Part shown: one piece after another, positions 1 through 64,000 of the stretch
How the letters are laid out: every line of letters starts with the position of its first letter
Position numbering within the stretch: position 1 is the first letter of the stretch
Source: an uncultured Acidimicrobiia bacterium
GTDB lineage: Bacteria > Actinomycetota > Acidimicrobiia > Spongiisociales > UBA5794
Direction: 5' to 3'
Assembly: GCA_963834375.1 (NCBI GenBank)
Contig: CAWIBM010000002.1
Coordinates: 972,919-1,036,918 of the forward strand
Length of the DNA stretch: 64,000 nucleotides
Notes under the pieces: model-generated
Told to the model about the DNA's origin: nothing
Database searches by the model: none
What the model saw: only the letters and a program-made list of their open reading frames with translations
Program-made: the position numbers and the translations under genes

Positions 1-2
1 GC

Positions 3-236
3 AGGGGGAGCATCGACGAGTACCGCGAGCTGGGCGTGCTCAACTTCGAGATGGAGGCGGCGACGCTGTTCAAGATGGGCCTGGTGTACGGCTTCCACGC
101 CGGTTGCGTGTGCGGCATCATCGCCGCCCGGTCCGAGGACGAGCGGCCCCGGCTCGAGGAGAAGGACGCCGCCGTCGACCGGGCGATCCGGGTGGCGGTC
201 GCCGCCGCCGACGCCTGGTCGTCGAGGAGCGCCTGA
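3..236 (+). CDS. Nucleoside phosphorylase (PNP/UDP family), 3' partial
   Basis: Reading frame is open from the window edge. Translation '...YRELGVLNFEMEAATLFKMG...' matches the conserved C-terminal core of purine/uridine nucleoside phosphorylases. Confidence 0.6.
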   Translation, partial: RGSIDEYRELGVLNFEMEAATLFKMGLVYGFHAGCVCGIIAARSEDERPRLEEKDAAVDRAIRVAVAAADAWSSRSA

Positions 237-299
237 GGCGCTCTCGGCGCTGATGGTCATGGCTCTTTCGGCTGAGGCGGGCCAGTCCTGTAGGCGCTG

Positions 300-635
300 C
301 AACCGGTGCACGCTGCGCGGCTGAGCGCTCGAGGCGCCGTGATCGGCCACCCGACCCTTGGTGATCCTGACCCCCTCGGCGCGGAGCAACTCGGCGTGGA
401 GGCGCTCATCGCCGGGGACCAGGCGTCCCTCGACCGTCACCACCCGCCACCACGGAAGACCCGGGCACGGCCCCCAGCACGTTGCCGACCGCCCTCGCCG
501 CACCCGGGTAGCCGGCCTCGGCGGCCACCTCGCTGTAGGCCATCACCGTTCCTTCCGGTATCGCGGTGATGACCTCCACCACGGCCTCGGTGAAGTCGCT
601 CTCGGGTTCGACCGGCACCGGTCCACGGTACCGGC
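300..635 (-). CDS. Alkyltransferase-like (ATL/YbaZ-like) MGMT-family DNA-binding protein, apparent frameshift
   Basis: Minus-strand translation 'FTEAVVEVITAIPEGTVMAYSEVAAEAGYPGAARAVGNVLGA' continues after a 1-nt frame change as 'LPWWRVVTVEGRLVPGDERL...EGVRITKGRVADH'. This is the HTH plus PWHRVV-type motif of the YbaZ/ATL family with no active-site Cys (PWW instead of PCH). The 3' end is uncertain. Confidence 0.5.
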
Positions 636-647
636 CGGCGCCGGCGG

Positions 648-1560
648 TCAGGAGCCGGCGAAGACGAGCCCGTTCTCGCCCTTGGTCAGCCTGAGCGACT
701 CCTCGACGATCTCGTAGTCGACCTCGCCGTCGATGACCGTGATCATCGCCGTCTCGACCTGCTGGGCGTCGTCGCTCGGTGCAGGCGCGATCCGGGTGAG
801 CGCCATCGGCCCGAAGTCGATCGAGGTGGCGCCGACGGTCGCCGTGCCGTTGCCGATGTTGCAGCCGGTGTCGACCTGATAGGTGCCGTCGTCTCCGATG
901 CTGAAGGTGGCGACGATCCCGGCGGGGGCGCTGCTCACCGCAGTCCTGCTCTCCGAGACCGGTCGGTCGAGCGTCCACACGGTGCCGGTGAGGCCCGGAT
1001 CGGCGGCTCACCGTCGCACGGTCGGCGAAGGTGATGACGGTGGAGCCGCTGGTGAAGGTGACCGTCTCGCCGTCGACGGCGACATCGACGCCTTCGCCGA
1101 GGAGGGCGCGATCCAGGCGTCCTGGTCCATCCGTTCCTGTTCGCAGGCCATCATCGTCGAGGCGAGGTTGGGGGCGGTGAGCGTGCCGTCCTCGAGGGTG
1201 TAGGCACCGAACATGCTGTTGCACCCGGCGGTGACGCCGATGTTGCCCGGCTCCTCGAAGGAGACGCTGGAGCTCGGTCCCCTCGACCAGTGGGTCGATC
1301 GGCGCCGTCTTCGGTGACACCGGTGGCGACCAGGGTTCGCCCGTCGAGGTCGGCAGGGGTGGCTGGGAGCCGACCCGCGCGGCGCTCGCGCGGCCGGTCG
1401 TGTCCGGTGCGGTCGTGCGGGGCAGTCGTGTCGGGGCAGTCGTGTCGTCCCCGTCCCCGCAGGCGGCGGCGAGGGCGAGGACGGCGAGGACCAGGGTCAG
1501 GTATCGAATGCGCATGGTGGTGGGACGACCTCGAGTCGGAGGGGGGTTCCCGGCGAGCAT
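648..1560 (-). CDS. Lipoprotein with two META (DUF306/HslJ-like) domains, multiple apparent frameshifts
   Basis: N-terminus '[22 protein letters not shown]' is a lipobox signal. META-like segments '[33 protein letters not shown]' and '[52 protein letters not shown]' sit in different frames (ORFs 1008..1214 and 648..980). Confidence 0.5.
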
Positions 1561-1635
1561 ACGTGACCGGCGATCCGTCGATCCCGCCTCGGCGCGCCCT
1601 GCGGCTTCGGTCGCACCGCCCTCCTACACTTCCGC

Positions 1636-2980
1636 CATGTTCGACGCCATCTCCGGCAGGCTCAACGACGTCTTCGGTCGCCTGCGCGCCAAGGGCCGGC
1701 TCACCGAGGCCGACGTCGACGCCGCCCTGCGCGAGGTGCGCCTGGCCCTGCTCGAGGCCGACGTCAACGTGTGCGGTGGCCAAGGCGATCCTGGAGCGGG
1801 TGCGAGCCCGCGCCGTCGGCGTCGAGGTCACCGGGAGCCTCACCCCGGGCCAGCAGGTCGTCAAGATCGTCCACGACGAGCTGCTCACCACGCTGGGCGA
1901 CGAGGCGCCGCTGGACCGGCCGCCGGCTCCGCCGCTGGTGATCCTGATCGCCGGTCTCCAGGGCTCGGGAAAGACGACCACCGCCGCCAAGCTGGCGAAA
2001 CACCTCAAGGGGAAGGGCCGGCGCCCGCTGCTGGTCGCCGCCGACCTGCAGCGACCCGCCGCCATCGACCAGCTGGAGACCCTGGGGCGCCGGATCGGAC
2101 GTGCCGGTGCTCGCCGACCGGAAGACGCAAGCCGGCGCGGCTGGCCAAGGCGTCGCTGAAGTACGCCCGCCAGGAGGGCCTCAACGTCGTCATCATCGAC
2201 ACCGCCGGCCGGCTCCAGATCGACGAGGACCTGATGAAGGAGCTGGCCGCGGTCGAGAAGGCGGCCGAGCCCCACGAGGTGCTGCTGGTGGTCGACGCCA
2301 TGACCGGCCAGGAGGCGGTCAACGTGGCCAAGGGCTTCGGCGACCGCACCACCCTGACCGGCCTCGTGCTGACCAAGCTCGACGGCGATGCCCGGGGAGG
2401 GGCGGCGATCTCGGCCCGGGAGGTCACCGGCAAGCCGATCAAGTTCGTCGGTCATCGGCGAGGGCCTCGACGACCTGGACGTCTTCCATCCCGACCGGAT
2501 GGCGTCCCGGATCCTCGGCATGGGCGACGTGCTCACCCTCATCGAGAAGGCGGAGCAGACCTACGACGAGGAGCAGACCGCGGCCACGGTGGAGAAGATG
2601 CGCGACCGCCAGCTTCGACCTCGACGACTTCCTCGACCAGCTGCAGCAGCTCCGCAAGATGGGTCCGCTGCAACAGCTGGTTAGTATGCTGCCCGGCGCC
2701 GGCCAGATGCTGCGCGACGTCGACATCGACGAGCGCAACCTGAGCCGGGTCGAGGCGATCATCCGCTCGATGACCCCGGTGGAGCGCCGCGACCCCAGGG
2801 CATCAGCGGGAGTCGCAAGCGCCGGATCGCCAACGGATCGGGAACTCGGCCCCAGGACGTCAACAGGGTCCTGAAGCAGTTCTCCGAGGCGCAGAAGATG
2901 ATGAAGGCCATCGCCGGCGGACAGGAGCCCGATCCCCGGGCTCGCCGCACCGGGGATGGCTCGAAGACGGAAGAGGTGAA
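1636..2980 (+). CDS. ffh: Signal recognition particle protein Ffh, about 5 apparent frameshifts
   Basis: '[45 protein letters not shown]', '[25 protein letters not shown]', '[21 protein letters not shown]' and the M-domain '[28 protein letters not shown]' lie across three frames (ORFs 1400, 1290, 2101, 2388). Confidence 0.8.
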
Positions 2981-2983
2981 TGG

Positions 2984-3466
2984 ATGTCGGTGAAGATCCG
3001 CCTCACGCGGATGGGCAAGAAGAAGCAACCCAGCTACCGCGTCGTGGTGATGGACTCGCGCCGTCCGCGCGACGGGGCCTACATCGAGCAGATCGGGACC
3101 TACGACCCGCGCCGCGAGCCGAGCCTCATCGAGATCGACAACGACAAGGCGGTCGACTGGCTCCGCAAGGGTGCCCAGCCCACCGACCGGGCGCGCAAGC
3201 TGCTGGAGATCTCCGGGGCCTGGACCCGTTTCCGGGTGGCCAAGGGCGACATCCACACCATTGAGCACGCCATCGAGACTCCGTCGAGCCCACCACCGAC
3301 GACTCCGTCGAGCCGGCTGTCGACGAGCCTGCCGACGAACCGGTCGCCGAAGCGGCTCCGGAGCCGGTCGACGAGGCTGCGACCACCGATGCAGCCGAAG
3401 CGCCGGTTGCCGAACCGCCGGTCGAGGGGCCAGGCGATGAGCCACCCGTCGACGATGCGCCGGTGA
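2984..3466 (+). CDS. rpsP: 30S ribosomal protein S16 with C-terminal extension
   Basis: '[80 protein letters not shown]'. The tail frame is ambiguous: basic in frame 2, acidic in frame 1. Confidence 0.85.
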
Positions 3467-3804
3467 GCGAACCGCCGGTCGCCGAGGACGAGGCGGCCGC
3501 TATCACCGATGGTGCCAACGGCGGAGACACCGCCGACCGAAGAGGAGCCGGCATGACCAAGCCCGAGATCGCCGAGCGGGTCCTGCGATACGTCGTCGAG
3601 AACATCGTCGACGAGCCGACGGCGGTCACCATCGACATGATCGAGGACAGCCCGACCGCCGCCACCGCCGAGGTGAAGACCGCAAAGGGCGACATGGGAC
3701 GGGTCATCGGCCGGCGGGGCCGGACGGCCCGCTCCATCCGCACCATCATCGGCGCCGCCGGCGAGGAAGAGGGCGTCGACGTCCGGGTCGAGTTCCTCGA
3801 CTGA
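3463..3804 (+). CDS. KH-domain RNA-binding protein (UPF0109/YlqC-like)
   Basis: 'MTKPEIAERVLRYVVENIVDEPTAVTIDMIEDSPTAATAEVKTAKGDMGRVIGRRGRTARSIRTIIGAAGEEEGVDVRVEFLD'. The GTG start at 3463 overlaps the rpsP stop as GTGA. An alternative ATG lies at 3553. Confidence 0.8.
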   Translation: MSEPPVAEDEAAAITDGANGGDTADRRGAGMTKPEIAERVLRYVVENIVDEPTAVTIDMIEDSPTAATAEVKTAKGDMGRVIGRRGRTARSIRTIIGAAGEEEGVDVRVEFLD

Positions 3805-3843
3805 CGTGGCCCGCCGATCGACAGCCGGTGGCCGACCTGACCG

Positions 3844-4371
3844 GTGACCCATCGAACAGCCCCGCACCTCGGGCAGCGCATCACCGTCGGGCGTCGTACG
3901 GCGCGCCCACGGCATCCGCGGTGGCATCCTGGTGGCGCCCACATCCGACGACCCGAGCCGCTTCGCCGTCGGCAGCGTGCTCCGCATCGAGGGAGCGACC
4001 GGAGGATGTCGCCGTTGTCGGATCGCAGCCACACCCCGAGGGCGTGATCGTGTACCTCGAAGGCGTCGCCGACCGGACCGCCGCCGAGGGTCTGCGCCGC
4101 CGCGAGCTCACCATCGACGTCGGGACCGGCGTTCCCTGGGCGACGACGAGTAGTGGCCCGAGGACCTCGTCGGGCGGCCCGCCGCCACCCCGGCGGCATC
4201 GTGCTCGGGCACGGTCACCGACGTCGTGCTGGGCGCCGCCCAGGACCGGCTGGTGGTCACCACGCCGGCCGGCGACGTGGTCGAGGTCCCGTTCGTCACC
4301 GCCCTGGTCCCCGAGGTCACGCCCGCCTCGGTCACCATCGACCGCCGGAAGGGCTGTTCCCGAGTCCCGTA
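3844..4371 (+). CDS. rimM: 16S rRNA processing protein RimM, about 3 apparent frameshifts
   Basis: Fragments 'VVRRAHGIRGGILVAPTSDDPSRFAVGSVLRIEGA', 'VIVYLEGVADRTAAEGLRRRELTIDV' and 'VTDVVLGAAQDRLVVTTPAGDVVEVPFVTALVPEVTPASVTIDRRKG' lie in three frames. Confidence 0.7.
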
Positions 4372-4443
4372 GCAAGTCACGAGACGGCGGAGATACGAGA
4401 GGCTCTTCGCCGGCTGAACGGCTCGCCGCTAGCTTGACCCGCC

Positions 4444-5275
4444 GTGGCAGGCGACCTCACCGACATCGGCGGCTTCGACCTGATCGTCGTCGGGGGGACC
4501 CTCGCCGGGCTGTCGCTGGCAGTCAAGGCGCGGGAGGCGGGTCTGGCGCGGGTGCTCGTCATCGAGCCGGACCGAGGCGGTGGCCGCCCCCGAGGTGGTC
4601 GGCCAGCACGCCCTCACCGTCGAGTACCAGGCGACACTCGCCGCGGTCACCGAGCCACCGCGACCGGCGTCGAGGGGTCGCCGACGATCGGTTCGTCGCC
4701 ACCGCAACCGCCGCCGTGCTGGCCGACCGCACCGAGCTGCCCTCCCCGGAGCCCGTCGCTTCGCCATCCCGGCCTCCATCGCCGACCGGGTGCACCTGCT
4801 TCCACCTCGACCTACCGTCGCGGGGTCCGACGTGCTCGTCGTCGGCATCGACGACGGCGTCGCCGAGGAGGCGATCCGCGTGGCCAGCGCCGGCGCCCGG
4901 GTCGTGGTGGCCCTCGGAGGGGCCACCATGGCGGAGTTCTCCCGGCTGGCGTCCCGCAAGCTGCTGCAGGCTGGAGGCGGAGCGCCGGCTCACCATCCTC
5001 TGGGGCGCCACCCCTGTCGCCATCGAGGACCTCGGCGGCTTCCCGATGGTCGACTTCGGCGACCGGAGGACCCCGACGCTCCAGTTCGACCATGTCGTCT
5101 ACCGCATCCCGCCCGGCCACTCTGGTGCACTCACCCGGCGAGGTGGAGTCGGCGGACCGCCGTCTTCGCCATCGGTCCGGCTCCGGTCGAGGGCGAGGCG
5201 GTGCACCTGTCGCCGGGGCAGGCGTGGGACGTCATCCGCAGCCTCCGGTTCCCCGACCTTCCCGAGCCGGTGCCC
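4444..5275 (+). CDS. FAD/NAD(P)-dependent oxidoreductase (thioredoxin-reductase-like fold), frameshifted. May be fused to the downstream FNR
   Basis: 'DLIVVGGTLAGLSLAVKAREAGLARVLVIEPD' is a dinucleotide-binding motif. A second Rossmann segment 'GSDVLVVGIDDGVAEEAIRVASAGARVVVALGG' is present. Several frame changes. Confidence 0.5.
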
Positions 5276-6209
5276 GCATGCGCCGCTGGCCGGGACCGAC
5301 GAGGCGATCGAGGCGTTACGCGCCCAGCACTACAACGCCACCATCACCCGCTTCGACCGCACCCACTCGGACCTCTGGCTGCTCCGGGTCAGGCCGGACC
5401 GGGGCGACACTCGCACCTGGCCGGGCAGTACGCCTCGCTGGGGCTGGGCTACTGGGAGCCGAGGGCGGACGTGGCCCGCGAGCCCAACCTCGACTCGGTC
5501 TGGGACAAGCTGATCCGGCGCTCGTACTCGATCTCCAGCCCCGATCCTCGATCATTCCGGATACCTCGTCCGGACCGGACGACGAGCTGGAGCTCTACAT
5601 CGTGCTGGTGCCGCCCACCGGCGACCGCATCCCCGGGCTGACCCCCCGGTCTGGCGTTGAAGGCCGAAGGCGACCGGATCTACCTCGGGCAGAAGATGGC
5701 GGGGCGCTACACGCTCGCCCACGTCACCGACCCGATGACCCAGGTCGTCTTCCTCGTCGACGGGGACCGGGGAGGCGCCCCACAACGACGATGATCGCCG
5801 AGTTGCTCGGGAAGGGTCACACCGGCGCCATCGGTGTCGGTGGTCTCGGTGCGCTACCGGCAGGACCTCGGGTACGACGCCATCCACCGCCAGCTCGCCG
5901 AGCGCTTCGCCAACTACCACTACCTGCCGGTGGTCACCCGGGACGAGAACGCCCCCAAGCGCTACATCCAGGATCTCATCGAGGACGGCACCATCGGCGA
6001 GGTCCTGCCCGCCGGGCTCGACCCGGCGGTCACCCAGGTGTACGCCTGCGGCAACCCGGCGATGATCGGGCTCCCCGAGGTCGGTGGGGGACGACGCCGA
6101 GCTGCGCTTCCCGGAGCCACGCGGCGTGGCCGAGATCCTCACCGGGCTGGGGTTCACCGTCGACCGGAGAGGCGTGCACGGCAACGTCCACTTCGAGGAG
6201 TACTGGTAG
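5276..6209 (+). CDS. Ferredoxin/flavodoxin-NADP+ reductase (Fpr-type FNR), frameshifted
   Basis: 'ITRFDRTHSDLWLLRV', the FAD motif 'RSYSISS', 'VVFLVDGTGEAP', 'VYACGNPAMI' and the C-terminus 'HFEEYW' (compare E. coli Fpr '...AEHYW'). A 1-nt correction after ATG 5276 gives 'MPLAGTDEAIEALRAQ'. Confidence 0.65.
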
Positions 6210-7397
6210 GTGGATCCGCACGACAGCCCGGCGGAGGCGGCGTTCCGCGCCGAGGCACGCGCCTTTCTCGACGCCAACGCCGTCCGGCTGCCCCCGACGG
6301 CCCTTGCGCTCTCGTCGATCGTGGCCGAGTGGAGCCCCGACGAGGAGGCGGCCAGGCTCGACGAGGCGAAGCGGTGGCAGGCGGTGAAGCACGCCGCCGG
6401 GTGGGCGGGCATCTCCTGGCCCGAGGAGTACGGGGGACGGGGCGGCTCGTTGGTCGAGAACCTCATTTATCAGATCGAGGAGTCGGAGTTCGACGTCCCT
6501 CATGACGCCCTTCTCGTCGGGCTGGGGTGGTGCGGCCCGGCGGTGTTGCAACACGGGGACGAGGCGCAGCGCCGCCGCCTCCTCCCGCCGCTGCTGCGTG
6601 GTGACGAGGTGTGGTGCCAGCTCTTCTCCGAACCGGCGGCCGGATCCGATCTCGCCGGCCTCTCCACCCGGGCGGTACGGGACGGCGACGACTGGGTGAT
6701 CGACGGCCAGAAGGTGTGGACCACCTTCGCCCACCGCTCGGACTGGGGCCTGTGCATCGCCCGCCACGACCCCGACGCCGCTCGCAACGCAGGGCTCACC
6801 GCGTTCATGGTCGACATGCGCGCCGACGGGGTGTCGGCGAGGCCGATCCGCCAGATCACGAACTCATCCAACTTCAACGAGGTGTTCCTCGACGGGGTCC
6901 GCGTCCCCGACACGATGCGGATCGGCGAGGTCGGCGACGGCTGGCGCGTGGTGGTGTCGACGTTCATGTGGGAGCGGTTCAACGTCATCACCGGCGGATC
7001 CCGCGTGATCCCCGGGCTGGCCGACCTGCTGCGCCACACCGGGGCGTCCACCGACCCGATCGTGCGGGAGCGGTACGCCGATATCTACTCCCGCGCCGAG
7101 GCCCTGCGCGGCACACTGCTGCGCCTGATGACGGCGTTGTCCCGAGGGCGGCTCCCCGGTCCCGAGGGATCGGTGATGAAGCTGGTGGCCACCGACCTGC
7201 TCACCGACATCTTCGACGTCGCCCTGGCCGCCCTCGGTCCCGCCGGGATGGGTGACGGCTCCGGCGACGCCTGGGACGGCCAGTGGCACTCGGGGTTCGC
7301 CGGCGCCCCCGGCATGCGTATCGGGGGCGGCACCGACTTCATCCAGCGCAACATCATCGCCGAGCGGGTCCTCGGCCTGCCCCGGGATCCCCGCTAG
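6210..7397 (+). CDS. Acyl-CoA dehydrogenase
   Basis: Intact 395-aa ORF: 'WCQLFSEPAAGSDLAGLSTRA', 'DGWRVVVSTFMWERF', 'GGTDFIQRNIIAERVLGLP'. Confidence 0.85.
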   Translation: MDPHDSPAEAAFRAEARAFLDANAVRLPPTALALSSIVAEWSPDEEAARLDEAKRWQAVKHAAGWAGISWPEEYGGRGGSLVENLIYQIEESEFDVPHDALLVGLGWCGPAVLQHGDEAQRRRLLPPLLRGDEVWCQLFSEPAAGSDLAGLSTRAVRDGDDWVIDGQKVWTTFAHRSDWGLCIARHDPDAARNAGLTAFMVDMRADGVSARPIRQITNSSNFNEVFLDGVRVPDTMRIGEVGDGWRVVVSTFMWERFNVITGGSRVIPGLADLLRHTGASTDPIVRERYADIYSRAEALRGTLLRLMTALSRGRLPGPEGSVMKLVATDLLTDIFDVALAALGPAGMGDGSGDAWDGQWHSGFAGAPGMRIGGGTDFIQRNIIAERVLGLPRDPR

Positions 7398-7408
7398 GAC
7401 GCTCACGG

Positions 7409-7530
7409 CAACTTTGAGCACTTTGCATCGAATAGCGAGGTAAACCGCTCAAAGTTGTGCGGCGTAGAGCGAGGTGTTTCAACCTTGAGCACTTTGCATC
7501 GAATAGCGATGTCAACTGCTCAAAGTTGTG
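7409..7530. repeat. Tandem pair of nested-palindrome elements (CAACTTTGAGC...GCTCAAAGTTG arms around CATCG-AATAG-CGATG). Same family as 53316-53436
   Basis: Two ~50-bp units with a 72-bp period. Outer arms are 11-bp inverted repeats, the inner arms 5-bp. Seen directly. Confidence 0.85.
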
Positions 7531-7573
7531 ATGGCTGCGTCGGCATGGCGCCGCCCGGTCCTACGCTCAGCGG

Positions 7574-8278
7574 GTGCGTATCTCCGTCGTCACGCTGTTC
7601 CCCGAGTTCTTCGGGACGCCGTTGGGCACCAGCCTGGTGGGGCGGGCGATCACGGACGGGCGGCTGGCGGTCGAGCTGGTCGACCTCCGTCGCTGGGGGA
7701 AGGGGACTCATCGCCAGGTCGACGATGCGCCCTTCGGCGGCGGGCCGGGGATGGTGCTCATGGTGGAGCCGCTCGCCGAAGCACTCGACACCCTCGACGG
7801 CTCGCACAAGGTCCTGCTCAGCGCCGCCGGCAGGCGCCTCACCCAGGCCGATCTCGACCGGTGGAGCCGGCTCGATGCCCTCTCGCTGGTGTGCGGGCGC
7901 TACGAGGGAGTCGACGAGCGGGTGGCCGAGCAGCTGGTCGACGACGAGGTCTCGCTCGGCGACTACGTGCTGCTCGGCGGCGAGATCGGGGCGCTGGCGA
8001 TCATCGAAGGCGTCACCAGGCTGCTGCCCGGGGTGGTGGGCAATCCCGGGTCGATCGAATCGGAGAGCTTTCGCCACGGCCTGGTCGAGGAGCCTCAGTA
8101 CACCAGGCCCGCCGAGTTTCGCGGGTGGGAGGTACCCGAGGTGCTCATGTCGGGTGACCACGGGAAGATCGAGGCGTGGCGCCAAACCCAGCGGCTGGAG
8201 CGCACCCGCCGGCGACGACCTGACCTGCTCGGCGGGGCAGGGGACGAGGATTTCCGCTCGCCATCCGACCGCAGGTAG
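7574..8278 (+). CDS. trmD: tRNA (guanine37-N1)-methyltransferase
   Basis: Intact: 'MRISVVTLFPEFF...LVCGRYEGVDERV...'. Confidence 0.93.
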   Translation: MRISVVTLFPEFFGTPLGTSLVGRAITDGRLAVELVDLRRWGKGTHRQVDDAPFGGGPGMVLMVEPLAEALDTLDGSHKVLLSAAGRRLTQADLDRWSRLDALSLVCGRYEGVDERVAEQLVDDEVSLGDYVLLGGEIGALAIIEGVTRLLPGVVGNPGSIESESFRHGLVEEPQYTRPAEFRGWEVPEVLMSGDHGKIEAWRQTQRLERTRRRRPDLLGGAGDEDFRSPSDRR

Positions 8279-8311
8279 CATTGGGTCCCGTCCCTGCTTC
8301 CCCGTCCCGCC

Positions 8312-8668
8312 GTGGAGACCCTCGTGAACACGCTCGACCAGATCGAGGCCGCCCAGCTTCGCGACGACCTGCCCGACTTCGGTCCCGGTGACACCGTCAA
8401 GGTGCACGTGCGCGTCGTCGAGGGGGGCCGCGAGCGGGTGCAGGTCTTCGAGGGCGTCGTCATCGGTCGCAGCGGCGGCGGTCTCCGCGAGACCTTCACC
8501 GTGCGCAAGATCAGCTTCGGCATCGGCGTCGAGCGCATCTTCCCGGTGCATGCCCCGATCATCCAGAAGGTCGAGGTCACCCGGCGGGGCGACGTGCGAC
8601 GGGCCAAGCTCTACTACCTCCGCGATCGGGTCGGCAAGGCCGCCCGGATCAAGGAGAAGCGAAGCTGA
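8312..8668 (+). CDS. rplS: 50S ribosomal protein L19
   Basis: Intact 118 aa: '[57 protein letters not shown]'. Confidence 0.93.
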
Positions 8669-8700
8669 GGCTGCGCGGCGAGTGCCGGTTCGGCGGCCTG

Positions 8701-9425
8701 TGAGCCGCCTTCCGGCACACTCGACGGTGCTGGTGCTGCGGGTCGACGAGCAGACCCTTCCCGGTGCCTGTGCGTCCCTGGCCGAGGCGGATCCCGCCCT
8801 TGCCGCCCTGTGGGAGAGAAACGGCACGCCACCGCTGTGGCGCCGCGACCCCGGCTTCCCGACCTTGGTGCGGCTGATCCTCGAACAGCAGGTCTCCCTG
8901 GCGTCGGGCCGGGCCGCCTTCGAGCGCCTCGCCACGGTCTTGGGCGGTGTGGCGCCCGGGCCGTTCCTCACCCTCGACGACGCCGAGTTGCGTGCCGTCG
9001 GGTTCAGCCGGCAGAAGGCGCGCTATGTCCGGCTGCTGGCGACCGCCGTCGAAGAGGGATCGTTCGCCTTCGAGACGGTCGCGGGGCTCGAAGACGACGT
9101 CGCCGCCGAGATGCTGCTCGGCCTCACCGGCGTCGGCCCGTGGACCGCCGCCAACTACCTCCTCTTCGCCGACCAGCGTGCCGACGTCTGGCCCCGTGGG
9201 GACCGGGCGCTGGTGGTCTCGCTCGGCCGGGCCATCGGAAGTGCCGAACCCCCCGCGTACGACGACGCCGACGTCATGGCGGATCGGTGGCGACCGTGGC
9301 GGGCGGTGGCGGCGCGCCTCCTGTGGCACGACTACCTCGGTGGGCCGGGATACGACCCGAGCCGCGTTCTCGTGACGACCGTCCCACATCGGTTCTCCCG
9401 GGGTTCCGGTAGGCTCGTGCGGTGA
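8701..9425 (+). CDS. HhH-GPD DNA glycosylase (3-methyladenine glycosylase II, AlkA-like)
   Basis: 'PTLVRLILEQQVSLASGRAAFERL...LRAVGFSRQKARYVRLLA...LLGLTGVGPWTAANYLLFA'. The GTG start at 8701 is inferred. Confidence 0.7.
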
Positions 9426-10237
9426 GCAACCATCCGCTCCCGGCCGGGCCAGGAGGCTCCGAGCCGATGGCCCGATCACGGCTGGACGACACCGTCGAGC
9501 TCCCCGCGGCCCTCGTGCCGTCTCCACCCGACCCGGGCATGCCGGTCGAGGAGCCGCCGAGCGAGGCGCGCCCCCGCCGGCTCTGGATCGAGTTCCCCAT
9601 CCTCGTCATCTCGGCGCTGCTCATCGCCGTCTTCATCAAGACGTTCCTCTTCCAGGCGTTCTGGATCCCGTCGAGCTCCATGGAGAACACCCTCGAGGTG
9701 TACGACCGGGTGCTCGTCAACAAGCTGTCCTATCGCTTCGGCGACATCAACCGCGGCGACGTGGTGGTGTTCGACGATCCCAACGGCGTCCCGACCGAGG
9801 AATCGGTGGTCGCCTCCGTCTTCCGCAACCTGCGGGAGTCGGTGGGGCTCTCCACCCCCAAGTCGGAGTTCATCAAGCGGGTGGTCGGCATCGGCGGCGA
9901 CACCGTCGAGATACGCGACGGGGAGCTGCTCGTCAACGGCGAGCCGGTGGACGAGCCCTATCTACACCCGCGGACCGATATGCCCGACTTCGGCCCGGAA
10001 TCGGTGCCCGAGGGCTCCATCTTCGTGATGGGGGACAACCGCAACGCCAGTCAGGACAGCCGGGTGTTCGGCTCGGTCAGCGAGGACGCCGTGGTCGGTG
10101 AGGCGTTCGTGATCATCTGGCCGATCGACCGCTGGGGCGGGCTTGTGAGCCACGATTGCGGTGACGCCGCAGCCACGGTGAGACCGAATCTGTCACACCG
10201 AGCTGGTACAACCTCCACAGCGGTGCCCATGGCGTAA
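9422..10237 (+). CDS. lepB: Signal peptidase I
   Basis: 'IPSSSMENTLEVYDRVLVNK', 'IKRVVGIGGDTVE', 'FVMGDNRNASQDSRVFG'. An alternative start lies at 9467. Confidence 0.9.
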   Translation: MSNHPLPAGPGGSEPMARSRLDDTVELPAALVPSPPDPGMPVEEPPSEARPRRLWIEFPILVISALLIAVFIKTFLFQAFWIPSSSMENTLEVYDRVLVNKLSYRFGDINRGDVVVFDDPNGVPTEESVVASVFRNLRESVGLSTPKSEFIKRVVGIGGDTVEIRDGELLVNGEPVDEPYLHPRTDMPDFGPESVPEGSIFVMGDNRNASQDSRVFGSVSEDAVVGEAFVIIWPIDRWGGLVSHDCGDAAATVRPNLSHRAGTTSTAVPMA

Positions 10238-10266
10238 CATCACGCCGGCCGTTCCAAGGAGCCACC

Positions 10267-10563
10267 GTGGGCGAGGAAGACCTCGAGCGATACGAGACCG
10301 ACGTCGAGCTGCGCCTCTACAAGGAGTACCGCGACGTCCTCCCGATGTTCCGGTACGTCATCGAGACGGAGCGTCGCTTCTACCTCGCCAACGGTGTCGA
10401 CGTGCAGACGTGCCAGGAAGACGGCGCCGTGTGGTTCGAGTTGGAGCTCGAAGACGCATGGGTGTGGGACATGTACCGGCCGGCCCGGTTCGTCAAGAGG
10501 GTCAAGGTGATGACCTTCCGCGACGTCAACATCGAAGAGCTGGAGCCTTCCTCCCAGATCTGA
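10267..10563 (+). CDS. DUF2469 family protein (Rv2901c-like)
   Basis: 98 aa: 'EDLERYETDVELRLYKEYRDVLPMFRYVIETERRFYLANGVDVQ...'. Conserved actinobacterial neighbour of lepB. Confidence 0.8.
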   Translation: MGEEDLERYETDVELRLYKEYRDVLPMFRYVIETERRFYLANGVDVQTCQEDGAVWFELELEDAWVWDMYRPARFVKRVKVMTFRDVNIEELEPSSQI

Positions 10564-10589
10564 GCGGCCTCGGTCGGGACCGGGCACCA

Positions 10590-10918
10590 GCCTCGGGGCG
10601 CTGGGCGAAGAGGTCGCTGCCCGTTTCCTCGCCAGCCGCGGCGGGGTCGTGGTCGCCCGCAACGTCGAGGTCGGCGGTGGCGAGATCGATCTCGTGGTGC
10701 GCTGGGCCGACGGCCATGCCGCCGTCGAGGTCCGCACCGTCGGCCCGGACGCGGCGGCCGACGGACCCGCTGGACCGGATCACCGAGCAGAAGATGGCCA
10801 GGGTGGCGCGGCTGGCCCGGCTGCTCGCCCCACGCTATGGGCCGATGCGGGTCGACTTCGTTGGGGTGGGCATCGGTGTCGAACGGGTGACGGTTCGCTG
10901 GCTGGGCGACCTCGGCTG
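10590..10918 (+). CDS. YraN/UPF0102 family endonuclease-like protein, one apparent frameshift
   Basis: 'VVARNVEVGGGEIDLVVRWADGHAAVEVRTVG' continues in another frame as 'LDRITEQKMARVARLARLLAPRYGPMRVDFVGVGIGVERVTVRWLGDLG'. Confidence 0.65.
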
Positions 10919-10927
10919 ACCTCGGCG

Positions 10928-11188
10928 TCAGCGACGCACCGGCTCGATCGACTCCGGCCCGGCCCCGGAACGCCCGACCCGACGTTGCTCCTTCCACCAG
11001 CAGCCACGGTGCCAGTGCCTCCGGAGATCGGGTGCCAACTCCGGCACCACGACGACGTGACCGACGCCCTGCTCGATCCAGTGGGAGCAGCCGGGGCAGA
11101 GATACGGTTTGCGGGCCTGATAGGGCTGGACCGACGAGACGACGTCCTCGCCGAACGGCGTGGCGCCGCCTTCGTGCCCGGGTGCCAT
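10928..11188 (-). CDS. Hypothetical Cys-containing small protein (possible zinc ribbon)
   Basis: Intact 86 aa: '...YLCPGCSHWIEQG...HWHRGCWWK...'. I recognise no family. Confidence 0.35.
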   Translation of the reverse strand: MAPGHEGGATPFGEDVVSSVQPYQARKPYLCPGCSHWIEQGVGHVVVVPELAPDLRRHWHRGCWWKEQRRVGRSGAGPESIEPVRR

Positions 11189-11191
11189 GGG

Positions 11192-11302
11192 TCAACCGAA
11201 GAAGCCCCACGCCACAAGGGCCAGCGTGAGGACGACGAAACCTGCCACCAGGACGACGTCGATGGTCGAGACGCGTTGCTTGCGGAAGGGGTTGAGGCCC
11301 AT
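11192..11302 (-). CDS. Small membrane protein (36 aa)
   Basis: 'MGLNPFRKQRVSTIDVVLVAGFVVLTLALVAWGFFG'. Its start codon directly abuts repeat element A. Confidence 0.45.
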   Translation of the reverse strand: MGLNPFRKQRVSTIDVVLVAGFVVLTLALVAWGFFG

Positions 11303-11396
11303 GGGCACAGAGGCTACGCCGTCAGGCGGAGACTCGGCGATGGGGGCTGGGGGTCCCCCATCGCACCCGTGATGAGGCGTCAGCCGAAGAGCCATG
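11303..11396 (-). ncRNA. ~90-nt conserved structured 5'-leader element, copy A (inverted copy at 45339-45427)
   Basis: 'catggctcttcggctgacgcctcatc...gcgatgggggacccccagcccccatcgccgagtctccgcctgacggcgtagcctctgt' read on the minus strand, ending at the ATG of the small membrane protein. It contains a 10-bp stem gcgatggggg/cccccatcgc. ncRNA is the closest schema type; regulatory RNA versus DNA operator is unresolved. Confidence 0.55.
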
Positions 11397-11444
11397 TCTC
11401 GAGGTAGGTCTGGTGCGTCGGGTCGCTCGGTAGGCTCCCGGCCC

Positions 11445-12225
11445 ATGGCGCTGCTCACGGTCTCCGACGACGGCCCGGTTCGCACCCTGACGTTGGCCAA
11501 TCCCGGCCGGAAGAACGCCATCCCATCGGACGGCTGGGACGAGTTGACGGCGGCGTTCCGGGAGTTCGCCGACTCGGGACAGCGGGTGCTGGTGGTCACC
11601 GGCGCCGACGGTGACTTCTGCTCCGGTGCCGACCTGGCGAACGCCGGCTTCGGTCCCGGCGCCGGGGTGTCCGCCAACGTGGGTTGGATGCGGCGGCCCG
11701 GCGCCGCCGCCACCGCGCTCCACCGCCTGGCGGCGCCGACCATCGCCGCCGTCGACGGCATCGCCGCCGGCGCCGGCATGAATCTCGCCCTCGGGTGCGA
11801 CATCGTGATCGCCACCGAGCGTGCCCGGTTCACCGAGATCTTCGTCAGACGCGGGCTCACCCTCGACTTCGGGGGCACCTGGCTGCTCCCCCACATCGTG
11901 GGCCGGGCCCGAGCCCTCGATCTGGCGCTCACCGGCCGGATCGTCGAGCGCGGCGGAGGCTCTCGAGATGGGTCTCGTCGCCCGCGTGGTACCCGTCGAC
12001 GACCTGGCGGCAACAGTGGCGGAGGTCGCCGAGGCGCTGGCCGCCGGAGCGCCGCTGGCGCAGCGCTTCATCAAGACCGGGATCGACCGCGCCGCCGCCA
12101 TGACGTTCGAGCAGGGAATCGCCTTCGAGACCGAGGCCCAGGGTGTGCTGCTGTCGTCGGCCGACGCCGCCGAGGCGCTCGACGCCTTCCTCACGAAGCG
12201 GGCCGCCCAATTCGAGGGTCGCTGA
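11445..12225 (+). CDS. Enoyl-CoA hydratase/isomerase (crotonase family), one apparent frameshift
   Basis: 'VVTGADGDFCSGADL', 'IAAVDGIAAGAGMNLALGCDIVIATERARF', then 'AEALEMGLVARVVPVDDL...' in a second frame. An alternative ATG lies at 11394. Confidence 0.75.
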
Positions 12226-12273
12226 ACGTCGTCGACGGGCTGACGCAGATCGAGCAGCATGCCGCCCCCGGGC

Positions 12274-12732
12274 TCAAGCGACGCAGAACTCGTTGCCCTC
12301 GGGGTCCTGCATCACGATCCACCACCCTGTCGGCTCGTCGAACCGGTCGATCTCGGTGGCTCCGGCGGTGGCCAGGTCGGCGGCGAGCGCCTCGATCCTG
12401 CGGTGCCACTCATCCGCCTCCAGCTCGTGGCCGCCGGGGATGTGTACGTCGAGATGGACCCGGTTCTTGGCCGTCTTGCCCTCCGGGACCTTCTGGAACA
12501 GGATGCGAGGACCCTCCCCGTCAGGGTCGACGAGCGGCGTCCATCGCATCCCACTGGTCGCGCGGGATCCCCCGGTCGACGGCGAACGCCTCCCAGGAGT
12601 CGTAGCCGTTCGGCGGCGGCTGCCGCACGTAGCCGAGGGCCACATCCCAGAAGTCGGCGAGCCGGGCCGGGTCGTTGGCGTCGAAGACGATCTGGATGGG
12701 GTGCTGCATGGGCTGGACCATACCGTCCGACG
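12274..12732 (-). CDS. Glyoxalase/VOC family protein, one apparent frameshift
   Basis: 'MQHPIQIVFDANDPARLADFWDVALGYV' joins '...RVHLDVHIPGG...WWIVMQDPEGNEFCVA' across two frames. Confidence 0.6.
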   Translation of the reverse strand, partial: RRTVWSSPCSTPSRSSSTPTTRPGSPTSGMWPSATCGSRRRTATTPGRRSPSTGGSRATSGMRWTPLVDPDGEGPRILFQKVPEGKTAKNRVHLDVHIPGGHELEADEWHRRIEALAADLATAGATEIDRFDEPTGWWIVMQDPEGNEFCVA

Positions 12733-12820
12733 AGCTGTCCTCCGCGTGGGGTTCATCCAGGCCCGGCCGGGCCAAGTTGGCCGAGAAGCCCGGCCCAGCA
12801 GCCCCCGCGGTCCGGCGTGG

Positions 12821-13872
12821 TCAGCCGCCGAACCCGTCGACGTAACGGGCGATCTCGTCCAGGTAGCCGTCCCGCCGCTCGTCGTCGATCCAGGAGATGG
12901 CAAAGGAGTTCTCGGCGAGCGTCACCACCTCGGCGGGGGTGAGCGACGCCTCCTCGGCCAGGGCGAGGTAGTTGTCCACCACGTAGCCGCCGAAGTACGC
13001 CGGATCATCCGAGTTCACGGTCACCAGCACTCCGGATCGCAGCAGATGGGCGATCTCGGTCGCCTTCATGTCGTTGCCGGCGGTGACCAGGCGGTTGGAG
13101 AGCGGACAGCAGGTGAGGCCGATGCCCTGGGCCCGCAGCTCGTCCACGAGGCCGGGATCCTCGACGACGTTGCTGCCGTGGTCGATGCGCTCGGCGCCGA
13201 TGTCGTGGAGAACGGTGCGGATGTTGTCGATGCTGCCCACCTGGTCGACGTCGCAGTGCATCGTCAGCCGGTAGCCGAGCTCCCGGGCACGGGCGAACAC
13301 TCCGGCGAACTTCTCGGGCGGGTTGTCCCGCTCGTCGGAGTCGAGGCCCACTCCGATGATCCGGTCCCGGAAGGGCATCGCCGCTTCGAGGGTCTCGGCG
13401 GCACTCTCGACGGTGTGATCGCGCAGGAAGCACATGATCAGGTCGGCGTCGATGCCGAGCTCTTCGGCCTCCTCTACGGCACGCAGGTACCCAGCGGTCA
13501 CGTCTTCGAAGGGCACGCCGCGCGAGATGTGTGCCTGTGGGTCGAAGAACAACTCGGCCCGGCGGACGCCGTCGGCGGCGGCGCGCACGCAGATAGGCGC
13601 GGGCCAGGTCGTAGAAGTCCTGCGGCTGCCTCAGCACTTCCATCGCCGGGTAGTAGGCGGCGAGGAAGCCGGTCAGCGAGTCGAATCGCCGGGTCGCCTC
13701 CGCCGCCGCCGTCGTGTCCTGACGGATGTCGATTCCGTTGCGTCGGGCGAGCGTCAGCCGGTGCTCCGGCTCGAGCGTCCCTTCCAGGTGCAGGTGGAGC
13801 TCGGCCTTGGGGAGGCCGGTGACGAACTCCCGGGTCGTCGTCGCCGGCAGCGGCACGGTCCTCCCCATCGGG
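12821..13872 (-). CDS. add: Adenosine deaminase, one apparent frameshift
   Basis: N-terminus 'LPKAELHLHLEGTLEPEHRLTLARRNGIDI' (frame of ORF 13005..14078) plus the intact C-terminal 255 aa 'GVGLDSDE...TMHCDVDQ...TVNSDDPAYFGGYVVDNY'. Confidence 0.8.
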
Positions 13873-13952
13873 TGGCGGTTCGCTCCACACGCTAGCCAGG
13901 GGCCCCCACCAGACCCCTGGTTCGTGTCATACCGATCCCATACGGTGGCGCC

Positions 13953-15416
13953 ATGTTCGCTTCGGTCACTTCCGTTGCCCTGGTCGGCGTCGAGCCACAG
14001 CCGGTGAGAGTCGAGGTCCATGTCGCCGGGCCACGGGAGCGCTTCACCATCGTCGGCTTGCCCGACACCGCGGTGCACGAGGCGCGTCAGCGGGTGTGGG
14101 CGGCGCTGTCGTCGAGCGGCTTCCGGCTCAAGGCGCGTTCGATCACGGTGAACCTCTCACCCGCCGACCTACCCAAGGGTGGATCCGCATACGACCTGCC
14201 CATCGCTCTCGGGCTCCTCGCCGCCAACGGGATGGTTCGCGCCGCCGACGTCGACGTGGTGGCGTTGGGCGAGCTGGCACTGGACGGCCACATCCGACCG
14301 GTGGTCGGCGGCCTCGGGGCGGCGCTGGTGGCGGCCCGCACCGGCAAACGGTGCCTGCTCGCCGACGGAACCGGTGACGCCTGGGCATCGGGCGCCGAAG
14401 TGACGACGGTGGCCGACCTCGCCGAGGCGGTGGCGGTGCTCCAAGGGGTGGAGGTCGGGCGGCGCCCGAGTCGGCCATCGCCGCCCCCGCATCGAGGCCC
14501 GGACCTCGCCGCGCTGCGCGGCCAGGTCGAGGCCAGGCGGGCACTCGAGGTCGCCGCCGCCGGCGGACACCATCTCTTGCTCACCGGGCCTCCGGGGGCA
14601 GGCAAGACGATGCTGGCCCGGTGCCTTCCCGGCATCCTTCCGCCCCTCGACGACGGCGAGGCGCTCGACGTGGCGCTCGCCTGGGGAGCCGCAGGGCTCG
14701 ACCGGGGTGCCGACCCGACGCCGCCCTTCCGCGCACCCCACCACACGGCGACCGTCGCCGGAGTCCTCGGTGGCGGCAGCGGGGTCCCGGTGCCCGGCGA
14801 GGTCACGCTGGCCCACCTCGGTGTGCTCTTCATGGACGAGTTGGGTGAGTTCCCGGTGCATCTGCTCGACGCCATGCGCCAGCCGCTCGAGGAGGGCCGG
14901 ATCGTGGTGGCCCGCAAGGGCAGTGCGGTCCGCTTCCCGTGCCGGTTCCAACTGGTCGCGGCCACCAACCCGTGCTCCTGTGGCTACCACGGCGACACGC
15001 TCAGGGGCTGCGACTGCAGCGAGCCCGCCCGGGACCGCTACCGGCGCCGCTTCTCGGGCCCGCTGCTCGATCGCATCGACCTGCGGTTGAACCTGCGGCG
15101 GCTGGACACCGACGACCTGGCCGGCCCACCGGGTGAGCCGAGCGTCGAAGTGCTGCGCCGCGTGGTGGCGGCACGCAAGCGCCAGACGGCACGGGGAGCG
15201 CTCAACCGCGACCTAGACCGGGAGACGCTCGACTCCATGCAGTGGGAGCCCGCGGCGGTGGCCCGACTGAAGCGAGCCGTCGCCGAGCTCAACCTGTCGG
15301 CCCGGGGATGGGAGCGGGCGCGCCGGGTGGCGGTGACGGTGGCCGACCTCGCCGAGTCCGAGGTCGTCACCTCGAGCCATGCCGGCGAGGCGCTGCGATT
15401 CCGGGGTGCCGAGTGA
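13953..15416 (+). CDS. comM: Mg-chelatase-family ATPase ComM/YifB
   Basis: Intact 487 aa: 'LLLTGPPGAGKTMLA', 'GVLFMDELGEF', 'FQLVAATNPCSCGY'. Confidence 0.9.
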   Translation: MFASVTSVALVGVEPQPVRVEVHVAGPRERFTIVGLPDTAVHEARQRVWAALSSSGFRLKARSITVNLSPADLPKGGSAYDLPIALGLLAANGMVRAADVDVVALGELALDGHIRPVVGGLGAALVAARTGKRCLLADGTGDAWASGAEVTTVADLAEAVAVLQGVEVGRRPSRPSPPPHRGPDLAALRGQVEARRALEVAAAGGHHLLLTGPPGAGKTMLARCLPGILPPLDDGEALDVALAWGAAGLDRGADPTPPFRAPHHTATVAGVLGGGSGVPVPGEVTLAHLGVLFMDELGEFPVHLLDAMRQPLEEGRIVVARKGSAVRFPCRFQLVAATNPCSCGYHGDTLRGCDCSEPARDRYRRRFSGPLLDRIDLRLNLRRLDTDDLAGPPGEPSVEVLRRVVAARKRQTARGALNRDLDRETLDSMQWEPAAVARLKRAVAELNLSARGWERARRVAVTVADLAESEVVTSSHAGEALRFRGAE

Positions 15417-16333
15417 GTGCCGGGGACGACCTCGCCCACGACGACCGTCTCCGCCTCGCCTTCGCCGGCTTGAACCCGGAGAAGCTGAGCCGGTTGCTGG
15501 CCGAGCACGGCCCCCGGCGGACCCTGCGCCGGCTGCTGTCGCACCCCGAGGGCGCAGCCGCCGGCGTGCGGGCTGCCGCCGGCGTCGACGCTGCCACCCG
15601 TCGTCACCAGCTGGAATCGAGCGGCATCGAGGTGCGCTTCCGGGGTGATCTCGGGTACCCAGACTCCCTGACCGGCATTCCCGACCCGCCCGATGTCCTA
15701 TTCGTCCGTGGCCGGCTCCCAACGGGCCAGGCGGTGGCGGTGGTGGGGACCCGCCGGTGCACCGCCTACGGGCGCCAGCTCGCCACCGAGTACGGACAGG
15801 CGATCGCCGGCGCCGGCTGGGTGCTGGTGTCCGGGCTCGCCCGCGGCATCGACGGGGCCGCTCACGCCGGCACGGTGGCCGCCGGGGGAGCCGGTATCGC
15901 CGTGCTCGGGTGCGGCCCCGACATCCACTACCCGCCGGAGCATCGGACGCTGGGCGACCGGCTGGTAGAGGCCGGGGGAGCCGTGGTGACCGAGTACCCG
16001 CCCGGTGCCGCCCCGGAGCCGTGGCGATTCCCGTTGCGCAACCGGATCATCAGCGGGCTGTCGTCTGCGGTGGTGGTGGTCGAGGCCGGCGTCACCGGAG
16101 GCGCCCTCATCACCGCCGGATACGCCCTGGCCCACGGCGTCCCGGTGTTCGCCGTGCCCGGTGACGTGCGCCGGGAGTCGTCGAAGGGCTGCAACCTGCT
16201 GATCCGAGACGGCGCCCACCCGGTTCTCGACCCCGACGACCTCATCGAGGAGCTGAGCCTCGTGCTCGGTCCGCCGGCCAAGGTCGCCTCCCAGGCACCG
16301 GACGGGCCCGAGGTGAACGTCGCCGCCGGCTGA
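15413..16333 (+). CDS. dprA: DNA processing protein DprA
   Basis: 'AVVGTRRCTAYGRQLATEYGQAIAGAGWVLVSGLARGIDGAAHAG...AVLGCGPDIHYPPEH'. Confidence 0.88.
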   Translation: MSAGDDLAHDDRLRLAFAGLNPEKLSRLLAEHGPRRTLRRLLSHPEGAAAGVRAAAGVDAATRRHQLESSGIEVRFRGDLGYPDSLTGIPDPPDVLFVRGRLPTGQAVAVVGTRRCTAYGRQLATEYGQAIAGAGWVLVSGLARGIDGAAHAGTVAAGGAGIAVLGCGPDIHYPPEHRTLGDRLVEAGGAVVTEYPPGAAPEPWRFPLRNRIISGLSSAVVVVEAGVTGGALITAGYALAHGVPVFAVPGDVRRESSKGCNLLIRDGAHPVLDPDDLIEELSLVLGPPAKVASQAPDGPEVNVAAG

Positions 16334-16416
16334 CCCGGACCGGTCATCCTCGAGCACGAGACGGTCGGGTCGCCAGGGTCGTTGACGGTGCCTGCCGGGG
16401 CGGGGAGCATGAGGCC

Positions 16417-17391
16417 ATGCCCGACACCGCGCCCGCAGCTCTCGACGAGCCTGACAGACATCGGTCAGCCGCCGACGGTGCATCTTCTGCCACCACGGAG
16501 TCTCTGGCCGGGGAGGTGTCCGACTATCTCGATCGGTTGAGGTCGCGGCGTCGGCTCAGCGAGCACACCGTCGCCGCCTACCGGGGGGACCTCGCCCAGT
16601 TCACCCGGTTCTGCGCCGGGCGGGGGGTGACCGGGTTGGACGACATCGACCGGCGCACTGTCAGAGGCTTCGTGGCCCGGCTCTCGGAAGACGGGTACGC
16701 CCCGCGCTCGGTGGCGCGGAAGGCGTCTGCGGTGCGCGCCTTCCTCGCCGAGGCGGTGAGGAGCGGTCGGCTCGATGCCAGCCCGGCAGCGGGTCTGGCC
16801 CGTCCCAAGCGACCGGCAACCCTGCCCAAGGCGCTTCCGGCGAGCGCCGTTGCCGGAGCCCTCGATCGGCTCGGCGACCGCGTCGGGCCCGGTGGCGGCG
16901 GGGACGACCCGGTGGCGCTGCGCGACCGCGCCATCCTCGAAGTGCTGTACGGGACCGGGCTGCGTGTGTCGGAGCTGGCCGGGCTGACCGTCGATGACGT
17001 TCCGAGAGGCGACTTCCTCATGGTGACCGGAAAGGGTGGCAAGCCTCGCCAGGTGCCGTTCACCGGAGCTGCGCGGCGTGCCTTGGGCGACTACCTGGAC
17101 CGCGGCCGGCTCCGTCTCGCCGGACCCGACGCCGGGAAGGCATTGTGGGTGGGCGTCAAAGGGGGCCGGCTCGACCCGCGTGGCATCCGCCGGGTGGTAC
17201 AGGCGAGGCTGGGGACCTTCCCGCACGCCCTTCGTCACTCGTTCGCCACCCACCTCCTCGAGAACGGCGCCGACCTGCGCACCGTCCAGGAGCTGCTCGG
17301 CCACCGGGAGCTGGCGACGACCCAGATCTACACTGCGGTGTCCCGTCGCCACCTCAGGGCCACCTATGACCGAAGCCACCCCAGGGCGTGA
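16417..17391 (+). CDS. xerC: Tyrosine recombinase XerC (chromosome dimer resolution)
   Basis: 'RDRAILEVLYGTGLRVSEL', 'LRHSFATHLLENGADLRTVQELLGHRELATTQIYT'. It sits in the conserved core position. Confidence 0.88.
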   Translation: MPDTAPAALDEPDRHRSAADGASSATTESLAGEVSDYLDRLRSRRRLSEHTVAAYRGDLAQFTRFCAGRGVTGLDDIDRRTVRGFVARLSEDGYAPRSVARKASAVRAFLAEAVRSGRLDASPAAGLARPKRPATLPKALPASAVAGALDRLGDRVGPGGGGDDPVALRDRAILEVLYGTGLRVSELAGLTVDDVPRGDFLMVTGKGGKPRQVPFTGAARRALGDYLDRGRLRLAGPDAGKALWVGVKGGRLDPRGIRRVVQARLGTFPHALRHSFATHLLENGADLRTVQELLGHRELATTQIYTAVSRRHLRATYDRSHPRA

Positions 17392-18145
17392 GGCGGGTGC
17401 CCGCGCCATCGACGACTTGTGGCGGCGGCTGCGAGGCGGTGGGGACGAGAGGGCTCGTCACGGGCTGATCCTGCACTACGCCCCACTGGTCAAGTACGTC
17501 GCCGGGCGACTCGGCTCAGGGCTGCGCCGGGCGGTCGACGGAGAGGATCTCATCTCCTACGGCACGCTCGGCTTGATCGATGCGGTGGACCGGTTCGAGC
17601 CGGAGCGGGGGTTGAGGTTCGAGACCTACGCGGCGGCTCGGATTCGTGGGGCGATCATCGACGAGCTGCGCCGGCTCGACTGGGTGCCCCGGCGGGTCAG
17701 GGCCAGGGGCCGCCAGCTCCAGGAGGGTCTAGCCGAGCTGGAGCACCGGCTGCAACGTACCTGTACCGAAGAGGAGCTCGCCGACCACCTCGGCGTCGGC
17801 GTCGGCGAGGTGCGCGGCACCTTGGCGGACATGGCGGAAGGCGGTCTGGTGGCGCTCGACGAGCTCACCGCCGGCGGGGCCCCCATCGGCGAGCTGCTGG
17901 CTGACCCCGCCGCCGTCGATCCGGAGGCCGCCGCCGAGCGCACCGAGCTCCGCCGGGTGCTCATCGACACGGTCCGCTCGCTGCCGGATCGGGAGCGGAC
18001 CATCGTCGCCCTCTACTACTACGAGTCGATGACGCTGCAGCAGGTCGCCGGTGTGCTCGGGGTCACCGAGTCCCGCGTCTCGCAGATTCACGCCAAGGTG
18101 GTGATCAGCCTGCGGAACCGGCTCCTCGCCGCCACCAGGGCCTGA
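17366..18145 (+). CDS. RNA polymerase sigma factor, FliA/WhiG (sigma-28) family
   Basis: '[16 protein letters not shown]', '[41 protein letters not shown]', '[28 protein letters not shown]'. Confidence 0.8.
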
Positions 18146-18309
18146 GCCGCCGAGCCAGGGGACTGCAGGCCGAATCGGGCTGGTCCCCCCGGCGGGCTAC
18201 AATCGCAATCAACTACACACGTCCACCGCAATCCCCACGGGTCGGAGCCACGGCTCCGCTGGGGGCTCGAAGGGTGGGCGGAGGAACCAACCCCTATTGG
18301 AGGACCACA

Positions 18310-19059
18310 GTGTCTGTCGTCAGCATGCGGCAGCTGCTGGAGGCCGGAGTCCACTTCGGCCACCAGACGCGCCGTTGGGATCCGAAGATGCGTCCGTTCA
18401 TCTTCACGGAGCGCAACGGGATCCACATCATCGACCTCCGCCAGACCCTGCAGAAGGTCGAGGAGGCCGCAGCCCTGGTCCGTGACGTGACCGCCACCGG
18501 CGGGGTGGTGCTCTTCGTGGGCACCAAGAAGCAGGCGCAGGCACCGATTCGTGAGGCGGCCACCTCGGCCGGCATGCCCTATGTCCACCACCGCTGGCTG
18601 GGCGGCATGCTCACCAACTTCACCACCATCCACAAGCGCATCCTCTACATGCTCGAGTTGGAGCGCATGGAGGCATCCGGCGAGATGGACGTGCTCCCCA
18701 AGAAGGAGCGCCTGCGTCTCCGCCGTGAGCTCGAGAAGCTGCAGACGGTGCTCGGCGGCGTCCGCGACCTGCACCGGCCGCCCGACGCCGTTTTCATCAT
18801 CGACGTCAAGACCGAGCACATCGCGGTGACCGAGGCTCACCGACTGAAGATCCCGGTCATCGCGGTGGTCGACACCAACTGCGACCCGGATGACGTCGAC
18901 TTGGTGATCCCGGGCAACGATGACGCCATCCGCGCCTCCGAACTGCTGGCGGGGATCATCGCCGAGGCCGCCAAGGCAGGCACCGGCCTCTCCCAGGCGG
19001 GGCGCAAGGAGATCGACGCCGACGCCGTCGGAGTCGGCACCGTGGGCGAGGGCGGATGA
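18310..19059 (+). CDS. rpsB: 30S ribosomal protein S2
   Basis: '[38 protein letters not shown]...'. Confidence 0.93.
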
Positions 19060-19673
19060 CGATCTCCGCCAAGGACGTGCAATCGCTCCGCCAAGCGACC
19101 GGCGCAGGGATGATGGACGCCAAGCGAGCCCTCGAGGACGCCGCCGGCGACGTAGCCAAGGCCACCGAGCTGCTGCGCGAGCGAGGGCTGGCGGCCGCCG
19201 CCAAGCGGACCGACCGGGCCCAGACCGACGGTGCCATCGGCAGCTACCTGCATTCACAGGCGGGACGCCCCGTGGTCGGGGTCCTCGTCGAGCTGGCCGC
19301 CGAGACCGACTTCGTGGCCAAGAGCGCCGAGTTCCGGAAGGCGGCCAACGACATCGCCATGCACATCGCCGCCGCCAGTCCCACCTGGGTACGGCGTGAG
19401 GACGTGCCCGGAGACGTCGTGGCCAAGGAGAAGGAGCTGATCGCCGCTCAGGCCCGGAACGAGGGCAAGCCAGACCAAGTCGTCGACAAGATCGTCGACG
19501 GGCGGGTGGGCTCGTTCTACCGTGACAATGTGCTCTACGACCAGGCGTTCGTCCGCACCGACGACTTCGACGGGACGGTCGGCGACATGGTGCGCCAGCT
19601 CGGTGTCCAGATGGGCGAGAACATCTCGGTGGCACGGTTCTCCCGCCTCCAGGTCGGCCAGGGCGACGGGTGA
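19056..19673 (+). CDS. tsf: Elongation factor Ts (short form)
   Basis: '[37 protein letters not shown]'. Confidence 0.9.
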
Positions 19674-20380
19674 CGGTGGCCAACCGCGTCGTCCTCAAGG
19701 TGTCCGGCGAGGCGTTCGCCGACCCGACCCTGAACTACGGCATCGATCCGGCGATGGTCGACAGCGTCGCCAAGGAGATCGCCACGGTCCACGCCGAGGG
19801 CCATCAGGTGGCCGTCGTGGTCGGCGGCGGCAACATCTTCCGGGGGCTCAGCTCGGCGGCCCAGGGCATGGACCGCGCCAACGCCGACTACATGGGGATG
19901 CTGGCCACGGTGATCAACGCCCTGGCTCTCCGTGACGGCATCGAGCGCGCCGGCGCCGACTGCCGGGTTCAGACGGCGATCTCCATCCAGCAGGTGGCCG
20001 AGCCGTACATCCGGCTGCGGGCCGTCCGCCACCTCGAAAAGGGCCGCATCGTGGTGCTGGCCGGCGGGACCGGCAACCCGTTCTTCACCACCGACACCAC
20101 CGCCGCCCTGCGCGCCGCCGAGATGGGCGCCGACGCCGTCCTCAAGGGGACGAGGGTGGATGGCGTCTACGACGCCGACCCTCGCATCAATCCCGATGCC
20201 AAGCTGCTCACCGACGTCACCTATCTCCAGGTCATCTCGGAGAGACTCCAGGTGATGGACTCGACCGCCATTACGATGTGCATGGACAACGACCTCCCCA
20301 TCCGGGTGTTCAACATGACCGAGCCCGGGAACATCGCCCGAGCGGTGCGGGGCGAGGCGGTGGGGACGCTCGTCCACTGA
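19670..20380 (+). CDS. pyrH: UMP kinase
   Basis: '[11 protein letters not shown]...[11 protein letters not shown]...[12 protein letters not shown]'. Confidence 0.93.
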
Positions 20381-20418
20381 CGAACGTCCTCTTCGGCCGG
20401 CGACCACGGAGGTGGCGG

Positions 20419-20970
20419 GTGCTCGAGGAGCTCCTCGACGAAGCGATGACGAAGATGGACCAGGCGATCGCCCACACCGGCGGCGAGTTCGGCACGGTGC
20501 GCACCGGCCGGGCCAACCCTGGCCTCCTCCACCGGATACAGGTCGACTACTACGGCGCGCTCACCCCGCTGCAACAGCTCGCCGGTTTCAGCGTCCCCGA
20601 GGCGCGGATGTTGATCGTCTCGCCGTACGACAAGTCGTCGATCGTCGCCATCGAGCGGGCGATCCGCGAATCGGACCTCGGGCTCAACCCGTCCAACGAC
20701 GGCAACGTGATCCGGCTCGCCTTCCCTGCCCTGACCGAAGAGCGGCGCAAGGAGCTGATCCGGGTGGTTCGCCACCTCGCCGAGGAGGGGAGGGTGGCGG
20801 TCCGGAACGTCCGCCGCCACACGAAGGACGACCTGGAGGCATTGGAAGGAGACGTCTCGGACGACGACATCCGTCGCGCCGAGAAGGAGCTCCAGGAGAT
20901 GACCGATGCCCACGTCAAACGCGTCGACGAGCTCCTCCTCCACAAGGAGGAGGAGCTGATGGAGGTGTGA
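20419..20970 (+). CDS. frr: Ribosome recycling factor
   Basis: 'FGTVRTGRANPGLLHRIQVDYYGALTPLQQLAGFSVPEARMLIVSPYDKS'. The start codon is approximate. Confidence 0.88.
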   Translation: MLEELLDEAMTKMDQAIAHTGGEFGTVRTGRANPGLLHRIQVDYYGALTPLQQLAGFSVPEARMLIVSPYDKSSIVAIERAIRESDLGLNPSNDGNVIRLAFPALTEERRKELIRVVRHLAEEGRVAVRNVRRHTKDDLEALEGDVSDDDIRRAEKELQEMTDAHVKRVDELLLHKEEELMEV

Positions 20971-20976
20971 GCTGAC

Positions 20977-22803
20977 GTGACCGGCGACCCCCCCGTCGGC
21001 AAGGGTCCTGACCCAACGGACCCGGACGATCTCGGGCCGGTGTCCGGTGACGCGATCGACGCGGTGTTCGAGGTGGAGCACCACGGCGAGGACCCGGAAG
21101 CCGAGCCGCTCGATGACCACATGGAAGGCCCCGAGTCCGCAGCTCCCGGCGAGCACGCCGAGTTCACCGTCGATCCCCAGACGGGGGAGTCACCGCCGCC
21201 GGATTCGCCCGACGCCGTAGCGGACGACGATGACGAAGAGGAGTGGCCGTGGGGTGATCCGGGACCGGCGGCGGTGGCCTCGGCCGGCGAGGCACCGGCC
21301 GGCGACGCCCCGGCGGGTGAGCCCGCCGCGACGCACGACTCCCCCGACGATGGCGATCCGGCTGAGGAGGCGTCCACTGTCGGCGGGCCCTCCCCGTCGG
21401 CCGAGCCCGATAGCCCCCCGGACGAGGGCGGGACGTCGGTCGAACCCGGTCCGGACCTCGGTCTCGGCGCCGTCGCCGTGCCCGCCGGAACCGGAGACGA
21501 CACACCTGCGTCGGGTTCCCCCGACTGGGATCCCCCGCCGAGCACCGACTCCATGTTCGCCGCCGAGGAGCTCACCGCCGGCGCCGCTGCTCGAGGAGAG
21601 GACGATGCCGACGACGACGACCTCCTGGCGGTCGGCGACGTCCCGCCCGTCGACGCGCTGGGTGCCGCCGTCGCCGGCAGCGATCTCGGTGACCCTCTCG
21701 ACGACTGGCAGACGGCGCCAGCGGGCGAAGAGGCTGTTTCGGACGTGACCGCGCCAACCCCGGAGGACGAGCCCGCCGACTGGGCGACGTTCACCGACGA
21801 GCACTACATCCGGGTGTCGCAACCGGACTACCTGGAGCTCGCCGACCTCGGCCTCAACGAGCCCGACGCCGCTCCCAGCGCCGTCGCCGCCAACATCCCG
21901 GGTCTCGACTCCGGCGTGGTCGGGCTCGAGGACGTGGTCGACGAGCCGCCACCGGCGACGACTCCCGCCGCCCCGGCGCCCCCGCCCGCCGCCCCGGCTT
22001 CCCGCTCCGCCACCGACTTCGGGCTCCGGGCCATCACCGCACTGGGCCTGCTGGTCCTGTTCGCCGCCGCTCTGGTCCACCCGTTGGGCCTCACCGTGAT
22101 CGTCGTCCTCCTGTTCGCCTTGGCGGCCGGGGAGTTCTACGCGGTGCTGGTGCGCACCGGGCAGCACCCGCTGTCCCTGTTCGGGCTGCTCGGGGCCGCC
22201 GGTGGGCTGATCGGCGCCGCCGTTTGGGGGTTGGGCGCCGTCCCGGTCGCCATCATCGCCACCCTGGTGGCCGTGGCGCTCTATTACGCCCTCACCTCGT
22301 CACATTCCGACCCGCTCACCGACGGTGGCCTCACCATCATGGTGGTGGCCTGGGCCATGCTCGCGGCGTTCGTCTTCCCCATCGTCGACTCGCCCGAGTA
22401 CCGCTGGTGGGTCGCCGCCGTGGTCATCGTGGTGGTGTCGATGGACGTCGGGCAGTACTTCGTCGGGCGGAGCATGGGATCGCGACCACTCGCCCCGATG
22501 GTGTCACCGAAGAAGACGGTCGAAGGGCTCCTCGGTGGCGTCGCCGTCGCCGTGATCGCCGCCATCGTGCTCAGCTTTCTCGGTCCGCTCACCCTGCCCA
22601 GCATGCTCGCCCTGGCGGGAGCGACCGTCGTCCTGGCGCCGCTGGGTGACCTCAGCGTCTCGCTGGTGAAGCGCATCATCGGGGTCAAGGACATGGGCAC
22701 CATCCTCCCCGGCCACGGCGGCATCCTCGACCGGGTCGACGGCCTGCTGTTCGTGATACCGGCGGCATGGGTGATCTTCGATGCGATGGGGTTGCTCACC
22801 TGA
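20977..22803 (+). CDS. cdsA: Phosphatidate cytidylyltransferase with ~330-aa acidic, proline-rich disordered N-terminal extension
   Basis: Intact 608 aa. The C-terminal 270 aa is a polytopic CdsA core ('SPKKTVEGLLGG...GDLSVSLVKRIIGVKDMGTILPGHGGILDRVDGLLFV'). The N-terminal 330 aa is D/E/P/A-rich. Confidence 0.85.
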   Translation: MTGDPPVGKGPDPTDPDDLGPVSGDAIDAVFEVEHHGEDPEAEPLDDHMEGPESAAPGEHAEFTVDPQTGESPPPDSPDAVADDDDEEEWPWGDPGPAAVASAGEAPAGDAPAGEPAATHDSPDDGDPAEEASTVGGPSPSAEPDSPPDEGGTSVEPGPDLGLGAVAVPAGTGDDTPASGSPDWDPPPSTDSMFAAEELTAGAAARGEDDADDDDLLAVGDVPPVDALGAAVAGSDLGDPLDDWQTAPAGEEAVSDVTAPTPEDEPADWATFTDEHYIRVSQPDYLELADLGLNEPDAAPSAVAANIPGLDSGVVGLEDVVDEPPPATTPAAPAPPPAAPASRSATDFGLRAITALGLLVLFAAALVHPLGLTVIVVLLFALAAGEFYAVLVRTGQHPLSLFGLLGAAGGLIGAAVWGLGAVPVAIIATLVAVALYYALTSSHSDPLTDGGLTIMVVAWAMLAAFVFPIVDSPEYRWWVAAVVIVVVSMDVGQYFVGRSMGSRPLAPMVSPKKTVEGLLGGVAVAVIAAIVLSFLGPLTLPSMLALAGATVVLAPLGDLSVSLVKRIIGVKDMGTILPGHGGILDRVDGLLFVIPAAWVIFDAMGLLT

Positions 22804-23945
22804 CCGGGCCGGCCGCCCCGGTGGTGGTGCTGGGCGCCACCGGATCCATCGGCACCCAGACGCTCGAGGTTGCCGACCGGCTCGGATTCGACGTGGTCGC
22901 CATCGCCGCCCGCCGGCTCTCTCCGCGGTTGGCTGACATCGCCTTCCGCCATCCCGACGCCGCCGTCGCCGTCGTCGACCCTCCCGACCCGGGCGCCGGT
23001 GTCCTCACCGAATCCCTGGGGCGGCGCCTTGACGTCGGCGCGGACGCAGTTGCAGGGCTGGCGGCGACGAGGGGTGCGGTGGTGGTCAACGGGATCGTGG
23101 GCGGTGCCGGGCTGGCGCCCTCCGTCGCCGCCCTGGCCGCCGGCAACCGGCTCGCCCTCGCCAACAAGGAGACGCTCGTCGCCGGCGGCGATCTGGTTCT
23201 CGCCGCCGCCAGGGCAGGCGGCGGGGAGATCGTCCCGGTCGACTCCGAGCACTCGGCGATATGGCAGTGCCTCACCGGCGAGGACACGGCGGCGGTCGCT
23301 CGCCTGGTCCTCACCGCCTCGGGTGGCCCGCTCCGCGGCCGGACCGCCGCCGAGATGGGATCGGTGACCGTCGACGAAGCGCTCGCCCACCCGACCTGGG
23401 ACATGGGTCCCCGGATCACCATCGATTCGGCCACGATGATGAACAAGGCCCTCGAGCTGATCGAGGCGCATCATCTGTTCGGCGTCGGCTACGACGCCAT
23501 CGACGTCGTGGTGCACCCACAGAGCGTCGTCCACTCGATGGTCGAGTTCGTCGACGGCAGCATGAAGGCACAACTGGGCGAACCGGACATGAAGGTCCCG
23601 ATCCAGTACGCCCTGACCGGACCGGAACGCTGCCAGGGCGTGGTTGCTCCGCTGGACCTGAGCGGACGTTCCCTCACGTTCGAGGCACCCGATCGCGACG
23701 CCTTTCCCTGCCTCGACCTCGGTTACGCCGCCGGGCGCCAGGGGGGGATCGCCCCGGCGGTCCTCAACGCCGCCGACGAGGTGGCGGTGGCCGCGTTCCT
23801 GGACGGGCGGATCGGGTTCACCGCCATCGGCGGAGTCGTCGAGGGGACGCTCGCCTCGGTGGCGCACCGGGTGCCGGAATCGGTCGAGGACGTGCTCGCC
23901 GCCGACGCCGAGGCCCGCCGCGTCGCCACCGCCACCATCGGATAG
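22767..23945 (+). CDS. dxr: 1-deoxy-D-xylulose 5-phosphate reductoisomerase
   Basis: 'VVVLGATGSIGTQTL', 'LANKETLVAGG', 'VPVDSEHSAIWQCL', 'THPTWDMGPRITIDSATMMNKALE'. An alternative GTG start at 22821 avoids the overlap with cdsA. Confidence 0.9.
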   Translation: MGDLRCDGVAHLTGPAAPVVVLGATGSIGTQTLEVADRLGFDVVAIAARRLSPRLADIAFRHPDAAVAVVDPPDPGAGVLTESLGRRLDVGADAVAGLAATRGAVVVNGIVGGAGLAPSVAALAAGNRLALANKETLVAGGDLVLAAARAGGGEIVPVDSEHSAIWQCLTGEDTAAVARLVLTASGGPLRGRTAAEMGSVTVDEALAHPTWDMGPRITIDSATMMNKALELIEAHHLFGVGYDAIDVVVHPQSVVHSMVEFVDGSMKAQLGEPDMKVPIQYALTGPERCQGVVAPLDLSGRSLTFEAPDRDAFPCLDLGYAAGRQGGIAPAVLNAADEVAVAAFLDGRIGFTAIGGVVEGTLASVAHRVPESVEDVLAADAEARRVATATIG

Positions 23946-23999
23946 AACCGCCGAGCGAGTACCGTTCCCCCTGTCCCTTCCTCCGGAGAGAGTCAGGCA

Positions 24000-25262
24000 A
24001 TGGGCCCAGCGGTAATGATCATCGGGATCGTCCTGATGATCGTCATCCACGAAGGTTCGCACTTCGTCGCCGCCAAGTACTTCGGGATGAAGGCCACCGA
24101 GGCGTTCTTTGGCTTCGGGCCCCGCCTGTGGTCCACCACCAGGGGCGAGACCGAGTACGGCGTGAAGGCGGTCCCCCTCGGCGGCTACGTGCGCATCATC
24201 GGGATGAACCCGCTCGAGGATGTCGATGCCGAGGACGAGGGCCGCACCTATCGCGGCAAGCCCTTCTGGCAGAAGTCGATCGTCGTCCTGGCCGGCATCG
24301 CCAGCCACTTCATCGTCGCCTTCCTCCTGTTCTACGGCCTCTCGGTCGGGTACGGGCGCACCGAGCCGACCACGACGATCGGCGCCGTCAGTGTCCACCA
24401 CGTGATCGCCGACCTCGGGTCCGAAGCGGTGCCGCTGGACCTCGAGGAGAGTGACGAGGTGGTCTCGGTCGACGGGGTGCCGTTCGACACGCTCGATCCG
24501 GCCGCCGAGCCCGGCACCGCCCATCAGGTCGTCGTAATGCGCGACGGCCTCCCGGTGACGTTGACGACGACCGACGCCGTGGTGCCCGCTCCGGCGTCGC
24601 TCGTCGGCATCGAGACCGGAGACCGCCTGGTGGCGATCGACGGTGTCGCCCTCGACGAGTGGGACCAGTTCGTCGAGCTGGTCCACGACCGTCCCGGTGA
24701 AGAGGTGGTGATCGGGCTGGAGCGCGACGGCGAACGCCTCGACCTGGTGACGACGCTGGCGGTGGCCACCGACACCGGCGCCGAGACCGGCTTCCTCGGG
24801 GTCGGCCCCGAGCCGGTGGCGGTGCGCTCCGGTCCCATTTCCGGGCTGGCCGTGGCCGCCTCCGATCTCGGCACGGCGACCACGGAGAGCGTCAAGGGCC
24901 TCGGTGGCCTGGTCACCAACTTCGGCTCGATCCTGGGGGCGACGGTCAACGACAACCCCGAGGTCCTGGACACGGTGCGCCCGGTCAGCCCGATCGGCCT
25001 CACCAGGGTGGCCAGCTCGGTGGAGATCGCCCTGCTGCTGCTCGCCTGGGTGAACGTGTTCGTCGGCGTGCTCAACATCGTGCCGCTGTACCCGCTCGAC
25101 GGCGGCCACTTCGCCGTCGCCCTCTACGAGAAGGTACGGGGCCGGCCCGCCGACGTGCGCAAGCTGCTCCCGGTGGCGGCGGCGGTGTTCGCCTTCATCG
25201 TGCTGCTCGGGATCCTCGGGTTCTACTTCGACATCGTGAGCCCCATCGAGCTCCCCGGCTGA
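24000..25262 (+). CDS. rseP: Site-2 protease (RseP/Rip1-type membrane zinc metalloprotease with PDZ)
   Basis: Intact: 'HEGSHFVAAKYFGM' (HExxH) and the C-terminal 'NIVPLYPLDGGH'. Confidence 0.88.
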   Translation: MGPAVMIIGIVLMIVIHEGSHFVAAKYFGMKATEAFFGFGPRLWSTTRGETEYGVKAVPLGGYVRIIGMNPLEDVDAEDEGRTYRGKPFWQKSIVVLAGIASHFIVAFLLFYGLSVGYGRTEPTTTIGAVSVHHVIADLGSEAVPLDLEESDEVVSVDGVPFDTLDPAAEPGTAHQVVVMRDGLPVTLTTTDAVVPAPASLVGIETGDRLVAIDGVALDEWDQFVELVHDRPGEEVVIGLERDGERLDLVTTLAVATDTGAETGFLGVGPEPVAVRSGPISGLAVAASDLGTATTESVKGLGGLVTNFGSILGATVNDNPEVLDTVRPVSPIGLTRVASSVEIALLLLAWVNVFVGVLNIVPLYPLDGGHFAVALYEKVRGRPADVRKLLPVAAAVFAFIVLLGILGFYFDIVSPIELPG

Positions 25263-25383
25263 TCGCCGACCCCGGCAACCCCCTCCTCGTCTGCCGTGCA
25301 GGCCTTCGGCCGTGTCGCAGCCACTCCTCCCCCGTGGGGGGAGGAGAAACAAGACATCGGAGGGCCGTACCATTGACCCTGTC

Positions 25384-26593
25384 ATGACGATCACCCGCCG
25401 CGCCTCACGCCAGCTCCATGTCGGCGATGTCGCCGTCGGGGGAGGCGCCCCGGTCTCGGTGCAGTCGATGACCACCACCAAGACCGCCGACGTCGACGGG
25501 ACGCTGGCCCAGGTCTACGCCCTCAAGGGAGCCGGTGCCGACATCGTTCGCATCACCTGCAACGATGTCGATGCCGCCCAAGGGCTCGCCGAGATCGTGC
25601 CCAGGGCGCCGGTGCCCATCATCGCCGACATCCACTTCCAGTACCGGCTGGCGCTGGCGGCGCTCGAGGCCGGGGTCGCCGGGTTGCGACTCAACCCCGG
25701 CAACATCCGCAAACCGGAGCACATCAAGGCGGTGGCGACGGCGGCGCTCGACGCCGGGGTGCCGATCCGGGTGGGGGTGAACGCCGGGTCGCTCGACAAG
25801 GACCTCCTCGACAAATACGGGGCGCCGGTGCCACAAGCACTGGTCGACTCGGCGGTCCACGAGATCCGACTGCTCGAAGAGGTCGGCTTCCACGACATAA
25901 AGATCTCGGTGAAGCACAGCAACGTCCCTTCGATGGTCGAGTCGTACCGCCTGCTGGCGCAGACCGTCGAGTACCCGCTGCATCTCGGGGTCACCGAGGC
26001 CGGCCCGCCGCCCGGGGGCCTGATCAAGTCGGTGGCGGGCATCGCCACCCTGCTCGCTCGAGGGGATCGGCGACACCATTCGGTTCTCGCTCACCGCCGA
26101 CCCGGTCGAGGAGGCCAAGGCCGGTCGGGGGCTGCTCGAATACCTCGGGCTGCGGGAGCGCAGGGGCCTCGACCTCATCGCCTGCCCATCCTGCGGCCGG
26201 GCCGAGGTCGACGTGATCGCCGTCGCCTCTGCCGCCCAGAAGGCGCTGGAGGCCGAGAAGCTGCCCATCCAGGTGGCGGTGATGGGGTGCGTGGTCAACG
26301 GGCCGGGAGAGGCCAGGGAGGCCGACCTGGGCATCGCTGCAGGGAAGGGGAGAGGCCACCTGTTCATCAAGGGCCAGGTGGTTCGGGTGGTGCCCGAGGC
26401 GGACATGGTCGACGCCCTCGTCGACGAGGCGCGCCGGCTGGCAGAGGAAGGGGTGGAGGCACGGCTCGCCGCCGCCGATGCCTCGGCTGCCGACATGGCC
26501 GAGGAGACCGCCCTCGAGCTCCGTACGTCACAAGGTGACGTCAACCACACCGCCGACCGCCGCGCCGCCGTCGCCCGCGTCGCCGAGGAGTAG
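25384..26593 (+). CDS. ispG: 4-hydroxy-3-methylbut-2-enyl diphosphate synthase IspG, one apparent frameshift
   Basis: '[21 protein letters not shown]...', '[12 protein letters not shown]', '[22 protein letters not shown]'. The frame break is near 26060. Confidence 0.85.
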
Positions 26594-26666
26594 CCCGGCT
26601 CCCGGCTGGCCTGTCGATGCCGGCGTCCCGGTATCCTCCGTCACCGCTTCCCCCAGGAGCCCGACG

Positions 26667-28377
<1,711 letters not shown>

Positions 28378-28587
28378 CGTCCCGCAGCGGCTCGGAGCTG
28401 CCGAACCGCCGAAGTGGCGTCCACCACCCGGATTTCACTGTCCCTGGGCCGTTCGGCCCAACCGGACCGGCTGGTATACTCGCCTTCAACTGAGATCGCC
28501 GCGTCGAGGTGGGCCCGGGGCCCACCTCGTTTGGTGATACGGGCCGGTCGCGGCCCGGGATCGAAGGGACCGAGGACAGGAGCGAGC

Positions 28588-29090
28588 AGACCATGACCGC
28601 CGAACCGGCACAGCGCATGTGGGGCGTCATCGAGCCCTACCTGGCTGCCGAGGGGATCGAGCTCGACGACCTCGAGATCGTGGGCGGCAGCGGTGCCTCC
28701 CTGGTCCGGGTGGTGGTCGACGCCCCCGAGCCGATCGACGTCGACACCCTCGCCCGGCTGTCCCGTGGGGTGTCCCGTCTGCTCGACGACGACGGCGAGG
28801 GCGGCCCGGTGGCCGGTTCGTACACGTTGGAGGTCACCTCTCCCGGCCTGGAGCGGGCCTTGCGGCGGCCGCGGCACTTCGAGAAGGCGGTAGGCCGTGA
28901 AGTGCGGGTGAAGACGAAACGACCGGTGGGCGACTCGAACCATCTGCGCGGCCTCCTCGCCGAGGTGGGTGCCGATGAGCTCACCGTGGAAACGGACGGG
29001 GGGCAGGTCACGGTGCCCTTCGACGAGGTGGCGACGGCCCGGACCGTGTTCACTTGGGAAACGGCTCCGAAGCCGGGCGGACGCCGGTAG
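28588..29090 (+). CDS. rimP: Ribosome maturation factor RimP
   Basis: 'IEPYLAAEGIELDDLEIVGGSGASLVRVVVDAPEPIDVDTLARLSRGVSRLLD'. Confidence 0.88.
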
Positions 29091-29102
29091 AGAGGATCAG
29101 CG

Positions 29103-30500
29103 ATGGACTACAACCTGCTCGATGCCCTCGAGCTCCTCGAGCGAGAGAAGGGCGTGCCCGCCGACGTGATCCTCGACGCCCTGGCCAACGCCCTGGTGTC
29201 CGCCTACAAGCGCACCCCGGGCGCCGCCGAAGAAGCGCGGGTGACCATCGACGCCGACACCACCGAGATCATCGTCTACGGCCAGGATCTCGACGAGGAC
29301 GGCAACGTGGTGCGGGAGTGGGAGGACACCCCGGACGACTTCGGCCGCATCGCCGCCCAGACCGCCAAGCAGGTGATCCTGCAGCGGCTGCGCGACGCCA
29401 AGCGCGAGCAGGTCTTCGAGCTGTACGAGGGCCGCGAGGGAGACCTGGTGACCGGCATCGTCCAGCAGTCCGACCACCGGTACGCCATCCTCGACCTGGG
29501 CAACGCGGAGGCGATCATGCCCGCCTCCGAGCGGATCCCCTACGAGAAGCTGGAGCGCGGCAACCGGGTGAAGGCATACATCCTCGAGGTCCGCGGCGAA
29601 GGCAAGGGTCCGCAGATCGTGATCAGTCGAAGTCACCCGGAGTTCATCAGGTCGCTGTTCGAGCTCGAGGTGCCGGAGCTCGTCGACGGCGACGTCGAGA
29701 TCAAGGCGATCGCCCGTGAGGCGGGCCATCGCACCAAGATCGCCGTGCTGTCCAACGATCCCAACGTCGATCCCGTAGGGGCCTGTGTCGGCGCCCGTGG
29801 CTCCAGGGTCCGCCAGGTGGTCAACGAGCTGAGGGGCGAGAAGGTCGACATCGTCGAGTGGCGCCCCGAGGCGGCTTCCTTCCTGGCCGAGGCGCTGTCC
29901 CCGGCTCGGGTCAAGGAGGTGCGTCTCGACGACGAGAACCGGGTCGCCACCGTGATCGTTCCCGACCACCAGCTGTCGCTGGCCATCGGCAAGGAGGGAC
30001 AGAACGCCCGTCTCGCCGCCCGGCTGACCGGTTACAAGGTCGACATCCGCTCCGAGAGCCAGGACCTGGGCCTCGATGTGGAAGAGGCCGCTGTCGCGCC
30101 GGCGACAGCCGCCACCGACGAGGGGGCGATGTCACCGCAGGCGGCGAAGAGGGCGACGACAGCGCCGTCGCGGATGACGCGGTGGTCGCGGATGACAGCG
30201 CCGTCGCGGATGACGCGGTGGTCGCGGATGACAGTGCCGTCGCCGATGACAGTGCCGTCGCGGATGACGTGGTGGTCGCGGATGACAGCGCCGTCGCCGA
30301 TGACAGTGGTCGGTCGCGGATGACAGTGCCGTCGCCGATGACAGTGCCGTCGCGGATGACGTGGTCGGATGCGCCGTCGCGGATGACGCGGTGGTCGCGG
30401 ATGAAGCGGTGGTCGCCGATGAAGCGGTGGTCGCCGATGAGACCGGCGACGACGACGCCGCAAACGACGAGGTCGACGAGGATCAGCCCGCCGGCGCCTG
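29103..30500 (+). CDS. nusA: Transcription termination/antitermination factor NusA with C-terminal acidic tandem-repeat tail (frameshift near 30115)
   Basis: The N-terminal, S1 and KH domains are intact ('[20 protein letters not shown]...'). After a G5 run at ~30118 the sensible frame becomes '(A/S)(V/A)VADD' x~12 and ends '...[28 protein letters not shown]'. Confidence 0.85.
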
Positions 30501-30552
30501 ACGGCCCGGTGGCACAATGCTCCCGTCCGGGGGCTCTAATCGGAGGTGACGG

Positions 30553-32652
30553 TTGGCGAAGCTACGGGTGTACGAGCTGGCACGAGAGCTTGGACACGAC
30601 TCCAAGGATGTGCTGGCGCGTGTCCACGAGCTCGGCATAGAGGCCAAGACCGCCTCGTCCGGTCTCGACGACGATGCCGTCGCCCTCGTCCGCCTGGCGT
30701 ACGAGGACGCCTCGGCAGGCGCCGTCGCCGGCGAGCCGGCGGCCGGCGACGAAGTGCCGATCGCCACCAGAGACGAGGACACCGAGACCGACACCGAGCC
30801 GGAGCCCGAGTCCGAGCCCGAGCCGGGACCCGAGCCCGAATCGAGACCCGAGCCGGAGCCCGAGTCCGAGGCAGAGGAGGACACCCTCATCTCCGTCAAG
30901 GAGGGCGTCACCGCCGCCGAGTTCGCCCGACAGATCGGGGAACGAACCGGTGAGGTCGTGAAGGCCCTGATGATGATGGGCGAGATGGTCCCGGGGGGTG
31001 GTGCCATCCCGGTGACGGCGCTCGAGCCCCTGGGGGCCCGCTTCGGGTACCAGGTGCTCGTCGACGAGGCGGAGCCTGTCGAGGCGGAGCCCGTCCGCGG
31101 CCCGCACCGCGTCGAGTTCGAGGACGACCCTGCCAGCCTGCGGCCGAGGCCGCCGGTGGTCACCGTGATGGGCCACGTCGACCACGGCAAGACCAGGCTG
31201 CTCGACACCATCCGCACCACCAACGTGGTCGCCGGGGAGGCAGGGGGCATCACCCAGCACATCGGCGCCTACCAGGTGAAGGCCGGCGACGGCCAGACGA
31301 TCACCTTCATCGACACGCCCGGGCACGAGGCGTTCACCGCGCTGCGCGCCCGCGGGGCCAACGTCACCGACATCGTCATCCTCGTCGTCGCCGCCGACGA
31401 CGGGGTCAAGCCGCAGACCGTCGAGGCCATCGACCACGCCAAGGCGGCAGGGGTTCCCATCATCGTGGCCATCAACAAGATCGACCTGCCCGCCGCCGAC
31501 CCGAACTCGGTCAGGGCCGAGCTCACCCAGCACGGCATCGTCGTCGAGGACCTCGGCGGCGACGTCGTGTCGGCCGAGGTGTCGGCGCTCGACGGGCTCG
31601 GGGTCGACGAGCTGCTCGAGATGGTGGCGCTGGTCGCCGAGGTCGGCGAGTTGCAGGCCAACCCTTCGGCACCCGCCGTCGGCACCGTCATCGAGAGCCA
31701 GCTCGAGGTCGGCAGAGGCCCTGTCGCCACCGTCATCGTCCAGCGGGGAACCCTGAAGCCGGGTGACGCCCTGGTCGCCGGGTCGGTCGCCGGGCGGGTG
31801 CGGGCGCTCTTCGACGAGAACGGCGTGAGGCTCATCAACGCCGGCCCGAGCACCCCGGCGGTCGTCATGGGGTGGGACGAGGTCCCCGCCGCCGGCGACA
31901 TGTTCGAGGTGGTGAAGAACGAGCGCTCCGCCCGCAAGCTGGCCGAGGCCAAGGTGGGTGAGCAACGCAGCCATGACCTGATCGTCCCCACGGCCACCGA
32001 GCGGCTGGGACAGCTCCTCGAGCAGCTGCGCACCCGCGACGACGCCGAGCTGCGCATCGTGGTGAAGGCCGACGCCCACGGATCGCTGGAGGCGATCCGT
32101 GACGCCGTGGCGAAGATCAAGCGAGAAGACGCCGCCGTCCACATCATCCACGCCGGGGTCGGGGGCATCACCGAGAACGACGTCAGCCTCGCCGAGGCGT
32201 CGGAGGCGATCGTCTACGGGTTCAACACCCGCCCGGATGCCGGCGCCCGCACCGCGGCCAAGGATCGCGCCATCGACATCCGCACCTTCCTGATCATCTA
32301 CGAGCTGTTGGAGGACATCGAGTCGCTCCTGGTCGGCGAACTGGCCCCGGAGGAGGTCGAGACCTTCCTCGGCTCGGCCGAAGTCCGGGCGACGTTCCGC
32401 TCGCCGCGGTTCGGCACCATCGCCGGGTCGTACGTGACCGACGGTGACATCAACCGCAACGCAAGGGCCCGGCTGGTCCGCGACGGAGTGGTGGTGTACG
32501 ACGGGCGGATCGCCTCGCTCCGTCGCTTCAAGGACGACGTGGCGAGCGTGAGCTCCGGCTTCGAGTGCGGCATCGGTCTGGAGAACTTCCGTGACATCAA
32601 GGAAGGCGACTTCATCGAGTCGTACGAGATCAGGCAAGTCGCCCGTACCTGA
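30553..32652 (+). CDS. infB: Translation initiation factor IF-2
   Basis: Intact 699 aa: '[18 protein letters not shown]'. The N-terminus has EPEPES low-complexity. Confidence 0.93.
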
Positions 32653-32658
32653 TCGCCC

Positions 32659-32952
32659 ATGCACGCCATCGCGCTCCGCGTCGAGCTCCGGATCAGGGGA
32701 GCGCGGTCGCTGAAGGAGAAACGGCACACCGTGAAATCGGTCACCACCCAGCTCTCCTCCACGTTCGGTGTGGCGGTCGCCGAGGTCGACGACCAGGACA
32801 AGTGGCAGAAGCTCACCCTGGGTGTCGCCGCCGTCTCCGGGGAGGCCGGCCAGCTCACCCGGGTGGTCCACTCGATCGAGCGCTGGCTGGAGCGCCGCGA
32901 CGATGTCGAGGTCCTGTCTGTCGCAGCCGGCCCCATCGAGTCGGTGGAATGA
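32659..32952 (+). CDS. DUF503 (YlxP-like) protein
   Basis: 97 aa between infB and rbfA: 'RIRGARSLKEKRHTVKSVTTQLSSTFGVAVAEV'. Confidence 0.75.
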   Translation: MHAIALRVELRIRGARSLKEKRHTVKSVTTQLSSTFGVAVAEVDDQDKWQKLTLGVAAVSGEAGQLTRVVHSIERWLERRDDVEVLSVAAGPIESVE

Positions 32953-32961
32953 GGCGGGGCG

Positions 32962-33342
32962 ATGAGACAACCCCGTTCGTCGAGGATGCGCAAGGTAGAC
33001 GAGCTGTTGCGTGAGGTGATCGCCGAAGAGGTCGGCCGGCTCAAGGACCCGAGGATCGGCTTCGTGACCGTCACCGGCGTCGACACCTCGCCCGACCTCA
33101 GGCGGGCCACGGTCTTCTACTCGGCGATGGGCACCGACGAGGAACAGGCGGACATCGCCGACGCCCTCGCCCACGCCGCGCCACACGTCCAGCAGCGGGT
33201 AGCGGCCCAGGTGCGGATGAAGTTCACCCCGGTGCTCACCTTCGCCGTCGACGAGGCGGTGGAGCGGGGGTTGCGGCTCTCTCGCATCCTCCACGAGCTG
33301 GAACAGGAGCCCCCGATCGAGTTGGGCGAGGAATCCGAATGA
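32962..33342 (+). CDS. rbfA: Ribosome-binding factor A
   Basis: 'RMRKVDELLREVIAEEVGRLKDPRIGFVTVTGVDTSPDLRRATVFYS'. Confidence 0.9.
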   Translation: MRQPRSSRMRKVDELLREVIAEEVGRLKDPRIGFVTVTGVDTSPDLRRATVFYSAMGTDEEQADIADALAHAAPHVQQRVAAQVRMKFTPVLTFAVDEAVERGLRLSRILHELEQEPPIELGEESE

Positions 33343-34346
33343 CCTCACAGGACGGGCCCGGGACCACCGACGGCGCCACGGTCGCCGGCGGCGCCGGCGC
33401 GATGGCTGCGGTGGCGGCCGCCGTCGCCGCGGCACGGACCATCGTCACCGTCGGCCACGTCGGTCCCGACGGTGACGCCCTCGGCTCGATGGTCGCTCTG
33501 GCTCGCAGTGCCCGTCTCACCGGGCGGGCGGCCTGGGCAACGTTCGGCGAGCCATTCGTCATGCCGCACACGCTGCGCTTTCTCGACGCCGACGTGGTCG
33601 AGCACCCAGCCGGCGTCCCCGCCGCCTTCGACCTCCTGGTGGTGGTCGACTGCGCCGAGCAGAGTCGGTTGGGGAGTGCCGCGCCACTGGTGAAGCAGGC
33701 GGGGAAGGTGGCCGTGATCGACCACCACCTCACCCATGACTCGTTCGGGGACGTCGCCTGGATCGACCCGACCGCCGGGGCGACCGCCCAGATGGTGGTG
33801 ACGCTCCTCGCGCATCTCGGCTGGCCGGTCGACCGGCCGGTTGCGGAAGCGCTGTACGCCGGGATCGTGACCGACACCGGGCGCTTCCAGTACTCGTCGA
33901 CCACCCCGGAGCTGCACCGCATGGCCGCCGGGCTGCTCGACGCCGGTGTCGAACCCGACCGGATCGGCCAGCACCTCTTCGCCGAGGTCCCGTTCGGCTA
34001 CCTCGGCCTGGCTGCCGCCGTTCTGGGCAGGGCCGTCTTGGAGCCGGAGCGGTCGCTGGTGTGGTCGAGTCTCACCGCCGCCGACCTGGCGGCCGCCGGT
34101 GTCGCCTACGAGCAGGCCGACGGGCTGATCGACCTCATCAGGATCGCCGAGGAGGCCGAGGTGGCGCTGTTGCTCCGCCAACTGGACGGGACGACCACCA
34201 AGGGGAGCCTCCGTTCCCGCGGCCTGGTCGACGTGGCGGCGGTGGCCACCAGCCTCGGCGGCGGTGGTCACCGGAATGCCGCCGGGTTCACGGTGCCCGG
34301 TACGATCGAACGGGCGATCGAGCGGGTGCGCGAGGCCATGGGATGA
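33339..34346 (+). CDS. nrnA: DHH/DHHA1 phosphoesterase (NrnA-like oligoribonuclease / pAp phosphatase)
   Basis: 'VTVGHVGPDGDALGSM', 'VIDHHLTH', 'SLGGGGHRNAAGF'. Confidence 0.85.
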   Translation: MTSQDGPGTTDGATVAGGAGAMAAVAAAVAAARTIVTVGHVGPDGDALGSMVALARSARLTGRAAWATFGEPFVMPHTLRFLDADVVEHPAGVPAAFDLLVVVDCAEQSRLGSAAPLVKQAGKVAVIDHHLTHDSFGDVAWIDPTAGATAQMVVTLLAHLGWPVDRPVAEALYAGIVTDTGRFQYSSTTPELHRMAAGLLDAGVEPDRIGQHLFAEVPFGYLGLAAAVLGRAVLEPERSLVWSSLTAADLAAAGVAYEQADGLIDLIRIAEEAEVALLLRQLDGTTTKGSLRSRGLVDVAAVATSLGGGGHRNAAGFTVPGTIERAIERVREAMG

Positions 34347-35242
34347 GCCGCCCCAACGGGTTCCTGCTGGTGGACAAGCCACCGGGATGGACGTCGCACG
34401 ACGTGGTGGCCAAGGTCCGATCGGTCGCCCAACAGAAGAAGGTGGGCCATGCCGGCACCCTCGACCCGATGGCCACCGGGCTCCTCGTGCTCGGGTTGGG
34501 CCGGACCACCCGGCTGCTCCGGTTCGTCACCGCGGCACCCAAGGAGTACGTGGCGACGGCGCGGTTCGGGGTGGCCACCGACACGCTCGACGCCGACGGG
34601 GCCGTGTTGTCGCGGGAGCCGATGGCGGTCAGCGAGGAGGACCTTCGGTCGGTGGCGCACCGGTTCACCGGGACCGTGATGCAGGTACCGCCGATGGTCT
34701 CGGCGCGGCGGGTCGGCGGCCGCCGGCTCTACGACCTGGCCAGGGCCGGCGAGGACGTGGAGCGCCAGGCGCGCCCGGTGACCATCCACGAGCTCGAGAT
34801 CGTCGACTTCGCCCCGAGCGACTATCCGGAGGTCACGTTCCGGGTCATCTGCTCCACCGGCACCTACGTCCGCACGCTCGCCGACGACCTGGCCGGGGCC
34901 CTCGGTGGCCGCGCCCACCTCACCGCGCTCCGCCGGACCGCCAGCGGAGGGCATCGGGTCGAGGCCGCCCTCTCCGTCGAGGCCATCGTCGAGGAGGCGG
35001 CCGCGGGACGGCTCGCCGACCTCGTGTTGCCTGCCGCCCGAGGTCTCCCCGAGCTGCCCGAGGTCGTGGTGACCCACGACATGGCCGAGGGTGTCCGCCA
35101 CGGGATCGCCTTTCCCAGCAGCGTCCTCGGCGAGGGCGTTCCCGACCACGGGCCGGTGCGCATCACCGACACAGCCGGGGGCCTGCTGGCGATCTACGAC
35201 GTGGACGGCTCCCGCGCCCGACCCGAGGTGGTGTTGGGATGA
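34343..35242 (+). CDS. truB: tRNA pseudouridine(55) synthase
   Basis: 'GFLLVDKPPGWTSHDVVAKVR...KVGHAGTLDPMATGLLVLGLG'. Confidence 0.92.
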   Translation: MSRPNGFLLVDKPPGWTSHDVVAKVRSVAQQKKVGHAGTLDPMATGLLVLGLGRTTRLLRFVTAAPKEYVATARFGVATDTLDADGAVLSREPMAVSEEDLRSVAHRFTGTVMQVPPMVSARRVGGRRLYDLARAGEDVERQARPVTIHELEIVDFAPSDYPEVTFRVICSTGTYVRTLADDLAGALGGRAHLTALRRTASGGHRVEAALSVEAIVEEAAAGRLADLVLPAARGLPELPEVVVTHDMAEGVRHGIAFPSSVLGEGVPDHGPVRITDTAGGLLAIYDVDGSRARPEVVLG

Positions 35243-36216
35243 GGCTGCTCGAGGGCCCGCACGGCTCGTGGCCGGTCCCGGAGCGCAGGTCGGCGGTCAC
35301 CATCGGGGTCTACGACGGCGTCCACCGCGGCCATCGAACGGTCATCGCCGCCCTTGGCCGGGAGGCGGTCGAACGCGATCTGGCACTCACCGTGGTCACG
35401 TTCCGCACCCACCCGGCGGCGGTGCTCGCTCCCGACCGAGTGCCACGGCGCTTGACCACCCTCAGCCAGCAACTCGAGCTCTTCGACGAGCTGAGGGTCG
35501 ACCAGGTGGCGATCCTCGACTTCGACGACGCCTTGCGCCATCTGCCCGCGGAGGCGTTCGTCACCGAGGTGCTGGTCGACGCCCTGGCTGCGGCCGTCGT
35601 GTCGGTGGGCGAGGACTTCAGATTCGGCTACCGCCAGCAGGGCGATTGCGCCCTGCTGGCCAGGATGGGAGCGGCGCATGGGTTCCAGCTGGCGCCGGTG
35701 GCCATCGTCGGTGACGGCGAGGGCGCATTCACCGCCTCGGATGTCCGCGATGCGCTCGCCGACGGTGACCTCGGTGCCGCCGGGCGAATCCTCGGGCGCA
35801 GGTTCGCCGTGCGAGGCGTCGTGGTGCGGGGCGACGGGAGGGGACGCGCCATCGGCTTCCCCACGGCCAACCTGCGGCTGGTCGAAGCCCAGGCGCTCCC
35901 CAGGCGGGGCGTCTACGCCGTCTGGGTGAGGGTGGGAGACGGCGTTCTCCCCGGAGTGGCGAACATCGGGGTTCGCCCCACCTTCGACGGGACCGCCGAG
36001 GTGCTGGAGGCCCACCTGCTCGACCTGGCCGATCGGCCCGAAGGGGAAGGCAGCGAAGGGATCGATCTGTACGACCAGGAAGTCGACGTGGAGTTCGTGT
36101 CCCGCATCCGCGACGAGCAGCGCTTCGACGGGGTGGAGTCGTTGGTCGCCCAGATCGGGGCAGACGTCGCCGAGGCGAGGGCACGTCTCGACCAGGACGC
36201 CGGTTCATTAGGGTGA
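35239..36216 (+). CDS. ribF: Bifunctional riboflavin kinase / FMN adenylyltransferase
   Basis: 'AVTIGVYDGVHRGHR', 'GEDFRFGY', 'RGRAIGFPTANL'. Confidence 0.9.
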   Translation: MRLLEGPHGSWPVPERRSAVTIGVYDGVHRGHRTVIAALGREAVERDLALTVVTFRTHPAAVLAPDRVPRRLTTLSQQLELFDELRVDQVAILDFDDALRHLPAEAFVTEVLVDALAAAVVSVGEDFRFGYRQQGDCALLARMGAAHGFQLAPVAIVGDGEGAFTASDVRDALADGDLGAAGRILGRRFAVRGVVVRGDGRGRAIGFPTANLRLVEAQALPRRGVYAVWVRVGDGVLPGVANIGVRPTFDGTAEVLEAHLLDLADRPEGEGSEGIDLYDQEVDVEFVSRIRDEQRFDGVESLVAQIGADVAEARARLDQDAGSLG

Positions 36217-36610
36217 CCCGTCGGTCGGTCCGCTCCGCGTCGCCCTTCGAGCCTCGCTACGGGTTCAGCCGGGCGGTCCGGGTGGGGGACCGGGTGATCG
36301 TCGCCGGGACGGCGCCGGTCCCTCCGGAAGGCGAGGATGTCGCAGTAGGCGCCTATGCGCAGATGCTGCGATGCGGCGAGATCGCCCTGGCCGCCATGGC
36401 CGAACTGGGTGCCGGGGCCGGCCACGTGGTTCGTACCCGGATGTTCGTCGTCGACCCCGACGACGCCGACGCCGTCGGCCGGGCCCACGCCGAGTTGTTC
36501 GGTCCCGCCGCCCCGGCGGCGACCATGGTGGTGGTGGCCGGGCTGCTCGATCCGGCGTGGCTGGTGGAGCTCGAGATCGAGGCGGTGGTCGACGGCCCGG
36601 CCCGACTGAC
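36213..36610 (+). CDS. RidA/YjgF-family (Rid) protein
   Basis: 'FSRAVRVGDRVIVAGTAP...AYAQMLRCGEIALAAMAELGAGAGHVVRTRMFVVD...AATMVVVAGLLDPAWLVELEIEAVVD'. The true stop is uncertain (this frame stays open into antisense kup). Confidence 0.65.
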
Positions 36611-36620
36611 CGGCGGCCGG

Positions 36621-38531
36621 TCAGATGTCGACCGGGGTGCCGATCTCGATCACCCGGTCGTTGGGGAGCTTGAAGTAGGCGGCGGCGCTGCGGGCGTTCC
36701 GGTGCATGTATCGGAAGACGTTCTCCTGGAACGAGCCGAGACCGACGCCCGGTGTGGCCACCGGCGACTCCTTGCCCAGGAAGTAGGTGGTGTGCAGCGG
36801 GTCGAAGGCGACCTCTGCCATCAGCTGCCGCAGCTCGAGCGGAACATCCGGCTCCTCCATGAAGCCGTAGCGCAGGGTGACCTCGAAGAACCGGCTGCCC
36901 AGGTGGACGACCTTCTCGCGGCGGCGCGCGGGCACGCGAGGAGTGTTCTCCACCCGGACGGCGAGGAACACCACCGATTCGTGGACCGCCTCGTTGTGCC
37001 GGAGATTGGCGAGGAAGGCCGGCGGCACCCGCCCGGGGTTGGGGAAGAGGTAGACCGCCGTCCCGTTGATCCGTCGCAGTCCGGGCTTGCGCGCCAGGCT
37101 GTCGACCAGCGCCTTCAGTGGTTGCTCGCCCCTGCGCAGCGCCTTCGCCACATGCTCGCGTCCCGCCCGCCAGGTGCGCATCAGCCCGTACAGGATGGCG
37201 CCGAGCAGGAGGGGGAACCAGCCCCCGTCGGGGATCTTGACCAGGTTGGCGCCGAGGAACGCCAGGTCGACGACCAGGAACCCGCCCACCACCAACCGTG
37301 TCCTCGCCTTGCTCCATCCCCAGTGTTCCCGGGCATAGACCCCGATCAGGATGCTGGTGATGAACATGGTGGCGGTGACGGCCACCCCGTAGGCGGCGGC
37401 CAGGTTCGCCGAGGTCCGGAACCCCACCACCAACCCGACACAGGCGACGAGCAACCACCAGTTCACCGACGGGACGTAGACCTGGCCGAAGGCCGTCGCC
37501 GATGTGTGGCGCACATCCATCCTGGGGAGGAAGTCCAGCTGCACCGCCTGGTGGGTCAGGGAGAACACACCGGAGATCAACGCCTGGCTGGCGATGATGG
37601 TGGCGGCCGTTGCCAGGGCGATCAACGGGTACAGCGCCCACTCGGGGGCGAGCAGGAAGAACGGGCTCTCGACCGCCTCCGGGTTGTCGAGGACGAGGGC
37701 GCCCTGGCCGGCGTAGTTGAGCAGCAACGCCGGCATCACCACGGCGAACCAGGCACGTCTGATCGGCTTCACCCCGAAGTGCCCCATGTCGGCGTACAGG
37801 GCCTCCCCGCCGGTGACCACCAGCACCACCGACCCGAGGGCGAGGAAGGCCCGACCGGTGTGAGCCGAGAAGAACTCGACGGCGTACCACGGGTTGACCG
37901 CGGCCACGACCCCGGGGTTGCCGGCGGCGTTGAGCAGGCCGAGGACGGCGATCGTGCCGAACCACACCAGCATCACCGGGCCGAAGAGCCTGGCCACCAC
38001 GTGGGTGCCCCGGTTCTGGATGGCGAACAGCGCCACCAGGATGGCGACCGAGATCGGCACCACGAAGTGGGCGAGGTCCGGGGCGGCGAGCTCGAGCCCC
38101 TCGACGGCGGAGAGAACCGAGATGGCCGGGGTGATCGCCCCGTCGCCGTACAGCAGGGCGGCGCCGAACAACCCGAGCCCCACCAGGGCCGTGCGACGCA
38201 GCCGCGCCTCGGGGGTCGGGGCGACGAGGGCGGTGAGGGCCAGGATCCCGCCCTCACCCTCGTTGTCGGCGCGCATCACCACTCCGACGTACTTGACGGC
38301 GATCACGATCACCAGCGCCCAGAAGATCAGCGACAGGACGCCGAGCACGGTGGTGTCGTCGACCGGGATGCCGTGGCCCTCGGCGAAGGTCTCGCGCAGG
38401 GAGTACAGCGGGCTGGTGCCGATGTCGCCGAAGACGACCCCGACGGCGCCGATGGTGAGCGGGAGCAGGGCTCCCCGAGGACCGTGGGTGGTGGCTGGGT
38501 GGCGGCGGGGGGCGGCAGGGGCATCGGGCAT
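36621..38531 (-). CDS. kup: KUP/HAK/KT potassium transporter
   Basis: Intact 636 aa: 'GVVFGDIGTSPLY', 'NEGEGGILAL', 'VVTGGEALYADMGHFG'. Confidence 0.92.
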   Translation of the reverse strand: MPDAPAAPRRHPATTHGPRGALLPLTIGAVGVVFGDIGTSPLYSLRETFAEGHGIPVDDTTVLGVLSLIFWALVIVIAVKYVGVVMRADNEGEGGILALTALVAPTPEARLRRTALVGLGLFGAALLYGDGAITPAISVLSAVEGLELAAPDLAHFVVPISVAILVALFAIQNRGTHVVARLFGPVMLVWFGTIAVLGLLNAAGNPGVVAAVNPWYAVEFFSAHTGRAFLALGSVVLVVTGGEALYADMGHFGVKPIRRAWFAVVMPALLLNYAGQGALVLDNPEAVESPFFLLAPEWALYPLIALATAATIIASQALISGVFSLTHQAVQLDFLPRMDVRHTSATAFGQVYVPSVNWWLLVACVGLVVGFRTSANLAAAYGVAVTATMFITSILIGVYAREHWGWSKARTRLVVGGFLVVDLAFLGANLVKIPDGGWFPLLLGAILYGLMRTWRAGREHVAKALRRGEQPLKALVDSLARKPGLRRINGTAVYLFPNPGRVPPAFLANLRHNEAVHESVVFLAVRVENTPRVPARRREKVVHLGSRFFEVTLRYGFMEEPDVPLELRQLMAEVAFDPLHTTYFLGKESPVATPGVGLGSFQENVFRYMHRNARSAAAYFKLPNDRVIEIGTPVDI

Positions 38532-38772
38532 GCGGGAAGCGGCACCCTACTCGCAGGCCCGCGGTCCGAGCCGACGAGGGTCGGGAGGCATGCCGGTCAC
38601 TCCCGCAGCGCACCGACGCCCGCGGGTGGAGCTGGATGATCAGGCGGCGGTTGGACCCGGCAAGCCGGCGGTCAGGGCCAACCCCGCGGGCCGCATGCAT
38701 GGGGAATGCCGGATCCGGGTAGGCGATCGCCCACCATCACCGCGATGCAGCAACATCTGGAGGTCCCCTGCC

Positions 38773-39060
38773 GTGATTCCTGATCTGCCCGATGATCCCG
38801 ACCCTCCGGAGAGCCCGGACGAGGTGACCCCGGACGTGCCGGAGGAGTTGCCCGCCGAGGTGCCCGACGGTGCCCCCGGGCTGCCCGACCCGGAAACTCA
38901 GGTGGCGGACTCCGACACGTCGCACGACGTACCTCCCGAACCCTCTGATGTGCCGGGGATGCCGGACAGCGAGGTGCCGTCGGAGTTGCCGACCGTCCCG
39001 GATCCGGAGCAGCCCGGTGAGCCACCGTCGGAGATGCCGGACGGCGACGGCGAGAGTTGA
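38773..39060 (+). CDS. Hyper-acidic proline-rich small protein (95 aa), no recognised family
   Basis: GGAGG lies 8 nt upstream of GTG. 'VIPDLPDDPDPPESPDEVTPDVPEELPAEVPDGAPGLPDPETQVADSD...MPDGDGES' is ~40% D/E and ~25% P, with no signal peptide. Confidence 0.45.
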   Translation: MIPDLPDDPDPPESPDEVTPDVPEELPAEVPDGAPGLPDPETQVADSDTSHDVPPEPSDVPGMPDSEVPSELPTVPDPEQPGEPPSEMPDGDGES

Positions 39061-39185
39061 GCGTGGCCACGACCGACTCTCGGTCCCGAGTCTCTCGACC
39101 GCATGGGTGAACGAGGGGTCGTGGCACCCACGTTGCCTGGAGGCATGCTCGGGCCGGCCCGACGAACCCGATGACAGTGGTCCCA

Positions 39186-39574
39186 TGATGCGGTGGATCC
39201 TCTCGCTTGGACTGTTGATCCTGGTCGCCGGCTGCGGCGTTAACGGCGCATCTTCACCATCGGCGGCGACCGGGAATACCGCAACAACGCAATCGACGAG
39301 CACGACCGGCGCCGAGGGGTACGACCCATATCAGGGGTTCCTCGCCCTCGGGGGCACCGAACTGTGGGCCCAGGACGCTGAGTCTTGTGTGGGATTCCCG
39401 GTGATGTGTGGGCCTATGTGCTGTTCGCTGATCAGCGAAGATCCTTCACCCGAGGACGCCCAGACCCGGGCGCTGTCCGGATGTGGGACCGAGTGGTCAC
39501 CCGGGTCCCTCGACGCCATGCTGGCGGAGGCGTACCGGCAGGTCGAGGGATTCTGCCCATCCTCGTCGTCGTGA
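39186..39574 (+). CDS. Cys-rich lipoprotein, hypothetical
   Basis: 'MMRWILSLGLLILVAGCGVNGAS' is a lipobox signal. The mature part has 7 Cys ('...CVGFPVMCGPMCCSL...SGCGTEW...GFCPSS'). Confidence 0.55.
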
Positions 39575-39773
39575 CACGCCTGAGGGCGTCACCCACCTTT
39601 GGTCCACCGGGCCGCTGAGATCAGGAATAGATCGAGCGGCTTCCCGGCCTCCCGGTGCCGAGGTTGGCGAAGCGGACCGGCGACGGCTACCATCTGCGCT
39701 CGGACGTTCGTCCGCCGCATCTCCGCGCGAGAGGCCCAAGCGTCGCAGCGCGACACCGAAGCCCCGGGCCGGA

Positions 39774-40059
39774 CATGCTCCCTGTCGTGAAGGACACGCA
39801 GTTGAAGGACAAGCAGACCACCATCGAAGAGTTCGGCTCGCACACCACCGACACCGGTTCGCCGGAGGTCCAGGTGGCCCTGCTGACCGAGCGCATCAAC
39901 CACCTCACCGAGCACCTGCGGTCGAACCAGAAGGATCACCACAGCCGGCGAGGACTGCTGATGATGGTCGGCAAGCGGCGGCGTCTGCTCGGCTACCTGC
40001 GTAACCAGGATGTCGAGCGCTACCGCTCCCTCATCGCCAGGCTGGGCCTGCGCCGCTGA
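39774..40059 (+). CDS. rpsO: 30S ribosomal protein S15
   Basis: '[58 protein letters not shown]'. Confidence 0.9.
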
Positions 40060-40236
40060 GGGTGCAACCGGTGGGACGATCGTCGTCCCGCCGCACCGGA
40101 GATGCCTCCTCAGTAGGCATCCCGAACGGAGCAGGGGACACCCACCAGTTGTCAGTGGCGGGCGCTCTCTCCCTTGCGAGAGCTCCCACCACTGCCAATT
40201 GGTCCGTGTCTCCTCTGACAATCAAGGAGAACACGC

Positions 40237-42676
40237 GTGGCAGAGACCACCGTTCGTGCCCGGGTGGGCGACAAGGAAGTCGTCTTCTCGGCGGGCAAGC
40301 TCGCCCAACTCGCCGATGGGGCCGTTGTGGCCACCATCGGCAACACCGAAGTCCTCGTCACCGCCACCGCCAGCCGGTCGGTGCGTGAAGGCCAGGACTT
40401 CTTCCCGCTCACCGTCGACGTCGAGGAGCGGATGTACTCAGTCGGGCGGATCCCCGGCTCGTTCTTCCGACGTGAAGGTCGGGCCACCGAGAAGGCGACG
40501 TTGACCGCTCGCCTCATCGACCGCCCGCTTCGTCCGTCGTTCGACGACACCTACCGCTGCGAGACCCACGTGGTCGCCACGATCATGGCTGCCGACCTGG
40601 TCAACCCGTACGACGTCCCCGCCCTCAACGCGGCGTCGGCGGCGCTCACCGTGAGCGCCATCCCGTTCCTCGGCCCCATCGGTGCGGTCAGGCTGGCGCT
40701 GCGTGACGGCGAGTGGATCGCCTTCCCGACCTTCGAGGAGATGGACGAGTCGGTGTTCGAGATCGTCGTCGCCGGGAAGCGCAACGACACCGGAGGCGTC
40801 GACATCGCCATGGTCGAGGCCGGAGCCACCGAGAACGGCTACCGGCTCGTCCAGGACGGCGCCCCCGCCAGCGACGAGGAGACCGTCGCCCGCGGCCTCG
40901 AGGAGGCCAAGGAGCCATATCGGCACCATCATCGACCTGCAGCTCGACCTGCGCCGTCAGCTCGGCGAGCCGGAGCCGGTGGAGTGGCCGGTGGTCGAGG
41001 ACTACTCGGCCGAGCTGTACGAGCGAGTCGCCGCAGCCGCCCGGGCCAAGCTCGAGGCGATGGGCACCATCTCCGACAAGACCGAACGTCTGGGCACCGA
41101 GAAGCGGATCGCCGAGGAGGTGATGGCCGAGCTCGCCCTCCCCGAGGACGACCCGGCGCTGGGCTCCGCCGCCAAGCGGGCCTTCAGGTCCATCCAGAAG
41201 AGCGTGATGCGCGACCGGGTGGTGCGCGACGGCGTTCGGCTCGACGGCCGGGGCCTCACCGACATCCGGCCGCTGCACGTCGAAGTCGGGGTGCTTCCCG
41301 AGGTCCACGGGTCCGGTTTGTTCCAGCGGGGCGAGACCCAGGTGCTCAACGTGACCACCCTGGGCATGACCAAGATGGAGCAGATGCTCGACACCATCTC
41401 GGTCGAGGAGAAGAAGCGGTACATGCACCACTACAACATGGCGCCGTTCGCCACCGGCGAGACCGGCTTCATGCGTGGCCCCAAGCGGCGTGAGATCGGG
41501 CACGGTGCGCTGGCCGAGCGGGCACTGCTCCCGGTGATCCCGCCCGTGGACGACTTCCCGTACGCCTTCCGCCTCGTCTCCGAGGTGCTGATGTCGAACG
41601 GGTCGTCTTCGATGGCCTCGGTGTGCGGTTCGTCGCTGTCGCTGATGGACGCCGGCGTGCCGATCGCCGCCCCGGTGGCCGGCATCGCCATGGGCCTGAT
41701 CGCCCACGAAGGCCAGTTCGTCACGCTCACCGACATCCTCGGCGCCGAGGACGCCCTCGGCGACATGGACTTCAAGGTGGCGGGGACACACGACATGATC
41801 ACCGCCCTCCAGCTCGACACCAAGATCGAGTCGCTGCCCGCGGACGTGCTCATCAAGGCGATGCACCAGGCACGCGATGCCCGGCTGTTCATCCTCGGGG
41901 CCATGGCCGAGGTCATCGCCGAGCCGCGACCTGAGCTGGCCCCGAACGCCCCGAAGATCGAGTCGATCCAGATCCCCCGTGACCGGATCGGCGAGGTGAT
42001 CGGGCCCAAGGGCAAGGTCATCCGCGAGCTCGAGGAGGAGACCGGCGCCACCATCGAGATCGACGACGACGGCACCGTCCGAGTCGGCGCGGTCGACACC
42101 GCCTCGATGCAGCTCGCCAAGGAGCGCATCCTGGCCATCGGGTTCCCACCGGAGGCGAACGTCGGCGAGACCTACCAGGGCGAGGTGGTGAACATCACCA
42201 AGTTCGGCGCTTTCGTCAACATCCTGCCGGGTCGCGACGGCCTGTTGCACATCTCGAAGATGGGTGGCGGTCGCCGCATCGCCCAGGTCGAGGACGTGCT
42301 CGCCCTCGGCGACGACGTCCAGGTGGTGGTGCGCGAGATCGACGACCGGGGCAAGGTCAGCCTCGACCTCGCCGACGGGGTCGAGCTCGAGCTCAAGCCC
42401 GGCGCCAAGCTGCTCGAGCCCGGTGACAGCGGCGGTGGCTACGGCGACCGTGGCCGCGACTCCGGGCGCGACCGTGGCGGTCGTGACCGTGACCGCGGCC
42501 GGGACCGGGGCAGCCGTGACGGGGGACGAGGTCGGGAGCGTCGCACCGACGACCGGACATCGGGCACCCGGCACTCTGACGAGGCTCGCACCGAGTCCCG
42601 CAGCGCCGAGCCCGCCGCGTCGTCTGGGTCACGCACCGTGGTGTCCTTCGAGGACGACTTCGAGACCGGCTTCTAG
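40237..42676 (+). CDS. pnp: Polynucleotide phosphorylase with C-terminal Arg/Asp/Gly repeat tail, one apparent frameshift near 40920
   Basis: 'FFPLTVDVEERMYSVGRIPGSFFRREGR', then 'GTHDMITALQLDTKIE', KH and S1 domains, and the tail 'GDRGRDSGRDRGGRDRDRGRDRGSRDGGRGRER'. Confidence 0.88.
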
Positions 42677-42854
42677 AAGCCGGCTCGTTCGAACGCATGA
42701 AGGGCCCTCCCGGAGACGGGAGGGCCCTTCAGTGTCTTCTCTCTCCTCCCCCTCTGGGGAGGAGGGGCTGCAGCTCGGGCCGAAGGCCTTCACGGCAGAC
42801 GAGGAGGGGGTCGGGGGCGCCAGGCGAGTTGTGAGGCCCGGTGCGTGTGTTGTG

Positions 42855-43061
42855 TCAGTCCTCGAGGACGAACGTCAGCTTCATGTCGACCCGAAAGTGC
42901 TTGATGGTGCCGTCCTCGGCGAGCTCCACCTTGTGCTCGGAGATCCACGCCCCTCTGACATTGTCCACGGTCTTCTGCGCCTTGGCCAGGCCCTTGCGGA
43001 TGGCGTCTTCGAAGGACCCGGGGGAAGTCGACGTGATCTCGATGACCTTGGCAACAGACAC
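42855..43061 (-). CDS. Dodecin (flavin-sequestering)
   Basis: Intact 68 aa: 'MSVAKVIEITSTSPGSFEDAIRKGLAKAQKTVDNVRGAWISEHKVELAEDGTIKHFRVDMKLTFVLED'. Confidence 0.8.
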   Translation of the reverse strand: MSVAKVIEITSTSPGSFEDAIRKGLAKAQKTVDNVRGAWISEHKVELAEDGTIKHFRVDMKLTFVLED

Positions 43062-43178
43062 GAAGGAGCTCCTTTCGACATGCTCTTCCTTGGCAGCGTA
43101 CTCGTGACATACCCGGCGGCTGGCGCCGCCCTCCTCCCGCAGATGGGGCCCCTACCCCATCGCGGGCCGTGAAGTTCC

Positions 43179-43208
43179 CTTGTCAGTCGAACATATGTTC
43201 GACTAGGG
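43179..43208 (+). promoter_or_regulatory. SOS promoter with LexA box TCGAACATATGTTCGA (43187-43202) between a -35-like TTGTCA and a -10-like TAGGGT
   Basis: Perfect 16-bp palindrome matching the actinobacterial LexA consensus TCGAAC-N4-GTTCGA. It lies ~35 bp upstream of imuA' and ~125 bp upstream of divergent dodecin. Confidence 0.8.
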
Positions 43209-43234
43209 TGTGATGCCCGGCAGACAGGTGAGCG

Positions 43235-43915
43235 GTGTCAGGCACCATGGCGGCGACCAGAGTGGTGACCACCTCCATGACCGGCGCGGGACCGCTCAGG
43301 TCGCCCACCTGGCCGGGCGAGGTCACTTCGTTGGTCCCCGGCTCCGGGCAGGTGGTGGGGTTGCGGGGCGTAGCCGGCATGGGGCTCACCCGGCTGGGGC
43401 TGTCGCTGGTGGCCGGCGCCGCTCCCGCGGGGATGATCGCCTGCGTCGACGTGCGGGGCTGGCTGTGCCCGGCGGCGGCCTGGGAGGTGGGGATCGACCG
43501 CGACCGCCTGGTGGTGGTGCGCTGTGACGACCCGGTCACCTGGAGCCGGGTGGTTGCCGGGCTGCTCGACGGGATGGGTGCCGTCTACGCCGAGGTGCCC
43601 CGCCGGGTGCCGGATGCCCCGCTGCGCACCCTGGCCGGGACGGTGCGGCGCCGGGGCACCCCGCTGGTGCTCAACCCGCTGTCCGGGGAATTGCCCGGCG
43701 GGGTGGCCCAACTCACGTTGGAGGGGCGCCGGGTGGTCTGGGAGGGGACCGAGGCGGGTCATGGCCGCTTGGCACGCCGGCGGTTGGTGCTGGAGGCGTC
43801 TGGGAAGGCGGTCAGGGGGATGACCCGGATCATCGAGATGGAGGACCATGGAGCGGACGCTCTGCGTGTGGTACCCGGACTGGGCGCTGCGCCGGCCCGA
43901 CACGCCGCCGGGTGA
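43235..43915 (+). CDS. imuA': ImuA' (RecA-fold mutasome component)
   Basis: 226-aa ORF immediately upstream of an imuB homologue and behind a LexA box. RecA-like 'GLRGVAGMGLTRLGLSLVAGAAPAGMIACVD'. Confidence 0.65.
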   Translation: MSGTMAATRVVTTSMTGAGPLRSPTWPGEVTSLVPGSGQVVGLRGVAGMGLTRLGLSLVAGAAPAGMIACVDVRGWLCPAAAWEVGIDRDRLVVVRCDDPVTWSRVVAGLLDGMGAVYAEVPRRVPDAPLRTLAGTVRRRGTPLVLNPLSGELPGGVAQLTLEGRRVVWEGTEAGHGRLARRRLVLEASGKAVRGMTRIIEMEDHGADALRVVPGLGAAPARHAAG

Positions 43916-45329
43916 GCCCGCCCAGGCGATCGGCTCCGACCACCGGGTGGTGGCGGTCAACCGGGAGGCTGCCCTCGGCGGGGTGACCGTTGGGATGCGC
44001 CGCCGTCAGGCCGAGGCCCTGTGCCCGGCGGTCCGTACCCTGGTGAGCGATCCCACCGACGAGGCGATCAGGTTCGAGCCGGTGGTGCGGGCGATCGAGG
44101 GCCTGATCCCCAGGGTCGAGGTGGTGCAACCCGGGCTGCTGCTGGCGCCGGTCACCGGGGCGGTCCGCTACTACGGCGACGAGTGGTCGATGGTGGCCAG
44201 GGTGGTGGAAGCCATCGAGGCGGTGGCCGGGCCTGGCCACAGGATCGGGCTCGCCGCCGGCCCCTTCGCCGCCCGTTGCGCCGCCGAGATGGCGGTGGGG
44301 GAGCCGCTGGTGGTCGAGGACGACCACGACTTCCTCCGCTCGCTGGACGTGGCATCGCTGGGTCGGGAGGAACTGGCCGCCACCTTCCGCTGGCTGGGGA
44401 TCACCACCTTGGGTCAGCTCGCCGACCTGCCTCGCCAGGCGATGGTGTCGCGCTTCGGCGCCGAGGGGCTGGATGCGCACCGATTGGCCCGGGGTGAGGA
44501 TCGACCTCCGCGACCCAGACAGGTACCGGTCGACCTGGGGGTCGAGGAGGTGTTCGACCCTCCGATCGACAACCTCGACCGGGCGGCCTTCGCCGGCAGG
44601 GCACTGGCCCACCGGCTGCTGGCCGGGGCCGGCCGCCAGGGGTCGACCCCGTTCCGCGTCGACGTCGAGGCGGAGTCTGCCGCCGGTGTCATCCGATCGT
44701 GTGTCTGGCGCAGCCCGGACCCGTTCGATGAGGCGTCGTTGAGCGACCGGGTGCGCTGGCAGCTGGCCGCCTGGCTCGACGAGACCAGAAGGGGTGACGG
44801 GCCGGGTATCGAGGGTGGAGTGGTGCGACTGCGGCTGACCCCGGCAGACCTCTCCGACGAAGGGCGCCAGCTCGCCCTCGACGAGGACGCCGGGCGCGAC
44901 GCCCACTCCCGGCGCACCCTGGTGCAGACCCAGGCGCTGGTGGGCCAGGACCAGGTGCGGGTTGCCCGTCCCCAGGGCGGGCGGGACCCGGGCGACCGGG
45001 TGTCGTGGGCACGCTGGGACGACCCGCCCGCCTCCCCGGCCCGTGACCCCGCAGATCCGTGGCCAGGGGCGATCCCGGCACCGTCGCCCGCCCTGGTCCC
45101 CGACACCGCTACCCGTTTGGTGGTCGAGTGGGACGGGGGGATGCCGGAACGGGTTCGGCTGGGCAGTCGTTGGGAACCGGTGCTGTCATGGGCTGGCCCA
45201 TGGCGCCGGACCGGCCGCTGGTGGAGCGGCGAGCCCCCTGCCGACCGCTACCAGATCGTCACCTCGGCCGGAGCCTTCCTCTGCGAGGTGAGGGACGGGA
45301 CCACCTACCTCACCGGCATCTACGACTGA
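43848..45329 (+). CDS. imuB: ImuB (catalytically inactive Y-family polymerase homologue)
   Basis: 'MERTLCVWYPDWALRRP...' is the characteristic ImuB N-terminus. 493 aa. Confidence 0.75.
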   Translation: MERTLCVWYPDWALRRPDTPPGEPAQAIGSDHRVVAVNREAALGGVTVGMRRRQAEALCPAVRTLVSDPTDEAIRFEPVVRAIEGLIPRVEVVQPGLLLAPVTGAVRYYGDEWSMVARVVEAIEAVAGPGHRIGLAAGPFAARCAAEMAVGEPLVVEDDHDFLRSLDVASLGREELAATFRWLGITTLGQLADLPRQAMVSRFGAEGLDAHRLARGEDRPPRPRQVPVDLGVEEVFDPPIDNLDRAAFAGRALAHRLLAGAGRQGSTPFRVDVEAESAAGVIRSCVWRSPDPFDEASLSDRVRWQLAAWLDETRRGDGPGIEGGVVRLRLTPADLSDEGRQLALDEDAGRDAHSRRTLVQTQALVGQDQVRVARPQGGRDPGDRVSWARWDDPPASPARDPADPWPGAIPAPSPALVPDTATRLVVEWDGGMPERVRLGSRWEPVLSWAGPWRRTGRWWSGEPPADRYQIVTSAGAFLCEVRDGTTYLTGIYD

Positions 45330-45338
45330 TCTCACTTT

Positions 45339-45427
45339 CATGGCTCTTCGGCTGACGCCTCATCGCAGTGCAATGGGGGACCCCCAACCCCCATCGCCGA
45401 GTCTCCGCCTGACGGCGTAGCCTCTGT
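45339..45427 (+). ncRNA. ~90-nt conserved structured 5'-leader element, copy B (~93% identical to the reverse complement of 11303-11396)
   Basis: Direct comparison gives 5 substitutions and 1 indel over ~90 nt. It ends ~24 nt before the RBS (GAGGAG) and GTG of the STAND-cyclase gene. ncRNA is the closest schema type; regulatory RNA versus DNA operator is unresolved. Confidence 0.55.
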
Positions 45428-45450
45428 TTCTCCTCCTCCCAGGATGAGGA

Positions 45451-48318
45451 GTGGCCGGCAGTCGGGGCGTAGAAGACAGGAAACCTCGTAACCTGCCCGC
45501 CGTGCTCGTCGAGAGGGACCGGCAACTCGACCAGATGGCCGCGGTTGCCGGTCAGGCCGGAGACGGCCGCGGCGGCGTCGTGCTGGTGAGTGGCGAAGCC
45601 GGGATCGGCAAGACGACCGTGGTCAACGAGTTCCTGGCTCGCCACCGCGGAGCGGTCGTCCTGTGGGGGTCCTGCGAGGACCTGGCCACCCCACGCACGT
45701 TCGGTCCGTTGCACGACATGGCGCGGCATGATCCAGGCCTTCTCGCCGCCTTGCGCGACGGGAGCCACCTCGACGTCTACGAGGCGTTGGTCGCCGCCCT
45801 GTCTCCTCCCACCGGCCTGGCGGTGGCGGTGATCGAGGACGCCCACTGGGCCGACCAGGCAACCATCGATGCCATCCGCTACGTCGGGCGCCGCGCCGCC
45901 CACGGCCACGGCGTGCTGGTGGTCACCGCACGCACCGAGGCGTTGGTGGGAGATCATCCGCTCCGCCTTGCGTTCGGTGGGATCCCGCCGGGCTCGGTGG
46001 TGAGGATCGAGCTGCCGGCGCTGACCCGAGAAGGCGTGGTGGCGCTGGCGGGCGACCACCCGGTCGACGAGGTGCTCGCCATCACCGGCGGCAATCCCTT
46101 CTTCGTGACCGAACTACTCGACAGCGGCCTCGACCTGCCGCGCAGCGTGGTCGACTCGACCCTGGCTCGGGCGGCGGACCTGTCGCCGTCGACCCGGGAC
46201 GTGCTCTCCGTGGTCGCCGTGGTACCTGGCGAGACGGAGCGGACGATGGTCGACGCCCTCGAGCTCGATCTCCCGGCTGCCCTGGCCGAGGCAGAGCCTG
46301 CGGGGCTCATCCTCACCACGACCACGGCGATCCGGTTTCGCCATGAGCTGGCGCGCCGGGCCTACGAGGCGTCGCTGGCCTCCGACCGTCGCCGTGACGA
46401 GAACCGGCGGGTGTTCACCCACCTCGAGGGCACCGACGCCGATCCCGCCCGGCTCGTCCACCACGCCGAGCAGGCCGGGATGCTCGACGGGGTCGCCCGC
46501 TGGGCGCCGGTGGCGGGACGTGAGGCGGCGGCCGTCGGCGCCCATAGGCAAGCGGTTGAGCACCTGCAACGCGCCGGCATCGTCCTCGATCGCTACCCGC
46601 TGGAGGAGCAGGCGTCCCTGCTCGAGCTCCTGACGTGGGAGCTATACGTCCTGGGTCGGTTCGGCGCCGCCCGCCATCCGTCGGAGCGGGCGGTCGCCAT
46701 CAGGGAGCAGCTCGGGGAACCCGCCGCCAGAGGCAACGCCCTCCGGCTCCTGTCGAGGGTCCACTGGGTACGCGGCGAGCGTCACGAGGCCGACCGGCGT
46801 GCCGAGGAGGCGATCGCCGTTCTCGAGCCGCTGGGTGAGAGCCGGGATCTCGCCATGGCCTACTCGACCCGTTCCCAGCTGGCGATGCTCAGCGCCGAGG
46901 ACGAGGAGGCGATCCGCTGGGGCACCGTCGCCGTCGACATGGGACGGCGCGTTGGTGACCCACAGGCGCTCACCCACGCCCTCAACAACGTGGGGACGGC
47001 GCAGGCGCACCAAACCGATTCCGCGGAGGGGATCGAGCTCATCGTGCAGGCTCGCCGCATGGCGATCGACAACGGGCTGGACGAGGACGCCGTCCGGGCG
47101 TGGACCAACGAGGTGTGGAGCCTGCTCCGGTCCCACCGCAATCAGGAGACCGGCCCGCTTCTGGAAGAGGCGATCGGATTCGCCCACGACCGGCAGCAGG
47201 ACGGGTTCGAGGCCTACCTGACCGCCACCCGCTCGATGCACCGGCTCGCCGTCGGTGACTGGGACGGAGCCGAGTCCGACGTTCTCTGGGTCCTCCAGCA
47301 GCCCGCGGTGTCCGGGACCAGCGACTTTCCGGCGGCGAGCACCTGGGGCACCCTGCTCGCCCGACGTGGGGAGTTCGCCGAGGCCCGGGACGTCCTCGAC
47401 GCCGGCTGGGAACGGGCCGTCGAGACCCTCGAGCTGCAGCGGACCCTTCCGATCGCCACCGGGATCGCCGAGCTGGCGTGGCTCGAGGGGCGTCCCCTGG
47501 ATGGCATGTATGCGTTCAGCCAGATCTCCGACGACCTCGCCGCTCGAGGCACCTCATGGGAGCGGGCGGAGGTGGCGATGCTCCAGCGGCGGGCCGGGCT
47601 CGAGACCCCGGCTCCCCTCGACGTGCCGGAGCCGTACCGGCACTGGTTCGACGGCGACCACCGGGCGGCGGCGGAGGCGTGGCGCAGCATCGGCGAGCCG
47701 TATGCCGCCGCCTCCGCCCTGGCCGACTCGGGCGGGATCCAGGACCTCGAAGAGGCGGTCGAGGTCATGGAACGACTGGGTGCGGTGGCGGCGGCCGCTC
47801 GCGCCGCCGCCGATCTGGAGCAGGCGAAGGCGCGACGTCGCCGGCTCGCCACGGTGCTGTTCACCGACGTTGTCGGGTCGACCGAGATGGCGGCTCGGAT
47901 GGGAGACGACTCATGGCGCCGGTTGCTCGACGAGCACGACGCCACCACCGCCCGGGTGGTGGCACGCCACGGGGGCCGGGTGGTGAGCGGGACCGGCGAC
48001 GGTGCGATGGCGAGCTTCGAGTCCCCGTCATCGGCCATCGACGCCGCCGTGGAGCTGGTCCGGGAGCTATCCGGCGCCGGGGTCACCATCCGCGCCGGTC
48101 TCCACACCGGGGAGGTCGTTCCCCGCGGCGACGACATCGGTGGGATGGCGGTGCACATCGCCGCTCGCGTCGGGGCGGAGGCGGGTGCGGGCCAGGTGCT
48201 GGTGTCCAGCACCACCCGCGACCTGGTGGTGGGCGGCGCTCGGACCCTGACCGACGTGGGCACTCGCCGGCTCAAGGGCGTGGCCGACGAGTGGCTCCTC
48301 TACGAGGTGTCCGGCTGA
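45451..48318 (+). CDS. STAND-type P-loop ATPase / TPR-like helical array / C-terminal class III nucleotidyl cyclase (CHD) fusion
   Basis: Intact 955 aa. Walker A 'GEAGIGKTT', Walker B 'LAVAVIEDAHWAD', a long helical-repeat middle, and C-terminal 'LATVLFTDVVGSTE...GTGDGAMASF...IAARV...LKG'. Confidence 0.8.
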   Translation: MAGSRGVEDRKPRNLPAVLVERDRQLDQMAAVAGQAGDGRGGVVLVSGEAGIGKTTVVNEFLARHRGAVVLWGSCEDLATPRTFGPLHDMARHDPGLLAALRDGSHLDVYEALVAALSPPTGLAVAVIEDAHWADQATIDAIRYVGRRAAHGHGVLVVTARTEALVGDHPLRLAFGGIPPGSVVRIELPALTREGVVALAGDHPVDEVLAITGGNPFFVTELLDSGLDLPRSVVDSTLARAADLSPSTRDVLSVVAVVPGETERTMVDALELDLPAALAEAEPAGLILTTTTAIRFRHELARRAYEASLASDRRRDENRRVFTHLEGTDADPARLVHHAEQAGMLDGVARWAPVAGREAAAVGAHRQAVEHLQRAGIVLDRYPLEEQASLLELLTWELYVLGRFGAARHPSERAVAIREQLGEPAARGNALRLLSRVHWVRGERHEADRRAEEAIAVLEPLGESRDLAMAYSTRSQLAMLSAEDEEAIRWGTVAVDMGRRVGDPQALTHALNNVGTAQAHQTDSAEGIELIVQARRMAIDNGLDEDAVRAWTNEVWSLLRSHRNQETGPLLEEAIGFAHDRQQDGFEAYLTATRSMHRLAVGDWDGAESDVLWVLQQPAVSGTSDFPAASTWGTLLARRGEFAEARDVLDAGWERAVETLELQRTLPIATGIAELAWLEGRPLDGMYAFSQISDDLAARGTSWERAEVAMLQRRAGLETPAPLDVPEPYRHWFDGDHRAAAEAWRSIGEPYAAASALADSGGIQDLEEAVEVMERLGAVAAAARAAADLEQAKARRRRLATVLFTDVVGSTEMAARMGDDSWRRLLDEHDATTARVVARHGGRVVSGTGDGAMASFESPSSAIDAAVELVRELSGAGVTIRAGLHTGEVVPRGDDIGGMAVHIAARVGAEAGAGQVLVSSTTRDLVVGGARTLTDVGTRRLKGVADEWLLYEVSG

Positions 48319-48322
48319 GCCG

Positions 48323-49060
48323 TCAGCCGATGGTGCCGATTGGGAGGGCGGAGGCGACGGCGGCGTGTACCCGGTTCCTCAAGTCGTTGATGTCGAGCAA
48401 CGTGAGCTCGGAGGTCGGGATCGGCTCATGGACGGTGGCCGTTGCCCGAGACGGGTACACCAGCTTGGAGCCGGGCGGCCACGCCTCCCACGTCCCGTGG
48501 ATGGTGACCGGCACCACCGGCAGGTCGTTGGCGATGGCGATGCGGAACGCGCCCTTCTTGAACTCGGCCAGTACGCCGTTGTCGCTGCGGGTGCCCTCGG
48601 GGAACACGATGATCGAGTGCCCGCGGCCCTTGGCCTCGGCGACGCCCTGGTTGATCTGGGCATGGGCGGCCGAGGATGCCTGCCGGTCGGTCTCGATGAT
48701 GCCGATGCGCCGCATCGCCTGCGCCAGCACCGGGATGCTGAACAGCTCCTTCTTGGCGAGGAACCGGATCGGCACCGGGGCGGTCAGCAGCATGACCGGG
48801 ATGTCGTAGTTGGACAGGTGATTGGCGGCGAACACGTATTGCCGGTTCGGGTCGATCCGGTCCCGACCCTCGATCTGGAGGTGCACCGGGGCGGTGCCCA
48901 GGAACAGCCGGCTCCACAGGCGGATGGTGGACTCGATGAGCCGGCTGTCCTTGTCGACCAGCGAGAGGATCAACACCACGGCAGCGAAGACCAGGGTGAA
49001 GGCGAGGAACGGCCCGAGGAGCAACACGGTGCGCAACCCGGGGAGGAGTCGGCGGTTCAC
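48323..49060 (-). CDS. plsC: 1-acyl-sn-glycerol-3-phosphate acyltransferase
   Basis: 'FAANHLSNYDIPVML' (HxxxxD variant NHxxxxD) and 'IVFPEGTRS'. Confidence 0.85.
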   Translation of the reverse strand: MNRRLLPGLRTVLLLGPFLAFTLVFAAVVLILSLVDKDSRLIESTIRLWSRLFLGTAPVHLQIEGRDRIDPNRQYVFAANHLSNYDIPVMLLTAPVPIRFLAKKELFSIPVLAQAMRRIGIIETDRQASSAAHAQINQGVAEAKGRGHSIIVFPEGTRSDNGVLAEFKKGAFRIAIANDLPVVPVTIHGTWEAWPPGSKLVYPSRATATVHEPIPTSELTLLDINDLRNRVHAAVASALPIGTIG

Positions 49061-49094
49061 CCGGCTAAGTTACCCCACTGCCCGGAGGCTCTCT

Positions 49095-50276
49095 ATTCGG
49101 CCCATCACGCAGTTGCAGGCGCGTAGCCACGCCCTCGCCGCCCAAGGCTTCGGCGTTCCCCGACCAGCGGGGCGGATCGACGTGCGCCACTTCAGGCGGC
49201 TGTTCGACACGGTGGGCCTCCTCCAGCTCGACTCGGTGAACGTCCTCACCAGGGCCCACTACCTACCCGCGTTCTCCCGGCTCGGGCCCTACGACCGGGA
49301 GGCTCTCGACCAGTACACCGTGGCCTCGGGCGAGGTGTTCGAGTACTGGGCGCACGTCGCCTCGCTGCTCCCCATCGACACCTTTCCCCTCTACCGCCAT
49401 TTCATGCAGGAGCAGCCGGAGTGGCGTGCCATCCGTCAGCTCGAGGCCGAGCACCCCGGCTACGTCGAGTCGGTGTACCAGGAGGTGGCGGAGCACGGCC
49501 CGCTGACGGTGTCGGACCTGGCGAACCCCGGCACCCGGACCGGCTCCTGGTGGGGCTCCGGCCGCGGCAAGCTGGCTCTCGAGTGGCTCGTGATCAGCGG
49601 ACGACTCGCCGCCTGGCGGGACCGCAGCTTCACCAGGGTGCACGACCTGCCCGAGCGGGTGTACCCGGCGGCGGCGCTGGCGGCCGAGGTGCCGGACCGC
49701 CAAGACGTCTACCGGGACCTGCTGCTGCGCGGCGCCCGCCACCACGGGATCGGGACCGCGGTAGACCTGTGCGACTACTACCGCATCCGCGTCCCCGAGG
49801 CGCGGCCCATCCTGGCGGAGCTCGTGGCGAACGGCGACCTGCAGCAGGTCGAGGTCGAAGGGTGGCGAGGGCCGGTGTACCTGCACCCCGAGTCGACTCC
49901 GTTGCGCCGGCCGCGCGGCACCACGCTACTCAGCCCGTTCGACCCGCTGGTGTGGCACCGCGACCGGACGGAGCGGCTGTTCGGGTTCTTCTACCGCATC
50001 GAGATCTACACGCCGAAGGAGAAGCGGGTCTACGGCTACTACACGTTGCCGTTCCTGCTCGACGGCGCCCTCGTGGGCAGGGTCGACCTCAAGGCGGATC
50101 GCAAGGGGTCCCGGTTGCTGGTGCAGGGAGCTCACGCCGAGGACGGCGTCGACCTCCGGCACGTGGCCGGTCGGCTGAGCACCGAGCTGGAGGCGATGGC
50201 TCGCTGGCTCGCCCTCGGTGAGATCTCGGTGGCGGCCAACGGGAACCTGGCCGGTCCGATCCGCACCGCCCTCTGA
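49095..50276 (+). CDS. YcaQ/AlkZ-family winged-helix DNA glycosylase (DUF1006)
   Basis: 'LQLDSVNVLTRAHYLPAFSRLGPYDREALDQY...GEVFEYWAHVASLLPID...' matches the HTH_42/YcaQ family. The start codon is uncertain. Confidence 0.65.
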   Translation: MRPITQLQARSHALAAQGFGVPRPAGRIDVRHFRRLFDTVGLLQLDSVNVLTRAHYLPAFSRLGPYDREALDQYTVASGEVFEYWAHVASLLPIDTFPLYRHFMQEQPEWRAIRQLEAEHPGYVESVYQEVAEHGPLTVSDLANPGTRTGSWWGSGRGKLALEWLVISGRLAAWRDRSFTRVHDLPERVYPAAALAAEVPDRQDVYRDLLLRGARHHGIGTAVDLCDYYRIRVPEARPILAELVANGDLQQVEVEGWRGPVYLHPESTPLRRPRGTTLLSPFDPLVWHRDRTERLFGFFYRIEIYTPKEKRVYGYYTLPFLLDGALVGRVDLKADRKGSRLLVQGAHAEDGVDLRHVAGRLSTELEAMARWLALGEISVAANGNLAGPIRTAL

Positions 50277-50294
50277 CCGGCGGGCGGTTTCGAT

Positions 50295-51596
50295 CAGAAG
50301 TCGAGGGACAGAATTCGACCCTGGGCGAAGGGGACCCTGGTGACCGACCCGCGCGACCAGTCGAGGAGGACCAGGTCCCCGGTCTCGTCGTCCTGGGCGG
50401 CCAGGTAGGCCCCGTCGCGGCTGAAGCCGATGGCTCGGTCGGCGTCGATCCTGGTGCGGACCAGGGCGTTGGAGAAGAGGCGGGAGGTGGTCGCCTCGAG
50501 GCGCCCGTCGTTCGCTGCTCACCATCGACACCGCGTTCCCGTCCGGGGTGAACACGAAGGCGATGCGCCGGGCGTCGACGTCGGCGTCGTCGACGAGGAA
50601 CTGGGCATTGGTCGGTTCCTGACCCGGTCCCAACACCGCGATCTTGGTCAAGTGGAGGTCGGGCTCGCCGACCGGAATGACCTCGCCGACGAAACCCAGC
50701 TGCCGGTCGGTGTACCCGGCGGCGAGGGCCGCCCGGTAGGCGGCTACCCGCGACTGGATCACCATCTCGCCGTTGGGGCCGACCTCGAGAGGGATCCCCG
50801 GGAGCGAGACCAGAGGACGCCCGGAAGGGCCGAGCAGCAACGTGACGTGGAGGAGCTCGCGGGCACTGGTGTCCTCGGTGCCCGGCACCGTCACCTCCCA
50901 CGCCCGGAGCGACGGCTCGACCCGGTGCGACAGGACGAATCCCCAATCCCCCCAGGCGACCAACTCGCTGCGGGGTGAGACCGGCTGCCGGTCGACGAGG
51001 TAGGAGACGTTCCCCAAGCTGCCCACCGTGGCGGTGAACAGGTGGTACCCGTCGGTGCCGGGCACGCGGCCGACGAAGGCTATGCGGCCGTCGTCGGCAG
51101 GATGCCAGGCGGCGCCGTGCACGTCGATGAAGGCGGGCACCACGCTGCCCCGGCGGCCGACCCACAGTGTCGGGGCGGCCTCGTCGGTAACCGTCATCAC
51201 CAGCCGCCCCATCGAGGACACCGAGGCGCCGGCGCTGTCCGCCCCCCAGGTCACCCCCGGTGAGGGGGCGCCGGAGGATGGGAACCACGCCGCCCAGGCA
51301 GTGGTGTCTTCGTCGGGGCGGTAGACGACCGACCGGACGCCGGCAAGGGCGGGTGGCGCCTCCAGCTCCGAGGGAGGCACCGTGGTGGTGGGAGGGGCGT
51401 CACCGGCGAGATCCGGGACCGTGGCGGCTGTCGGGTCACCCTGGGCATTCGTGTCGGCGGGGCTGTCGAACAACCCGACAGCGGTGAGCACCGCGATGGC
51501 CACCCCGACCGCGGCGATCGGGATCCACCGCCGGTCGGGTGGCTCGGGCAACCGGCTCCCGTCGGCGGTCGGCGCATCCGGGAGGACCGGCGGCAA
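50295..51596 (-). CDS. Membrane-anchored TolB-like beta-propeller protein, one apparent frameshift near 50520
   Basis: N-terminal TM 'RRWIPIAAVGVAIAVLTAVGLF', then repeats 'DGRIAFVG', 'RRIAFVFTPDGNAV' and, after a frame change, 'RAIGFSRDGAYLAA...LVLLDWSRGSV'. Confidence 0.55.
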
Positions 51597-51791
51597 CGTC
51601 CGAATCGGGCCCTGCTCCGTCGCTCCCTTTCATGGTCGAATGCTACCGGCGCACCGTCTCCACGAGCGCCGGGCGTCAGGTCGGTCCCCATCCGGGACCT
51701 CGACCCGACACCTCGAGGGCGATCGTTGGTCCCGCAACCCGCACCGCTATCGTGCCCGGACCAGGAAGCCGGCGAGAGGTGACCGAGAGGT

Positions 51792-52697
51792 TTGTTGGTG
51801 GACTACACCGACCGCGTGGCCGTGATCACCGGTGCCGGTGGCGGGCTTGGCCGCGAGCATGCTCTCCTGCTGGCTTCCTTGGGGGCCGCCGTGGTCGTCA
51901 ACGACGCCGGCGGCGACGTCCACGGAGCCGGTTCGGCAGTCGGGGCAGCGCAGGTCGTGGTCGATGAGATAGCCGCAGCCGGAGGCGTCGCCGTCGCCGA
52001 CGACCACTCCGTCGCCGACCCTGAAGGGGCGTCGGCGATCATCGAGCGGGCGGTCGCGGAGTTCGGGCGGGTCGACGTGGTGGTCAACAACGCCGGCATC
52101 CTGCGCGACAAGTCCTTCGCCAACCTGACCTGGCCCGATCTCGATGCCGTCATCGACGTGCACCTCAAGGGCGCCTTCCTCGTGACCCGGCCCGCCTTCC
52201 TCCACATGAAGGAGCAGGGGTACGGTCGCGTCGTGCTCACGTCGAGCGGCTCCGGGATCCTGGGCAACTTCGGCCAGTCCAACTACGGGGCCGCCAAGAT
52301 GGGCCTGGTCGGCATGATGAACGTGCTCAAGCTCGAGGGGGCGAGGTACGGGATCAACGTCAACGCGGTGGCACCCATCGCCGCCACCCGGATGACCGCC
52401 GACCTCCTCGGTGACTCGGCCTCACGGTTCCCCCCGTCCCAGGTGGCGCCGGCGGTCGCCTTCCTCGGCTCGGAGGCGTGCACCTTCACCGGCGAGGTCT
52501 GGTCGGTCGGTGGCGGGTCGGTGAGCCGTTTCTTCACCGGGCTCACCCCGGGGTGGTTCAAGCACCCGGACCGGGGTCCGATCACCGTCGACGAAGTCGT
52601 CGCCAACCTCGACCTCATCCGCGCCGAGTCGGGATACGCCGTGCCGTACTCGTCGGCCGACGAGTTCGTCAAGCTGGAGGCGCTCTTCAGTGGCTGA
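51792..52697 (+). CDS. SDR-family oxidoreductase
   Basis: 'VAVITGAGGGLGREHA', 'NNAGILRD', 'SSGSGILGNFGQSNYGAAKMG'. Confidence 0.85.
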   Translation: MLVDYTDRVAVITGAGGGLGREHALLLASLGAAVVVNDAGGDVHGAGSAVGAAQVVVDEIAAAGGVAVADDHSVADPEGASAIIERAVAEFGRVDVVVNNAGILRDKSFANLTWPDLDAVIDVHLKGAFLVTRPAFLHMKEQGYGRVVLTSSGSGILGNFGQSNYGAAKMGLVGMMNVLKLEGARYGINVNAVAPIAATRMTADLLGDSASRFPPSQVAPAVAFLGSEACTFTGEVWSVGGGSVSRFFTGLTPGWFKHPDRGPITVDEVVANLDLIRAESGYAVPYSSADEFVKLEALFSG

Positions 52698-53307
52698 CGA
52701 CCGGTCATCGATCGACGACACCGAAGGCTCGGTGATCCCGTTCGGCCCCGCCGCCGACAAGGCGGCGTGGCGGGCGTGGGCAAGGAGGGAGCGGGCAGGG
52801 CTCGACTGGGGATTCCTGTCCGAGGCGGTGCGCGCCGCCCTTCGCACATTCCCGCCGCTGCGACACAACGCCACCGTGCTCACCTACCTGCCCATGGACC
52901 AGGAGATCGACCTCGAACCGATGCTGGAGGGCGGGCTGCCGGTGCACTGGGTGGTCAGCCGGACCCCGGACGAGGGTCCGCTGACCATCCACGAGATCAC
53001 CCTGCCGTTGGAGTACAACCGCCTCGGGTTCCGTCAACCCAGGGAGAGCGCCCCATACGTCGACCCGCACAACGTCGACATCGTGCTCGTCCCGGGGCTC
53101 GCCTTCGACCTCTACGGCACCAGGCTCGGTCGGGGCCTCGGCTACTACGACGAGCTGCTGGGGCGGATGCGAGCCGGCACCGTTTTCGTCGGGGTCACGC
53201 CGGCGGCGCTGGTGGCCGACCGGCTGCCCTCCGACGACCACGACATCCCCGTCCACTGGCTGGCGTCCGACGAGGGCGTGGTCGGCGTGGCCAAGTCGGC
53301 CGGCTGA
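52690..53307 (+). CDS. 5-formyltetrahydrofolate cyclo-ligase
   Basis: 'DIVLVPGLAFDLYGTRLGRGLGYYDELL'. Confidence 0.8.
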   Translation: MADDRSSIDDTEGSVIPFGPAADKAAWRAWARRERAGLDWGFLSEAVRAALRTFPPLRHNATVLTYLPMDQEIDLEPMLEGGLPVHWVVSRTPDEGPLTIHEITLPLEYNRLGFRQPRESAPYVDPHNVDIVLVPGLAFDLYGTRLGRGLGYYDELLGRMRAGTVFVGVTPAALVADRLPSDDHDIPVHWLASDEGVVGVAKSAG

Positions 53308-53315
53308 CCGCTCTC

Positions 53316-53436
53316 CAACTTTGAGCGAGTTACATCGCTATTCGATGCAGCGCGTCAAGGTTTGCGTGATGCGGTCGGTTGATCTCCAACTTTGAGCGCC
53401 TTTCATCGCTATTCGCTGCAAAGTGCTCAAGGTTGG
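53316..53436. repeat. Tandem pair of nested-palindrome elements, reverse orientation. Same family as 7409-7530
   Basis: 'ccaactttgagcgcctttcatcgctattcgctgcaaagtgctcaaggttgg' is the reverse complement of a 7409-7530 unit with few changes. Two units with a 70-bp period, in a convergent intergenic region. Confidence 0.85.
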
Positions 53437-53473
53437 ATCATGCCCTTGCCGGAGTGTCCACGAGCGCGGTCCG

Positions 53474-53905
53474 TCAGGCCGCCTCGCGCAGCTGGGTCTT
53501 GATGCGGGCGAGGATGGCGCCCATGCCCCTCATCCGAAGCGGGCTCACCACTTCCTCGATCCCCATCGCCGTGTAGAACGTGTCAGGGACGTCGAGGATC
53601 TCGTCGACCGTCGACCCGTTGAGCCCGGCGGACAGGATCCCGGCGTAGCCCCGCATCGTCGGCGCCTCCCGGGGCACCTGGAACCACAGGGTCACCCGGC
53701 CGTCCTCATCGATGCGGGAGGTCACGAAGAAGGGGGTCTGGCATTCGTGGACCCGCTCCAGGGCGCCCTCCTCGATCAACTCCGGTGGGGGATCGGGGAG
53801 GCGGTCGGCATAGTCGACCATGGCGGCCACCTTCACCTGCTTGGGGCTCGCCGCGAAGAGATCGACGAGGCGCTGCAACGGATCCGGCACCGACACGGGC
53901 CCACC
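53474..53905 (-). CDS. SufE-family cysteine desulfuration (sulfur acceptor) protein
   Basis: 'LIEEGALERVHECQTPFFVTSRIDEDGRVTLWFQVPREAPTMRGYAGIL'. The start is approximate. Confidence 0.7.
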   Translation of the reverse strand, partial: GGPVSVPDPLQRLVDLFAASPKQVKVAAMVDYADRLPDPPPELIEEGALERVHECQTPFFVTSRIDEDGRVTLWFQVPREAPTMRGYAGILSAGLNGSTVDEILDVPDTFYTAMGIEEVVSPLRMRGMGAILARIKTQLREAA

Positions 53906-53998
53906 CCTCTCGTCTGGTCGTTCGGCTTGCGCCCCTTCTCTAAACACTATGGTGATAGTGCTATTCACCGAGAAGGATAGGCGACAAGGAGACGCGTC

Positions 53999-54880
53999 AT
54001 GGCACCCGTAGCTGCAGATCCCGGCTTCGCTTCGAGCGGTTATGCCAGCCCGGAGCGCCTGGTGAGCACGGAGTGGCTCGCCGAACATCTCGACGACCCT
54101 GGCCTGGTGGTGGTCGAGTCGGACGAGGACGTGCTGCTCTACGAGACCGGGCACATCCCCGGGGCCGTCCGGGTCGACTGGCACGTCGACCTGCAGGATC
54201 AACTCACCCGCGACTACCTCGACGCCGGTTCGTTCGCCGCGCTGCTGTCCGAGAAGGGGATCTCCCGCGACGACACCGTGGTGTTCTACGGCGACAACTT
54301 CAACTGGTGGGCGGCCTACGCCCTGTGGGTCTTCCGGCTCTTCGGCCACGAGGATGTGCGCCTGCTCAACGGCGGCCGGCAGAAGTGGGTCGAGGAGGAC
54401 CGCCCGCTGACCACGGACGTGGTCGAGCGGCCCACCACCGCCTACCCGGCGGTGGAGCGCGACGACGAGCCCATCCGGGCATTCCGCGAGGACGTCTCCG
54501 AGCACATCGGCGACGGCCTGCCACTGGTGGACGTGCGCTCGCCCGAGGAGTACCGGGGAGAGCTGCTCCACATGCCCAACTACCCGCAGGAGGGGGCCCT
54601 GCGCGGCGGGCACATCCCCGGCGCGGCCAGCGTCCCGTGGAAGCGGGCGGCCAACGACGACGGCACCTTCAAGTCGACCGACGAGCTGCGGGCCATCTAC
54701 GTGGACGAGCAGGGCTTGGCGGCCGACGACCAGGTGATCGCCTACTGCCGTATCGGCGAGCGCTCGTCGCACACCTGGTTCGTCCTCAGCCACCTGCTCG
54801 GGTTCACCGACGTCCGCAACTACGACGGCTCCTGGACCGAGTGGGGCAACCTGGTGCGCGCCCCGATCGAGAAGCCGTAG
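53999..54880 (+). CDS. sseA: Thiosulfate/3-mercaptopyruvate sulfurtransferase (tandem rhodanese)
   Basis: '[13 protein letters not shown]' and active-site '[17 protein letters not shown]'. Confidence 0.88.
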
Positions 54881-54896
54881 CGCTCCCTCCGTACCG

Positions 54897-55373
54897 ATGG
54901 ACCTACCCGGCGCGGTGACGCGCTTCGTGTCGGCAGCCGAGGAGCTCGGCGTGACGGTGGAACCGGTGGTCTACCCGGACGGCACCAAGACTGCGGCGGA
55001 CGCCGCCGCCGCCATCGGGTGCCCGGTCGGGGCCATCGTCAAGTCGCTGGTGTTCATGGCCGGCGGCCGCCCCCTCCTGGTGCTGATGTCCGGCGACCAC
55101 CGCGTCGACATGGCCCTGCTCGCCGCCGCCGCCGGCGTCGACGACGTGCGCCGAGCGACACTCGACGAGGCGAAGGAGCACACCGGCTACGCCGCGGGTG
55201 GCACACCCCCCATCGGCCATCCGACCCCGCTGCCGGTGTTCGCCGACCGCACGTTGCTCCGTTTCGACCCGGTGTGGGCCGCCGCCGGCACACCGACCGC
55301 GGTGTTCGAGGCCGACCTGAGCCGACTCGTCGCCGTCTCCGGGGCCAGCTGGGTGGACGTCGCCGAGGGTTGA
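54897..55373 (+). CDS. ybaK: YbaK/ProX-family aminoacyl-tRNA deacylase
   Basis: 'AIVKSLVFMAGGRPLLVLMSGDHRVD...GGTPPIGHP'. Confidence 0.8.
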   Translation: MDLPGAVTRFVSAAEELGVTVEPVVYPDGTKTAADAAAAIGCPVGAIVKSLVFMAGGRPLLVLMSGDHRVDMALLAAAAGVDDVRRATLDEAKEHTGYAAGGTPPIGHPTPLPVFADRTLLRFDPVWAAAGTPTAVFEADLSRLVAVSGASWVDVAEG

Positions 55374-55392
55374 GCCGGGCAGGACTTCGGCG

Positions 55393-56390
55393 TCATCCGC
55401 GCAATCCCACCACCGATGCCGGGTCGAGCCGTGCTTCGACCCTGCTGCCGACCGGGATGGGGGCGGCGGTGATGCCGACGAGCGTGGTGGCGCCCACGGC
55501 CACCGTCGTGTCCCAATGGCCACCCCGGTAGATCGACGCGGTCACTTCGGCTGAACCGTCCCGCGAGGGCTCGATGGTCACCCCGGTCACCGGGACGAGC
55601 ACGGTGGGGGCACCGCGGCCGAGGCCAGATGGGAGGAGGCCGGCCGTGATCAGCGATGCCGGGTCGAGCACGTTGGGATGGCCGAGGAGGCGGGCGACGA
55701 ACTCGGTGCCCGGGTCCTCCCACAGTCGCTGGGGCGTGCCCAGCGCCGCCACCCTGCCGGCACGGAGGATGCCGACCCGGTCGGCCATGGCGAACGCCTC
55801 CTCGTGGTCGTGGGTGACGTAGATGGCGGTGATGCCCAGCGCGGTGAACAGGGCGCGGGTCTCGGTGGCCAGCCGGTCGCGGAGCTCGCGGTCGAGCGAG
55901 CCAAGGGGCTCGTCGAGCATGACCATCCGCGGCGACGGCGCCAGGGTGCGGGCCAGCGCCACTCGCTGTTGCTCACCACCGCTCAGCCCCGGGATGCGGC
56001 GTTCCCCCAACCCGCTCAACCCGACCAGGTCGAGGACCTCGTCGACGCGGGCGGAGGCGCGCCCGGGTTCCCATCCCTGCATGCGCAGCCCGAAGGCGAC
56101 GTTCTCACCCACGGTGCGATGGGGGAAGAGGGCGTAGTCCTGGAACATGAGGCCGAACCGTCGCCGGTGCGGGGGAGTGACGGTGATGTCGATGCCGTCC
56201 CAGGCCACGGTGCCCCGGTGGGGCCGGTCGAGCCCGGCGATGATGCGAAGGGCCGTCGACTTGCCCGATCCCGACGGTCCCATGACGGCGAGGACCTCGC
56301 CGGTGGCGACGTCGAGGTCGACGTCGACCAGGGCGTCGACACTTCCGAAGCTGATGGCGAGGTCGCGGCAGGCGAGGCTCAGAAGTCGCC
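55393..56390 (-). CDS. ABC transporter ATP-binding protein (thiamine/Fe3+ importer type)
   Basis: 'AVMGPSGSGKST', 'LSGGEQQRVALARTL', 'MVMLDEPLGSLD'. The start is approximate. Confidence 0.8.
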
Positions 56391-58000
56391 ACCTCCCCCG
56401 GGACGGAACCGCTCGATGGCGATCACGGCGAGGGTGGTCAGTGCCATCAGCACCACGGCCAGTGCCATCGCCCGTCCTTCCAACACCTCGCCGGGCCGGG
56501 ACAGCAACCGGAAGATGGCAACCGGCAACGTCGGGGAGTCGGGGCGGGCGATGAAGCTGGTCGCCCCGAACTCGCCCAGCGAGACGGCGAAGGCGAACCC
56601 GGCTCCAACCGCCGCCGCCCGCGCCATCAACGGTCCGTCGACCTCGAGGAACACCCGGCCCGGCGAGGCGCCGAGCGTGGCGGCGGCGTCGCGGAGGCGC
56701 TGCTGGACCTGCCGTAGGACGGGCAGCGAACTGCGCACCACGAACGGGATCGCCACCAGGGCGTGGGCGATCGGGATCAGCCAGATCGACGTGCGCAGAT
56801 CGACCGGGGAGTCCAGGGCGATGAGGAAGCCGAACCCGAGCGGTCACCGCCGAGGCTCCGAGGGGGAGCATCACCAGCGTGTCGAGACCTTGACCGGCTC
56901 GGCGGCCGGCGGTCACCACCACCGACACCACGATCCCGATGACGACGGCGACGGCCGTCGCCAGCGCGGCGAACCGGAGCGAGTTGCCGATCGCCTCGCT
57001 GGGGGCGACGAACAGCCCCGAGGCGGTGTCCCGGGTCGCCAGCCCGGTGAAGTTGGCGATGCCGAAACCGTCGCCGACCTGGAAGGCCCGGGCCGTCAGC
57101 ATGGCGATGGGGAGACCGATGAGCAGCCCGGCAACGGCGAGGTTGCCGCCTACCAGCCACCACGCCTTCCCCCGCGGGCGGATCCGTCGGTCAGCGGGTT
57201 CGGCTCTCAGCTGGGTCGCCATCCGCTGCTGGATCCGGCCGTAGACCAGCAGGGCAACCGTCACCCCGACCAGTTGGACGACGGCGAGGGCCGCCGCCAC
57301 CCGCAGGTCGAGCAGTGCGGTCGCCTGCCGCCAGATCTCGACCTCGAGGGTGGCCAGCCCGATGCCGCCGAGGATCAGGATGATGCCGAAGGAGGTGAAG
57401 GTGAACAGGAACACGATCGACGCCGCCGAGGCGATTGCCGGGGTGAGCAGCGGAAGGGTGACCTCGACCAGGGTCCTCCACCGACCGGCGCCCAGCGTCT
57501 GCGACGCCTCCTCCATGCGGCGGTCCAGCTGCTCCCATGCGGTGCCCACGGTGCGCACCACCACCGCGTAGTTGGCGAACACATGGGCGAGGAGGATGGC
57601 GGGTACGGTCCGGCGCAGGTCGACCCCGAAGGGACCGCCGGGGCCGAGCAGGGCGACGAAGGCGCTCCCGGTGACCACGGTGGGGAGCACGAACGGCACC
57701 ACGGTCGCCGCCATCAGCAGGCGCCGCCCGGGGAAGTCGTAGCGGGCGAACACGTACGCCGCCGGAAGCCCGATCGCCAGCGTCAACGCCGTCGACGCCG
57801 TCGCCTGCCAGGTGGTGAACCAGACGATGCCGAGGAGCGACGGCCGTTGCAAGACGTCCAGCATCGGAGTGCCGCCACCCGAGGACTCGCCGGTGAGGGC
57901 GGTGGCGAATACCGTCACCATCGGGAAGACGAAGAAGTAGCCGAGGAAGGCGAGCGGGACTGCGGTGAGGGCCACCAGGCCCCAGGGTCGACGCCGCGTC
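56379..58000 (-). CDS. ABC transporter permease (two-module ThiP/FbpB-like), one apparent frameshift near 56800
   Basis: Twelve-TM permease with a duplicated 'EEASQTLGAGRWRTLVEVTLP' / 'RDAAATLGASPGRVFLEVDGP' EAA-loop pair. The GTG start overlaps the upstream stop (GTGA). Confidence 0.75.
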
Positions 58001-59057
58001 ACCGCATCAGGTCCGTCCACTCCTGGATCCACGCCTCCCGGTTGGCCTCGATGTCGCCCGGGGGCACCGTGAGCGGGTCGTCGACGCGGGCGGCGTGCTC
58101 CACGAAGACGTCCGGGAGGGTGGTGCCCTCCACCGCCGGGAACACGAACATGTTGAGCGGGATGTCCTCCTGGAAGGTCTCCGACAGCATGAAATCGACG
58201 AGCTGGCGGGCCGCCTCCTCGTGCTCCGTCCCGTCGAGGATCCCGACGAACTCGACCTGGCGGAAGCACCCCTCGGTCATCGACGCCGGTGGGCGCTTCC
58301 GCCGGTGGGACCTCGGCGAAGTACACCTCGGCCGGGGGAGAGCTGGCGTACGACACCACCAGCGGCCGGTCGCCGGTGTCGCTGGTCGGCGGTGAAGGCC
58401 CCGTTGTAGGCCTCCTCCCAACCCGAGGTCACCAGCACGTCGTTGGTGTCGAGCGCCTCCCACCAGTCCTGCCAACCGTCGACGCCGTACTGGGCGATGG
58501 TCCCGAGGAGGAAGGCGAGGCCCGGTGAAGAGGTCGCCGGGTCCTCGACGGCGAGCATGCCTCGGTAGGCAGGATCGATCAGGTCGTCGAGCGTCTCCGG
58601 TGGCGCGACCCTCGGCGGCGGCCAGGGCGGCGACGTCGTAGTTGACGCATACGTCCCCGTAGTCGATCGGGGTCACCCGGTGCTCCGGGTCGAGTTGCAG
58701 CTCCTCGGGGACGCCGTCGACGCCGGGGGCGTCGTAGGGGACGAAGAGGTCGGCGTCGAGGGCCCTGGTGAGAAAGGTGTTGTCCACTCCGAACAGGACG
58801 TCGGCCACGGGGTTGTCAGCGGTGAGGATCGCCTGGTTGAGCACCACGCCGGCGTCCCCACCGGATAGGAGCTCGACGGTGATCCCGGTTTCCGCGGTGA
58901 AGGCCTCCAGGACCTCGTCGGATACCAGGAAGGAGTCGTGGGCCATCAGGGTGATGGACACCGGCCCGCCGGTGGCATCTTCGCCACCGGCGCAGGCGGC
59001 GAACAGCAGGGCAGCGACCACGACCGACCCGACGAAGGCGCGCCCGATCCTCACGAC
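57999..59057 (-). CDS. ABC transporter substrate-binding lipoprotein (thiamine/Fe3+ family), several apparent frameshifts
   Basis: '[23 protein letters not shown]' is a lipobox signal. '[11 protein letters not shown]...' and the C-terminus '...[20 protein letters not shown]' lie in different frames. Confidence 0.65.
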
Positions 59058-59767
59058 CCGGACTCCTCGCCCGCCGGCTCGTGGATCACCAGGAGCGATC
59101 CCTGGCGTACCGTCACCGTCGCCCGCTCCGCGGTGAGCTCGTTGCTCACGCCGCGGGTCGAGCCGGCCTCGAGGACGGCACCGTCGAGCGGCCACCGCAG
59201 CCCGGCCGTGGTCACATCACTGGCAGGCCCGGGGGCGGCGAGCAGCGAGACGAGGTCGCCCGGCGCTCCTTCGACGACGACCTCCCGGCCCGGCCGTGCC
59301 ACCTGCACCTCGGTCGTGCCCACCATCCATCGGATCTCGATGCCGGCATGGCGGCCGGCGGCGACCAGGGCGGCGTTGCCGAGCAGGTGGCTGAGCCGCC
59401 CGCCACCGCCGCCGAGGACGGCGCACTCGGTGAAACCGCCCTCGACCACCCGCTGGAGGGCGAGGTCGAGGTCGGTGCGGTCCTTGTCGACCGGGTGCCG
59501 CTCCACGGCGACACCGTCGGCCTCGGCTGCGGCGAGCCCTTCGGCCGACACCGAGTCGAGGTCGCCGATCAGGATGTCGACGTCGATGCCGGCCGACCGG
59601 GCCGCGTCGAACCCGGAATCGACGGCGACCACCGTGCCCGCGGCGGCGAGCCGCCGCAGCACCGCCCGGTCGACCCCGTCACCGCCGGCGATGAGCACGG
59701 CGAGGCGGCGACGAGCGATCGGAGCCGGGGCCGACGAAGCGGCCGGCAGGGGATTGGTCGTTTCCAC
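59051..59767 (-). CDS. Thiamine pyrophosphokinase
   Basis: Intact 238 aa: 'LIGDLDSV', 'DKDRTDLDLAL', 'GGGGGRLSHLLGN'. First gene behind the TPP riboswitch. Confidence 0.75.
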   Translation of the reverse strand: METTNPLPAASSAPAPIARRRLAVLIAGGDGVDRAVLRRLAAAGTVVAVDSGFDAARSAGIDVDILIGDLDSVSAEGLAAAEADGVAVERHPVDKDRTDLDLALQRVVEGGFTECAVLGGGGGRLSHLLGNAALVAAGRHAGIEIRWMVGTTEVQVARPGREVVVEGAPGDLVSLLAAPGPASDVTTAGLRWPLDGAVLEAGSTRGVSNELTAERATVTVRQGSLLVIHEPAGEESGS

Positions 59768-59771
59768 TCGC

Positions 59772-59888
59772 TCCCTCCGCTGGTGTGATCCAGATCAGGT
59801 TCCACGGGTCGGTGACGTTCGCCTGCGGCGCCGGTCACCCTCTCAGCTCGGCGTTCCCGAGCTCCCCGGGGGTGGGTTGTCCCATTCA
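59772..59888 (-). ncRNA. TPP (THI-box) riboswitch
   Basis: Minus-strand RNA 'GGGGAGCUCGGGAACGCCGAGCUGAGAGGGUGACC...GUGGAACCUGAUCUGGAUCACACCAGCGGAGGGA' carries the CUGAGA and ACCUGAUCUGGAU...ACCAGCG...GGGA hallmarks. Its 3' GGAGGGA overlaps the RBS of the TPK GTG. Confidence 0.85.
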
Positions 59889-59912
59889 GTGTAGCCGGGC
59901 CGTTCGGCGGGG

Positions 59913-59992
59913 CCCCGATGAGAGCGCGAAAAACGACCTGATGTCATCCCTTGACAAGACGACATCATTATGACATCATTACGACATCAGAA
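59913..59992 (+). promoter_or_regulatory. AT-rich promoter/operator: TTGACA plus three direct GACATCAT repeats at 11-bp spacing and one inverted copy
   Basis: 'cctgATGTCATcccTTGACAagacGACATCATtatGACATCATtacGACATCAGaa' in a ~70% GC genome. Seen directly. Confidence 0.6.
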
Positions 59993-60020
59993 CAGCCACA
60001 CCGAGATGTCAGGAGTCGAC

Positions 60021-60152
60021 ATGCTGTGGTACAACAACCCCGACGGCATCACCGCCACCCACCTGGCCACCATGGCCAAGCGGACCGCCACGGCCGAGCG
60101 CCGGCGCCTGATGCGCCTGGTCGACGGCGGCGACGCCACCAGTCGGCGATAG
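60021..60152 (+). CDS. Small ORF (44 aa), hypothetical. Possibly a leader peptide
   Basis: 'MLWYNNPDGITATHLATMAKRTATAERRRLMRLVDGGDATSRR'. First ORF downstream of the operator. Weak evidence. Confidence 0.3.
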   Translation: MLWYNNPDGITATHLATMAKRTATAERRRLMRLVDGGDATSRR

Positions 60153-60192
60153 ACCCGTCGCCGGGCGCAGGACACGAGAGGAACGGATACGC

Positions 60193-60636
60193 GTGGACAC
60201 GAGGAGCATCATCAGCGGCATCGAAGCGGCGCTGGCCGACCAGCTCGCCCTCGCCGGTGGAGACCCGGTGGTTGCCGCCGCCGGCGAGGCCCTCGTCGCC
60301 GCCCTCCGCCCGGCGCTGAGCTCGGCGGTCATGGAGCTCGCCGAGCAGGCCGCCCTCGAGGTCGGTGCCCAGATTCCGGAGCACCAGGTCGAAGTCGTGC
60401 TCAGAGAGGGCGATCCGCACCTGGTGGTCCGCGCCGAGACCGGTGTCGAGTCGTTCAGTACCGAGGACCTCGATGCGCGGATGACCGTGCGCCTCCCGCC
60501 CCGCCTCAAGAGCGAGCTGGAGCTGGCCGCCCGGTCGGCCGGCGACTCGATCAACGCCTATGTCATTCGTGCCCTCGCCGCCAAGGGAACCAGCGCCAAG
60601 CCGGGCAAGCGGGTCACCGGGACCTTCGAGACGTGA
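60193..60636 (+). CDS. Ribbon-helix-helix (HicB-antitoxin-like C-terminus) domain protein
   Basis: The C-terminal 'RMTVRLPPRLKSELELAARSAGDSINAYVIRALAA' is a CopG/Arc/HicB-type RHH. The ~100-aa N-terminal domain has no recognised family. Intact 147 aa. Confidence 0.6.
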   Translation: MDTRSIISGIEAALADQLALAGGDPVVAAAGEALVAALRPALSSAVMELAEQAALEVGAQIPEHQVEVVLREGDPHLVVRAETGVESFSTEDLDARMTVRLPPRLKSELELAARSAGDSINAYVIRALAAKGTSAKPGKRVTGTFET

Positions 60637-61400
60637 GTGAGCGCAAGGAGCGGTTCGAGGTCGGCACCTCGGTTCGGATCGAGGCGGCCACCAGCTCCGG
60701 TGACATCAGCGCCCGACCCGGGGATGCCGGCGAGGTTCTGGTCACGGTCAAGGGCCCCGGCGCCGACGACTACCAGATCACCCAGCACGGTGACACCATC
60801 CGGGTACTCCCCGAGAACACCAGGGTGTTGCGCCGGTTCAGCACCGCCGAGGTCTTCCTCACCACACCACCGGGAGCTTCGCTGCACCTCACCGCCGCCA
60901 GCGGGGACATCTCCGTGCAGGCTCCCGCAGAGGACGTCGAAGCCACTGCGGCCTCCGGCGAGATCAGGGTCGGCTCGGTTTCGGGCGCCGGGCGGCTCCG
61001 CACCGCCTCCGGCGACATCCAGGTCGACTCCGTAGGCGGGCGCCTGTTCGTCGACAGCGCGTCGGGGGATGTACGGGTCGGCCGCGTCGGGAGCGACATG
61101 GCCGCCCACTCGGCGTCCGGCGACATCTCCGTCGACTACGCCGCCGGAGCGGTCGACGTCAACACCGCCAGCGGTGACCTCCAGGTTCTCCACGTCGACG
61201 GCGACGACGTCCGGGTCAAGACGGTCAGCGGCGACGTGCGGCTGGGGATCCCTCCCCGGCGGACACTGGAAGTCGAGGTGCAGACCCTGTCGGGGGATGT
61301 ACGCAACCGGCTCCCCACGGGGGATGGCTCGCCTCCAGAGAAGCGGGTCGTCCTCACCGTGAAGACCCTCTCCGGCGACATCACCCTCCACGGCATCTGA
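60633..61400 (+). CDS. DUF4097-family beta-strand repeat protein
   Basis: Intact 255 aa with ~10 repeats of 'SGDI.V' ('ASGDISVQA', 'ASGEIRVGS', 'ASGDIQVDS', 'ASGDVRVGR', 'VSGDVRLGI', 'LSGDITLHG'). Confidence 0.75.
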   Translation: MSERKERFEVGTSVRIEAATSSGDISARPGDAGEVLVTVKGPGADDYQITQHGDTIRVLPENTRVLRRFSTAEVFLTTPPGASLHLTAASGDISVQAPAEDVEATAASGEIRVGSVSGAGRLRTASGDIQVDSVGGRLFVDSASGDVRVGRVGSDMAAHSASGDISVDYAAGAVDVNTASGDLQVLHVDGDDVRVKTVSGDVRLGIPPRRTLEVEVQTLSGDVRNRLPTGDGSPPEKRVVLTVKTLSGDITLHGI

Positions 61401-61418
61401 CGCCGGCGGCGGACCCGA

Positions 61419-62222
61419 TCAGCGCCGAGCGGCGAAGACGGCGGCGTAGGCGATATGGCCGAAGAACGTGCCGGTGTCGACCCGGCGGTGCGCTTCGGCC
61501 TTGAGCGCCCGCGCGGTGTCGTCACCGATGCGTCCGGCGCCGGCGAGCTGGTCCGCCCCGCGCTCGACCAGGGTCAGCATGTAGGCGGGCTCCGTTGACT
61601 CCACGTAGCCGTAGCTCCGGGAGGTGGTTGCCTCGAACCCGGCTTCGGTGACAAGGGTGGGAAGGCGTCGCACCAGCCAGCGGTCGTGCACCAGGTAGGC
61701 GACGATCGCCTCGACACAGGGTTGGAGCGGGTCGAAATCGCCGGTGGCGACGGTGGTGGTTGCGTAGTCGCCGTCGAACACCACGAGCACGCCGTCCCGA
61801 TCGAGCACCCGGTGTGCTTCGCGCAGCGCCCTCTCCGGGCCGGGGATGTGGCAGAGGGTGGTGTGGAACACCACGACGTCGAACGAACCGTCCTCGTACG
61901 GCAGCGCGCGGGCGTCGCCGACGTCGAACATCAGGTTGTCGAAGCCGGTGCTCAGCTCGCCGGCCTTGGCGACGAACGTCGGGGATGGGTCGACACCGGT
62001 GACCGCGGCCTCGGGAGCGTGCTCGGCGATCGCCCGGGAGACCGCCCCGGTACCGCTGCCCACCTCCAGCAGCCGGGCGCCGTCGCCCGGTGCCAGCTCG
62101 GCGAGGTACGAGTCACGCATCGCCTTCTGACGGGGATCGGCGGCGCGCAGCTCGAGGACTCGGGCCAGCTCCTCCAGCACCGCCTGGTCCGCCTCGGCGA
62201 TGGTGGCGTAGACGTCGGGCAT
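61419..62222 (-). CDS. Class I SAM-dependent methyltransferase
   Basis: 'LLEVGSGTGAVSRAIAE' (motif I) and 'FDVVVFHTTLCHIP'. Confidence 0.8.
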   Translation of the reverse strand: MPDVYATIAEADQAVLEELARVLELRAADPRQKAMRDSYLAELAPGDGARLLEVGSGTGAVSRAIAEHAPEAAVTGVDPSPTFVAKAGELSTGFDNLMFDVGDARALPYEDGSFDVVVFHTTLCHIPGPERALREAHRVLDRDGVLVVFDGDYATTTVATGDFDPLQPCVEAIVAYLVHDRWLVRRLPTLVTEAGFEATTSRSYGYVESTEPAYMLTLVERGADQLAGAGRIGDDTARALKAEAHRRVDTGTFFGHIAYAAVFAARR

Positions 62223-62317
62223 GGCGAGACACTCCAGGTCACGGGATCGCCAGGCTACGCCGCCAGTGGCGGATTGGAGTAGGTTTGCGGCCCGGTCGCA
62301 CCGGGGAGCTACAGCCC

Positions 62318-62779
62318 ATGGACATGCCGGACGACATGCGCGCCTACAACCGACAGGTCATCGAGGAGTTCCGCGCCAACGACGGGATTCTCGGACCCCC
62401 GTTCGCCGGCGACTCGACCCTGCTCCTGACCACGAAGGGAGCCAGGACGGGCCGGTCCCACACCGTCCCGATCATGTTCAAGGAGGACGGCGACCGCTTG
62501 CTGGTGATCGCCTCGGCCTCGGGGGCACCCCGCCATCCCGATTGGTACCGCAACCTCGTGGCGTATCCGGAGGTGGCCGTGGAACGCGGCGCCGACCGGT
62601 TCGACGCGGTTGCCCGTACCGCCGAGGGGGACGAGCGGGACCGCCTCTGGAATGAGCTGCTGGCGACCCATCCCTTCTTCGCCGATCACCAGGCCCAGGT
62701 GACCCGGCAGATCCCGCTGGTGCTCCTCGAGCGTCCCGGCAGGTCTCGCCGCCGCAGTGGGATTCCTGAACCCGAGTGA
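62318..62779 (+). CDS. Deazaflavin (F420H2)-dependent nitroreductase-family protein (Ddn-like)
   Basis: 'LLLTTKGARTGRSHTVPIMF...GDRLLVIASASGAPRHPDWYRNLVAYPEVAVE' is the Ddn/PNPOx-like split-barrel signature. Confidence 0.75.
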   Translation: MDMPDDMRAYNRQVIEEFRANDGILGPPFAGDSTLLLTTKGARTGRSHTVPIMFKEDGDRLLVIASASGAPRHPDWYRNLVAYPEVAVERGADRFDAVARTAEGDERDRLWNELLATHPFFADHQAQVTRQIPLVLLERPGRSRRRSGIPEPE

Positions 62780-63930
62780 GACTCATCGTCACCGCATTCG
62801 TGACACTCGACGGAGTCATCGAAGCTCCCGGGTTCGACGAACATCGGGATGGCAAGAACGCCTGGGCACTCCGGATTCAGAACGAGGACGATGAGGAGTA
62901 CAACACGGCGCAGGTCTTCGATGCCGATGCCTTCCTCCTCGGCCGGAAGACGTACCAGATCTGGGCCGCCTTCTGGCCACTCGCCGAGCAGGCCGACCTC
63001 ACCGCAACCGGTGCCGAGAAGCTCGCCAGGCGCGTCAACGAGATCCCGAAGTACGTCGTCTCGCGAACGTTGACCAGCGCCGATTGGAGCAACACCACCC
63101 TCATCGCCGGTGATGTCGCCGCTGAGGTCATCCGCCTGAAGGAACAGGGAGACGGTGACCTGGTGGTATACGGCAGCGCAGACCTCGTCGACACCTTGTT
63201 GGAGCAGGATCTCATCGACGAGTACCGCCTGCTCGTCTATCCGATCGTCCTGGGCAGCGGGAAGCACCTGTTCCGCGACGGGATCGACCTGCACCATCTG
63301 CGCCTGGTCGGCACACGGGTCTTCAGCTCCGGTGTCGTCCTGCTCACCTACCAGCCGCAGCGGGAAGTTCCAACAAGCCGATACGAGGTCGAATTCGCCT
63401 GGACCCAGGAGCAGGTGCGCTCGCTCCAGGCCGCCGAGGACTTGAACCGGGTCCTGGCCACCGTGTTGTTCACCGATCTGGTCGACTCCACCAAGCGGGC
63501 GGTCGATCTCGGTGACCGCGCCTGGCGTCGTCTCATCGACCGTCATGACGAGGTGGCGCGTTCCGAGGTGAGCCGTTGGACGGGCCGGTTCATCAAGAGC
63601 ACCGGAGACGGGGTGCTCGCCACATTCGACACGCCGACCAGGGCACTGCGCTGTGCCTTCGATCTGCGGCAAGCACTCGTTCGCATCGGGCTCGAGATGA
63701 GGGCGGCCATCCACACCGGCGAGATCGAGTTGCGCGACGACGACATCGGAGGCGTAGGCGTCCACGTCGCTGCCCGTGCCCTTGGGATGGCCGATGCGAA
63801 TGAGGTCGTGGTCACCCGCACGGTTCGGGATCTCGCCACCGGGACCGATCTGGGTTTCGCACCCAAAGGCTCGGTGAGCCTGCGCGGGATCCCCGGACGG
63901 TTCGAGTTGTTCGAGGCGTCACTCGGCTAG
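62776..63930 (+). CDS. Dihydrofolate-reductase-like (RibD C-terminal domain) / class III nucleotidyl cyclase (CHD) fusion protein
   Basis: Intact 384 aa. The N-terminal 'MRLIVTAFVTLDGVIEAPG...GRKTYQIWAAFWP...LVVYGSADLVDTLLEQDLIDEYRLLVYPIVLGSGKHLF' is DHFR-family. The C-terminal 'LATVLFTDLVDSTKRA...FIKSTGDGVLATF...VHVAARA...LRGIPGRFELFE' is a CHD. Confidence 0.8.
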   Translation: MRLIVTAFVTLDGVIEAPGFDEHRDGKNAWALRIQNEDDEEYNTAQVFDADAFLLGRKTYQIWAAFWPLAEQADLTATGAEKLARRVNEIPKYVVSRTLTSADWSNTTLIAGDVAAEVIRLKEQGDGDLVVYGSADLVDTLLEQDLIDEYRLLVYPIVLGSGKHLFRDGIDLHHLRLVGTRVFSSGVVLLTYQPQREVPTSRYEVEFAWTQEQVRSLQAAEDLNRVLATVLFTDLVDSTKRAVDLGDRAWRRLIDRHDEVARSEVSRWTGRFIKSTGDGVLATFDTPTRALRCAFDLRQALVRIGLEMRAAIHTGEIELRDDDIGGVGVHVAARALGMADANEVVVTRTVRDLATGTDLGFAPKGSVSLRGIPGRFELFEASLG

Positions 63931-64000
63931 ATCGGCGGTTCGCCCCGTCCGTCCGCGGTGCCGCGTCGCTCCTCAGCCCTGCTCGACATACCGGAGGAGT

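Follow-up and report, generated by a model that had tools for sequence, protein, structure and literature searches.

Two nearly identical elements in the 64,000-nucleotide stretch of DNA analysed here (the window), from an uncultured soil actinobacterium of the class Acidimicrobiia, are independent and recent insertions of what is probably a selfish or neutral element and not a regulatory device shared by the two genes that they precede. We think it probable that each represents a single unit of a small MIRU-like repeat, dispersed and non-autonomous and able to amplify in tandem, that has recently spread within a species group of uncultured Acidimicrobiia. Insertion takes place in one orientation and leaves no target duplication; it falls in the few bases that separate a stop codon or -10 hexamer from the following start, after which units expand and contract as tandem arrays of 91-92 nt. 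An earlier, sequence-only reading of the window had taken the pair for a cis-acting leader. Its interpretation is partly supported, and so is its description: the copies, the inverted repeat that they form and their hairpin are real, whereas its account of where the stem differs, of folding and of long-range pairing did not hold.

The two copies, designated A and B, belong to the same arrangement of parts (Table 1). They are about 94% identical and make up the longest inverted repeat in the window, with arms of 60 nt that are 97% complementary; the earlier count of five substitutions and one indel at ~93% identity becomes, on recounting, four substitutions and one indel. A G5/C5 hairpin is present in both, as had been described. 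The differences had been placed only next to the stem, yet one substitution lies inside it (gcGatggggg in copy A, gcAatggggg in copy B) and another lies in the loop. The A.C mismatch in the stem of copy B on the + strand is a G.U wobble on the complement. The segments ctgacgcc and ggcgtag, thought to pair with each other across the element, belong instead to separate local hairpins, GGC-TGAC-GCC and CGCC-TGAC-GGCG. Within the window, a nucleotide HMM made from 32 unique units recovers only copies A and B, copy A scoring 85 bits (11396-11310).

Table 1. Features of copies A and B and of the genes next to them, in window coordinates.
Feature	Position	Strand	Remarks
36-aa membrane-protein ORF	11192..11302	-	downstream of copy A
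Start ATG of 36-aa ORF	11302	-	flanks copy A
Copy A	about 11305..11396 (or 11307-11396)	-	one repeat unit, subfamily A; between echA and 36-aa ORF
Copy A 3′ module	11310..11328	-	hairpin CGCC-TGAC-GGCG, then TAGCCT(C)
Copy A central hairpin GCGATGGGGG-ACCCCCAG-CCCCCATCGC	11337..11364	-	seen in sequence; stem covaries across family
Copy A 5′ module ATGGCTCTTCGGCTGACGCCTCATC	11371..11395	-	element ATG 11395-11393 and small hairpin GGC-TGAC-GCC
Start ATG of echA	11445	+	flanks copy A
Copy B	about 45336..45424 (or 45339-45427)	+	one repeat unit; 89-nt insertion, nhmmer 90 bits
Copy B 5′ module	45340..45364	+	with element ATG (45340-45342)
Copy B central hairpin GCAATGGGGG-ACCCCCAA-CCCCCATCGC	45370..45397	+	A.C mismatch
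Copy B 3′ module	45406..45424	+	CGCC-TGAC-GGCG and TAGCCTC
-10-like TAACCT (45489-45494), 7-nt spacer, GTG 45502	45489..45504	+	outside element; likely STAND ATPase-cyclase start

The relation of the two copies to their downstream genes required some correction. Copy A had been said to end at the ATG of the 36-aa protein; it does end near that codon, stopping 4-7 nt short of it, and its TAGCCT constitutes a -10-like hexamer 8 nt before the ATG. Because copy A carries a 1-nt insertion, its own ATG is in frame with the downstream ORF, which creates a 67-codon ORF from 11395 to 11192. Copy B begins 6-9 nt (or 9-10 nt) past the imuB stop codon (TGA, 45327-45329). Its reported distance of ~24 nt from the cyclase start applies to the start of the longest ORF, GTG 45451 (23 nt by our measure), but not to the conserved start, GTG 45502, which lies about 77 nt away. 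Gene callers place the start of the STAND-cyclase at the latter codon in six relatives, the arrangement of TAACCT and GTG is kept in L161, L163, L165-L170 and L172, and its geometry matches that of native TANNNT-N6-start sites; judged by these features, GTG 45502 is likely to be the true, leaderless start of the gene. Copy B need not affect the cyclase gene, because it lies upstream of the gene's own -10-like hexamer.

Both sites are polymorphic for the element. For site A we compared ten public contigs that encode an identical 36-aa protein and differ in the repeat content upstream of it. One of them (L004) has no unit: its intergenic region measures 54 nt, window positions 11305-11396 are missing, and the flanks are 92-97% identical. 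A single unit is found in L002 (98.6% identical to the window) and two tandem units in L001 (about 97% identical to the window), and in L003 and L005-L007 other G+C-rich repeats are joined to the 3′ module only. Orthologues of site B were fetched through ImuB homologues and an identical 68-aa dodecin protein, and among these loci the window and L168, a strain that is 99.4% identical, are the only ones with a filled site. The empty site in L172, with flanks that are 97-99% identical, passes from TGAtctcac directly into TGTTTCTCC; the filled site of the window reads TGAtctcac[TTTCATGG...GGCGTAGCCTC]TGTTTCTCC, so that the two differ by exactly 89 nt, without a target site duplication. Site B is also empty in L161/L164, L163, L165-L167 and L169-L171. 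The CATGG at the beginning of the unit was ruled out as a target duplication, since GTG serves as the downstream start in many cases and the flanks are not alike. The inverted arrangement of the copies had further suggested that recombination between them could invert the intervening 34-kb segment. We found no evidence of such an inversion, as assemblies with and without copy B are collinear: in Contig_68253 the two copies are separated by 34.0 kb and oriented to each other as they are in the window, and Contig_43595, without copy B, is collinear with it.

Further copies proved to be numerous in related Acidimicrobiia MAGs, at least 13-24 in each genome. A scan of one genome per species across 185,579 species for the 3′ pattern ATCGCCGAGTCNCCGCC-N3-7-GGCGTAG matched three uncultured Acidimicrobiia MAGs, in addition to one chance match; MFD05567.bin.2.61 accounts for about 24 of the matches and OY970227.1, a chromosome of 3.25 Mb, for about 13. 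Several of these matches are tandem pairs spaced 91-92 nt apart, and the nucleotide HMM gave 54 nhmmer hits across the collected loci. Array length varies between the orthologous loci of two MAGs, with one versus two units at L018/L039, L019/L020 and L032/L034, and L027 holds an array of four. Near-identical units stand in front of unrelated genes. Each opens with a near-invariant 5′ module of 25-27 nt, headed by an ATG, which is followed by a hypervariable triplet, by a hairpin of 10 bp with G/C runs, and by a second short hairpin ending in GGCGTAGCCTC. Its ends, CATGGCTCTTCGG... and ...GGCGTAGCCTC, are not inverted copies of one another and form no terminal inverted repeats. The unit starts as cATGG, and most subfamily-A copies constitute a 26-codon mini-ORF whose stop codon, TAG, lies within GGCGTAGCCTC.

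The 5′ module has a still wider distribution. Scanning metagenomes for ATGGCTCTTCGNCTGNCGNCTCATC identified at least 120 loci in many samples. Among the loci listed, the module is joined to differing downstream sequences, giving units of 74, 83, 86, 91-92 and 113 nt, and the architecture of variable triplet, G/C-run hairpin, second hairpin and an end at a start codon is constant. Sister subfamilies have a mini-ORF whose stop and the following start overlap, 21 times at offset -1 (ATGA/GTGA) and 8 times at offset +2 (TGATG) among the loci listed. Subfamilies B and D both occur within operons. B is in the sense orientation, and D is reversed, with GAAGAGCCATGA there supplied by the complement of the module.

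Searches outside this group and in existing collections were negative. Distant blastn searches of plasmids (with three queries) and of phages returned chance-level matches only, and a scan of viral contigs for the 5′ module gave 0 matches. Rfam searches of the whole window at the gathering threshold reported only a TPP riboswitch elsewhere in it; relaxing the threshold to E<=10 for copy A and a subfamily-B array produced matches far below threshold, none of them credible; the earlier reading had recognised no known riboswitch class. Literature searches by literal sequence, for MIRU-like repeats and for Acidimicrobiia repeats found no account of the repeat.

Coding strand and frame were called from GC3 phase, because the longest-ORF rule picks wrong frames in DNA of 70% G+C. 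By this measure the downstream gene is on the same strand as the unit at 28 of 30 callable sites across the family, and the earlier inference of a non-random element with a consistent orientation relative to the downstream gene is borne out. The first possible ATG or GTG falls 1-8 nt past the GCCTC end of ...GGCGTAGCCTC at about 24 of 35 non-redundant sites; about a third of the units, copy B included, have no start codon next to them. Two types of upstream neighbour occur, namely divergent genes, in which case the unit occupies a true promoter region (copy A is an example), and co-directional genes whose stop codon precedes the element ATG by 9-15 nt (copy B is an example), the upstream gene being co-directional at only about half of the sites. 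The downstream genes, as classified by Pfam, are functionally unrelated, and include those for metallo-beta-lactamase-fold, class-V aminotransferase, MaoC, ABC transporter, glyoxalase, phosphoglucomutase, FdhD, DUF4032 and AAA_16 + cyclase (STAND-cyclase) proteins, small membrane proteins, and prfB. The ATG strand is the leading strand for 9 of 11 chromosomal copies, a bias that adds nothing because it is predicted by co-orientation with genes.

Folding of single sequences, on either strand, performed no better than shuffles (z of -1.1 to -1.6), and it is in the wider family only that the central hairpin is validated. The unique units listed contain 36 distinct central stems. Among 25 in-register stems of 10 bp, 6 of the 10 positions covary, with C-G in 13 and T-A in 12 at position 2 and five types of pair at position 5, and the observed degree of pairing was reached by 0 of 2000 column shuffles. 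The support is asymmetric between strands. Pairing is 100% canonical on the complementary strand when wobble is allowed and 94.4% on the ATG strand, where non-Watson-Crick combinations are A.C in 19 distinct stems as against G.T in 1; since the ATG-strand mismatches are almost all A.C, it is the complement, and not the strand that had been proposed as sense, on which the hairpin is fully canonical. This wobble asymmetry is independent of the orientation of units relative to genes, and deamination bias on the coding or leading strand would predict the opposite pattern. We infer that a single-stranded form of the complementary strand, either RNA or DNA, probably matters for the element itself. 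The smaller hairpins are maintained as well. The 5′ hairpin covaries too: of the unique units listed, 59 have G..C as its middle pair, 88 have C..G and 1 has a mismatch. In the 3′ hairpin the stem is kept and the loop varies. The two are similar to each other, lie near the ends of the unit in direct orientation, and are identical (CGCCTGACGGC) in many units.

Several features of the unit resemble signals for gene expression. A functional peptide encoded by the mini-ORF was rejected: the peptide is not conserved, because compensatory changes in the stem alter it, and Pfam searches with mini-ORF peptides matched no family. The reading frame is also broken in some units, by a TGA at codon 10 in L023 and L035 and by a frameshift in units with six Cs and in copy A. 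The 3′ end is more informative. In native genes without the element, TANNNT stands exactly 6 nt before the first start in 13 of 214 cases and in at most 2 at other offsets, compared with 3 of 629 control internal starts at 6 nt, and TAGCCT is the commonest native hexamer at this position. The peak therefore points to leaderless promoters in this lineage, which the 3′ end of the unit mimics. Element TAGCCT hexamers are found 6-9 nt before the start, a range broader than the native optimum of 6 nt. Recombination exactly at TAGCCTC with native promoters is not supported, since the spacing to the start usually exceeds the native 6 nt by 1-3 nt. The TAG of the subfamily-A mini-ORF lies 9-11 nt before the host start, and a distance of 10-11 bp between the stop of a leader ORF and the next start has been reported to be over-represented in Actinobacteria and ascribed to reinitiation (PMC4833913). 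The -10 mimic, the reinitiation spacing, or both could keep the host gene expressed, as far as their geometry indicates.

These observations raise the possibility that the element is a portable promoter and operator, an adaptive mobile cassette in which TAGCCT is combined with a repressor site, the imperfect palindrome GAGtCTcCGCC-TGAC-GGCGtAGcCTC that precedes it, so as to place unrelated genes under common control. In addition to the native-like hexamer, the 3′ module alone is retained before starts in truncated or mosaic copies (L003, L005-L007, L014, L016 and L037), and the element fits the operational definition of putative mobile promoters (PMC3488235). We nonetheless regard this as unlikely. 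Strain-variable copy number and common tandem arrays are not expected of a tuned regulon, sister subfamilies do without TAGCCT and have a stop/start overlap in its place, subfamily D is inserted in opposite orientation inside operons, and no regulator was identified. The shared promoter module put forward in the sequence-only reading is compatible with the many starts that follow TAGCCT at 6-9 nt, but at site B the gene's own hexamer and start lie downstream of the element. A scan for E. coli-type promoters and terminators detected nothing, although the E. coli consensus is uninformative for this phylum.

For the MIRU-like repeat that we favour, the same features would have a different meaning. 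A unit may be tolerated at start sites since it would rebuild what its insertion displaces. The element ATG would replace the displaced start, the mini-ORF TAG, at 9-11 nt from the host start, would provide a spacing suited to termination and reinitiation, and the same TAG would open TAGCCT, 6-9 nt before the start, which reproduces the -10 hexamer commonest among leaderless genes of the host; with these signals rebuilt, the downstream gene would therefore stay expressed. The hairpin would be conserved for the element's own biology, probably in a single-stranded intermediate of the complementary strand. Neither a mobilising enzyme nor an autonomous partner was found. CTGT occurs within 9 nt of the 5′ end of the unit in 9 of 24 flanks, against a background of 1.1%, at variable distance. 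This enrichment could stem from a preferred target or from a weakly conserved portion of the element itself, so that the unit boundaries are approximate.

One candidate route of mobilisation is that the unit derives from an HUH/Y1 single-strand transposon, either of the palindrome-associated IS200/IS605 type or resembling REP/REPIN, with a TnpA or RAYT protein encoded elsewhere that recognises the subterminal hairpins. Insertion at site B without target site duplication, ends that lack inverted repeats, and two similar small hairpins in direct orientation near them are consistent with this proposal, as are the resemblance of the CTGT in the 5′ flank to the element's own 3′ end, CTCTGT, the single-stranded form to which the wobble asymmetry points, and a GTAG after the 3′ hairpin like that of GTAG-tagged REPs (PMC3733652). 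The details agree less well. The wobble-tolerant strand is the complement of the one with the CTGT target-like arrangement, the distance from CTGT to the start of the unit varies (1-3 nt), the small hairpins have stems of only 3-4 bp, GTAG is confined to subfamily A and follows the stem on its 3′ side, and REPs are usually located at the 3′ ends of genes, not at starts. No transposase or RAYT was noticed in the fetched loci, which were looked over non-systematically. On this evidence we judge an HUH/Y1 origin to be rather improbable.

Least credible of all is a structured cis-acting RNA leader, riboswitch-like or the target of an sRNA, that controls the two downstream genes: the consistent orientation, the truly conserved and covarying hairpin, and an alternative pairing, CATCGC-nnn-GCGATG, that competes with GCGATGGGGG/CCCCCATCGC would suit it, but for each copy there are close relatives that lack it at the orthologous site (at least nine relatives for site B; 0, 1 or 2 units occur at site A), near-identical and commonly tandem units precede unrelated genes, no Rfam family matches, folding is as weak as noted above, and the sense-strand stem fails, with A.C in 19 of 36 distinct stems and a fully canonical antisense. 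The presence/absence data have already largely refuted this reading, and we give it very little credence.

Among known small repeats, the element is closest to the MIRUs of Mycobacterium. A 2025 review describes MIRUs as apparently mobile and as inserting at start codons, with the result that the MIRU ORF becomes coupled to the host gene (PMC12548453, citing Supply 1997); in another account they have no dyad symmetry and contain ORFs that overlap their neighbours (PMC4473831). The element shares with MIRUs, so described, a unit size within 40-100 bp, a dispersed and intergenic distribution, tandem arrays with strain-variable copy number (as with the 0, 1 or 2 units at site A), the orientation of the adjacent gene (28 of 30 sites), a location at start codons, a small internal ORF, and no known transposase. 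In sister subfamilies the stop/start overlap is the -4 (ATGA/GTGA) arrangement of MIRUs given in these accounts. By the same descriptions there are also clear differences, in that the element family has a covarying 10-bp hairpin and two small hairpins where MIRUs are without dyad symmetry, and in that the TAG of the window subfamily does not overlap the start but lies 9-11 nt upstream of it and doubles as part of TAGCCT. Many copies of the element reside in true promoter regions beside divergent genes and not only in operons, and the hosts are Acidimicrobiia and not Mycobacterium. Because the window subfamily departs from MIRUs in dyad symmetry and ORF overlap, we do not file it as one.

Comparison with other families leads to a similar conclusion. 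Correia elements of Neisseria and ERIC sequences of enterobacteria are small intergenic repeats that can bring promoter-like hexamers and are co-transcribed with genes; both are MITEs with terminal inverted repeats, and Correia elements have a TA duplication. The element described here, in contrast, has neither terminal inverted repeats nor a target site duplication, which rules out a MITE. REP/REPIN sequences and GTAG-tagged repeats (PMC3733652, PMC3116915) resemble it as short, G+C-rich, multicopy and non-autonomous hairpins, with a GTAG by the stem in the case of subfamily A. The element differs in being longer and composite (about 90 nt), in its fixed, non-palindromic 5′ module, in its location at gene starts as opposed to 3′ ends, and in the orientation of GTAG, and it has no known RAYT partner. 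Putative mobile promoters are defined as sequences of 50-100 nt that are at least 80% identical and stand directly before non-homologous genes of a single genome (Matus-Garcia et al. 2012, PMC3488235). Copies of the element fall within this operational definition, its promoter activity being only putative, yet the class says nothing about mechanism, and here insertion polymorphism, arrays, internal structure and a superfamily are documented in addition. The element is thus not a MITE, not a typical REP and not a member of any Rfam family; it adds a new and well-structured variant to the small repeats that lie dispersed at gene starts.

A more far-reaching proposal, which we advance only tentatively and consider doubtful as a whole, is that the units belong to an undescribed superfamily of non-autonomous mobile DNA, widespread in soil metagenomes, which would insert precisely at start/stop junctions of translation without target duplication and carry a 'start-site repair kit' consisting of an ATG, a mini-ORF and a stop or -10 mimic. 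Such elements would move through a single-stranded intermediate of the complement, and would be recognised, through the invariant 25-nt module and the covarying hairpin, by an enzyme linked to no known small repeat.

Identical 'leaders' in front of unrelated genes are, in this case, mobile DNA and not a sign of shared regulation, which corrects a tempting misreading. There are practical consequences for annotation, where the presence of a unit gives rise to spurious small ORFs and N-terminal extensions; examples are the 67-codon ORF fused at copy A and the differing start calls for the cyclase (955 aa versus 938 aa). The units can also serve as strain-typing markers of the variable-number tandem-repeat kind. 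We regard the element as moderately interesting for its positional precision, the breadth of its superfamily and its strand-specific structure, a signature that constrains the mechanism of mobilisation. Empty and filled sites in near-identical strains, together with subfamilies that differ in their junctions (a -10 mimic, a 10-nt reinitiation spacing, and ATGA or TGATG overlaps), provide material for such work, and offer a natural system outside Mycobacterium for a question raised by MIRUs, that of how repeats can settle at start codons without killing the gene.

When mismatches occur in the 10-bp central stem of the element, they are nearly always A.C on the strand carrying the element ATG, which is equivalent to G.U on the complement, and this holds across all units. 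The bias is seen at no fewer than five stem positions, whichever way a subfamily is oriented relative to genes. Examples from copy B and from three further loci are listed in the table below together with the other features considered here.

Because copy A carries a 1-nt insertion (catcACGGGtgc), which is also present in L002, the strain 98.6% identical to the window, the element ATG shares a reading frame with the 36-aa membrane-protein ORF, and the resulting fusion ORF bypasses the TAG of the 3′ module. Compared with L002, the enoyl-CoA hydratase gene that adjoins copy A contains a 1-nt insertion, which shifts its frame beyond approximately codon 167, and the frameshifted gene is either a pseudogene or the product of an assembly error.

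Downstream of copy B, the start of the STAND ATPase-cyclase gene is probably the GTG at 45502 (938 aa) rather than the GTG at 45451 (955 aa). TAACCT or TATCCT is found 6–7 nt 5′ of the cyclase start in all relatives (L161, L163 and L165–L172), a spacing that is the geometry of a leaderless gene. In L162, a locus whose ImuB is 83% identical, the cyclase gene has been deleted and only a 64-aa ORF matching the cyclase C-terminus remains. At two other related loci (L025 and L031), the gene at the 3′ flank of the element is prfB, encoding release factor 2. The ORF that opens this gene is short (MNDFDPRARLKELQARLDDARRFL, followed by a stop) and probably of the kind typical of programmed frameshifting.

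An Rfam search of the whole window matched a single family, the TPP riboswitch. A palindromic repeat of lower G+C is a second repeat in the window, and two of its four copies (7409-7459 and 7480-7530) have an acyl-CoA dehydrogenase gene on one side and trmD on the other. One member of a 34-nt inverted pair (42778-42811) lies between pnp and a dodecin gene, and the pair may represent a shared terminator-like element. Two tandem repeats presumably fall within a coding region.

Features of the window and of related loci (positions are those of the window unless a locus is named)
Feature	Position	Strand	Remarks
Enoyl-CoA hydratase gene	11445-12225	+	indel at 11947
67-codon fusion ORF	11192-11395	-	element ATG plus 36-aa ORF
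A.C stem mismatches (examples)	45370-45397; L045, L060, L065
64-aa ORF, cyclase remnant	L162 5483-5792		matches cyclase C-terminus (...RRLKGLEDDWRLYEVAG)
TPP riboswitch	59754-59878	-	RF00059, 59.4 bits vs gathering score 54.3
~50-nt palindromic repeat	7409-7459, 7480-7530, 53316-53349, 53387-53440		CAACTTTGAGC...GCTCAAAGTTG
34-nt inverted pair	25278-25311 and 42778-42811		97% complementary; GGCC-GAA-GGCC hairpin
Tandem repeat	30091-30481		period 18 nt
Tandem repeat	30782-30876		period 12 nt
~77-nt direct repeats, G+C-rich	L003 1-320; L007 1-166		ttccccccgccccggctg...ggggcggggaaa; upstream of 36-aa gene

In two other strains (L003 and L007), the 36-aa gene is preceded by these different direct repeats, which are joined to the element's 3′ module, the hairpin of which is altered in a compensatory way (CGCCC-AAAG-GGGCG). 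Since different repeat sequence is coupled to this module, the repeats are mosaic.

Follow-up and report, generated by a model that had tools for sequence, protein, structure and literature searches.

A predicted MalT-type STAND protein with a C-terminal Rv1900c-type cyclase domain, encoded beside an imuA'B cassette in an uncultured Acidimicrobiia bacterium

The window analysed here, a 64,000-nucleotide stretch of DNA from an uncultured Acidimicrobiia bacterium, carries a long open reading frame in which a STAND ATPase is joined to a cyclase domain. The question raised by this locus was what such a protein does: whether its cyclase domain works, what would switch it on, and whether it serves the DNA-damage genes beside it, anti-phage defence or neither. 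The open reading frame and its likelier start were as follows.

45451..48318, + strand: STAND-TPR-CHD open reading frame as called, 955 aa, GTG start, stop codon at 48316-48318
45502..45504, + strand: likelier start codon GTG (V18), giving a 938-aa product with the N-terminus MLVERD

GC3 was 0.88 across the 955 codons of ORF 45451-48318, and the encoded protein was identical to a public database entry (P0001). The start at 45451 is doubtful because relatives conserve the GTG at 45502 with its MLVERD. An in-frame stop lay three codons 5' of the equivalent GTG in two loci (L086 and L087), the relative P0005 was called from that codon, and residues 1-16 of the 955-aa version had a pLDDT below 50 and were not conserved in relatives. 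The true start is probably GTG 45502, not 45451.

Domain analysis confirmed that the order proposed in the first-pass annotation, STAND NTPase followed by TPR and a C-terminal class III cyclase domain (CHD), is real and lies in one ORF. Pfam matched the expected AAA_16 and Guanylate_cyc domains, and TPR_12 weakly.

45505..45924, + strand: AAA_16 P-loop NTPase domain, aa 19-158 (Pfam E 2.7e-19)
45592-45618, + strand: Walker A motif GEAGIGKTT, aa 48-56
45823-45855, + strand: Walker B motif VAVIEDAHWAD, aa 125-135
45925..46443, + strand: rest of the NOD, helical and winged-helix domains (invariant columns, AF2)
45931-45933, + strand: sensor-I Arg161 (invariant alignment column)
46087-46104, + strand: GGNPFF in the helical domain (invariant alignment column)
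46336-46350, + strand: FRHEL in the winged-helix domain (invariant alignment column)
46444..47838, + strand: TPR-like all-helical sensor arm, aa 332-796, about 22 helices (AF2)
47842..48300, + strand: class III CHD of the LipJ/Rv1900c type, aa 798-950 (Pfam, NCBIfam, 1YBT)

The Walker A motif GEAGIGKTT was as first read, and a Walker B motif was present, reading hhhhED and not the "DD" reported for it. Alignment of 45 homologues showed that GEAGIGKT, IEDAHWAD, R161, GNPFF and RHEL were invariant. The protein thus has the Walker A/B motifs, sensor-I Arg, GxP helical domain and winged-helix domain of the MalT/LAL clade of STANDs, and also their C-terminal repeat (TPR/SUPR) sensor arm. This arm was about 460 aa long, with a pLDDT above 90 in the AF2 model, a weak TPR_12 match in Pfam and PDB matches to the TPR of LGN/Pins. 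It was closed by a conserved LGA motif (aa 776-778), after which the LuxR HTH comes in relatives.

The AF2 model had a mean pLDDT of 87, with the NOD above 85 and the CHD section at low confidence (43-87). Its top PDB fold match was the STAND-TPR protein 6MFV (E 4e-16, 725 columns); CED-4, MalT (8BOB) and the Rv1900c CHD were matched as well. The 6MFV protein, PH0952 of Pyrococcus horikoshii, has the same NOD and TPR-sensor layout (PMC6468293), but it shared only 15% identity with the query and carries a different effector.

Hundreds of AAA_16-TPR-GerE proteins of about 860 aa matched the body of the protein with 37-45% identity across some 80% of its length. These LAL/MalT-like STAND regulators, from Acidimicrobiia, Thermoleophilia and other Actinomycetota, share with the query the Walker A/B motifs, sensor-I Arg, GxP and winged-helix RHEL, and presumably the switch logic. 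The alignment to them broke exactly past the LGA motif, where they have a linker and a LuxR HTH, whereas the query has its CHD; Pfam gave no LuxR/GerE match in the protein. Since the body resembles AAA_16-TPR-LuxR regulators, the CHD takes the place of the usual HTH. Judged from sequence, the LuxR HTH of a MalT/LAL-type STAND has been swapped for a LipJ/Rv1900c-type CHD, so that the predicted output is a second messenger and not DNA binding.

The cyclase call depended on a CHD model match, which was found above the curated threshold: Guanylate_cyc (PF00211) matched aa 798-943 with 36.1 bits (cut-off 21.9). PDB 1YBT was matched at E 1.2e-41, with 50% identity over the CHD. The CHD was also 51-58% identical to many hydrolase-CHD proteins of about 440 aa. 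The NCBIfam LipJ model (NF058673) gave 171 bits over model positions 290-448 only, far under its equivalog cut-off of 800, and the protein is not a LipJ member. LipJ (Rv1900c of Mycobacterium tuberculosis; 1YBT/1YBU, the latter being the crystal structure of its CHD with a substrate analogue) has an N-terminal alpha/beta-hydrolase and no STAND module, unlike the query.

Fusions of the same parts are known in another order. The mycobacterial proteins Rv0386, Rv1358 and Rv2488c combine a class III CHD with a MalT-type ATPase and TPR (PMC3466318; bioRxiv 10.1101/2024.03.06.583649). Their CHD is N-terminal and their LuxR HTH C-terminal, whereas the query has its CHD at aa 798-950 and no HTH, a difference already pointed out from the sequence. 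Four N-terminal-CHD STANDs (P0035, P0100, P0106 and P0111) had a similar body, and their CHD was only 32-37% identical to that of the query, suggesting that they arose by a separate fusion. Three uncharacterised proteins with AAA_16 and a C-terminal CHD of the same subfamily, P0146 (1069 aa), P0137 (640 aa) and P0265 (1347 aa), were 46-58% identical to the query in the CHD but 27-31% in the body; by this comparison, their fusions are either independent of that of the query or very old.

The exact STAND-TPR-CHD fusion was seen in a few Acidimicrobiia lineages only. A scan of genome contigs gave at least 80 loci, in which the position of the CHD was judged by tblastn. Among the matches listed, a C-terminal CHD was seen in none but L006, an Acidimicrobiia MAG locus whose gene runs off the end of its contig. 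Locus L058 had the appearance of a full-length counterpart, but its CHD was at the N-terminus. The protein is a rare but unsurprising recombination of known parts.

The SOS cassette described in the first-pass annotation was indeed found immediately 5' of the gene, separated from it by a short spacer.

43187..43202, + strand: perfect LexA (SOS) box TCGAACATATGTTCGA, upstream of imuA'
43235-43915, + strand: imuA'-like gene, whose orthologues carry PF27531 MT3502_N
43848-45329, + strand: imuB (Pfam IMS match), overlapping the imuA'-like gene
45339..45428, + strand: dispersed hairpin-forming repeat of about 90 nt in the spacer between imuB and the cyclase gene, with copies elsewhere
45489..45494, + strand: TAACCT, a TANNNT-type -10-like hexamer, 7 nt 5' of GTG 45502

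The LexA box contains the only GAACN4GTTC of the window, and a box of the same type occupied the same place in L001, L006, L086 and L087. The gene might then be the third cistron of a LexA-controlled imuA'-imuB operon and couple DNA damage or the mutasome to cAMP signalling. Consistent with this, imuB lies immediately 5' on the same strand, 85-175 nt separate it from the conserved start in five loci, a perfect LexA box stands 5' of imuA' in 5/5 loci, and a gene for an AlkZ-like DNA glycosylase lies close by. A simple scan of 45000-45700 found no promoter or terminator consensus, and the lack of a terminator-like site there would suit an operon.

However, the proteins of these five loci were 77-100% identical and the loci syntenic from kup to the rhodanese gene; because they are close and syntenic throughout, the adjacency of imuB in them is not independent evidence. 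Co-occurrence with imuAB, put forward earlier as a check, held for such close, fully syntenic relatives but not for the three homologues of 43-47% identity. These lay in unrelated contexts (mscL/clpB, acyl-CoA dehydrogenase and nuo), and no LexA box was found upstream of them. The spacer between imuB and the cyclase gene was variable and tolerated repeat insertions, and a conserved -10-like box suggests that the gene has its own promoter. Coupling through a shared operon is considered unlikely. The further proposal that an Acidimicrobiia lineage recruited the STAND cyclase into the LexA-controlled imuA'B unit, as a post-damage sensor that turns a damage or mutasome cue into a cAMP pulse, has a still smaller chance of being right; if true, it would give the SOS response a second-messenger output, with a sensor made only after DNA damage.

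The element in the spacer had been taken for a conserved leader. It proved to be the dispersed repeat: a 97%-identical copy was found at 11306-11395 on the - strand, other copies lay at the unrelated metagenomic loci L088 and L090, and locus L006, 98% identical, lacked it at the orthologous position. No Rfam family was matched in the whole window at gathering thresholds, or in 45250-45520 at permissive E-values, and the predicted fold of the repeat was no better than that of shuffles (z = -1.1). TAACCT was invariant in 5/5 syntenic loci, while the remaining intergenic sequence diverged. This one conserved hexamer may be the gene's own promoter, giving a leaderless mRNA. Expression from this promoter, 5' of GTG 45502, would be probable, and read-through from the LexA-controlled imuA'B operon would also be possible.

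The key residues of the CHD were D806, S846, D850, D895, H902, R906 and K942-G943. They were compared with 148 representatives of the subfamily, and the residue numbering of Rv1900c was checked against the 1YBT alignment. As first read, both metal-binding Asp residues are kept (D806 in FTDVVGST and D850 in GDGAM), and this was so in 148/148 relatives. The terminal K/R-G motif is likewise present as K942-G943, with Lys or Arg at 942 in 147/148, and Arg906 was found in 147 of the 148 representatives.

Three positions had been read as deviant (Ser for Lys, Met for the specificity Asp and His for Asn), which led to the suggestion of a pseudo-cyclase or an exotic cyclase. The Ser (Ser846, Lys site) and the His (His902, Asn site) were correctly read. 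The Met came from a wrong alignment: the specificity Asp is D895, equivalent to D395 of Rv1900c and seven residues before the His, and this position was Asp in 119/148 representatives. M899 falls at an unremarkable hydrophobic site (I/L/V/M in 142/148 relatives). His was found at the 902 position in 129 of the 148 members and also in the Rv1900c CHD, which further shares the Asp, the Arg and the KG with the query. The suggestion of a pseudo-cyclase or exotic cyclase thus fell away for two of its three residues. By the subfamily comparison, His902 is no sign of a dead enzyme but normal for the Rv1900c type, and only the Lys site is unusual among the substrate and transition-state positions. Lys is the commonest residue at this site in the subfamily (90 of 148), ahead of N (20), D (15) and S (5); LipJ has Asn here and the query Ser.

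A catalytically dead CHD, serving only dimerisation or nucleotide sensing, would agree with the Ser and His at the canonical Lys and Asn positions, the low Pfam score of 36 bits, the lack of constraint on base-contacting positions among orthologues and the decayed CHD of one homologue (P0006), which is truncated and without the KG motif, so the domain can decay. Against this, the metal Asp pair, Arg906 and K942-G943 were kept in 6/7 close homologues and in 147-148 of the 148 subfamily members, and the query CHD shares both half of its residues and the His with that of Rv1900c. Rv1900c reportedly works as an adenylyl cyclase and shows a guanylyl cyclase side activity of about 7%; its N342 and H402 are said to be dispensable for activity. 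Loss of catalysis is held to be quite improbable.

With Ser846 at the Lys site and Asp895 at the Asp site, half of the canonical adenine-specifying Lys/Asp pair is present; the canonical transition-state Asn/Arg pair is also incomplete, with Arg906 kept and His902 at the Asn position. In the seven closest homologues the Lys site was S/A/T/D/A/Q/K and the Asp site D/G/S/G/E/D/D, so the sequence does not reveal which substrate is preferred.

The early hint of an anti-phage role, an Avs-like or Pycsar-like STAND whose TPR arm would detect a phage protein and whose cyclase would signal or deplete NTPs, draws on the STAND-plus-effector layout typical of Avs systems and on weak PADLOC matches to PycC (best 30.6 bits, aa 798-866), but it is scarcely credible: these matches are confined to the N-terminal half of the CHD, which is generic, PADLOC gave no Avs or other defence-model match apart from them, the cNMP-activated effector gene that would adjoin a PycC-type cyclase in Pycsar was not found (the gene is flanked by imuB and an acyltransferase gene), the locus is a syntenic, conserved housekeeping region (nusA-infB-rbfA-truB ... 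rpsO-pnp) and not a defence island, and the body is most closely related to LuxR-type transcription regulators.

The reading preferred here, held as probable, is that of a MalT/LAL-type STAND NTPase whose LuxR domain is replaced by a LipJ/Rv1900c-type CHD, with cAMP synthesis gated by oligomerisation. STANDs are monomeric at rest, and inducer binding with exchange of ADP for ATP leads to multimers (PMC6468293). Bacterial class III cyclases are homodimers with their active sites at the interface (PMC4174876). The motifs of the ATPase are intact in the sequence, as is the metal-binding, transition-state-Arg and phosphate-binding set of the CHD, and the most likely function would be that of a ligand-gated, oligomerisation-activated adenylyl cyclase. 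At rest, the NOD would be closed with ADP and the protein monomeric, and single CHDs would be inactive because the class III active site needs a CHD dimer. A putative ligand would bind the TPR arm, the NOD would swap ADP for ATP and multimerise, and adjacent C-terminal CHDs would then pair and make cAMP, possibly with a cGMP side activity given the Ser at the Lys position.

This protein opens no new category; nothing shows a functional link to the neighbouring DNA-damage genes, and a tie between cAMP and SOS is not established by the gene alone. It is a clear natural case of an effector swap on a bacterial STAND scaffold, with one kind of NOD-TPR switch coupled to a LuxR HTH in some proteins and to a cyclase domain in others. 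Because class III cyclases work only when dimeric, placing a CHD at the C-terminus of an oligomerising STAND would be a simple route from ligand sensing to cAMP, and the protein is therefore a possible model for the activation of enzymatic effectors by STAND multimerisation outside immunity.

The open reading frame at 45451-48318 (+) had 955 open codons and a third-position GC of 0.88, which is typical of real genes in the window (G+C about 70%). Pfam analysis recovered the domains read by the first-pass annotation, and all of the motifs quoted there were found. The encoded protein had the following features.

aa 19-158, AAA_16 (Pfam, E 2.7e-19)
aa 48-56, Walker A GEAGIGKTT
aa 125-135, Walker B VAVIEDAHWAD
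between AAA_16 and Guanylate_cyc, TPR_12 (Pfam, weak matches only)
aa 798-943, Guanylate_cyc, the class III cyclase homology domain (CHD; Pfam, 36.1 bits, gathering score 21.9)
CHD motifs, FTDVVGST with D806; GDGAM with D850; GGMAVHIAARV with H902 and R906; K942-G943

An identical protein (P0001) was found in public databases, where it is already listed as "class 3 adenylate cyclase", and locus L006, from a MAG labelled "uncultured Acidimicrobiia bacterium", carried a partial copy (98% identical). Residues 1-16 of the called protein lacked conservation (AlphaFold2 pLDDT <50), and the related loci L086 and L087 had an in-frame stop three codons 5' of the conserved GTG opening MLVERD. These observations indicate that the conserved start codon is probably GTG 45502, giving a 938-aa protein.

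The first 785 residues shared 37-45% identity, across some 80% of the query, with hundreds of proteins of about 860 aa that carry AAA_16 and TPR and end in a GerE/LuxR domain; their JGI names include "MalT". In an alignment of 45 sequences, the hallmarks of the nucleotide-binding oligomerisation domain (Walker A, Walker B, R161, GNPFF, and RHEL) were invariant, and the query shared them with large ATP-binding LuxR-family (LAL)/MalT-like regulators. The alignment held through L776-G777-A778; beyond it, the relatives had a linker and an HTH, whereas the query had a helix and the CHD. The AlphaFold2 model built on this alignment had a mean pLDDT of 87 (body >90; CHD 43-87). Its best PDB match was 6MFV, a STAND-TPR protein (E 4e-16, 725 columns), and it also matched CED-4, MalT (8BOB), and the Rv1900c CHD. 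The body homology, the alignment break and the fold matches point to a MalT/LAL-type STAND with an exchanged output domain. Judged by its sequence, the query is a LAL-type STAND whose HTH gave way to a CHD of the type of LipJ (Rv1900c of M. tuberculosis), a rare protein made of familiar parts.

Among the best 120 homologues, a C-terminal CHD was found in database proteins P0001-P0008 only, and an N-terminal CHD in P0035, P0100, P0106, and P0111. Searching 1.84 billion cluster representatives with the TPR-CHD junction (aa 640-955) gave only three that span the junction (P0002, fragment P0121, and P0008), and no C-terminal CHD besides that of L006 was found among the best 80 loci, with one GTDB genome per species. 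Further AAA_16 proteins ending in a CHD (P0146, P0137, and P0265) were 46-58% identical to the query in the CHD and 27-31% in the body; in STANDs of similar body with an N-terminal CHD, that domain was just 32-37% identical to the query CHD. The identities of these other fusions indicate that the domain order had more than one origin, and the query's own fusion appears limited to a small number of lineages within Acidimicrobiia. Relatives already described are Rv0386, Rv1358, and Rv2488c of mycobacteria, which join a cyclase domain to a MalT-type ATPase and a LuxR HTH, and the cyclase domain of Rv1358 is N-terminal (PMC3466318; bioRxiv 10.1101/2024.03.06.583649). In the query, by contrast, the CHD is C-terminal and replaces the HTH; the first-pass annotation had correctly noted that the order differs.

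P0006 (L002 8001-10760; 47% identical) had a truncated CHD without the KG motif and came, with the syntenic P0005, from one metagenome assembly (ERZ25039469); it may represent a paralogue of the fusion that is decaying. P0156 (708 aa, probably a fragment; aa 483-693) carried TPR, a GerE/LuxR HTH and a C-terminal LipJ-type CHD in that order, and this tandem of HTH and CHD may represent an intermediate architecture.

The STAND-CHD gene lies within a core chromosomal stretch. In order, the stretch runs from lepB to an rseP-like peptidase, nusA, infB, a gene for a DHH phosphoesterase, truB, kup, rpsO, pnp, and a dodecin gene, and on through imuA', imuB, and the STAND-CHD gene to a convergent acyltransferase and then an AlkZ-like glycosylase.

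43187-43202, LexA box TCGAACATATGTTCGA upstream of imuA', the window's only GAACN4GTTC
43235-45329, imuA'-imuB, behind the perfect LexA box
48822-50276, AlkZ-like DNA glycosylase gene, 3 kb downstream

A LexA box of the same type was found in four related loci, and this recurrence before imuA' indicates that the predicted SOS cassette is real. No dnaE2 was adjacent to imuA'-imuB. The LexA box, imuA'-imuB and the AlkZ-like gene form a small DNA-damage neighbourhood, kept in L001, L086, and L087. The adjacency would suit an SOS-coupled cyclase, but this reading is unlikely. In L001, L006, L086, and L087 (77-98% identity) synteny extended across the whole region, so that imuAB adjacency has no independent weight there. 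The 43-47% identical homologues adjoined mscL/clpB, an acyl-CoA dehydrogenase, or the nuo operon, and no LexA box was found upstream of them. The link is therefore not conserved, and the proposed co-occurrence with imuAB is confined to fully syntenic close relatives.

The query CHD is far nearer the LipJ/Rv1900c subfamily than Pfam's general profile: against the NCBIfam LipJ model, the CHD portion gave 171 bits, and the Rv1900c CHD (1YBT/1YBU) matched at E 1.2e-41 with 50% identity over 156 positions. Catalytic positions were taken from the 1YBT alignment, in which the chain numbering puts D302, N342, and D346 where expected.

Metal-binding Asp, query D806 and D850, Rv1900c D302 and D346
Lys site, query S846, Rv1900c N342
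Specificity Asp site, query D895, Rv1900c D395
Asn site, query H902, Rv1900c H402
Transition-state Arg, query R906, Rv1900c R406
Terminal K-G, query K942-G943, Rv1900c K-G

To our knowledge, the specificity Asp lies seven residues ahead of the Asn/His site in all class III cyclases. The earlier reading of Met at this site was a mis-registration, the Asp being present as D895, seven residues before H902. A residue census covered an alignment of the best 148 CHD relatives, for which 1.84 billion cluster representatives had been searched exhaustively. Both metal Asp were kept in all 148; Arg906, Gly943, and Lys or Arg at 942 were each found in 147. The specificity site was Asp in 119/148 and the Asn site His in 129/148, while the Lys site was K in 90, N in 20, D in 15, and S in 5. 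The commonest Lys/Asp/Asn-site triplet of the subfamily was K/D/H (Rv1900c, N/D/H; query, S/D/H). His is therefore the subfamily norm and Ser846 the sole unusual residue; both substitutions reported earlier were present, and only the Ser is deviant. Sinha and colleagues reportedly found in 2005 that Rv1900c is active as an adenylyl cyclase and has guanylyl cyclase activity as a minor side reaction, and its N342 and H402 are said to be dispensable for activity. This makes a catalytically dead query CHD unlikely, and the pseudo-cyclase that the Ser at the Lys site might suggest is quite improbable. Substrate preference is not readable from these residues; both base-contacting positions vary freely among the seven closest homologues (Lys site S/A/T/D/A/Q/K; Asp site D/G/S/G/E/D/D).

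STANDs at rest are closed, ADP-bound monomers, and an inducer on the sensor arm leads to nucleotide exchange and multimerisation (PMC6468293). The homodimer is the only active form of bacterial class III cyclases, and its interface holds the active sites (PMC4174876). Together, these properties make ligand-gated CHD pairing the most economical model. For the query we infer that a ligand would bind the TPR arm and drive ATP-dependent multimerisation, which would pair the C-terminal CHDs and so switch on cAMP synthesis. The anti-phage role hinted at for this STAND is very improbable, PADLOC yielding only weak, partial PycC matches.

The 121-nt gap between imuB and ORF 45451 contains a repeat that had been taken for a conserved leader element of the gene.

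45339-45428 (+), repeat of about 90 nt
11306-11395 (-), second copy, 97% identical, preceding a 36-codon ORF for a hydrophobic peptide
11191-11301 (-), the 36-codon ORF MGLNPFRKQRVSTIDVVLVAGFVVLTLALVAWGFFG, directly downstream of the second copy
10928-11188 (-), next ORF, no Pfam match

The repeat was absent at the orthologous site of L006. Of its metagenome copies, those in L088 (600-684) and L090 (1000-1060) were at new sites, and that in L089 was the orthologue of the second copy. The repeat 45339-45428 had no Rfam match, and its predicted fold was no better than shuffles. These results argue for a dispersed intergenic repeat, not a gene-specific leader. The family has terminal inverted repeats that are imperfect (GGCTGACGCC ... 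GGCGTAGCC), with an ATGGGGG/CCCCCAT hairpin at the centre, and its presence differs between 98%-identical genomes; it may be an element of the MITE or REP kind, or else a small RNA. The product of the 36-codon ORF looks like a single-pass membrane peptide, and the locus is kept in metagenome contig L089 (95.6% DNA identity). Other features of the window were as follows.

25278-25371 and 42718-42811, a pair of inverted repeats (complementarity 97% over 34 nt and 76% over 42 nt), of which one lies immediately 3' of the M50 peptidase gene and the other immediately 3' of pnp; possibly a second family of dispersed repeats, or common terminator-like hairpins
7409-7457, 7480-7528, 53316-53349, and 53387-53440, near-palindromic repeats of about 50 nt CAACTTTGAGCACTTTGCATCGAATAGCGAGGTAAACCGCTCAAAGTTG within two intergenic regions separated by 46 kb, unusually A+T-rich for the genome; they may serve as operator sites or belong to a further small repeat element
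59754-59878 (-), TPP riboswitch (Rfam RF00059, 59.4 bits) upstream of ORF 59051-59767 (-)
30091-30481, low-complexity 18-nt periodic repeat, nusA 3' end and following intergenic region
30782-30876, low-complexity 12-nt periodic repeat, 5' part of infB (Pfam Trypan_PARP, an acidic/proline repeat profile)

A simple scan of 45000-45700 found no terminator consensus between imuB and the STAND-CHD gene, so read-through from imuB may occur. TANNNT was seen 6-8 nt before the start codon in two of three distant homologues (TAGGGT in L002, TACGAT in L004). Nearly all of the five-locus intergenic alignment from imuB to the STAND-CHD gene (window, L001, L006, L086, and L087) varied; TAACCT (45489-45494) was invariant, 6-7 nt 5' of the conserved GTG. 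The actinobacterial -10 pattern is TANNNT, and the spacing is as for a leaderless mRNA. The alignment suggests that TAACCT is a candidate -10 box giving a leaderless transcript; if it is a promoter, the STAND-CHD gene would have its own.

Follow-up and report, generated by a model that had tools for sequence, protein, structure and literature searches.

A conserved promoter-embedded operator on an actinobacterial ribbon-helix-helix regulator–Toastrack operon

Repressors of the ribbon-helix-helix (RHH) type such as Arc, MetJ (8-bp met boxes), CopG and omega (heptads, direct or inverted) occupy short symmetric boxes lying in phase over a promoter, and an operator on the promoter is also typical of type II toxin–antitoxin systems. 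HicB antitoxins have a β-rich N-terminal fold, RNase H-like or dsRBD-like, which binds HicA. Toastrack (DUF4097) proteins have also been described next to regulators. RHH–Toastrack–ABC operons of Actinobacteria are mentioned in one sentence by Ravi et al. 2024 (mSystems, PMC11237479), a passage describing no operator, N-domain or mechanism. In Listeria monocytogenes lltR–lmo0600–lmo0601 encodes a PadR repressor, a DUF1700 protein and a DUF4097 protein, and the repressor is reported to act mainly on its own tricistronic operon (PMC6624303), a precedent for an autoregulated repressor–Toastrack operon. For the operator, the covariation, the N-domain and the small protein reported below we found no description in the literature searched.

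Here we analyzed a cassette in a window of 64,000 nucleotides from an uncultured Acidimicrobiia bacterium. As in the operon of Ravi et al., an RHH gene is adjacent to a Toastrack gene, but the operon of the window has no ABC genes, carries an additional upstream gene for a 43-aa protein and lies beside a thi operon. None of the three cassette proteins, the Toastrack protein included, has a transmembrane-like segment, in contrast to the combination of ABC genes and a membrane-anchored Toastrack. With the Listeria operon it shares a repressor encoded together with a DUF4097 protein, whereas the Listeria repressor is a PadR-type winged helix and not an RHH protein, the Listeria middle gene codes for a multi-pass membrane protein, and neither the regulator nor the small protein of the window shows a sequence relationship to that system. 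The features are as follows:

59939..59946 (-), flanking operator box TGATGTCA, inverted, 8/8 match, 21 bp upstream of box 1
59951..59956 (+), -35 hexamer TTGACA of the cassette promoter, from the promoter scan
59960..59967 (+), operator box 1 CGACATCA in the promoter spacer, read from the sequence; across-loci consensus TGACATCA
59971..59979 (+), operator box 2 TGACATCA (8-mer 59971-59978) with the extended -10 TG-n-CATCAT, hexamer 59974-59979
59982..59989 (+), operator box 3 CGACATCA, covering the site predicted for the start of transcription, about 59986
60004..60011 (-), flanking operator box AGATGTCA, inverted, 7/8 match, 22 bp past box 3
60021..60152 (+), gene for a conserved 43-aa protein (MLWYNNPD...RRRLMRLV...), ORF and Shine-Dalgarno conserved
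60193..60636 (+), gene for the 147-aa regulator, N-terminal domain and C-terminal ribbon-helix-helix
60633..61400 (+), gene for a 255-aa soluble DUF4097/Toastrack β-helix protein, Pfam PF13349

The AT-rich island with a consensus -35 that the sequence-only reading had picked out is real: the local GC content is 0.446 versus 0.704 for the whole window. Read directly, the sequence holds five 8-mers of the type TGAYRTCA at 59939, 59960, 59971, 59982 and 60004 (spacings 21/11/11/22 bp), which overlie the promoter TTGACA–17 bp–TGnCATCAT. Three direct 8-mers (CGACATCA, TGACATCA and CGACATCA) spaced by exactly 11 bp and one inverted copy upstream had been seen before, and to these we can add the box at 60004-60011, which runs into the small ORF's Shine-Dalgarno sequence (AGGAG, 60011-60015). 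The array itself stands, and its description as direct and inverted repeats is refined: the box is a pseudo-palindromic 8-mer, so that 'direct' and 'inverted' copies differ at the two central bases only. In-phase (11-bp) box pairs occur twice in the 64 kb, both times here (shuffle mean 0.08), with no further pair anywhere in the window, and GACATCA is found 14 times where 6.7 are expected, four of them within 51 bp. A promoter scan of 59700-61600 gave one site (TTGACA, 17 bp, CATCAT, upstream TG; 10/12 matches), from which a 5' UTR of about 35 nt is predicted. Furthermore, an Rfam scan of 58500-62500 at E ≤1 returned the TPP riboswitch on the minus strand alone and no leader RNA element.

Both the gene pairing and the operator recur in other genomes. 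The RHH gene is followed directly, often with an overlap, by the DUF4097/Toastrack gene in 78/80 related loci and also in 4/4 loci of a distant branch. At least two boxes are located upstream of the RHH gene in 75/80 genomes, and 72/80 loci show an 11-bp in-phase pair there, compared to 4 pairs in the remaining 575 kb. The consensus cTTGACA-nnn-TGACATCA-tTA-TGACATCA-Taa-TGAyrTCA is present in 77/81 loci, cTTGACA being conserved to at least 80% over 77 loci. Box 2 is the most conserved box (>90% per position across loci), part of which may reflect promoter function because it coincides with the -10 element, and box 3 can be direct or inverted depending on the genome. The flanking box at 59939-59946 has an equivalent in a close relative (L003), and in Ilumatobacteraceae the equivalent of the downstream box overlaps the start codon of the small ORF (ATGATGTCA). 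In the distant branch, for example in a Gaiellaceae MAG, a TTGACA is followed by two boxes that lie directly against the start codon of the RHH gene; these loci possess neither the small ORF nor the thi operon and have kept the boxes. For the Gaiellaceae and Streptomyces homologues leaderless starts are predicted. The AT-rich repeats form a genuine and widely conserved operator on the promoter of the three-gene operon, and their earlier description as a promoter-embedded operator agrees with the position of the array and its conservation across loci.

Using the box pair as query in a blind metagenome scan, 11 of the 16 listed matches with a GC content of at least 0.63 precede an RHH homologue, at a stereotyped distance of 29-30 nt or 188-233 nt. 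Of the listed matches that were examined 69/80 are not beside an RHH gene, most of these being low in GC and chance-like. The scan supports an enrichment in high-GC contigs, not exclusivity. A literature search for the box sequence gave only unrelated primer and eukaryotic matches.

In the 147-aa regulator an unclassified N-terminal domain is indeed joined to a C-terminal RHH. The latter spans residues 95-132, with the strand A95-R96-M-T98-V-R100-L-P and, in the AlphaFold model, helices at 103-115 and 120-132, and its β-strand-helix-helix motif places it by profile in the ribbon-helix-helix (MetJ/Arc) superfamily. The motif matches the TacA/KacA profile with an E-value of 2.6e-4 and also those of Arc, CopG and AmrZ; FitA-like, NikA and TacA profiles were matched below threshold, and Foldseek linked the RHH part to Arc, AtaR and NikA. 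For the N-terminal domain the model (pLDDT about 90 over residues 1-80) shows helices 3-19 and 25-60 followed by a β-hairpin (64-81), and Foldseek against the PDB gave no match at E ≤1e-3 and no HicB entry among the best 50. The regulator thus shares its motif with classical RHH repressors and differs from them in an 80-residue N-domain without a significant match to a solved structure, in the box TGAYRTCA at 11-bp spacing and in an obligate Toastrack partner gene. It resembles HicB antitoxins in having two domains, the C-terminal one an RHH, and in the name from automated annotation, but the Pfam HicB hit, an RHH-type model, covers residues 96-128 only (E 1.4e-6), the helix-helix-hairpin domain does not show the HicB fold, and the locus lies in chromosomal synteny. 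No HicA is evident among the neighbours (43-aa protein, DUF4097, thiamin pyrophosphokinase, methyltransferase), as had been noticed, and the partner in 78/80 loci is DUF4097. The label 'HicB-antitoxin-like' finds no support in these results.

The RHH protein is the sole DNA-binding protein encoded in the cassette, and its strand residue 98 changes together with the boxes. Within the TGAYRTCA branch R96, T98 and R100 do not vary. Loci with T98 (n=85) contain 168 exact TGAYRTCA boxes and 3 TGGYRCCA boxes and Streptomycetaceae loci with N98 (n=11) 1 and 27, respectively, a covariation that goes back essentially to one evolutionary split (Streptomycetaceae versus the rest), Nonomuraea and Tsukamurella adding mixed cases. 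The boxes of the Streptomycetaceae have become TGGYGCCA; positions 3 and 6 change symmetrically, which is what recognition of each box by a two-fold symmetric dimer would lead one to expect. This covariation speaks for the RHH protein as the binder and, together with the in-phase boxes, points indirectly to regulator dimers binding short repeated sites in their own promoter. As the boxes also follow the RHH gene, the operator is most likely bound by the operon's own RHH repressor, in agreement with what had been suggested from the sequence.

The DUF4097 gene overlaps the RHH gene by 4 nt (GTGA), so that its GTG start codon shares letters with the RHH stop codon. Its product matches PF13349 with an E-value of 1.3e-24 over profile positions 4-246 of 247, and the best NCBIfam match is LiaG, which is below threshold (64 bits versus a cut-off of 285). 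While a sequence search for solved relatives found none, a single-sequence model shows regular strands over residues 80-255 (pLDDT 85-97), and its top Foldseek matches are 3JX8, 3LJY, 3LYC, 3PET and 4OPW (probability ≤0.99, with weak E-values of about 5e-3). By the full-length model match and the β-helix fold the protein belongs to the Toastrack group (DUF4097/DUF2154/DUF2807). The fold is shared with LiaF/LiaG/VraT-type envelope-stress proteins, but a LiaI-LiaF-TM or PspC membrane domain, a two-component system and a pspA/liaH gene are all lacking nearby, and a Psp/Lia linkage (PspA/LiaH, PspC, LiaI-LiaF-TM, LiaRS-type) was found neither among the conserved neighbour clusters nor in the Pfam-annotated contexts.

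The first ORF had been taken for a possible 44-aa leader or toxin-like peptide. It is a coding gene that is conserved within the Acidimicrobiia branch and confined to it: its product does not vary from 43 aa in 9 genomes, dN/dS is mostly <1, most Acidimicrobiia-type loci keep the ORF, a Shine-Dalgarno sequence before it and the motif M[LMIV]W[YT]NNP[ED] or MSPFFxxPEF, and public annotation also calls it as a gene. The protein has no hydrophobic segment and no match in Pfam, NCBIfam or PADLOC, and a database search with the peptide found 4 close relatives only. A 60-aa version starting at 59970 was rejected in favour of the start at 60021, as the earlier start falls within the operator, precedes the predicted start of transcription and lacks a Shine-Dalgarno sequence.

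We consider it likely that the cassette is a negatively autoregulated three-gene operon encoding the 43-aa protein, the RHH regulator and the Toastrack protein; the boxes on its own promoter and the conserved pairing are in line with the earlier proposal of an autoregulated module, which is probably correct. We infer binding, repression, the signal and the roles of the Toastrack and small proteins as follows. A sigma-70-type promoter (TTGACA, 17-bp spacer, extended -10 TGaCATCAT) would drive the operon, and the three 8-mers one helical turn apart would cover its spacer, -10 and start site, with two further in-phase boxes flanking them. Each box would be bound by one RHH dimer inserting the strand residues R96, T98 and R100 into the major groove, and adjacent dimers, lined up along the same side of the helix, would bind cooperatively and block RNA polymerase, possibly helped by the N-terminal helical/β-hairpin domain. 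As its start codon overlaps the stop codon of the regulator, the Toastrack protein would be made in step with it. By analogy and from this codon overlap, it is probably the regulator's partner, acting either as co-repressor or as a signal-receiving scaffold that releases the RHH protein, and the small protein may be a third, lineage-specific partner.

The sequence-only reading had also considered an atypical toxin–antitoxin system, in which a HicB-like RHH antitoxin represses the operon and counteracts a toxin, either the DUF4097 protein or the 43-aa peptide. This would fit the RHH DNA-binding domain with its Pfam HicB match, the 4-nt overlap of the two genes, the promoter-embedded operator as in type II systems and the name 'toxin-antitoxin system HicB family antitoxin' that NCBI gives to relatives. 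We regard it as very unlikely, as the HicB match is confined to the RHH motif, the N-domain resembles no solved structure significantly, HicB included, and no HicA-sized gene fits between the flanking genes. The locus lies in conserved chromosomal synteny between the thi operon (present at about 43/81 loci) and udk (downstream in 29), which also argues against a toxin–antitoxin system; in the window the cassette has thiamin pyrophosphokinase and methyltransferase genes as neighbours, the latter convergent and following DUF4097, and in related Acidimicrobiia loci udk or other genes are found downstream. The RHH protein of the window had no match in 72,556 plasmids and the cassette none among the PADLOC defence models, we found no report of a Toastrack toxin in the literature consulted, and Toastrack relatives elsewhere are described as signalling proteins, such as LiaG/LiaF-type partners, or as scaffolds. 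Moreover, in Streptomyces and Tsukamurella a homologous RHH gene heads RHH–DUF4097–ABC ATPase–permease operons, the pair thus being followed by exporter genes. The cassette is best read as a regulator–Toastrack module conserved in Actinobacteria rather than as a toxin–antitoxin pair.

Another regulator encoded elsewhere could bind the boxes, or they could be mere promoter architecture of the lineage, with the RHH protein acting at other sites. Box 2 does fall on the extended -10 element, metagenomes also contain exact box pairs that have no RHH gene beside them, and one high-GC pair (L114) precedes an MFS transporter gene, so there may be other binders or targets. Still, we think this unlikely: the boxes accompany the RHH–Toastrack pair in varying neighbourhoods and across classes, they change with strand residue 98 of the only DNA-binding protein of the cassette, and box 1 is conserved although it lies in the promoter spacer, a region that is not normally conserved. 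It is more improbable still, and hardly to be expected, that the operator has its main role at the thiamine operon on the other strand (TPP riboswitch, thiamin pyrophosphokinase, ABC importer), where it would add a protein-level control to the riboswitch. The riboswitch starts about 60 bp from the outermost box and the divergent layout recurs in 11/17 sampled loci, but the core boxes overlie the plus-strand promoter and not that of the minus strand, the likely thi -10 is TACACT at 59889-59894, and the operator is kept in loci that have no thi operon.

Beyond the autoregulated operon, it is possible, though we propose it only tentatively, that RHH–Toastrack pairs make up a large actinobacterial signalling device (>5,000 database proteins, mostly named HicB antitoxins), in which a soluble β-helix Toastrack senses a ligand or partner and controls a dedicated RHH repressor. 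If so, in Streptomyces this device would often guard exporter genes beside antibiotic gene clusters, in Acidimicrobiia the 43-aa protein would have taken the place of the transporter, and the operator code, in which box positions 3 and 6 are read by residue 98, would be re-programmable. At stake is the label 'HicB family antitoxin' in a family of thousands, which the regulator described here owes to its RHH motif alone. The defined promoter and operator, the predicted recognition residue and a minimal three-protein version suited to reconstitution also offer a handle on the widespread Toastrack proteins, which in the literature consulted are mainly understood by inference. Knowledge of the operator may furthermore help to explain or engineer cluster-linked export in Streptomyces, where the homologous pair Lun1/Lun2, listed as unknown in the description of the lunaemycin gene cluster, lies at the edge of that cluster and precedes ABC transporter genes.

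The cassette consists of three genes on the forward strand, the second encoding a ribbon-helix-helix (RHH) regulator, and lies beside a divergent thiamine (thi) operon. The features are as follows, the hexamer, the direct boxes and the outer box being read directly from the sequence.

55393-59767, reverse: divergent thiamine operon (thiamin pyrophosphokinase and the ABC-importer genes for solute-binding protein, permease and ATPase), headed by a TPP riboswitch
59754-59878, reverse: TPP riboswitch, 59.4 bits, above the gathering score
59939, reverse: inverted outer box TGATGTCA
59951-59956, forward: -35 hexamer TTGACA
59960, forward: direct box 1, CGACATCA
59971, forward: direct box 2, TGACATCA
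59982, forward: direct box 3, CGACATCA
60004, reverse: fifth box AGATGTCA, inverted, overlapping the ribosome-binding site AGGAG of the small ORF
60021-60152, forward: small ORF, 43 aa, preceded by AGGAG
60193-60636, forward: RHH gene, 147 aa, residues 96-128 matching an RHH-type Pfam model
60633-61400, forward: Toastrack (DUF4097) gene, 255 aa, full model at E 1.3e-24

The GTG start of the Toastrack gene overlaps the stop codon of the RHH gene, and membrane-like hydrophobic segments were found in none of the three cassette proteins. The downstream neighbour is a convergent methyltransferase gene. Further out, a 384-aa ORF (62776-63930, forward) joins a C-terminal half that by eye is class III nucleotide cyclase-like (…FTDLVDST…GDGVLATF…) to an unrelated N-terminal domain, and the thi permease and ATPase form one 988-aa ORF in the window and separate genes at locus L081.

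The TTGACA hexamer, the three direct 8-mers exactly 11 bp apart and the inverted upstream copy are all present as the sequence-only reading had described them. The spacings between the five boxes are 21, 11, 11 and 22 bp, which places all of them roughly on a single face of the helix. Because the 8-mer is near-palindromic (TGAYRTCA), 'direct' and 'inverted' refer to the central two bases only. The array exceeds chance expectation, as in-phase box pairs occur within the 64 kb at the cassette only (shuffled-sequence mean 0.08). GACATCA has 14 copies in the window, 4 of them inside 51 bp at the array, where GC is 0.446 vs 0.704 window-wide. A promoter scan of 59700-61600 returned a single promoter-like site, TTGACA and CATCAT at 17 bp with an upstream TG, and from its position box 1 falls in the spacer, box 2 coincides with the extended -10 element and box 3 overlies the expected start site. 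Read on the reverse strand, 59939-59967 contains a 12-pair hairpin between the inverted outer box and box 1, with GGTCGTTTTT after it; its terminator-like scan score probably reflects the way the boxes are arranged.

About 100 close relatives of the RHH protein were found, chiefly in Acidimicrobiia metagenome-assembled genomes, with the top genome match (97% identity) in an uncultured Acidimicrobiia bin. A DUF4097 homologue lies immediately 3' of the RHH gene, often overlapping it, in 78 of 80 genome loci, the other two stopping at contig edges, and the pairing is thus found in other genomes as well. In most loci the interval between promoter and RHH gene also contains a short ORF equipped with a ribosome-binding site. 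Many Acidimicrobiia loci show the motif M[LMIV]W[YT]NNP[ED]…RRR.L[ML]RL in it, and in Ilumatobacteraceae the motif is MSPFFxxPEFIA…DRVRRLRQ. The conserved motif, the constant 43-aa length in nine genomes, a dN/dS mostly below 1 and the inclusion in public gene calls identify it as a real coding gene and not a mere leader; the sequence-only reading had suggested that it may be a leader or a toxin-like peptide. The thi operon flanks about 43 of 81 loci, 11 of the 17 related loci sampled have a confirmed divergent TPP riboswitch and a uridine kinase gene lies downstream of the cassette in 29 loci; these conserved housekeeping genes indicate a chromosomal, vertically inherited synteny. At two loci, L219 (64-765) and L220 (316-1008), the RHH gene is continuous in frame with a preceding ORF of ~85 aa (…VWRERRRDV…), which gives 230-aa gene calls. 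An internal GTG that has a separate ribosome-binding site marks the usual start, and TGAYRTCA boxes lie upstream there too.

At least two boxes (at least 7/8 positions) occur in the 260-nt upstream region in 75/80 loci and an 11-bp in-phase pair in 72/80, compared with four such pairs in the other 575 kb of the loci. Alignment on the boxes gave, for 77/81 loci, the consensus cTTGACA-nnn-TGACATCA-tTA-TGACATCA-Taa-TGAyrTCA, in which the third box is direct or inverted depending on the genome. A fourth aligned box, two turns downstream, shares bases with the ribosome-binding site in the window's clade and with the start codon in Ilumatobacteraceae (ATGATGTCA). With box pairs kept in this way on the cassette promoter, the interpretation of the AT-rich repeats as an operator is well supported.

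The best computational case for the operon's own RHH protein as the binder of the boxes comes from RHH strand residue 98. In Streptomycetaceae (Streptomyces, Streptantibioticus, Embleya) this threonine is replaced by asparagine (AR[VI]N[LF]RLP), and the three boxes at 11-bp spacing that abut the start codon of the RHH homologue read TGGYGCCA.

Residue 98 and exact box counts at the compared loci
T: 85 loci, 168 TGAYRTCA, 3 TGGYRCCA
S: 3 loci, 7 TGAYRTCA, 1 TGGYRCCA
N: 11 loci, 1 TGAYRTCA, 27 TGGYRCCA

The change is symmetric (positions 3 and 6), the outcome expected if a two-fold symmetric RHH dimer reads one box, and this covariation, essentially one evolutionary split, points to binding by the regulator itself. 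Mixed boxes are found at Nonomuraea (S98) and Tsukamurella (SRTTLRLP) loci. In Streptomyces sp. SAT1 the RHH–DUF4097–ABC operon has, besides its main operator, a second, TGGCAYCA-type repeat array with roughly helical spacing some 200 nt further upstream (L207, 2740-2830).

Negative autoregulation of the cassette is the best-supported reading. In-phase arrays of short symmetric repeats are the binding sites of classical RHH repressors such as Arc, MetJ, CopG and omega. In the model, which is inferred as regards box binding, partner roles and signal, RHH dimers would sit on the in-phase boxes and mask the cassette promoter at its spacer, -10 element and start site. The overlap between the RHH stop codon and the Toastrack start codon suggests coordinated synthesis of the two proteins, which probably work together, the Toastrack protein perhaps as co-repressor or signal-receiving scaffold; the 43-aa protein may be a third, lineage-specific partner.

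The regulator had been called HicB-antitoxin-like, and several family members carry the NCBI name 'toxin-antitoxin system HicB family antitoxin'. The Pfam 'HicB' match, to an RHH-type model (E 1.4e-6), is restricted to residues 96-128 of 147. The AlphaFold model (mean pLDDT 83, ~90 over residues 1-80) shows two helices (3-19 and 25-60), a β-hairpin (64-81) and, after a flexible linker, the RHH part, which alone resembles Arc, AtaR, NikA, VapB and CdbA in the PDB. Foldseek gave no PDB match at E ≤1e-3, in agreement with an unclassified N-terminal domain, and since no HicB entry is among the matches listed, the name reflects the RHH motif alone and the label is not supported. That the cassette is an atypical toxin–antitoxin module, as had also been proposed, appears very unlikely to us: the N-terminal domain has no significant match among solved structures, HicB included, and no HicA gene is evident at the locus, as already noticed in the sequence-only reading. 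Furthermore, the cassette lies in core-genome synteny, the plasmid collection gave no match for the window protein's branch and the defence models none for the cassette, no precedent for a Toastrack toxin was found in the literature searched, and the homologous pair in Streptomyces is linked to exporter genes.

The probably autoregulated RHH–Toastrack module has known relatives. Ravi et al. 2024 (PMC11237479) defined the Toastrack domain and mention in one sentence an actinobacterial operon of RHH factor, Toastrack protein and ABC transporter. We could confirm this operon in Streptomyces and Tsukamurella, headed by homologues of the window regulator; the window module, which differs in lacking transporter genes and having an extra small gene, is a variant of this kind previously noticed by comparative genomics. 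The single-sequence Toastrack model is confident over residues 80-255 and best matches, with weak E-values, β-helix 'putative adhesin' structures including 4OPW, a Toastrack exemplar named by Ravi et al. In Streptomyces lunaelactis pSLUN1 (L221, 2501-3963) the members of the family pair are Lun1 and Lun2, encoded where the lunaemycin biosynthetic gene cluster has its edge and entered as 'unknown' in the cluster listing, and a second DUF4097 gene of the cluster, Lun27, lies beside DrrA-type ABC genes (PMC9866976). The experimentally studied, mainly self-regulating repressor–Toastrack operon lltR–lmo0600–lmo0601 of Listeria (PMC6624303) has a PadR-type repressor instead of an RHH protein. The literature searched yielded no account of the operator, of the residue-98/box covariation, of the N-terminal domain or of the small protein, and no remark that the 'HicB antitoxin' name derives from the RHH motif alone.

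The profile search collected 563 cluster representatives (E ≤1e-10), and that for a distant branch more than 5,000 proteins. Four distant-branch loci (one labelled Gaiellaceae by NCBI) have DUF4097 after the RHH gene and neither the upstream small ORF nor the thi operon. Two TGATGTCA boxes 11 bp apart abut their RHH start codon behind TTGACA, which predicts a leaderless transcript; the boxes thus accompany the RHH–Toastrack pair itself, whatever genes lie around it. In three distant-branch loci without the upstream small ORF (L082 5303-5440, L083 5270-5410, L084 about 5270-5425) a 45-50 aa ORF with a basic N-terminus and the ending W..(L/I)..RP directly follows the DUF4097 gene. Among the matches listed from a blind metagenome-contig scan for the box pair, the majority was chance-like and of low GC, and 11 of the 16 with GC of at least 0.63 precede an RHH homologue at stereotyped distances. 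On one high-GC metagenome contig (L114, about 1040-1080) the arrangement TTGACA-g-TGACATCA-ctg-TGATGTCA-ct-ATG stands directly before a gene for an MFS-type transporter, and the vicinity lacks an RHH gene. An RHH–Toastrack regulator may have a second target here, or the match may be a coincidence. A single database protein, P0178 (514 aa), combines the family N-terminal domain (residues 1-96) with parts that by eye resemble an MscS-type mechanosensitive channel and an SRPBCC-type domain. It could have arisen as an assembly chimera, or it could point to a membrane link.

Follow-up and report, generated by a model that had tools for sequence, protein, structure and literature searches.

The window, by which we mean the whole 64-kb stretch of DNA analysed, contains a gene in which a RibD_C, or dihydrofolate reductase (DHFR)-like, domain is followed by a class III cyclase homology domain. 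The GTG start of this gene overlaps by 4 bp (GTGA) the TGA stop of an upstream gene of the DDN family. The features of the locus, together with a second cyclase domain elsewhere in the window, are as follows:

62318..62779, + strand: upstream gene for an F420H2-dependent quinone reductase of the DDN family (Pfam PF04075, E = 1.5e-36; gene call of the source contig)
62776..63930, + strand: RibD_C–cyclase fusion gene, complete, from the list of open reading frames (384 aa, GTG start)
62782..63342, + strand: RibD_C/DHFR-like domain of the YyaP/LiDHFRL subfamily, aa 3–189 (Pfam PF01872, PDB matches, Foldseek)
63361..63444, + strand: interdomain linker, aa 196–223, of constant length in the family and with helices in the AF2 model
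63445..63927, + strand: class III cyclase homology domain, Rv1900c-like, aa 224–384 (1ybt, Ma1120, Foldseek and LipJ matches)
63475..63477, + strand: D234, first metal-binding Asp (FTD motif), present in 119/119 family members and aligning with Rv1900c and Ma1120
63595..63609, + strand: K274-S-T-G-D278, substrate-specifying Lys and second metal-binding Asp (family alignment and alignment with Ma1120 and Rv1900c)
63742..63777, + strand: D323-I-G-G-V-G-V-H330-V-A-A-R334, with the specifying Asp, the His at the Asn position and the transition-state Arg
63928–63930, + strand: TAG stop codon of the fusion gene
47842..48279, + strand: paralogous cyclase domain of the Rv1900c-like type, C-terminal in an AAA_16 (STAND) protein (Pfam), given as context and lying outside the fusion gene

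An earlier note on this DNA had proposed that a DHFR-family domain and a class III cyclase are joined in a single gene, and this is borne out by an intact, continuous reading frame and by more than 100 end-to-end homologues. The same note had named a frameshift separating two genes as one observation that would overturn the proposal; no frameshift was found, and the homologues, more than 100 of them, align over their full length at 100% coverage, with fusion-type proteins being 65–95% identical throughout. An independent gene caller made the identical call on the ENA source contig, and the third-position GC of the gene is 0.82. A joining of two neighbouring genes by frameshift or misassembly is, therefore, vanishingly improbable: the frame runs unbroken through the fusion, two independent contigs carry the identical protein, and more than 100 clusters, derived from various projects and assemblers, share the architecture, the last two observations being sufficient to refute it. 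A scan for promoters and terminators between 61900 and 64000 returned zero sites.

The fusion constitutes a conserved, uncharacterized protein family found in uncultured soil bacteria. At least 120 protein clusters at 90% identity, of the same length, are present in public data; the hosts are Acidimicrobiia, other Actinomycetota and Chloroflexota MAGs, and species-level genomes contain 10 full-length loci, each of them in a MAG. The description of the architecture as unusual, in the sense of rare, therefore does not hold; indeed, the JGI auto-annotation already reads ‘class 3 adenylate cyclase/dihydrofolate reductase’. The NCBI name is only ‘dihydrofolate reductase family protein’ and, because this covers the DHFR part alone, the cyclase half goes unreported there, a likely reason for the omission being that the domain scores below the Pfam threshold. 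That the architecture was unfamiliar proved fair, as literature searches on RibD or DHFR domains in connection with cyclases yielded no description of it. Older or more divergent RibD_C–cyclase fusions did not emerge from the 50%-identity representative library, in which there is one full-length representative (P0121): candidates with two matching stretches proved to be tandem cyclase–cyclase proteins, and the remaining matches were fragments lacking a second domain.

The Pfam search that had been suggested for the two halves gave a divided answer: RibD_C (PF01872) matches residues 3–189 with E = 1.7e-23 (83.9 bits against a cut-off of 24.1), whereas Guanylate_cyc (PF00211) reaches 17.5 bits, under its gathering cut-off of 21.9, although many other members of the fusion family pass this cut-off in precomputed annotation. 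For the N-terminal half, the best PDB matches, to residues 2–201, are Leptospira interrogans LiDHFRL (8jsv; E = 7e-29) and Bacillus subtilis YyaP (2gd9; E = 9e-25), at 31–34% identity, and the corresponding Foldseek TM scores, normalized to the target, are 0.78–0.81 and 0.73–0.76; the Foldseek and phmmer matches together comprise 8jsv, 2gd9, 3ky8, 3jtw and 1cz3. Both relatives have the GRKT and G-G/S motifs in common with the fusion but, unlike it, are stand-alone proteins of ~190–200 residues without a cyclase; moreover, the pocket loop reads APGGPEEDTSGGFKYGGW in LiDHFRL and APGFDEHRDGKNAW in the fusion protein. Two more familiar identities were considered and rejected. Models for the riboflavin-pathway pyrimidine reductase score far below their cut-offs (TIGR01508, 13.4 bits against 186; PRK14059, 12.9 against 184). 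For a canonical FolA DHFR, no DHFR family was returned by the Pfam and NCBIfam scans at E values up to 0.1, the sole sequence link to a canonical DHFR being a weak match to the Thermotoga maritima enzyme (E = 0.056).

The NADPH-type motifs T10-L-D12-G13, G56-R57-K58-T59 and G133-S134 vary little or not at all across the fusion family, and we take the G-R-K-T and G-S motifs to be equivalent to the cofactor contacts of DHFR. All 20 of the columns that are invariant in stand-alone RibD_C relatives are retained. Additionally, the domain contains a conserved, family-specific loop, E16-x-P-G-F-D-E-H-R-D-G-x-N-A-W-A-L-R33; in the AF2 model, residues 20–34, which belong to this putative ligand loop, have pLDDT values below 50. 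The RibD_C and cyclase halves are under similar constraint, with mean pairwise identities within the family of 69% and 73%, respectively, and the N-terminal domain is likely to be functional, as judged from its residues. Because the invariant residues and NADPH-type motifs are kept, it has the appearance of an enzyme rather than a degenerate pseudoenzyme, which favours a bifunctional protein without coupling, in which an NADPH-dependent reductase of some small molecule and an independently active adenylyl cyclase would have been joined for co-expression or co-localization. Pointing in the same direction, LiDHFRL, the closest solved relative, has been published with catalytic activity, according to the title of that work as cited in PMC12751051, and the NCBIfam label for Rv1900c, the closest relative of the cyclase half, is ‘bifunctional lipase/adenylate cyclase LipJ’.

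The linker argues otherwise. Across 119 sequences it shows zero indels and a mean pairwise identity of 62%, with a conserved motif, W209-T-x-E-Q-V-R-S-L-Q-A-A220; AF2 predicts two short helices within it (residues 202–207 and 211–221), and the match to the LipJ model begins here, at residue 212. The interdomain geometry of the AF2 model itself is of low confidence (pTM 0.49). A conserved linker of constant length, and two halves that are strictly co-conserved in two phyla, are more typical of coupled domains than of two enzymes that merely share a chain; furthermore, none of the loci compared has conserved metabolic pathway neighbours hinting at a substrate. We, therefore, consider an uncoupled pair of enzymes rather unlikely, albeit deserving of serious consideration.

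The presence of a C-terminal cyclase homology domain is upheld by several matches. Its closest solved relative is Mycobacterium tuberculosis Rv1900c/LipJ (1ybt; E = 2e-41), with which the predicted fold superposes in Foldseek at TM scores of 0.86–0.92 and rmsd values of 1.4–1.9 Å; the NCBIfam LipJ model matches residues 212–379 at 174.7 bits, Mycobacterium avium Ma1120 is matched with E = 1e-24, and the AF2 block pLDDT across the region is 76–95. The similarity to Rv1900c (an α/β-hydrolase joined to a cyclase; 1ybt/1ybu) extends to the segment just before the cyclase, at 42–44% identity in structural alignments, and to the general plan of a soluble protein with an enzyme-like N-terminal domain and a C-terminal cyclase that has His at the catalytic Asn position. 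However, the N-terminus of Rv1900c is an α/β-hydrolase, whereas that of the fusion is DHFR-like, and Rv1900c has N342 where the fusion has the canonical Lys. Orthology to LipJ (NF058673) was rejected: the score lies well short of the cut-off of 800, and only profile positions 280–447 are covered, with no hydrolase domain. Ma1120 (4wp9 and others) is 34–37% identical to the fusion cyclase in structural alignments and likewise combines a Lys–Asp specificity pair with a transition-state residue other than Asn (Ala in Ma1120, His in the fusion), although its solved chains (171–210 aa) lack a DHFR-like part.

At the level of individual residues, the FTD...ST and TGDG motifs, the retained Lys (K274, in FIKSTGDG) and the His at the Asn position (H330) were all seen as previously described. 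D278 is Asp and H330 is His in every one of the 119 members, R334 is Arg in 118 of them, K274 is Lys in 105/119 and Glu in 11/119, and D323 is Asp in 106/119 and Gly in 13/119. In the alignments, K274 is partnered by K101 of Ma1120 and N342 of Rv1900c, D323 by D157 of Ma1120, and H330 by A164 of Ma1120 and H402 of Rv1900c. The non-canonical Met or Val that had been placed at the specificity Asp arose from an error of register: the specificity Asp sits seven residues ahead of the Asn position (alignment to Ma1120 and Rv1900c; PMC4215837), where D323 is found, and so the specificity pair of the fusion in the window is the canonical K–D. Of the transition-state pair, the Arg is present (R334) and the Asn is replaced by His (H330). 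Judged from the alignments, the set of catalytic residues (D234, D278, K274, D323 and R334) is complete for an adenylyl cyclase.

The replacement of the catalytic Asn, in conjunction with the sub-threshold Pfam score, might suggest that the domain is inactive and serves the reductase as a nucleotide-binding or interaction module. Yet, in Rv1900c, an active cyclase, H402 is described as negating the requirement for Asn (PMC4886424), and Ma1120 is active with Ala at this position (PMC4215837); the departure from Asn is, accordingly, tolerated in the closest relatives. Moreover, R334 and the two Asp residues that bind metal are conserved, as is the specificity pair, which switches coherently: it is K–D in 105 of the 119 sequences and jointly E–G in 11. 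Glu together with Gly, Cys, Ser or a similar residue is the signature of guanylyl cyclases, and changes of the K-to-E and D-to-G type, which the natural E–G subclade of the fusion family parallels, increase the guanylyl cyclase activity of Ma1120 (PMC4215837). The joint change suggests a functional cyclase, because there would be little reason for a dead domain to retain a matched specificity pair. The E–G sequences group together in the tree, and thus the switch may represent a single event rather than repeated covariation. Overall, an inactive cyclase half seems very improbable.

The second cyclase domain in the window, the only other that it contains, belongs to a STAND protein (ORF 45451–48318) in which Pfam identifies AAA_16 at residues 19–158 and Guanylate_cyc at residues 798–943. 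It is of the same Rv1900c-like clade, also carries His in place of the catalytic Asn and retains the specificity Asp (DDIGGMAVH), but its N-terminal module is an AAA_16 NTPase, and it has Ser rather than Lys at the first specificity position. The identity between the two domains, given earlier as about 45%, was measured as 44% over 158 residues (E = 2e-43). The fusion cyclase domain is 51–57% identical to cyclase domains that belong to different proteins in Mycobacterium, Bradyrhizobium and further taxa, such that the STAND domain is not its nearest relative. As the identity within the window is lower than that to other phyla, the pair does not reflect a recent local duplication, and the suggestion of a lineage-specific expansion is not supported; both domains belong to an old Rv1900c-like clade in which domains are shuffled.

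The gene neighbourhood offers no persistent partner. The pairing with the DDN-family gene is retained only in a 92%-identical relative and is missing at more distant loci, and hence this gene is a local partner only. No conserved operon partner was found beyond close relatives when the contexts of five homologues were compared, neighbours at 16 loci were clustered and further neighbours were searched with Pfam, which would leave both functions self-contained in one protein. A stand-alone RibD_C gene upstream of the fusion at two loci (L006 and L014) was discounted as a conserved pair, since the two genes are not mutually orthologous. An assignment to the Pycsar anti-phage cyclases (PycC) was likewise rejected: the match is partial, at 17.5 bits, there is no adjacent effector gene, and the neighbours are not conserved.

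What, then, might the N-terminal domain contribute? Class III cyclases require dimerization, and the domain might do no more than dimerize or solubilize a constitutive cyclase that is regulated by expression. The presence of two chains in the YyaP entry (2gd9) is compatible with this, as is the apparent co-transcription and translational coupling of the fusion gene with the DDN-family gene in this genome. Near-invariance of the cofactor-type motifs and of a pocket loop 17 residues long would not be expected in such a scaffold, however, and the cyclase domains of Rv1900c and Ma1120 are established to dimerize alone in crystals (1ybt, 4wp9); we regard a purely structural role as improbable.

The explanation that we prefer, and to which we would give about an even chance, is that the protein is a soluble, dimeric, Rv1900c-type adenylyl cyclase regulated by an N-terminal domain that binds NADP(H). 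As a soluble class III nucleotidyl cyclase, it would make cAMP from ATP, and, by analogy with the family, its subunits would pair head to tail as a homodimer, with the active sites lying between them. The YyaP/LiDHFRL-type domain would most likely bind NADP(H), perhaps together with a small heterocycle that would occupy the pocket of the conserved E16–R33 loop, and the helical linker of fixed length would allow it to determine how the two catalytic domains are placed with respect to each other; the cAMP output would then report the state of a redox cofactor or metabolite. Signalling responsive to NADPH, folate or pterin, as proposed earlier, is plausible on this basis. The narrower proposal, which we advance only tentatively, makes the DHFR-like domain a receptor whose ligand would be NADPH/NADP+ and/or a heterocycle of the pterin, folate or riboflavin/F420-precursor type, and which would gate the cyclase allosterically. 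Fusion to other signalling output domains was not seen for this RibD_C subfamily among the representative library matches, which counts against a sensory role, because such fusions would be its best bioinformatic sign.

Several class III cyclases are coupled to sensors, for example, Rv1264 with its pH-sensing N-terminal domain, CyaB1 with GAF and bPAC with BLUF, and the fusion resembles them in that a linker connects its N-terminal domain to a cyclase that is probably dimeric, coupling in the fusion being hypothetical; indeed, Rv1264 is among its Foldseek fold matches. To our knowledge, no sensor-coupled class III cyclase has a DHFR/RibD_C fold as its N-terminal module, and no description of a DHFR-fold input domain for these enzymes was found in the literature searched.

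Class III cyclases are modular, and each additional N-terminal module opens a further input into signalling by cAMP or cGMP; the reductase-like half of this family may represent a novel type of sensor. The natural K–D and E–G sister groups provide a ready pair for comparing adenylyl and guanylyl specificity on one scaffold. If an NADP(H) or pterin-like ligand is bound, central redox or one-carbon state would be linked to second-messenger output in abundant, uncultured soil Actinomycetota and Chloroflexota. Were the domain truly a receptor, it would represent the first sensor module of the redox-cofactor or folate type to be described in a class III cyclase, and the sisters in the E–G subclade would turn the same input into cGMP.

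The RibD_C–cyclase fusion is encoded by a single gene, as the earlier note had proposed:
62776..63930, + strand: RibD_C–cyclase fusion gene, an unbroken ORF of 384 aa with a GTG start.
Its third-position GC of 0.82, in sequence of 70% GC, is consistent with a real gene. A frameshift between two separate genes was looked for and is absent, as over 100 equally long homologues can be aligned across 100% of the query. An assembly artefact as the source of the fusion is excluded by these many homologues of the same architecture, and by an identical protein on a public contig (ENA ERZ25039456 contig_68253), where an independent gene call gives the same start.

Pfam places the two domains as follows:
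aa 3–189: RibD_C, E = 1.7e-23, 83.9 bits (cut-off 24.1).
aa 229–374: Guanylate_cyc, 17.5 bits (under the 21.9 cut-off).
Of the two models that the earlier note had named, RibD_C is thus matched above its cut-off and Guanylate_cyc is not. The N-terminal DHFR-family assignment stands, being further supported by the nearest solved structures, the DHFR-like enzyme 8jsv of Leptospira interrogans (E = 7e-29; target-normalized Foldseek TM 0.78–0.81) and Bacillus subtilis YyaP 2gd9 (E = 9e-25; TM 0.73–0.76). Despite the sub-threshold score, the C-terminal half is securely a cyclase: the NCBIfam LipJ model scores 174.7 bits over aa 212–379 via its C-terminal cyclase part, the solved cyclase domain of Mycobacterium tuberculosis Rv1900c and M. 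avium Ma1120 match with E-values of 2e-41 and about 1e-24, respectively, and the AlphaFold2 model (mean pLDDT 79; 76–95 in the cyclase half) overlays 1ybt/1ybu with TM 0.86–0.92 and rmsd 1.4–1.9 Å. A LipJ orthologue is ruled out, since 174.7 bits falls far short of the 800-bit cut-off and the hydrolase domain is missing, as is a riboflavin-pathway RibD reductase, the equivalog scores being far under cut-off; canonical FolA-type DHFR models gave no match in the Pfam and NCBIfam scans.

The residue register was set by alignment to Ma1120, in which K101 and D157 form the substrate pair and A164 occupies the Asn position (PMC4215837), and to Rv1900c, in which N342 and H402, assigned by residue count in the 1ybt alignment, take the Lys and Asn positions. 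The specificity Asp precedes the Asn position by seven residues.

Catalytic positions of the window protein, from the family alignment and the Ma1120/Rv1900c alignment
D234: metal
K274: specificity
D278: metal
D323: specificity
H330: Asn position
R334: transition state

With K274 and D323 in this register, the window protein carries the canonical K-D adenylyl cyclase pair. Its sole deviation from the canonical set is H330, and Rv1900c, an active cyclase, has the same His (PMC4886424). The earlier note had rightly read this His and the retained Lys; the M/V that it put at the specificity-Asp position was a register error, since D323 stands there and the STAND paralogue likewise has Asp (DDIGGMAVH). 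The latter carries Ser where the fusion has Lys, and retains the Asp, Arg and His. Apart from that one mis-registered residue, the observation is real.

Conservation was assessed in 119 sequences of 360–430 aa (the window protein and 118 of its 120 best matches). The metal-binding Asp residues and H330 are invariant, and R334 is present in 118. The pair at 274/323 is K-D in 105, E-G in 11, and Q-G, A-G and N-D in one each; the Gly323 sequences group together in a neighbour-joining tree, so that the change from K-D to E-G may have been a single evolutionary switch. Glu combined with Gly, Cys, Ser, Thr, His or Ala is a guanylyl cyclase signature (PMC4215837), and the E-G members are accordingly predicted to be guanylyl cyclases on the same scaffold:
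Proteins: P0061, P0068, P0069, P0076, P0084, P0088, P0097, P0099, P0104, P0110 and P0119; plus P0060 and P0100.
Genomic copies: L011:4001–5122 and L012:4001–5128.
The coherence of this switch argues that the nucleotide pocket is under selection and, together with the Rv1900c and Ma1120 precedents, makes it unlikely that the domain is a pseudo-cyclase.

In the N-terminal domain, T10-x-D12-G13, G56-R57-x-T59 and G133-S134 are retained, the latter two corresponding, on established knowledge of DHFR, to its GRxT and GG cofactor-binding motifs, and the loop E16–R33 is nearly invariant. Both halves are under similar constraint, with mean pairwise identities of 69% (RibD_C) and 73% (cyclase), and the 28-residue linker, free of indels, has a conserved W-T-x-E-Q-V-R-S-L-Q-A-A motif.

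The 120 best matches considered from a search of 5.8 billion proteins are 65–95% identical, measure 364–423 aa except for a few fragments, and all contain RibD_C; named hosts are Acidimicrobiia, Actinomycetota and Candidatus Limnocylindria (Chloroflexota). The GTDB species representatives hold at least 10 full-length fusion loci, all in metagenome-assembled genomes (MAGs), and in a library clustered at 50% identity a single full-length representative, P0121 (64% identity), stands for the whole family alongside some fragments; candidate distant fusions in that library proved to be tandem cyclase–cyclase proteins or fragments. From these three sources, the fusion is one tight, well-conserved orthologous family, neither a singleton nor a diverse, ancient superfamily of architectures. 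Where given, the JGI name is 'class 3 adenylate cyclase/dihydrofolate reductase' and the NCBI name 'dihydrofolate reductase family protein'; the latter covers the reductase half only and leaves the cyclase half unreported, a likely reason being that in many members the cyclase domain scores under the Pfam gathering threshold. The earlier note had called the fusion unusual and unfamiliar: the architecture is conserved and already auto-annotated, yet the searchable literature holds no description of it. There are also stand-alone RibD_C proteins with about 46–49% identity to the N-terminal half, and the loop typical of the fusion family, APGFEEHRTGRNGWA, recurs in one of these, P0145.

One further cyclase domain, and no second RibD_C domain, occurs in the window:
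45451–48318, + strand: STAND protein of 955 aa, N-terminal AAA_16 NTPase, C-terminal Rv1900c-like cyclase.
The two cyclase domains share 44% identity over 158 aa (E = 2e-43), close to the 45% first estimated. The fusion's domain is, however, 51–57% identical to those of other proteins from Mycobacterium, Bradyrhizobium and numerous MAGs, which argues against the lineage-specific expansion suggested by the earlier note; the pair, 15 kb apart, instead reflects an old, domain-shuffling clade. This Rv1900c/Ma1120 clade, to which the fusion's domain belongs, has as partners alpha/beta-hydrolases (P0189, P0248), AAA_16 NTPases (in the window) and second cyclase domains. In mycobacterial Rv0386-type proteins, the domain order is opposite to AAA_16-then-cyclase.

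The fusion gene overlaps a DDN-family gene for an F420H2-dependent quinone reductase (62318–62779, + strand), its GTG start and the TGA stop of that gene sharing the sequence GTGA, which implies that the two would be co-transcribed and translationally coupled. The pairing is retained only in the 92%-identical relative L004, with a gap of 6 bp; at 79–81% identity and beyond, neighbours are unrelated (for example, TetR with hydrolases, a MetE-like gene, PadR, mycothiol S-transferase and an ABC-type ATPase in distant loci). All-against-all clustering of 16 loci found no neighbour family shared beyond close relatives, which makes the protein a self-contained unit. The window as a whole is core chromosome (IF-2, S15, PNPase, Kup), and no defence-system signature was found. 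Other features of these loci are:
61419–62222, − strand: class I SAM methyltransferase, just upstream of the DDN–cyclase pair, absent from the otherwise syntenic L004 (46-aa ORF there); a recent insertion or deletion.
60193–61400 (+) and L086:6017–7155 (−): HicB-like + DUF4097 ('toastrack') gene pairs, flanking the DDN–cyclase pair in opposite orientations; one adjoins an ABC-2 exporter.
55393–58359, − strand: BPD_transp_1 permease and ABC_tran ATPase in one 988-aa ORF, separate genes in L004; the cluster comprises thiamin pyrophosphokinase, solute-binding protein, permease and ATPase.
52690–53307, + strand: 5-formyl-THF cyclo-ligase, about 10 kb upstream of the fusion gene.
L004:10508–13134, − strand: MetH, about 3.4 kb downstream.
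L002:3824–4936, − strand: MetE-like gene, divergent neighbour of P0049.
L002:1–1279 (−) and L003:10190–11134 (−): HD_5/HD + GerE genes (HD-GYP-like phosphohydrolase, LuxR-type HTH), 4–5 kb from the fusion gene in two unrelated contexts.
L006:3332–3940 and L014:1875–2489: stand-alone RibD_C genes directly preceding the fusion gene, one in each of two MAGs.
L012:6014–7918, − strand: PLP-dependent decarboxylase with cyclic-nucleotide-binding domain, 635 aa, about 0.9 kb downstream of an E-G-type copy (Chloroflexia MAG).
L011:3035–6484, + strand: fusion ORF with in-frame read-through, lacking a stop after '...EASL' and running on into a FAD-dependent (DAO-like, GxGxxG) oxidoreductase (Chloroflexia MAG).
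L011:1501–4098, − strand: upstream ORF, resembling by eye a membrane protein that carries an EAL-type domain.
The folate-linked genes, loosely nearby in some genomes, are too sparse to serve as evidence of a folate link. The RibD_C genes of L006 and L014 are not orthologous to one another, so that their adjacency is probably coincidental. The L012 protein could, as a single case, be an effector, and the long L011 ORF can be read as a three-domain fusion or as a sequencing error.

The best-supported reading is of a soluble, homodimeric Rv1900c-type adenylyl cyclase with an NADP(H)-binding regulatory domain, which would work like the modular mycobacterial class III cyclases. We infer that the cyclase would dimerize, that NADP(H), and perhaps another small ligand as well, would be bound by the DHFR-like domain, and that this domain would modulate catalysis allosterically via the rigidly spaced linker. 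This sensor model is weakened by the low AlphaFold2 confidence between the domains (pTM 0.49) and in the putative ligand loop, and because no other output domain was seen fused to this RibD_C subfamily among the relatives examined; its rivals are a bifunctional reductase/cyclase with uncoupled halves and an N-terminal domain that is purely a dimerization scaffold. The earlier note's interpretation is therefore partly supported, and the window protein is best regarded as a class III cyclase whose input or partner domain is new.
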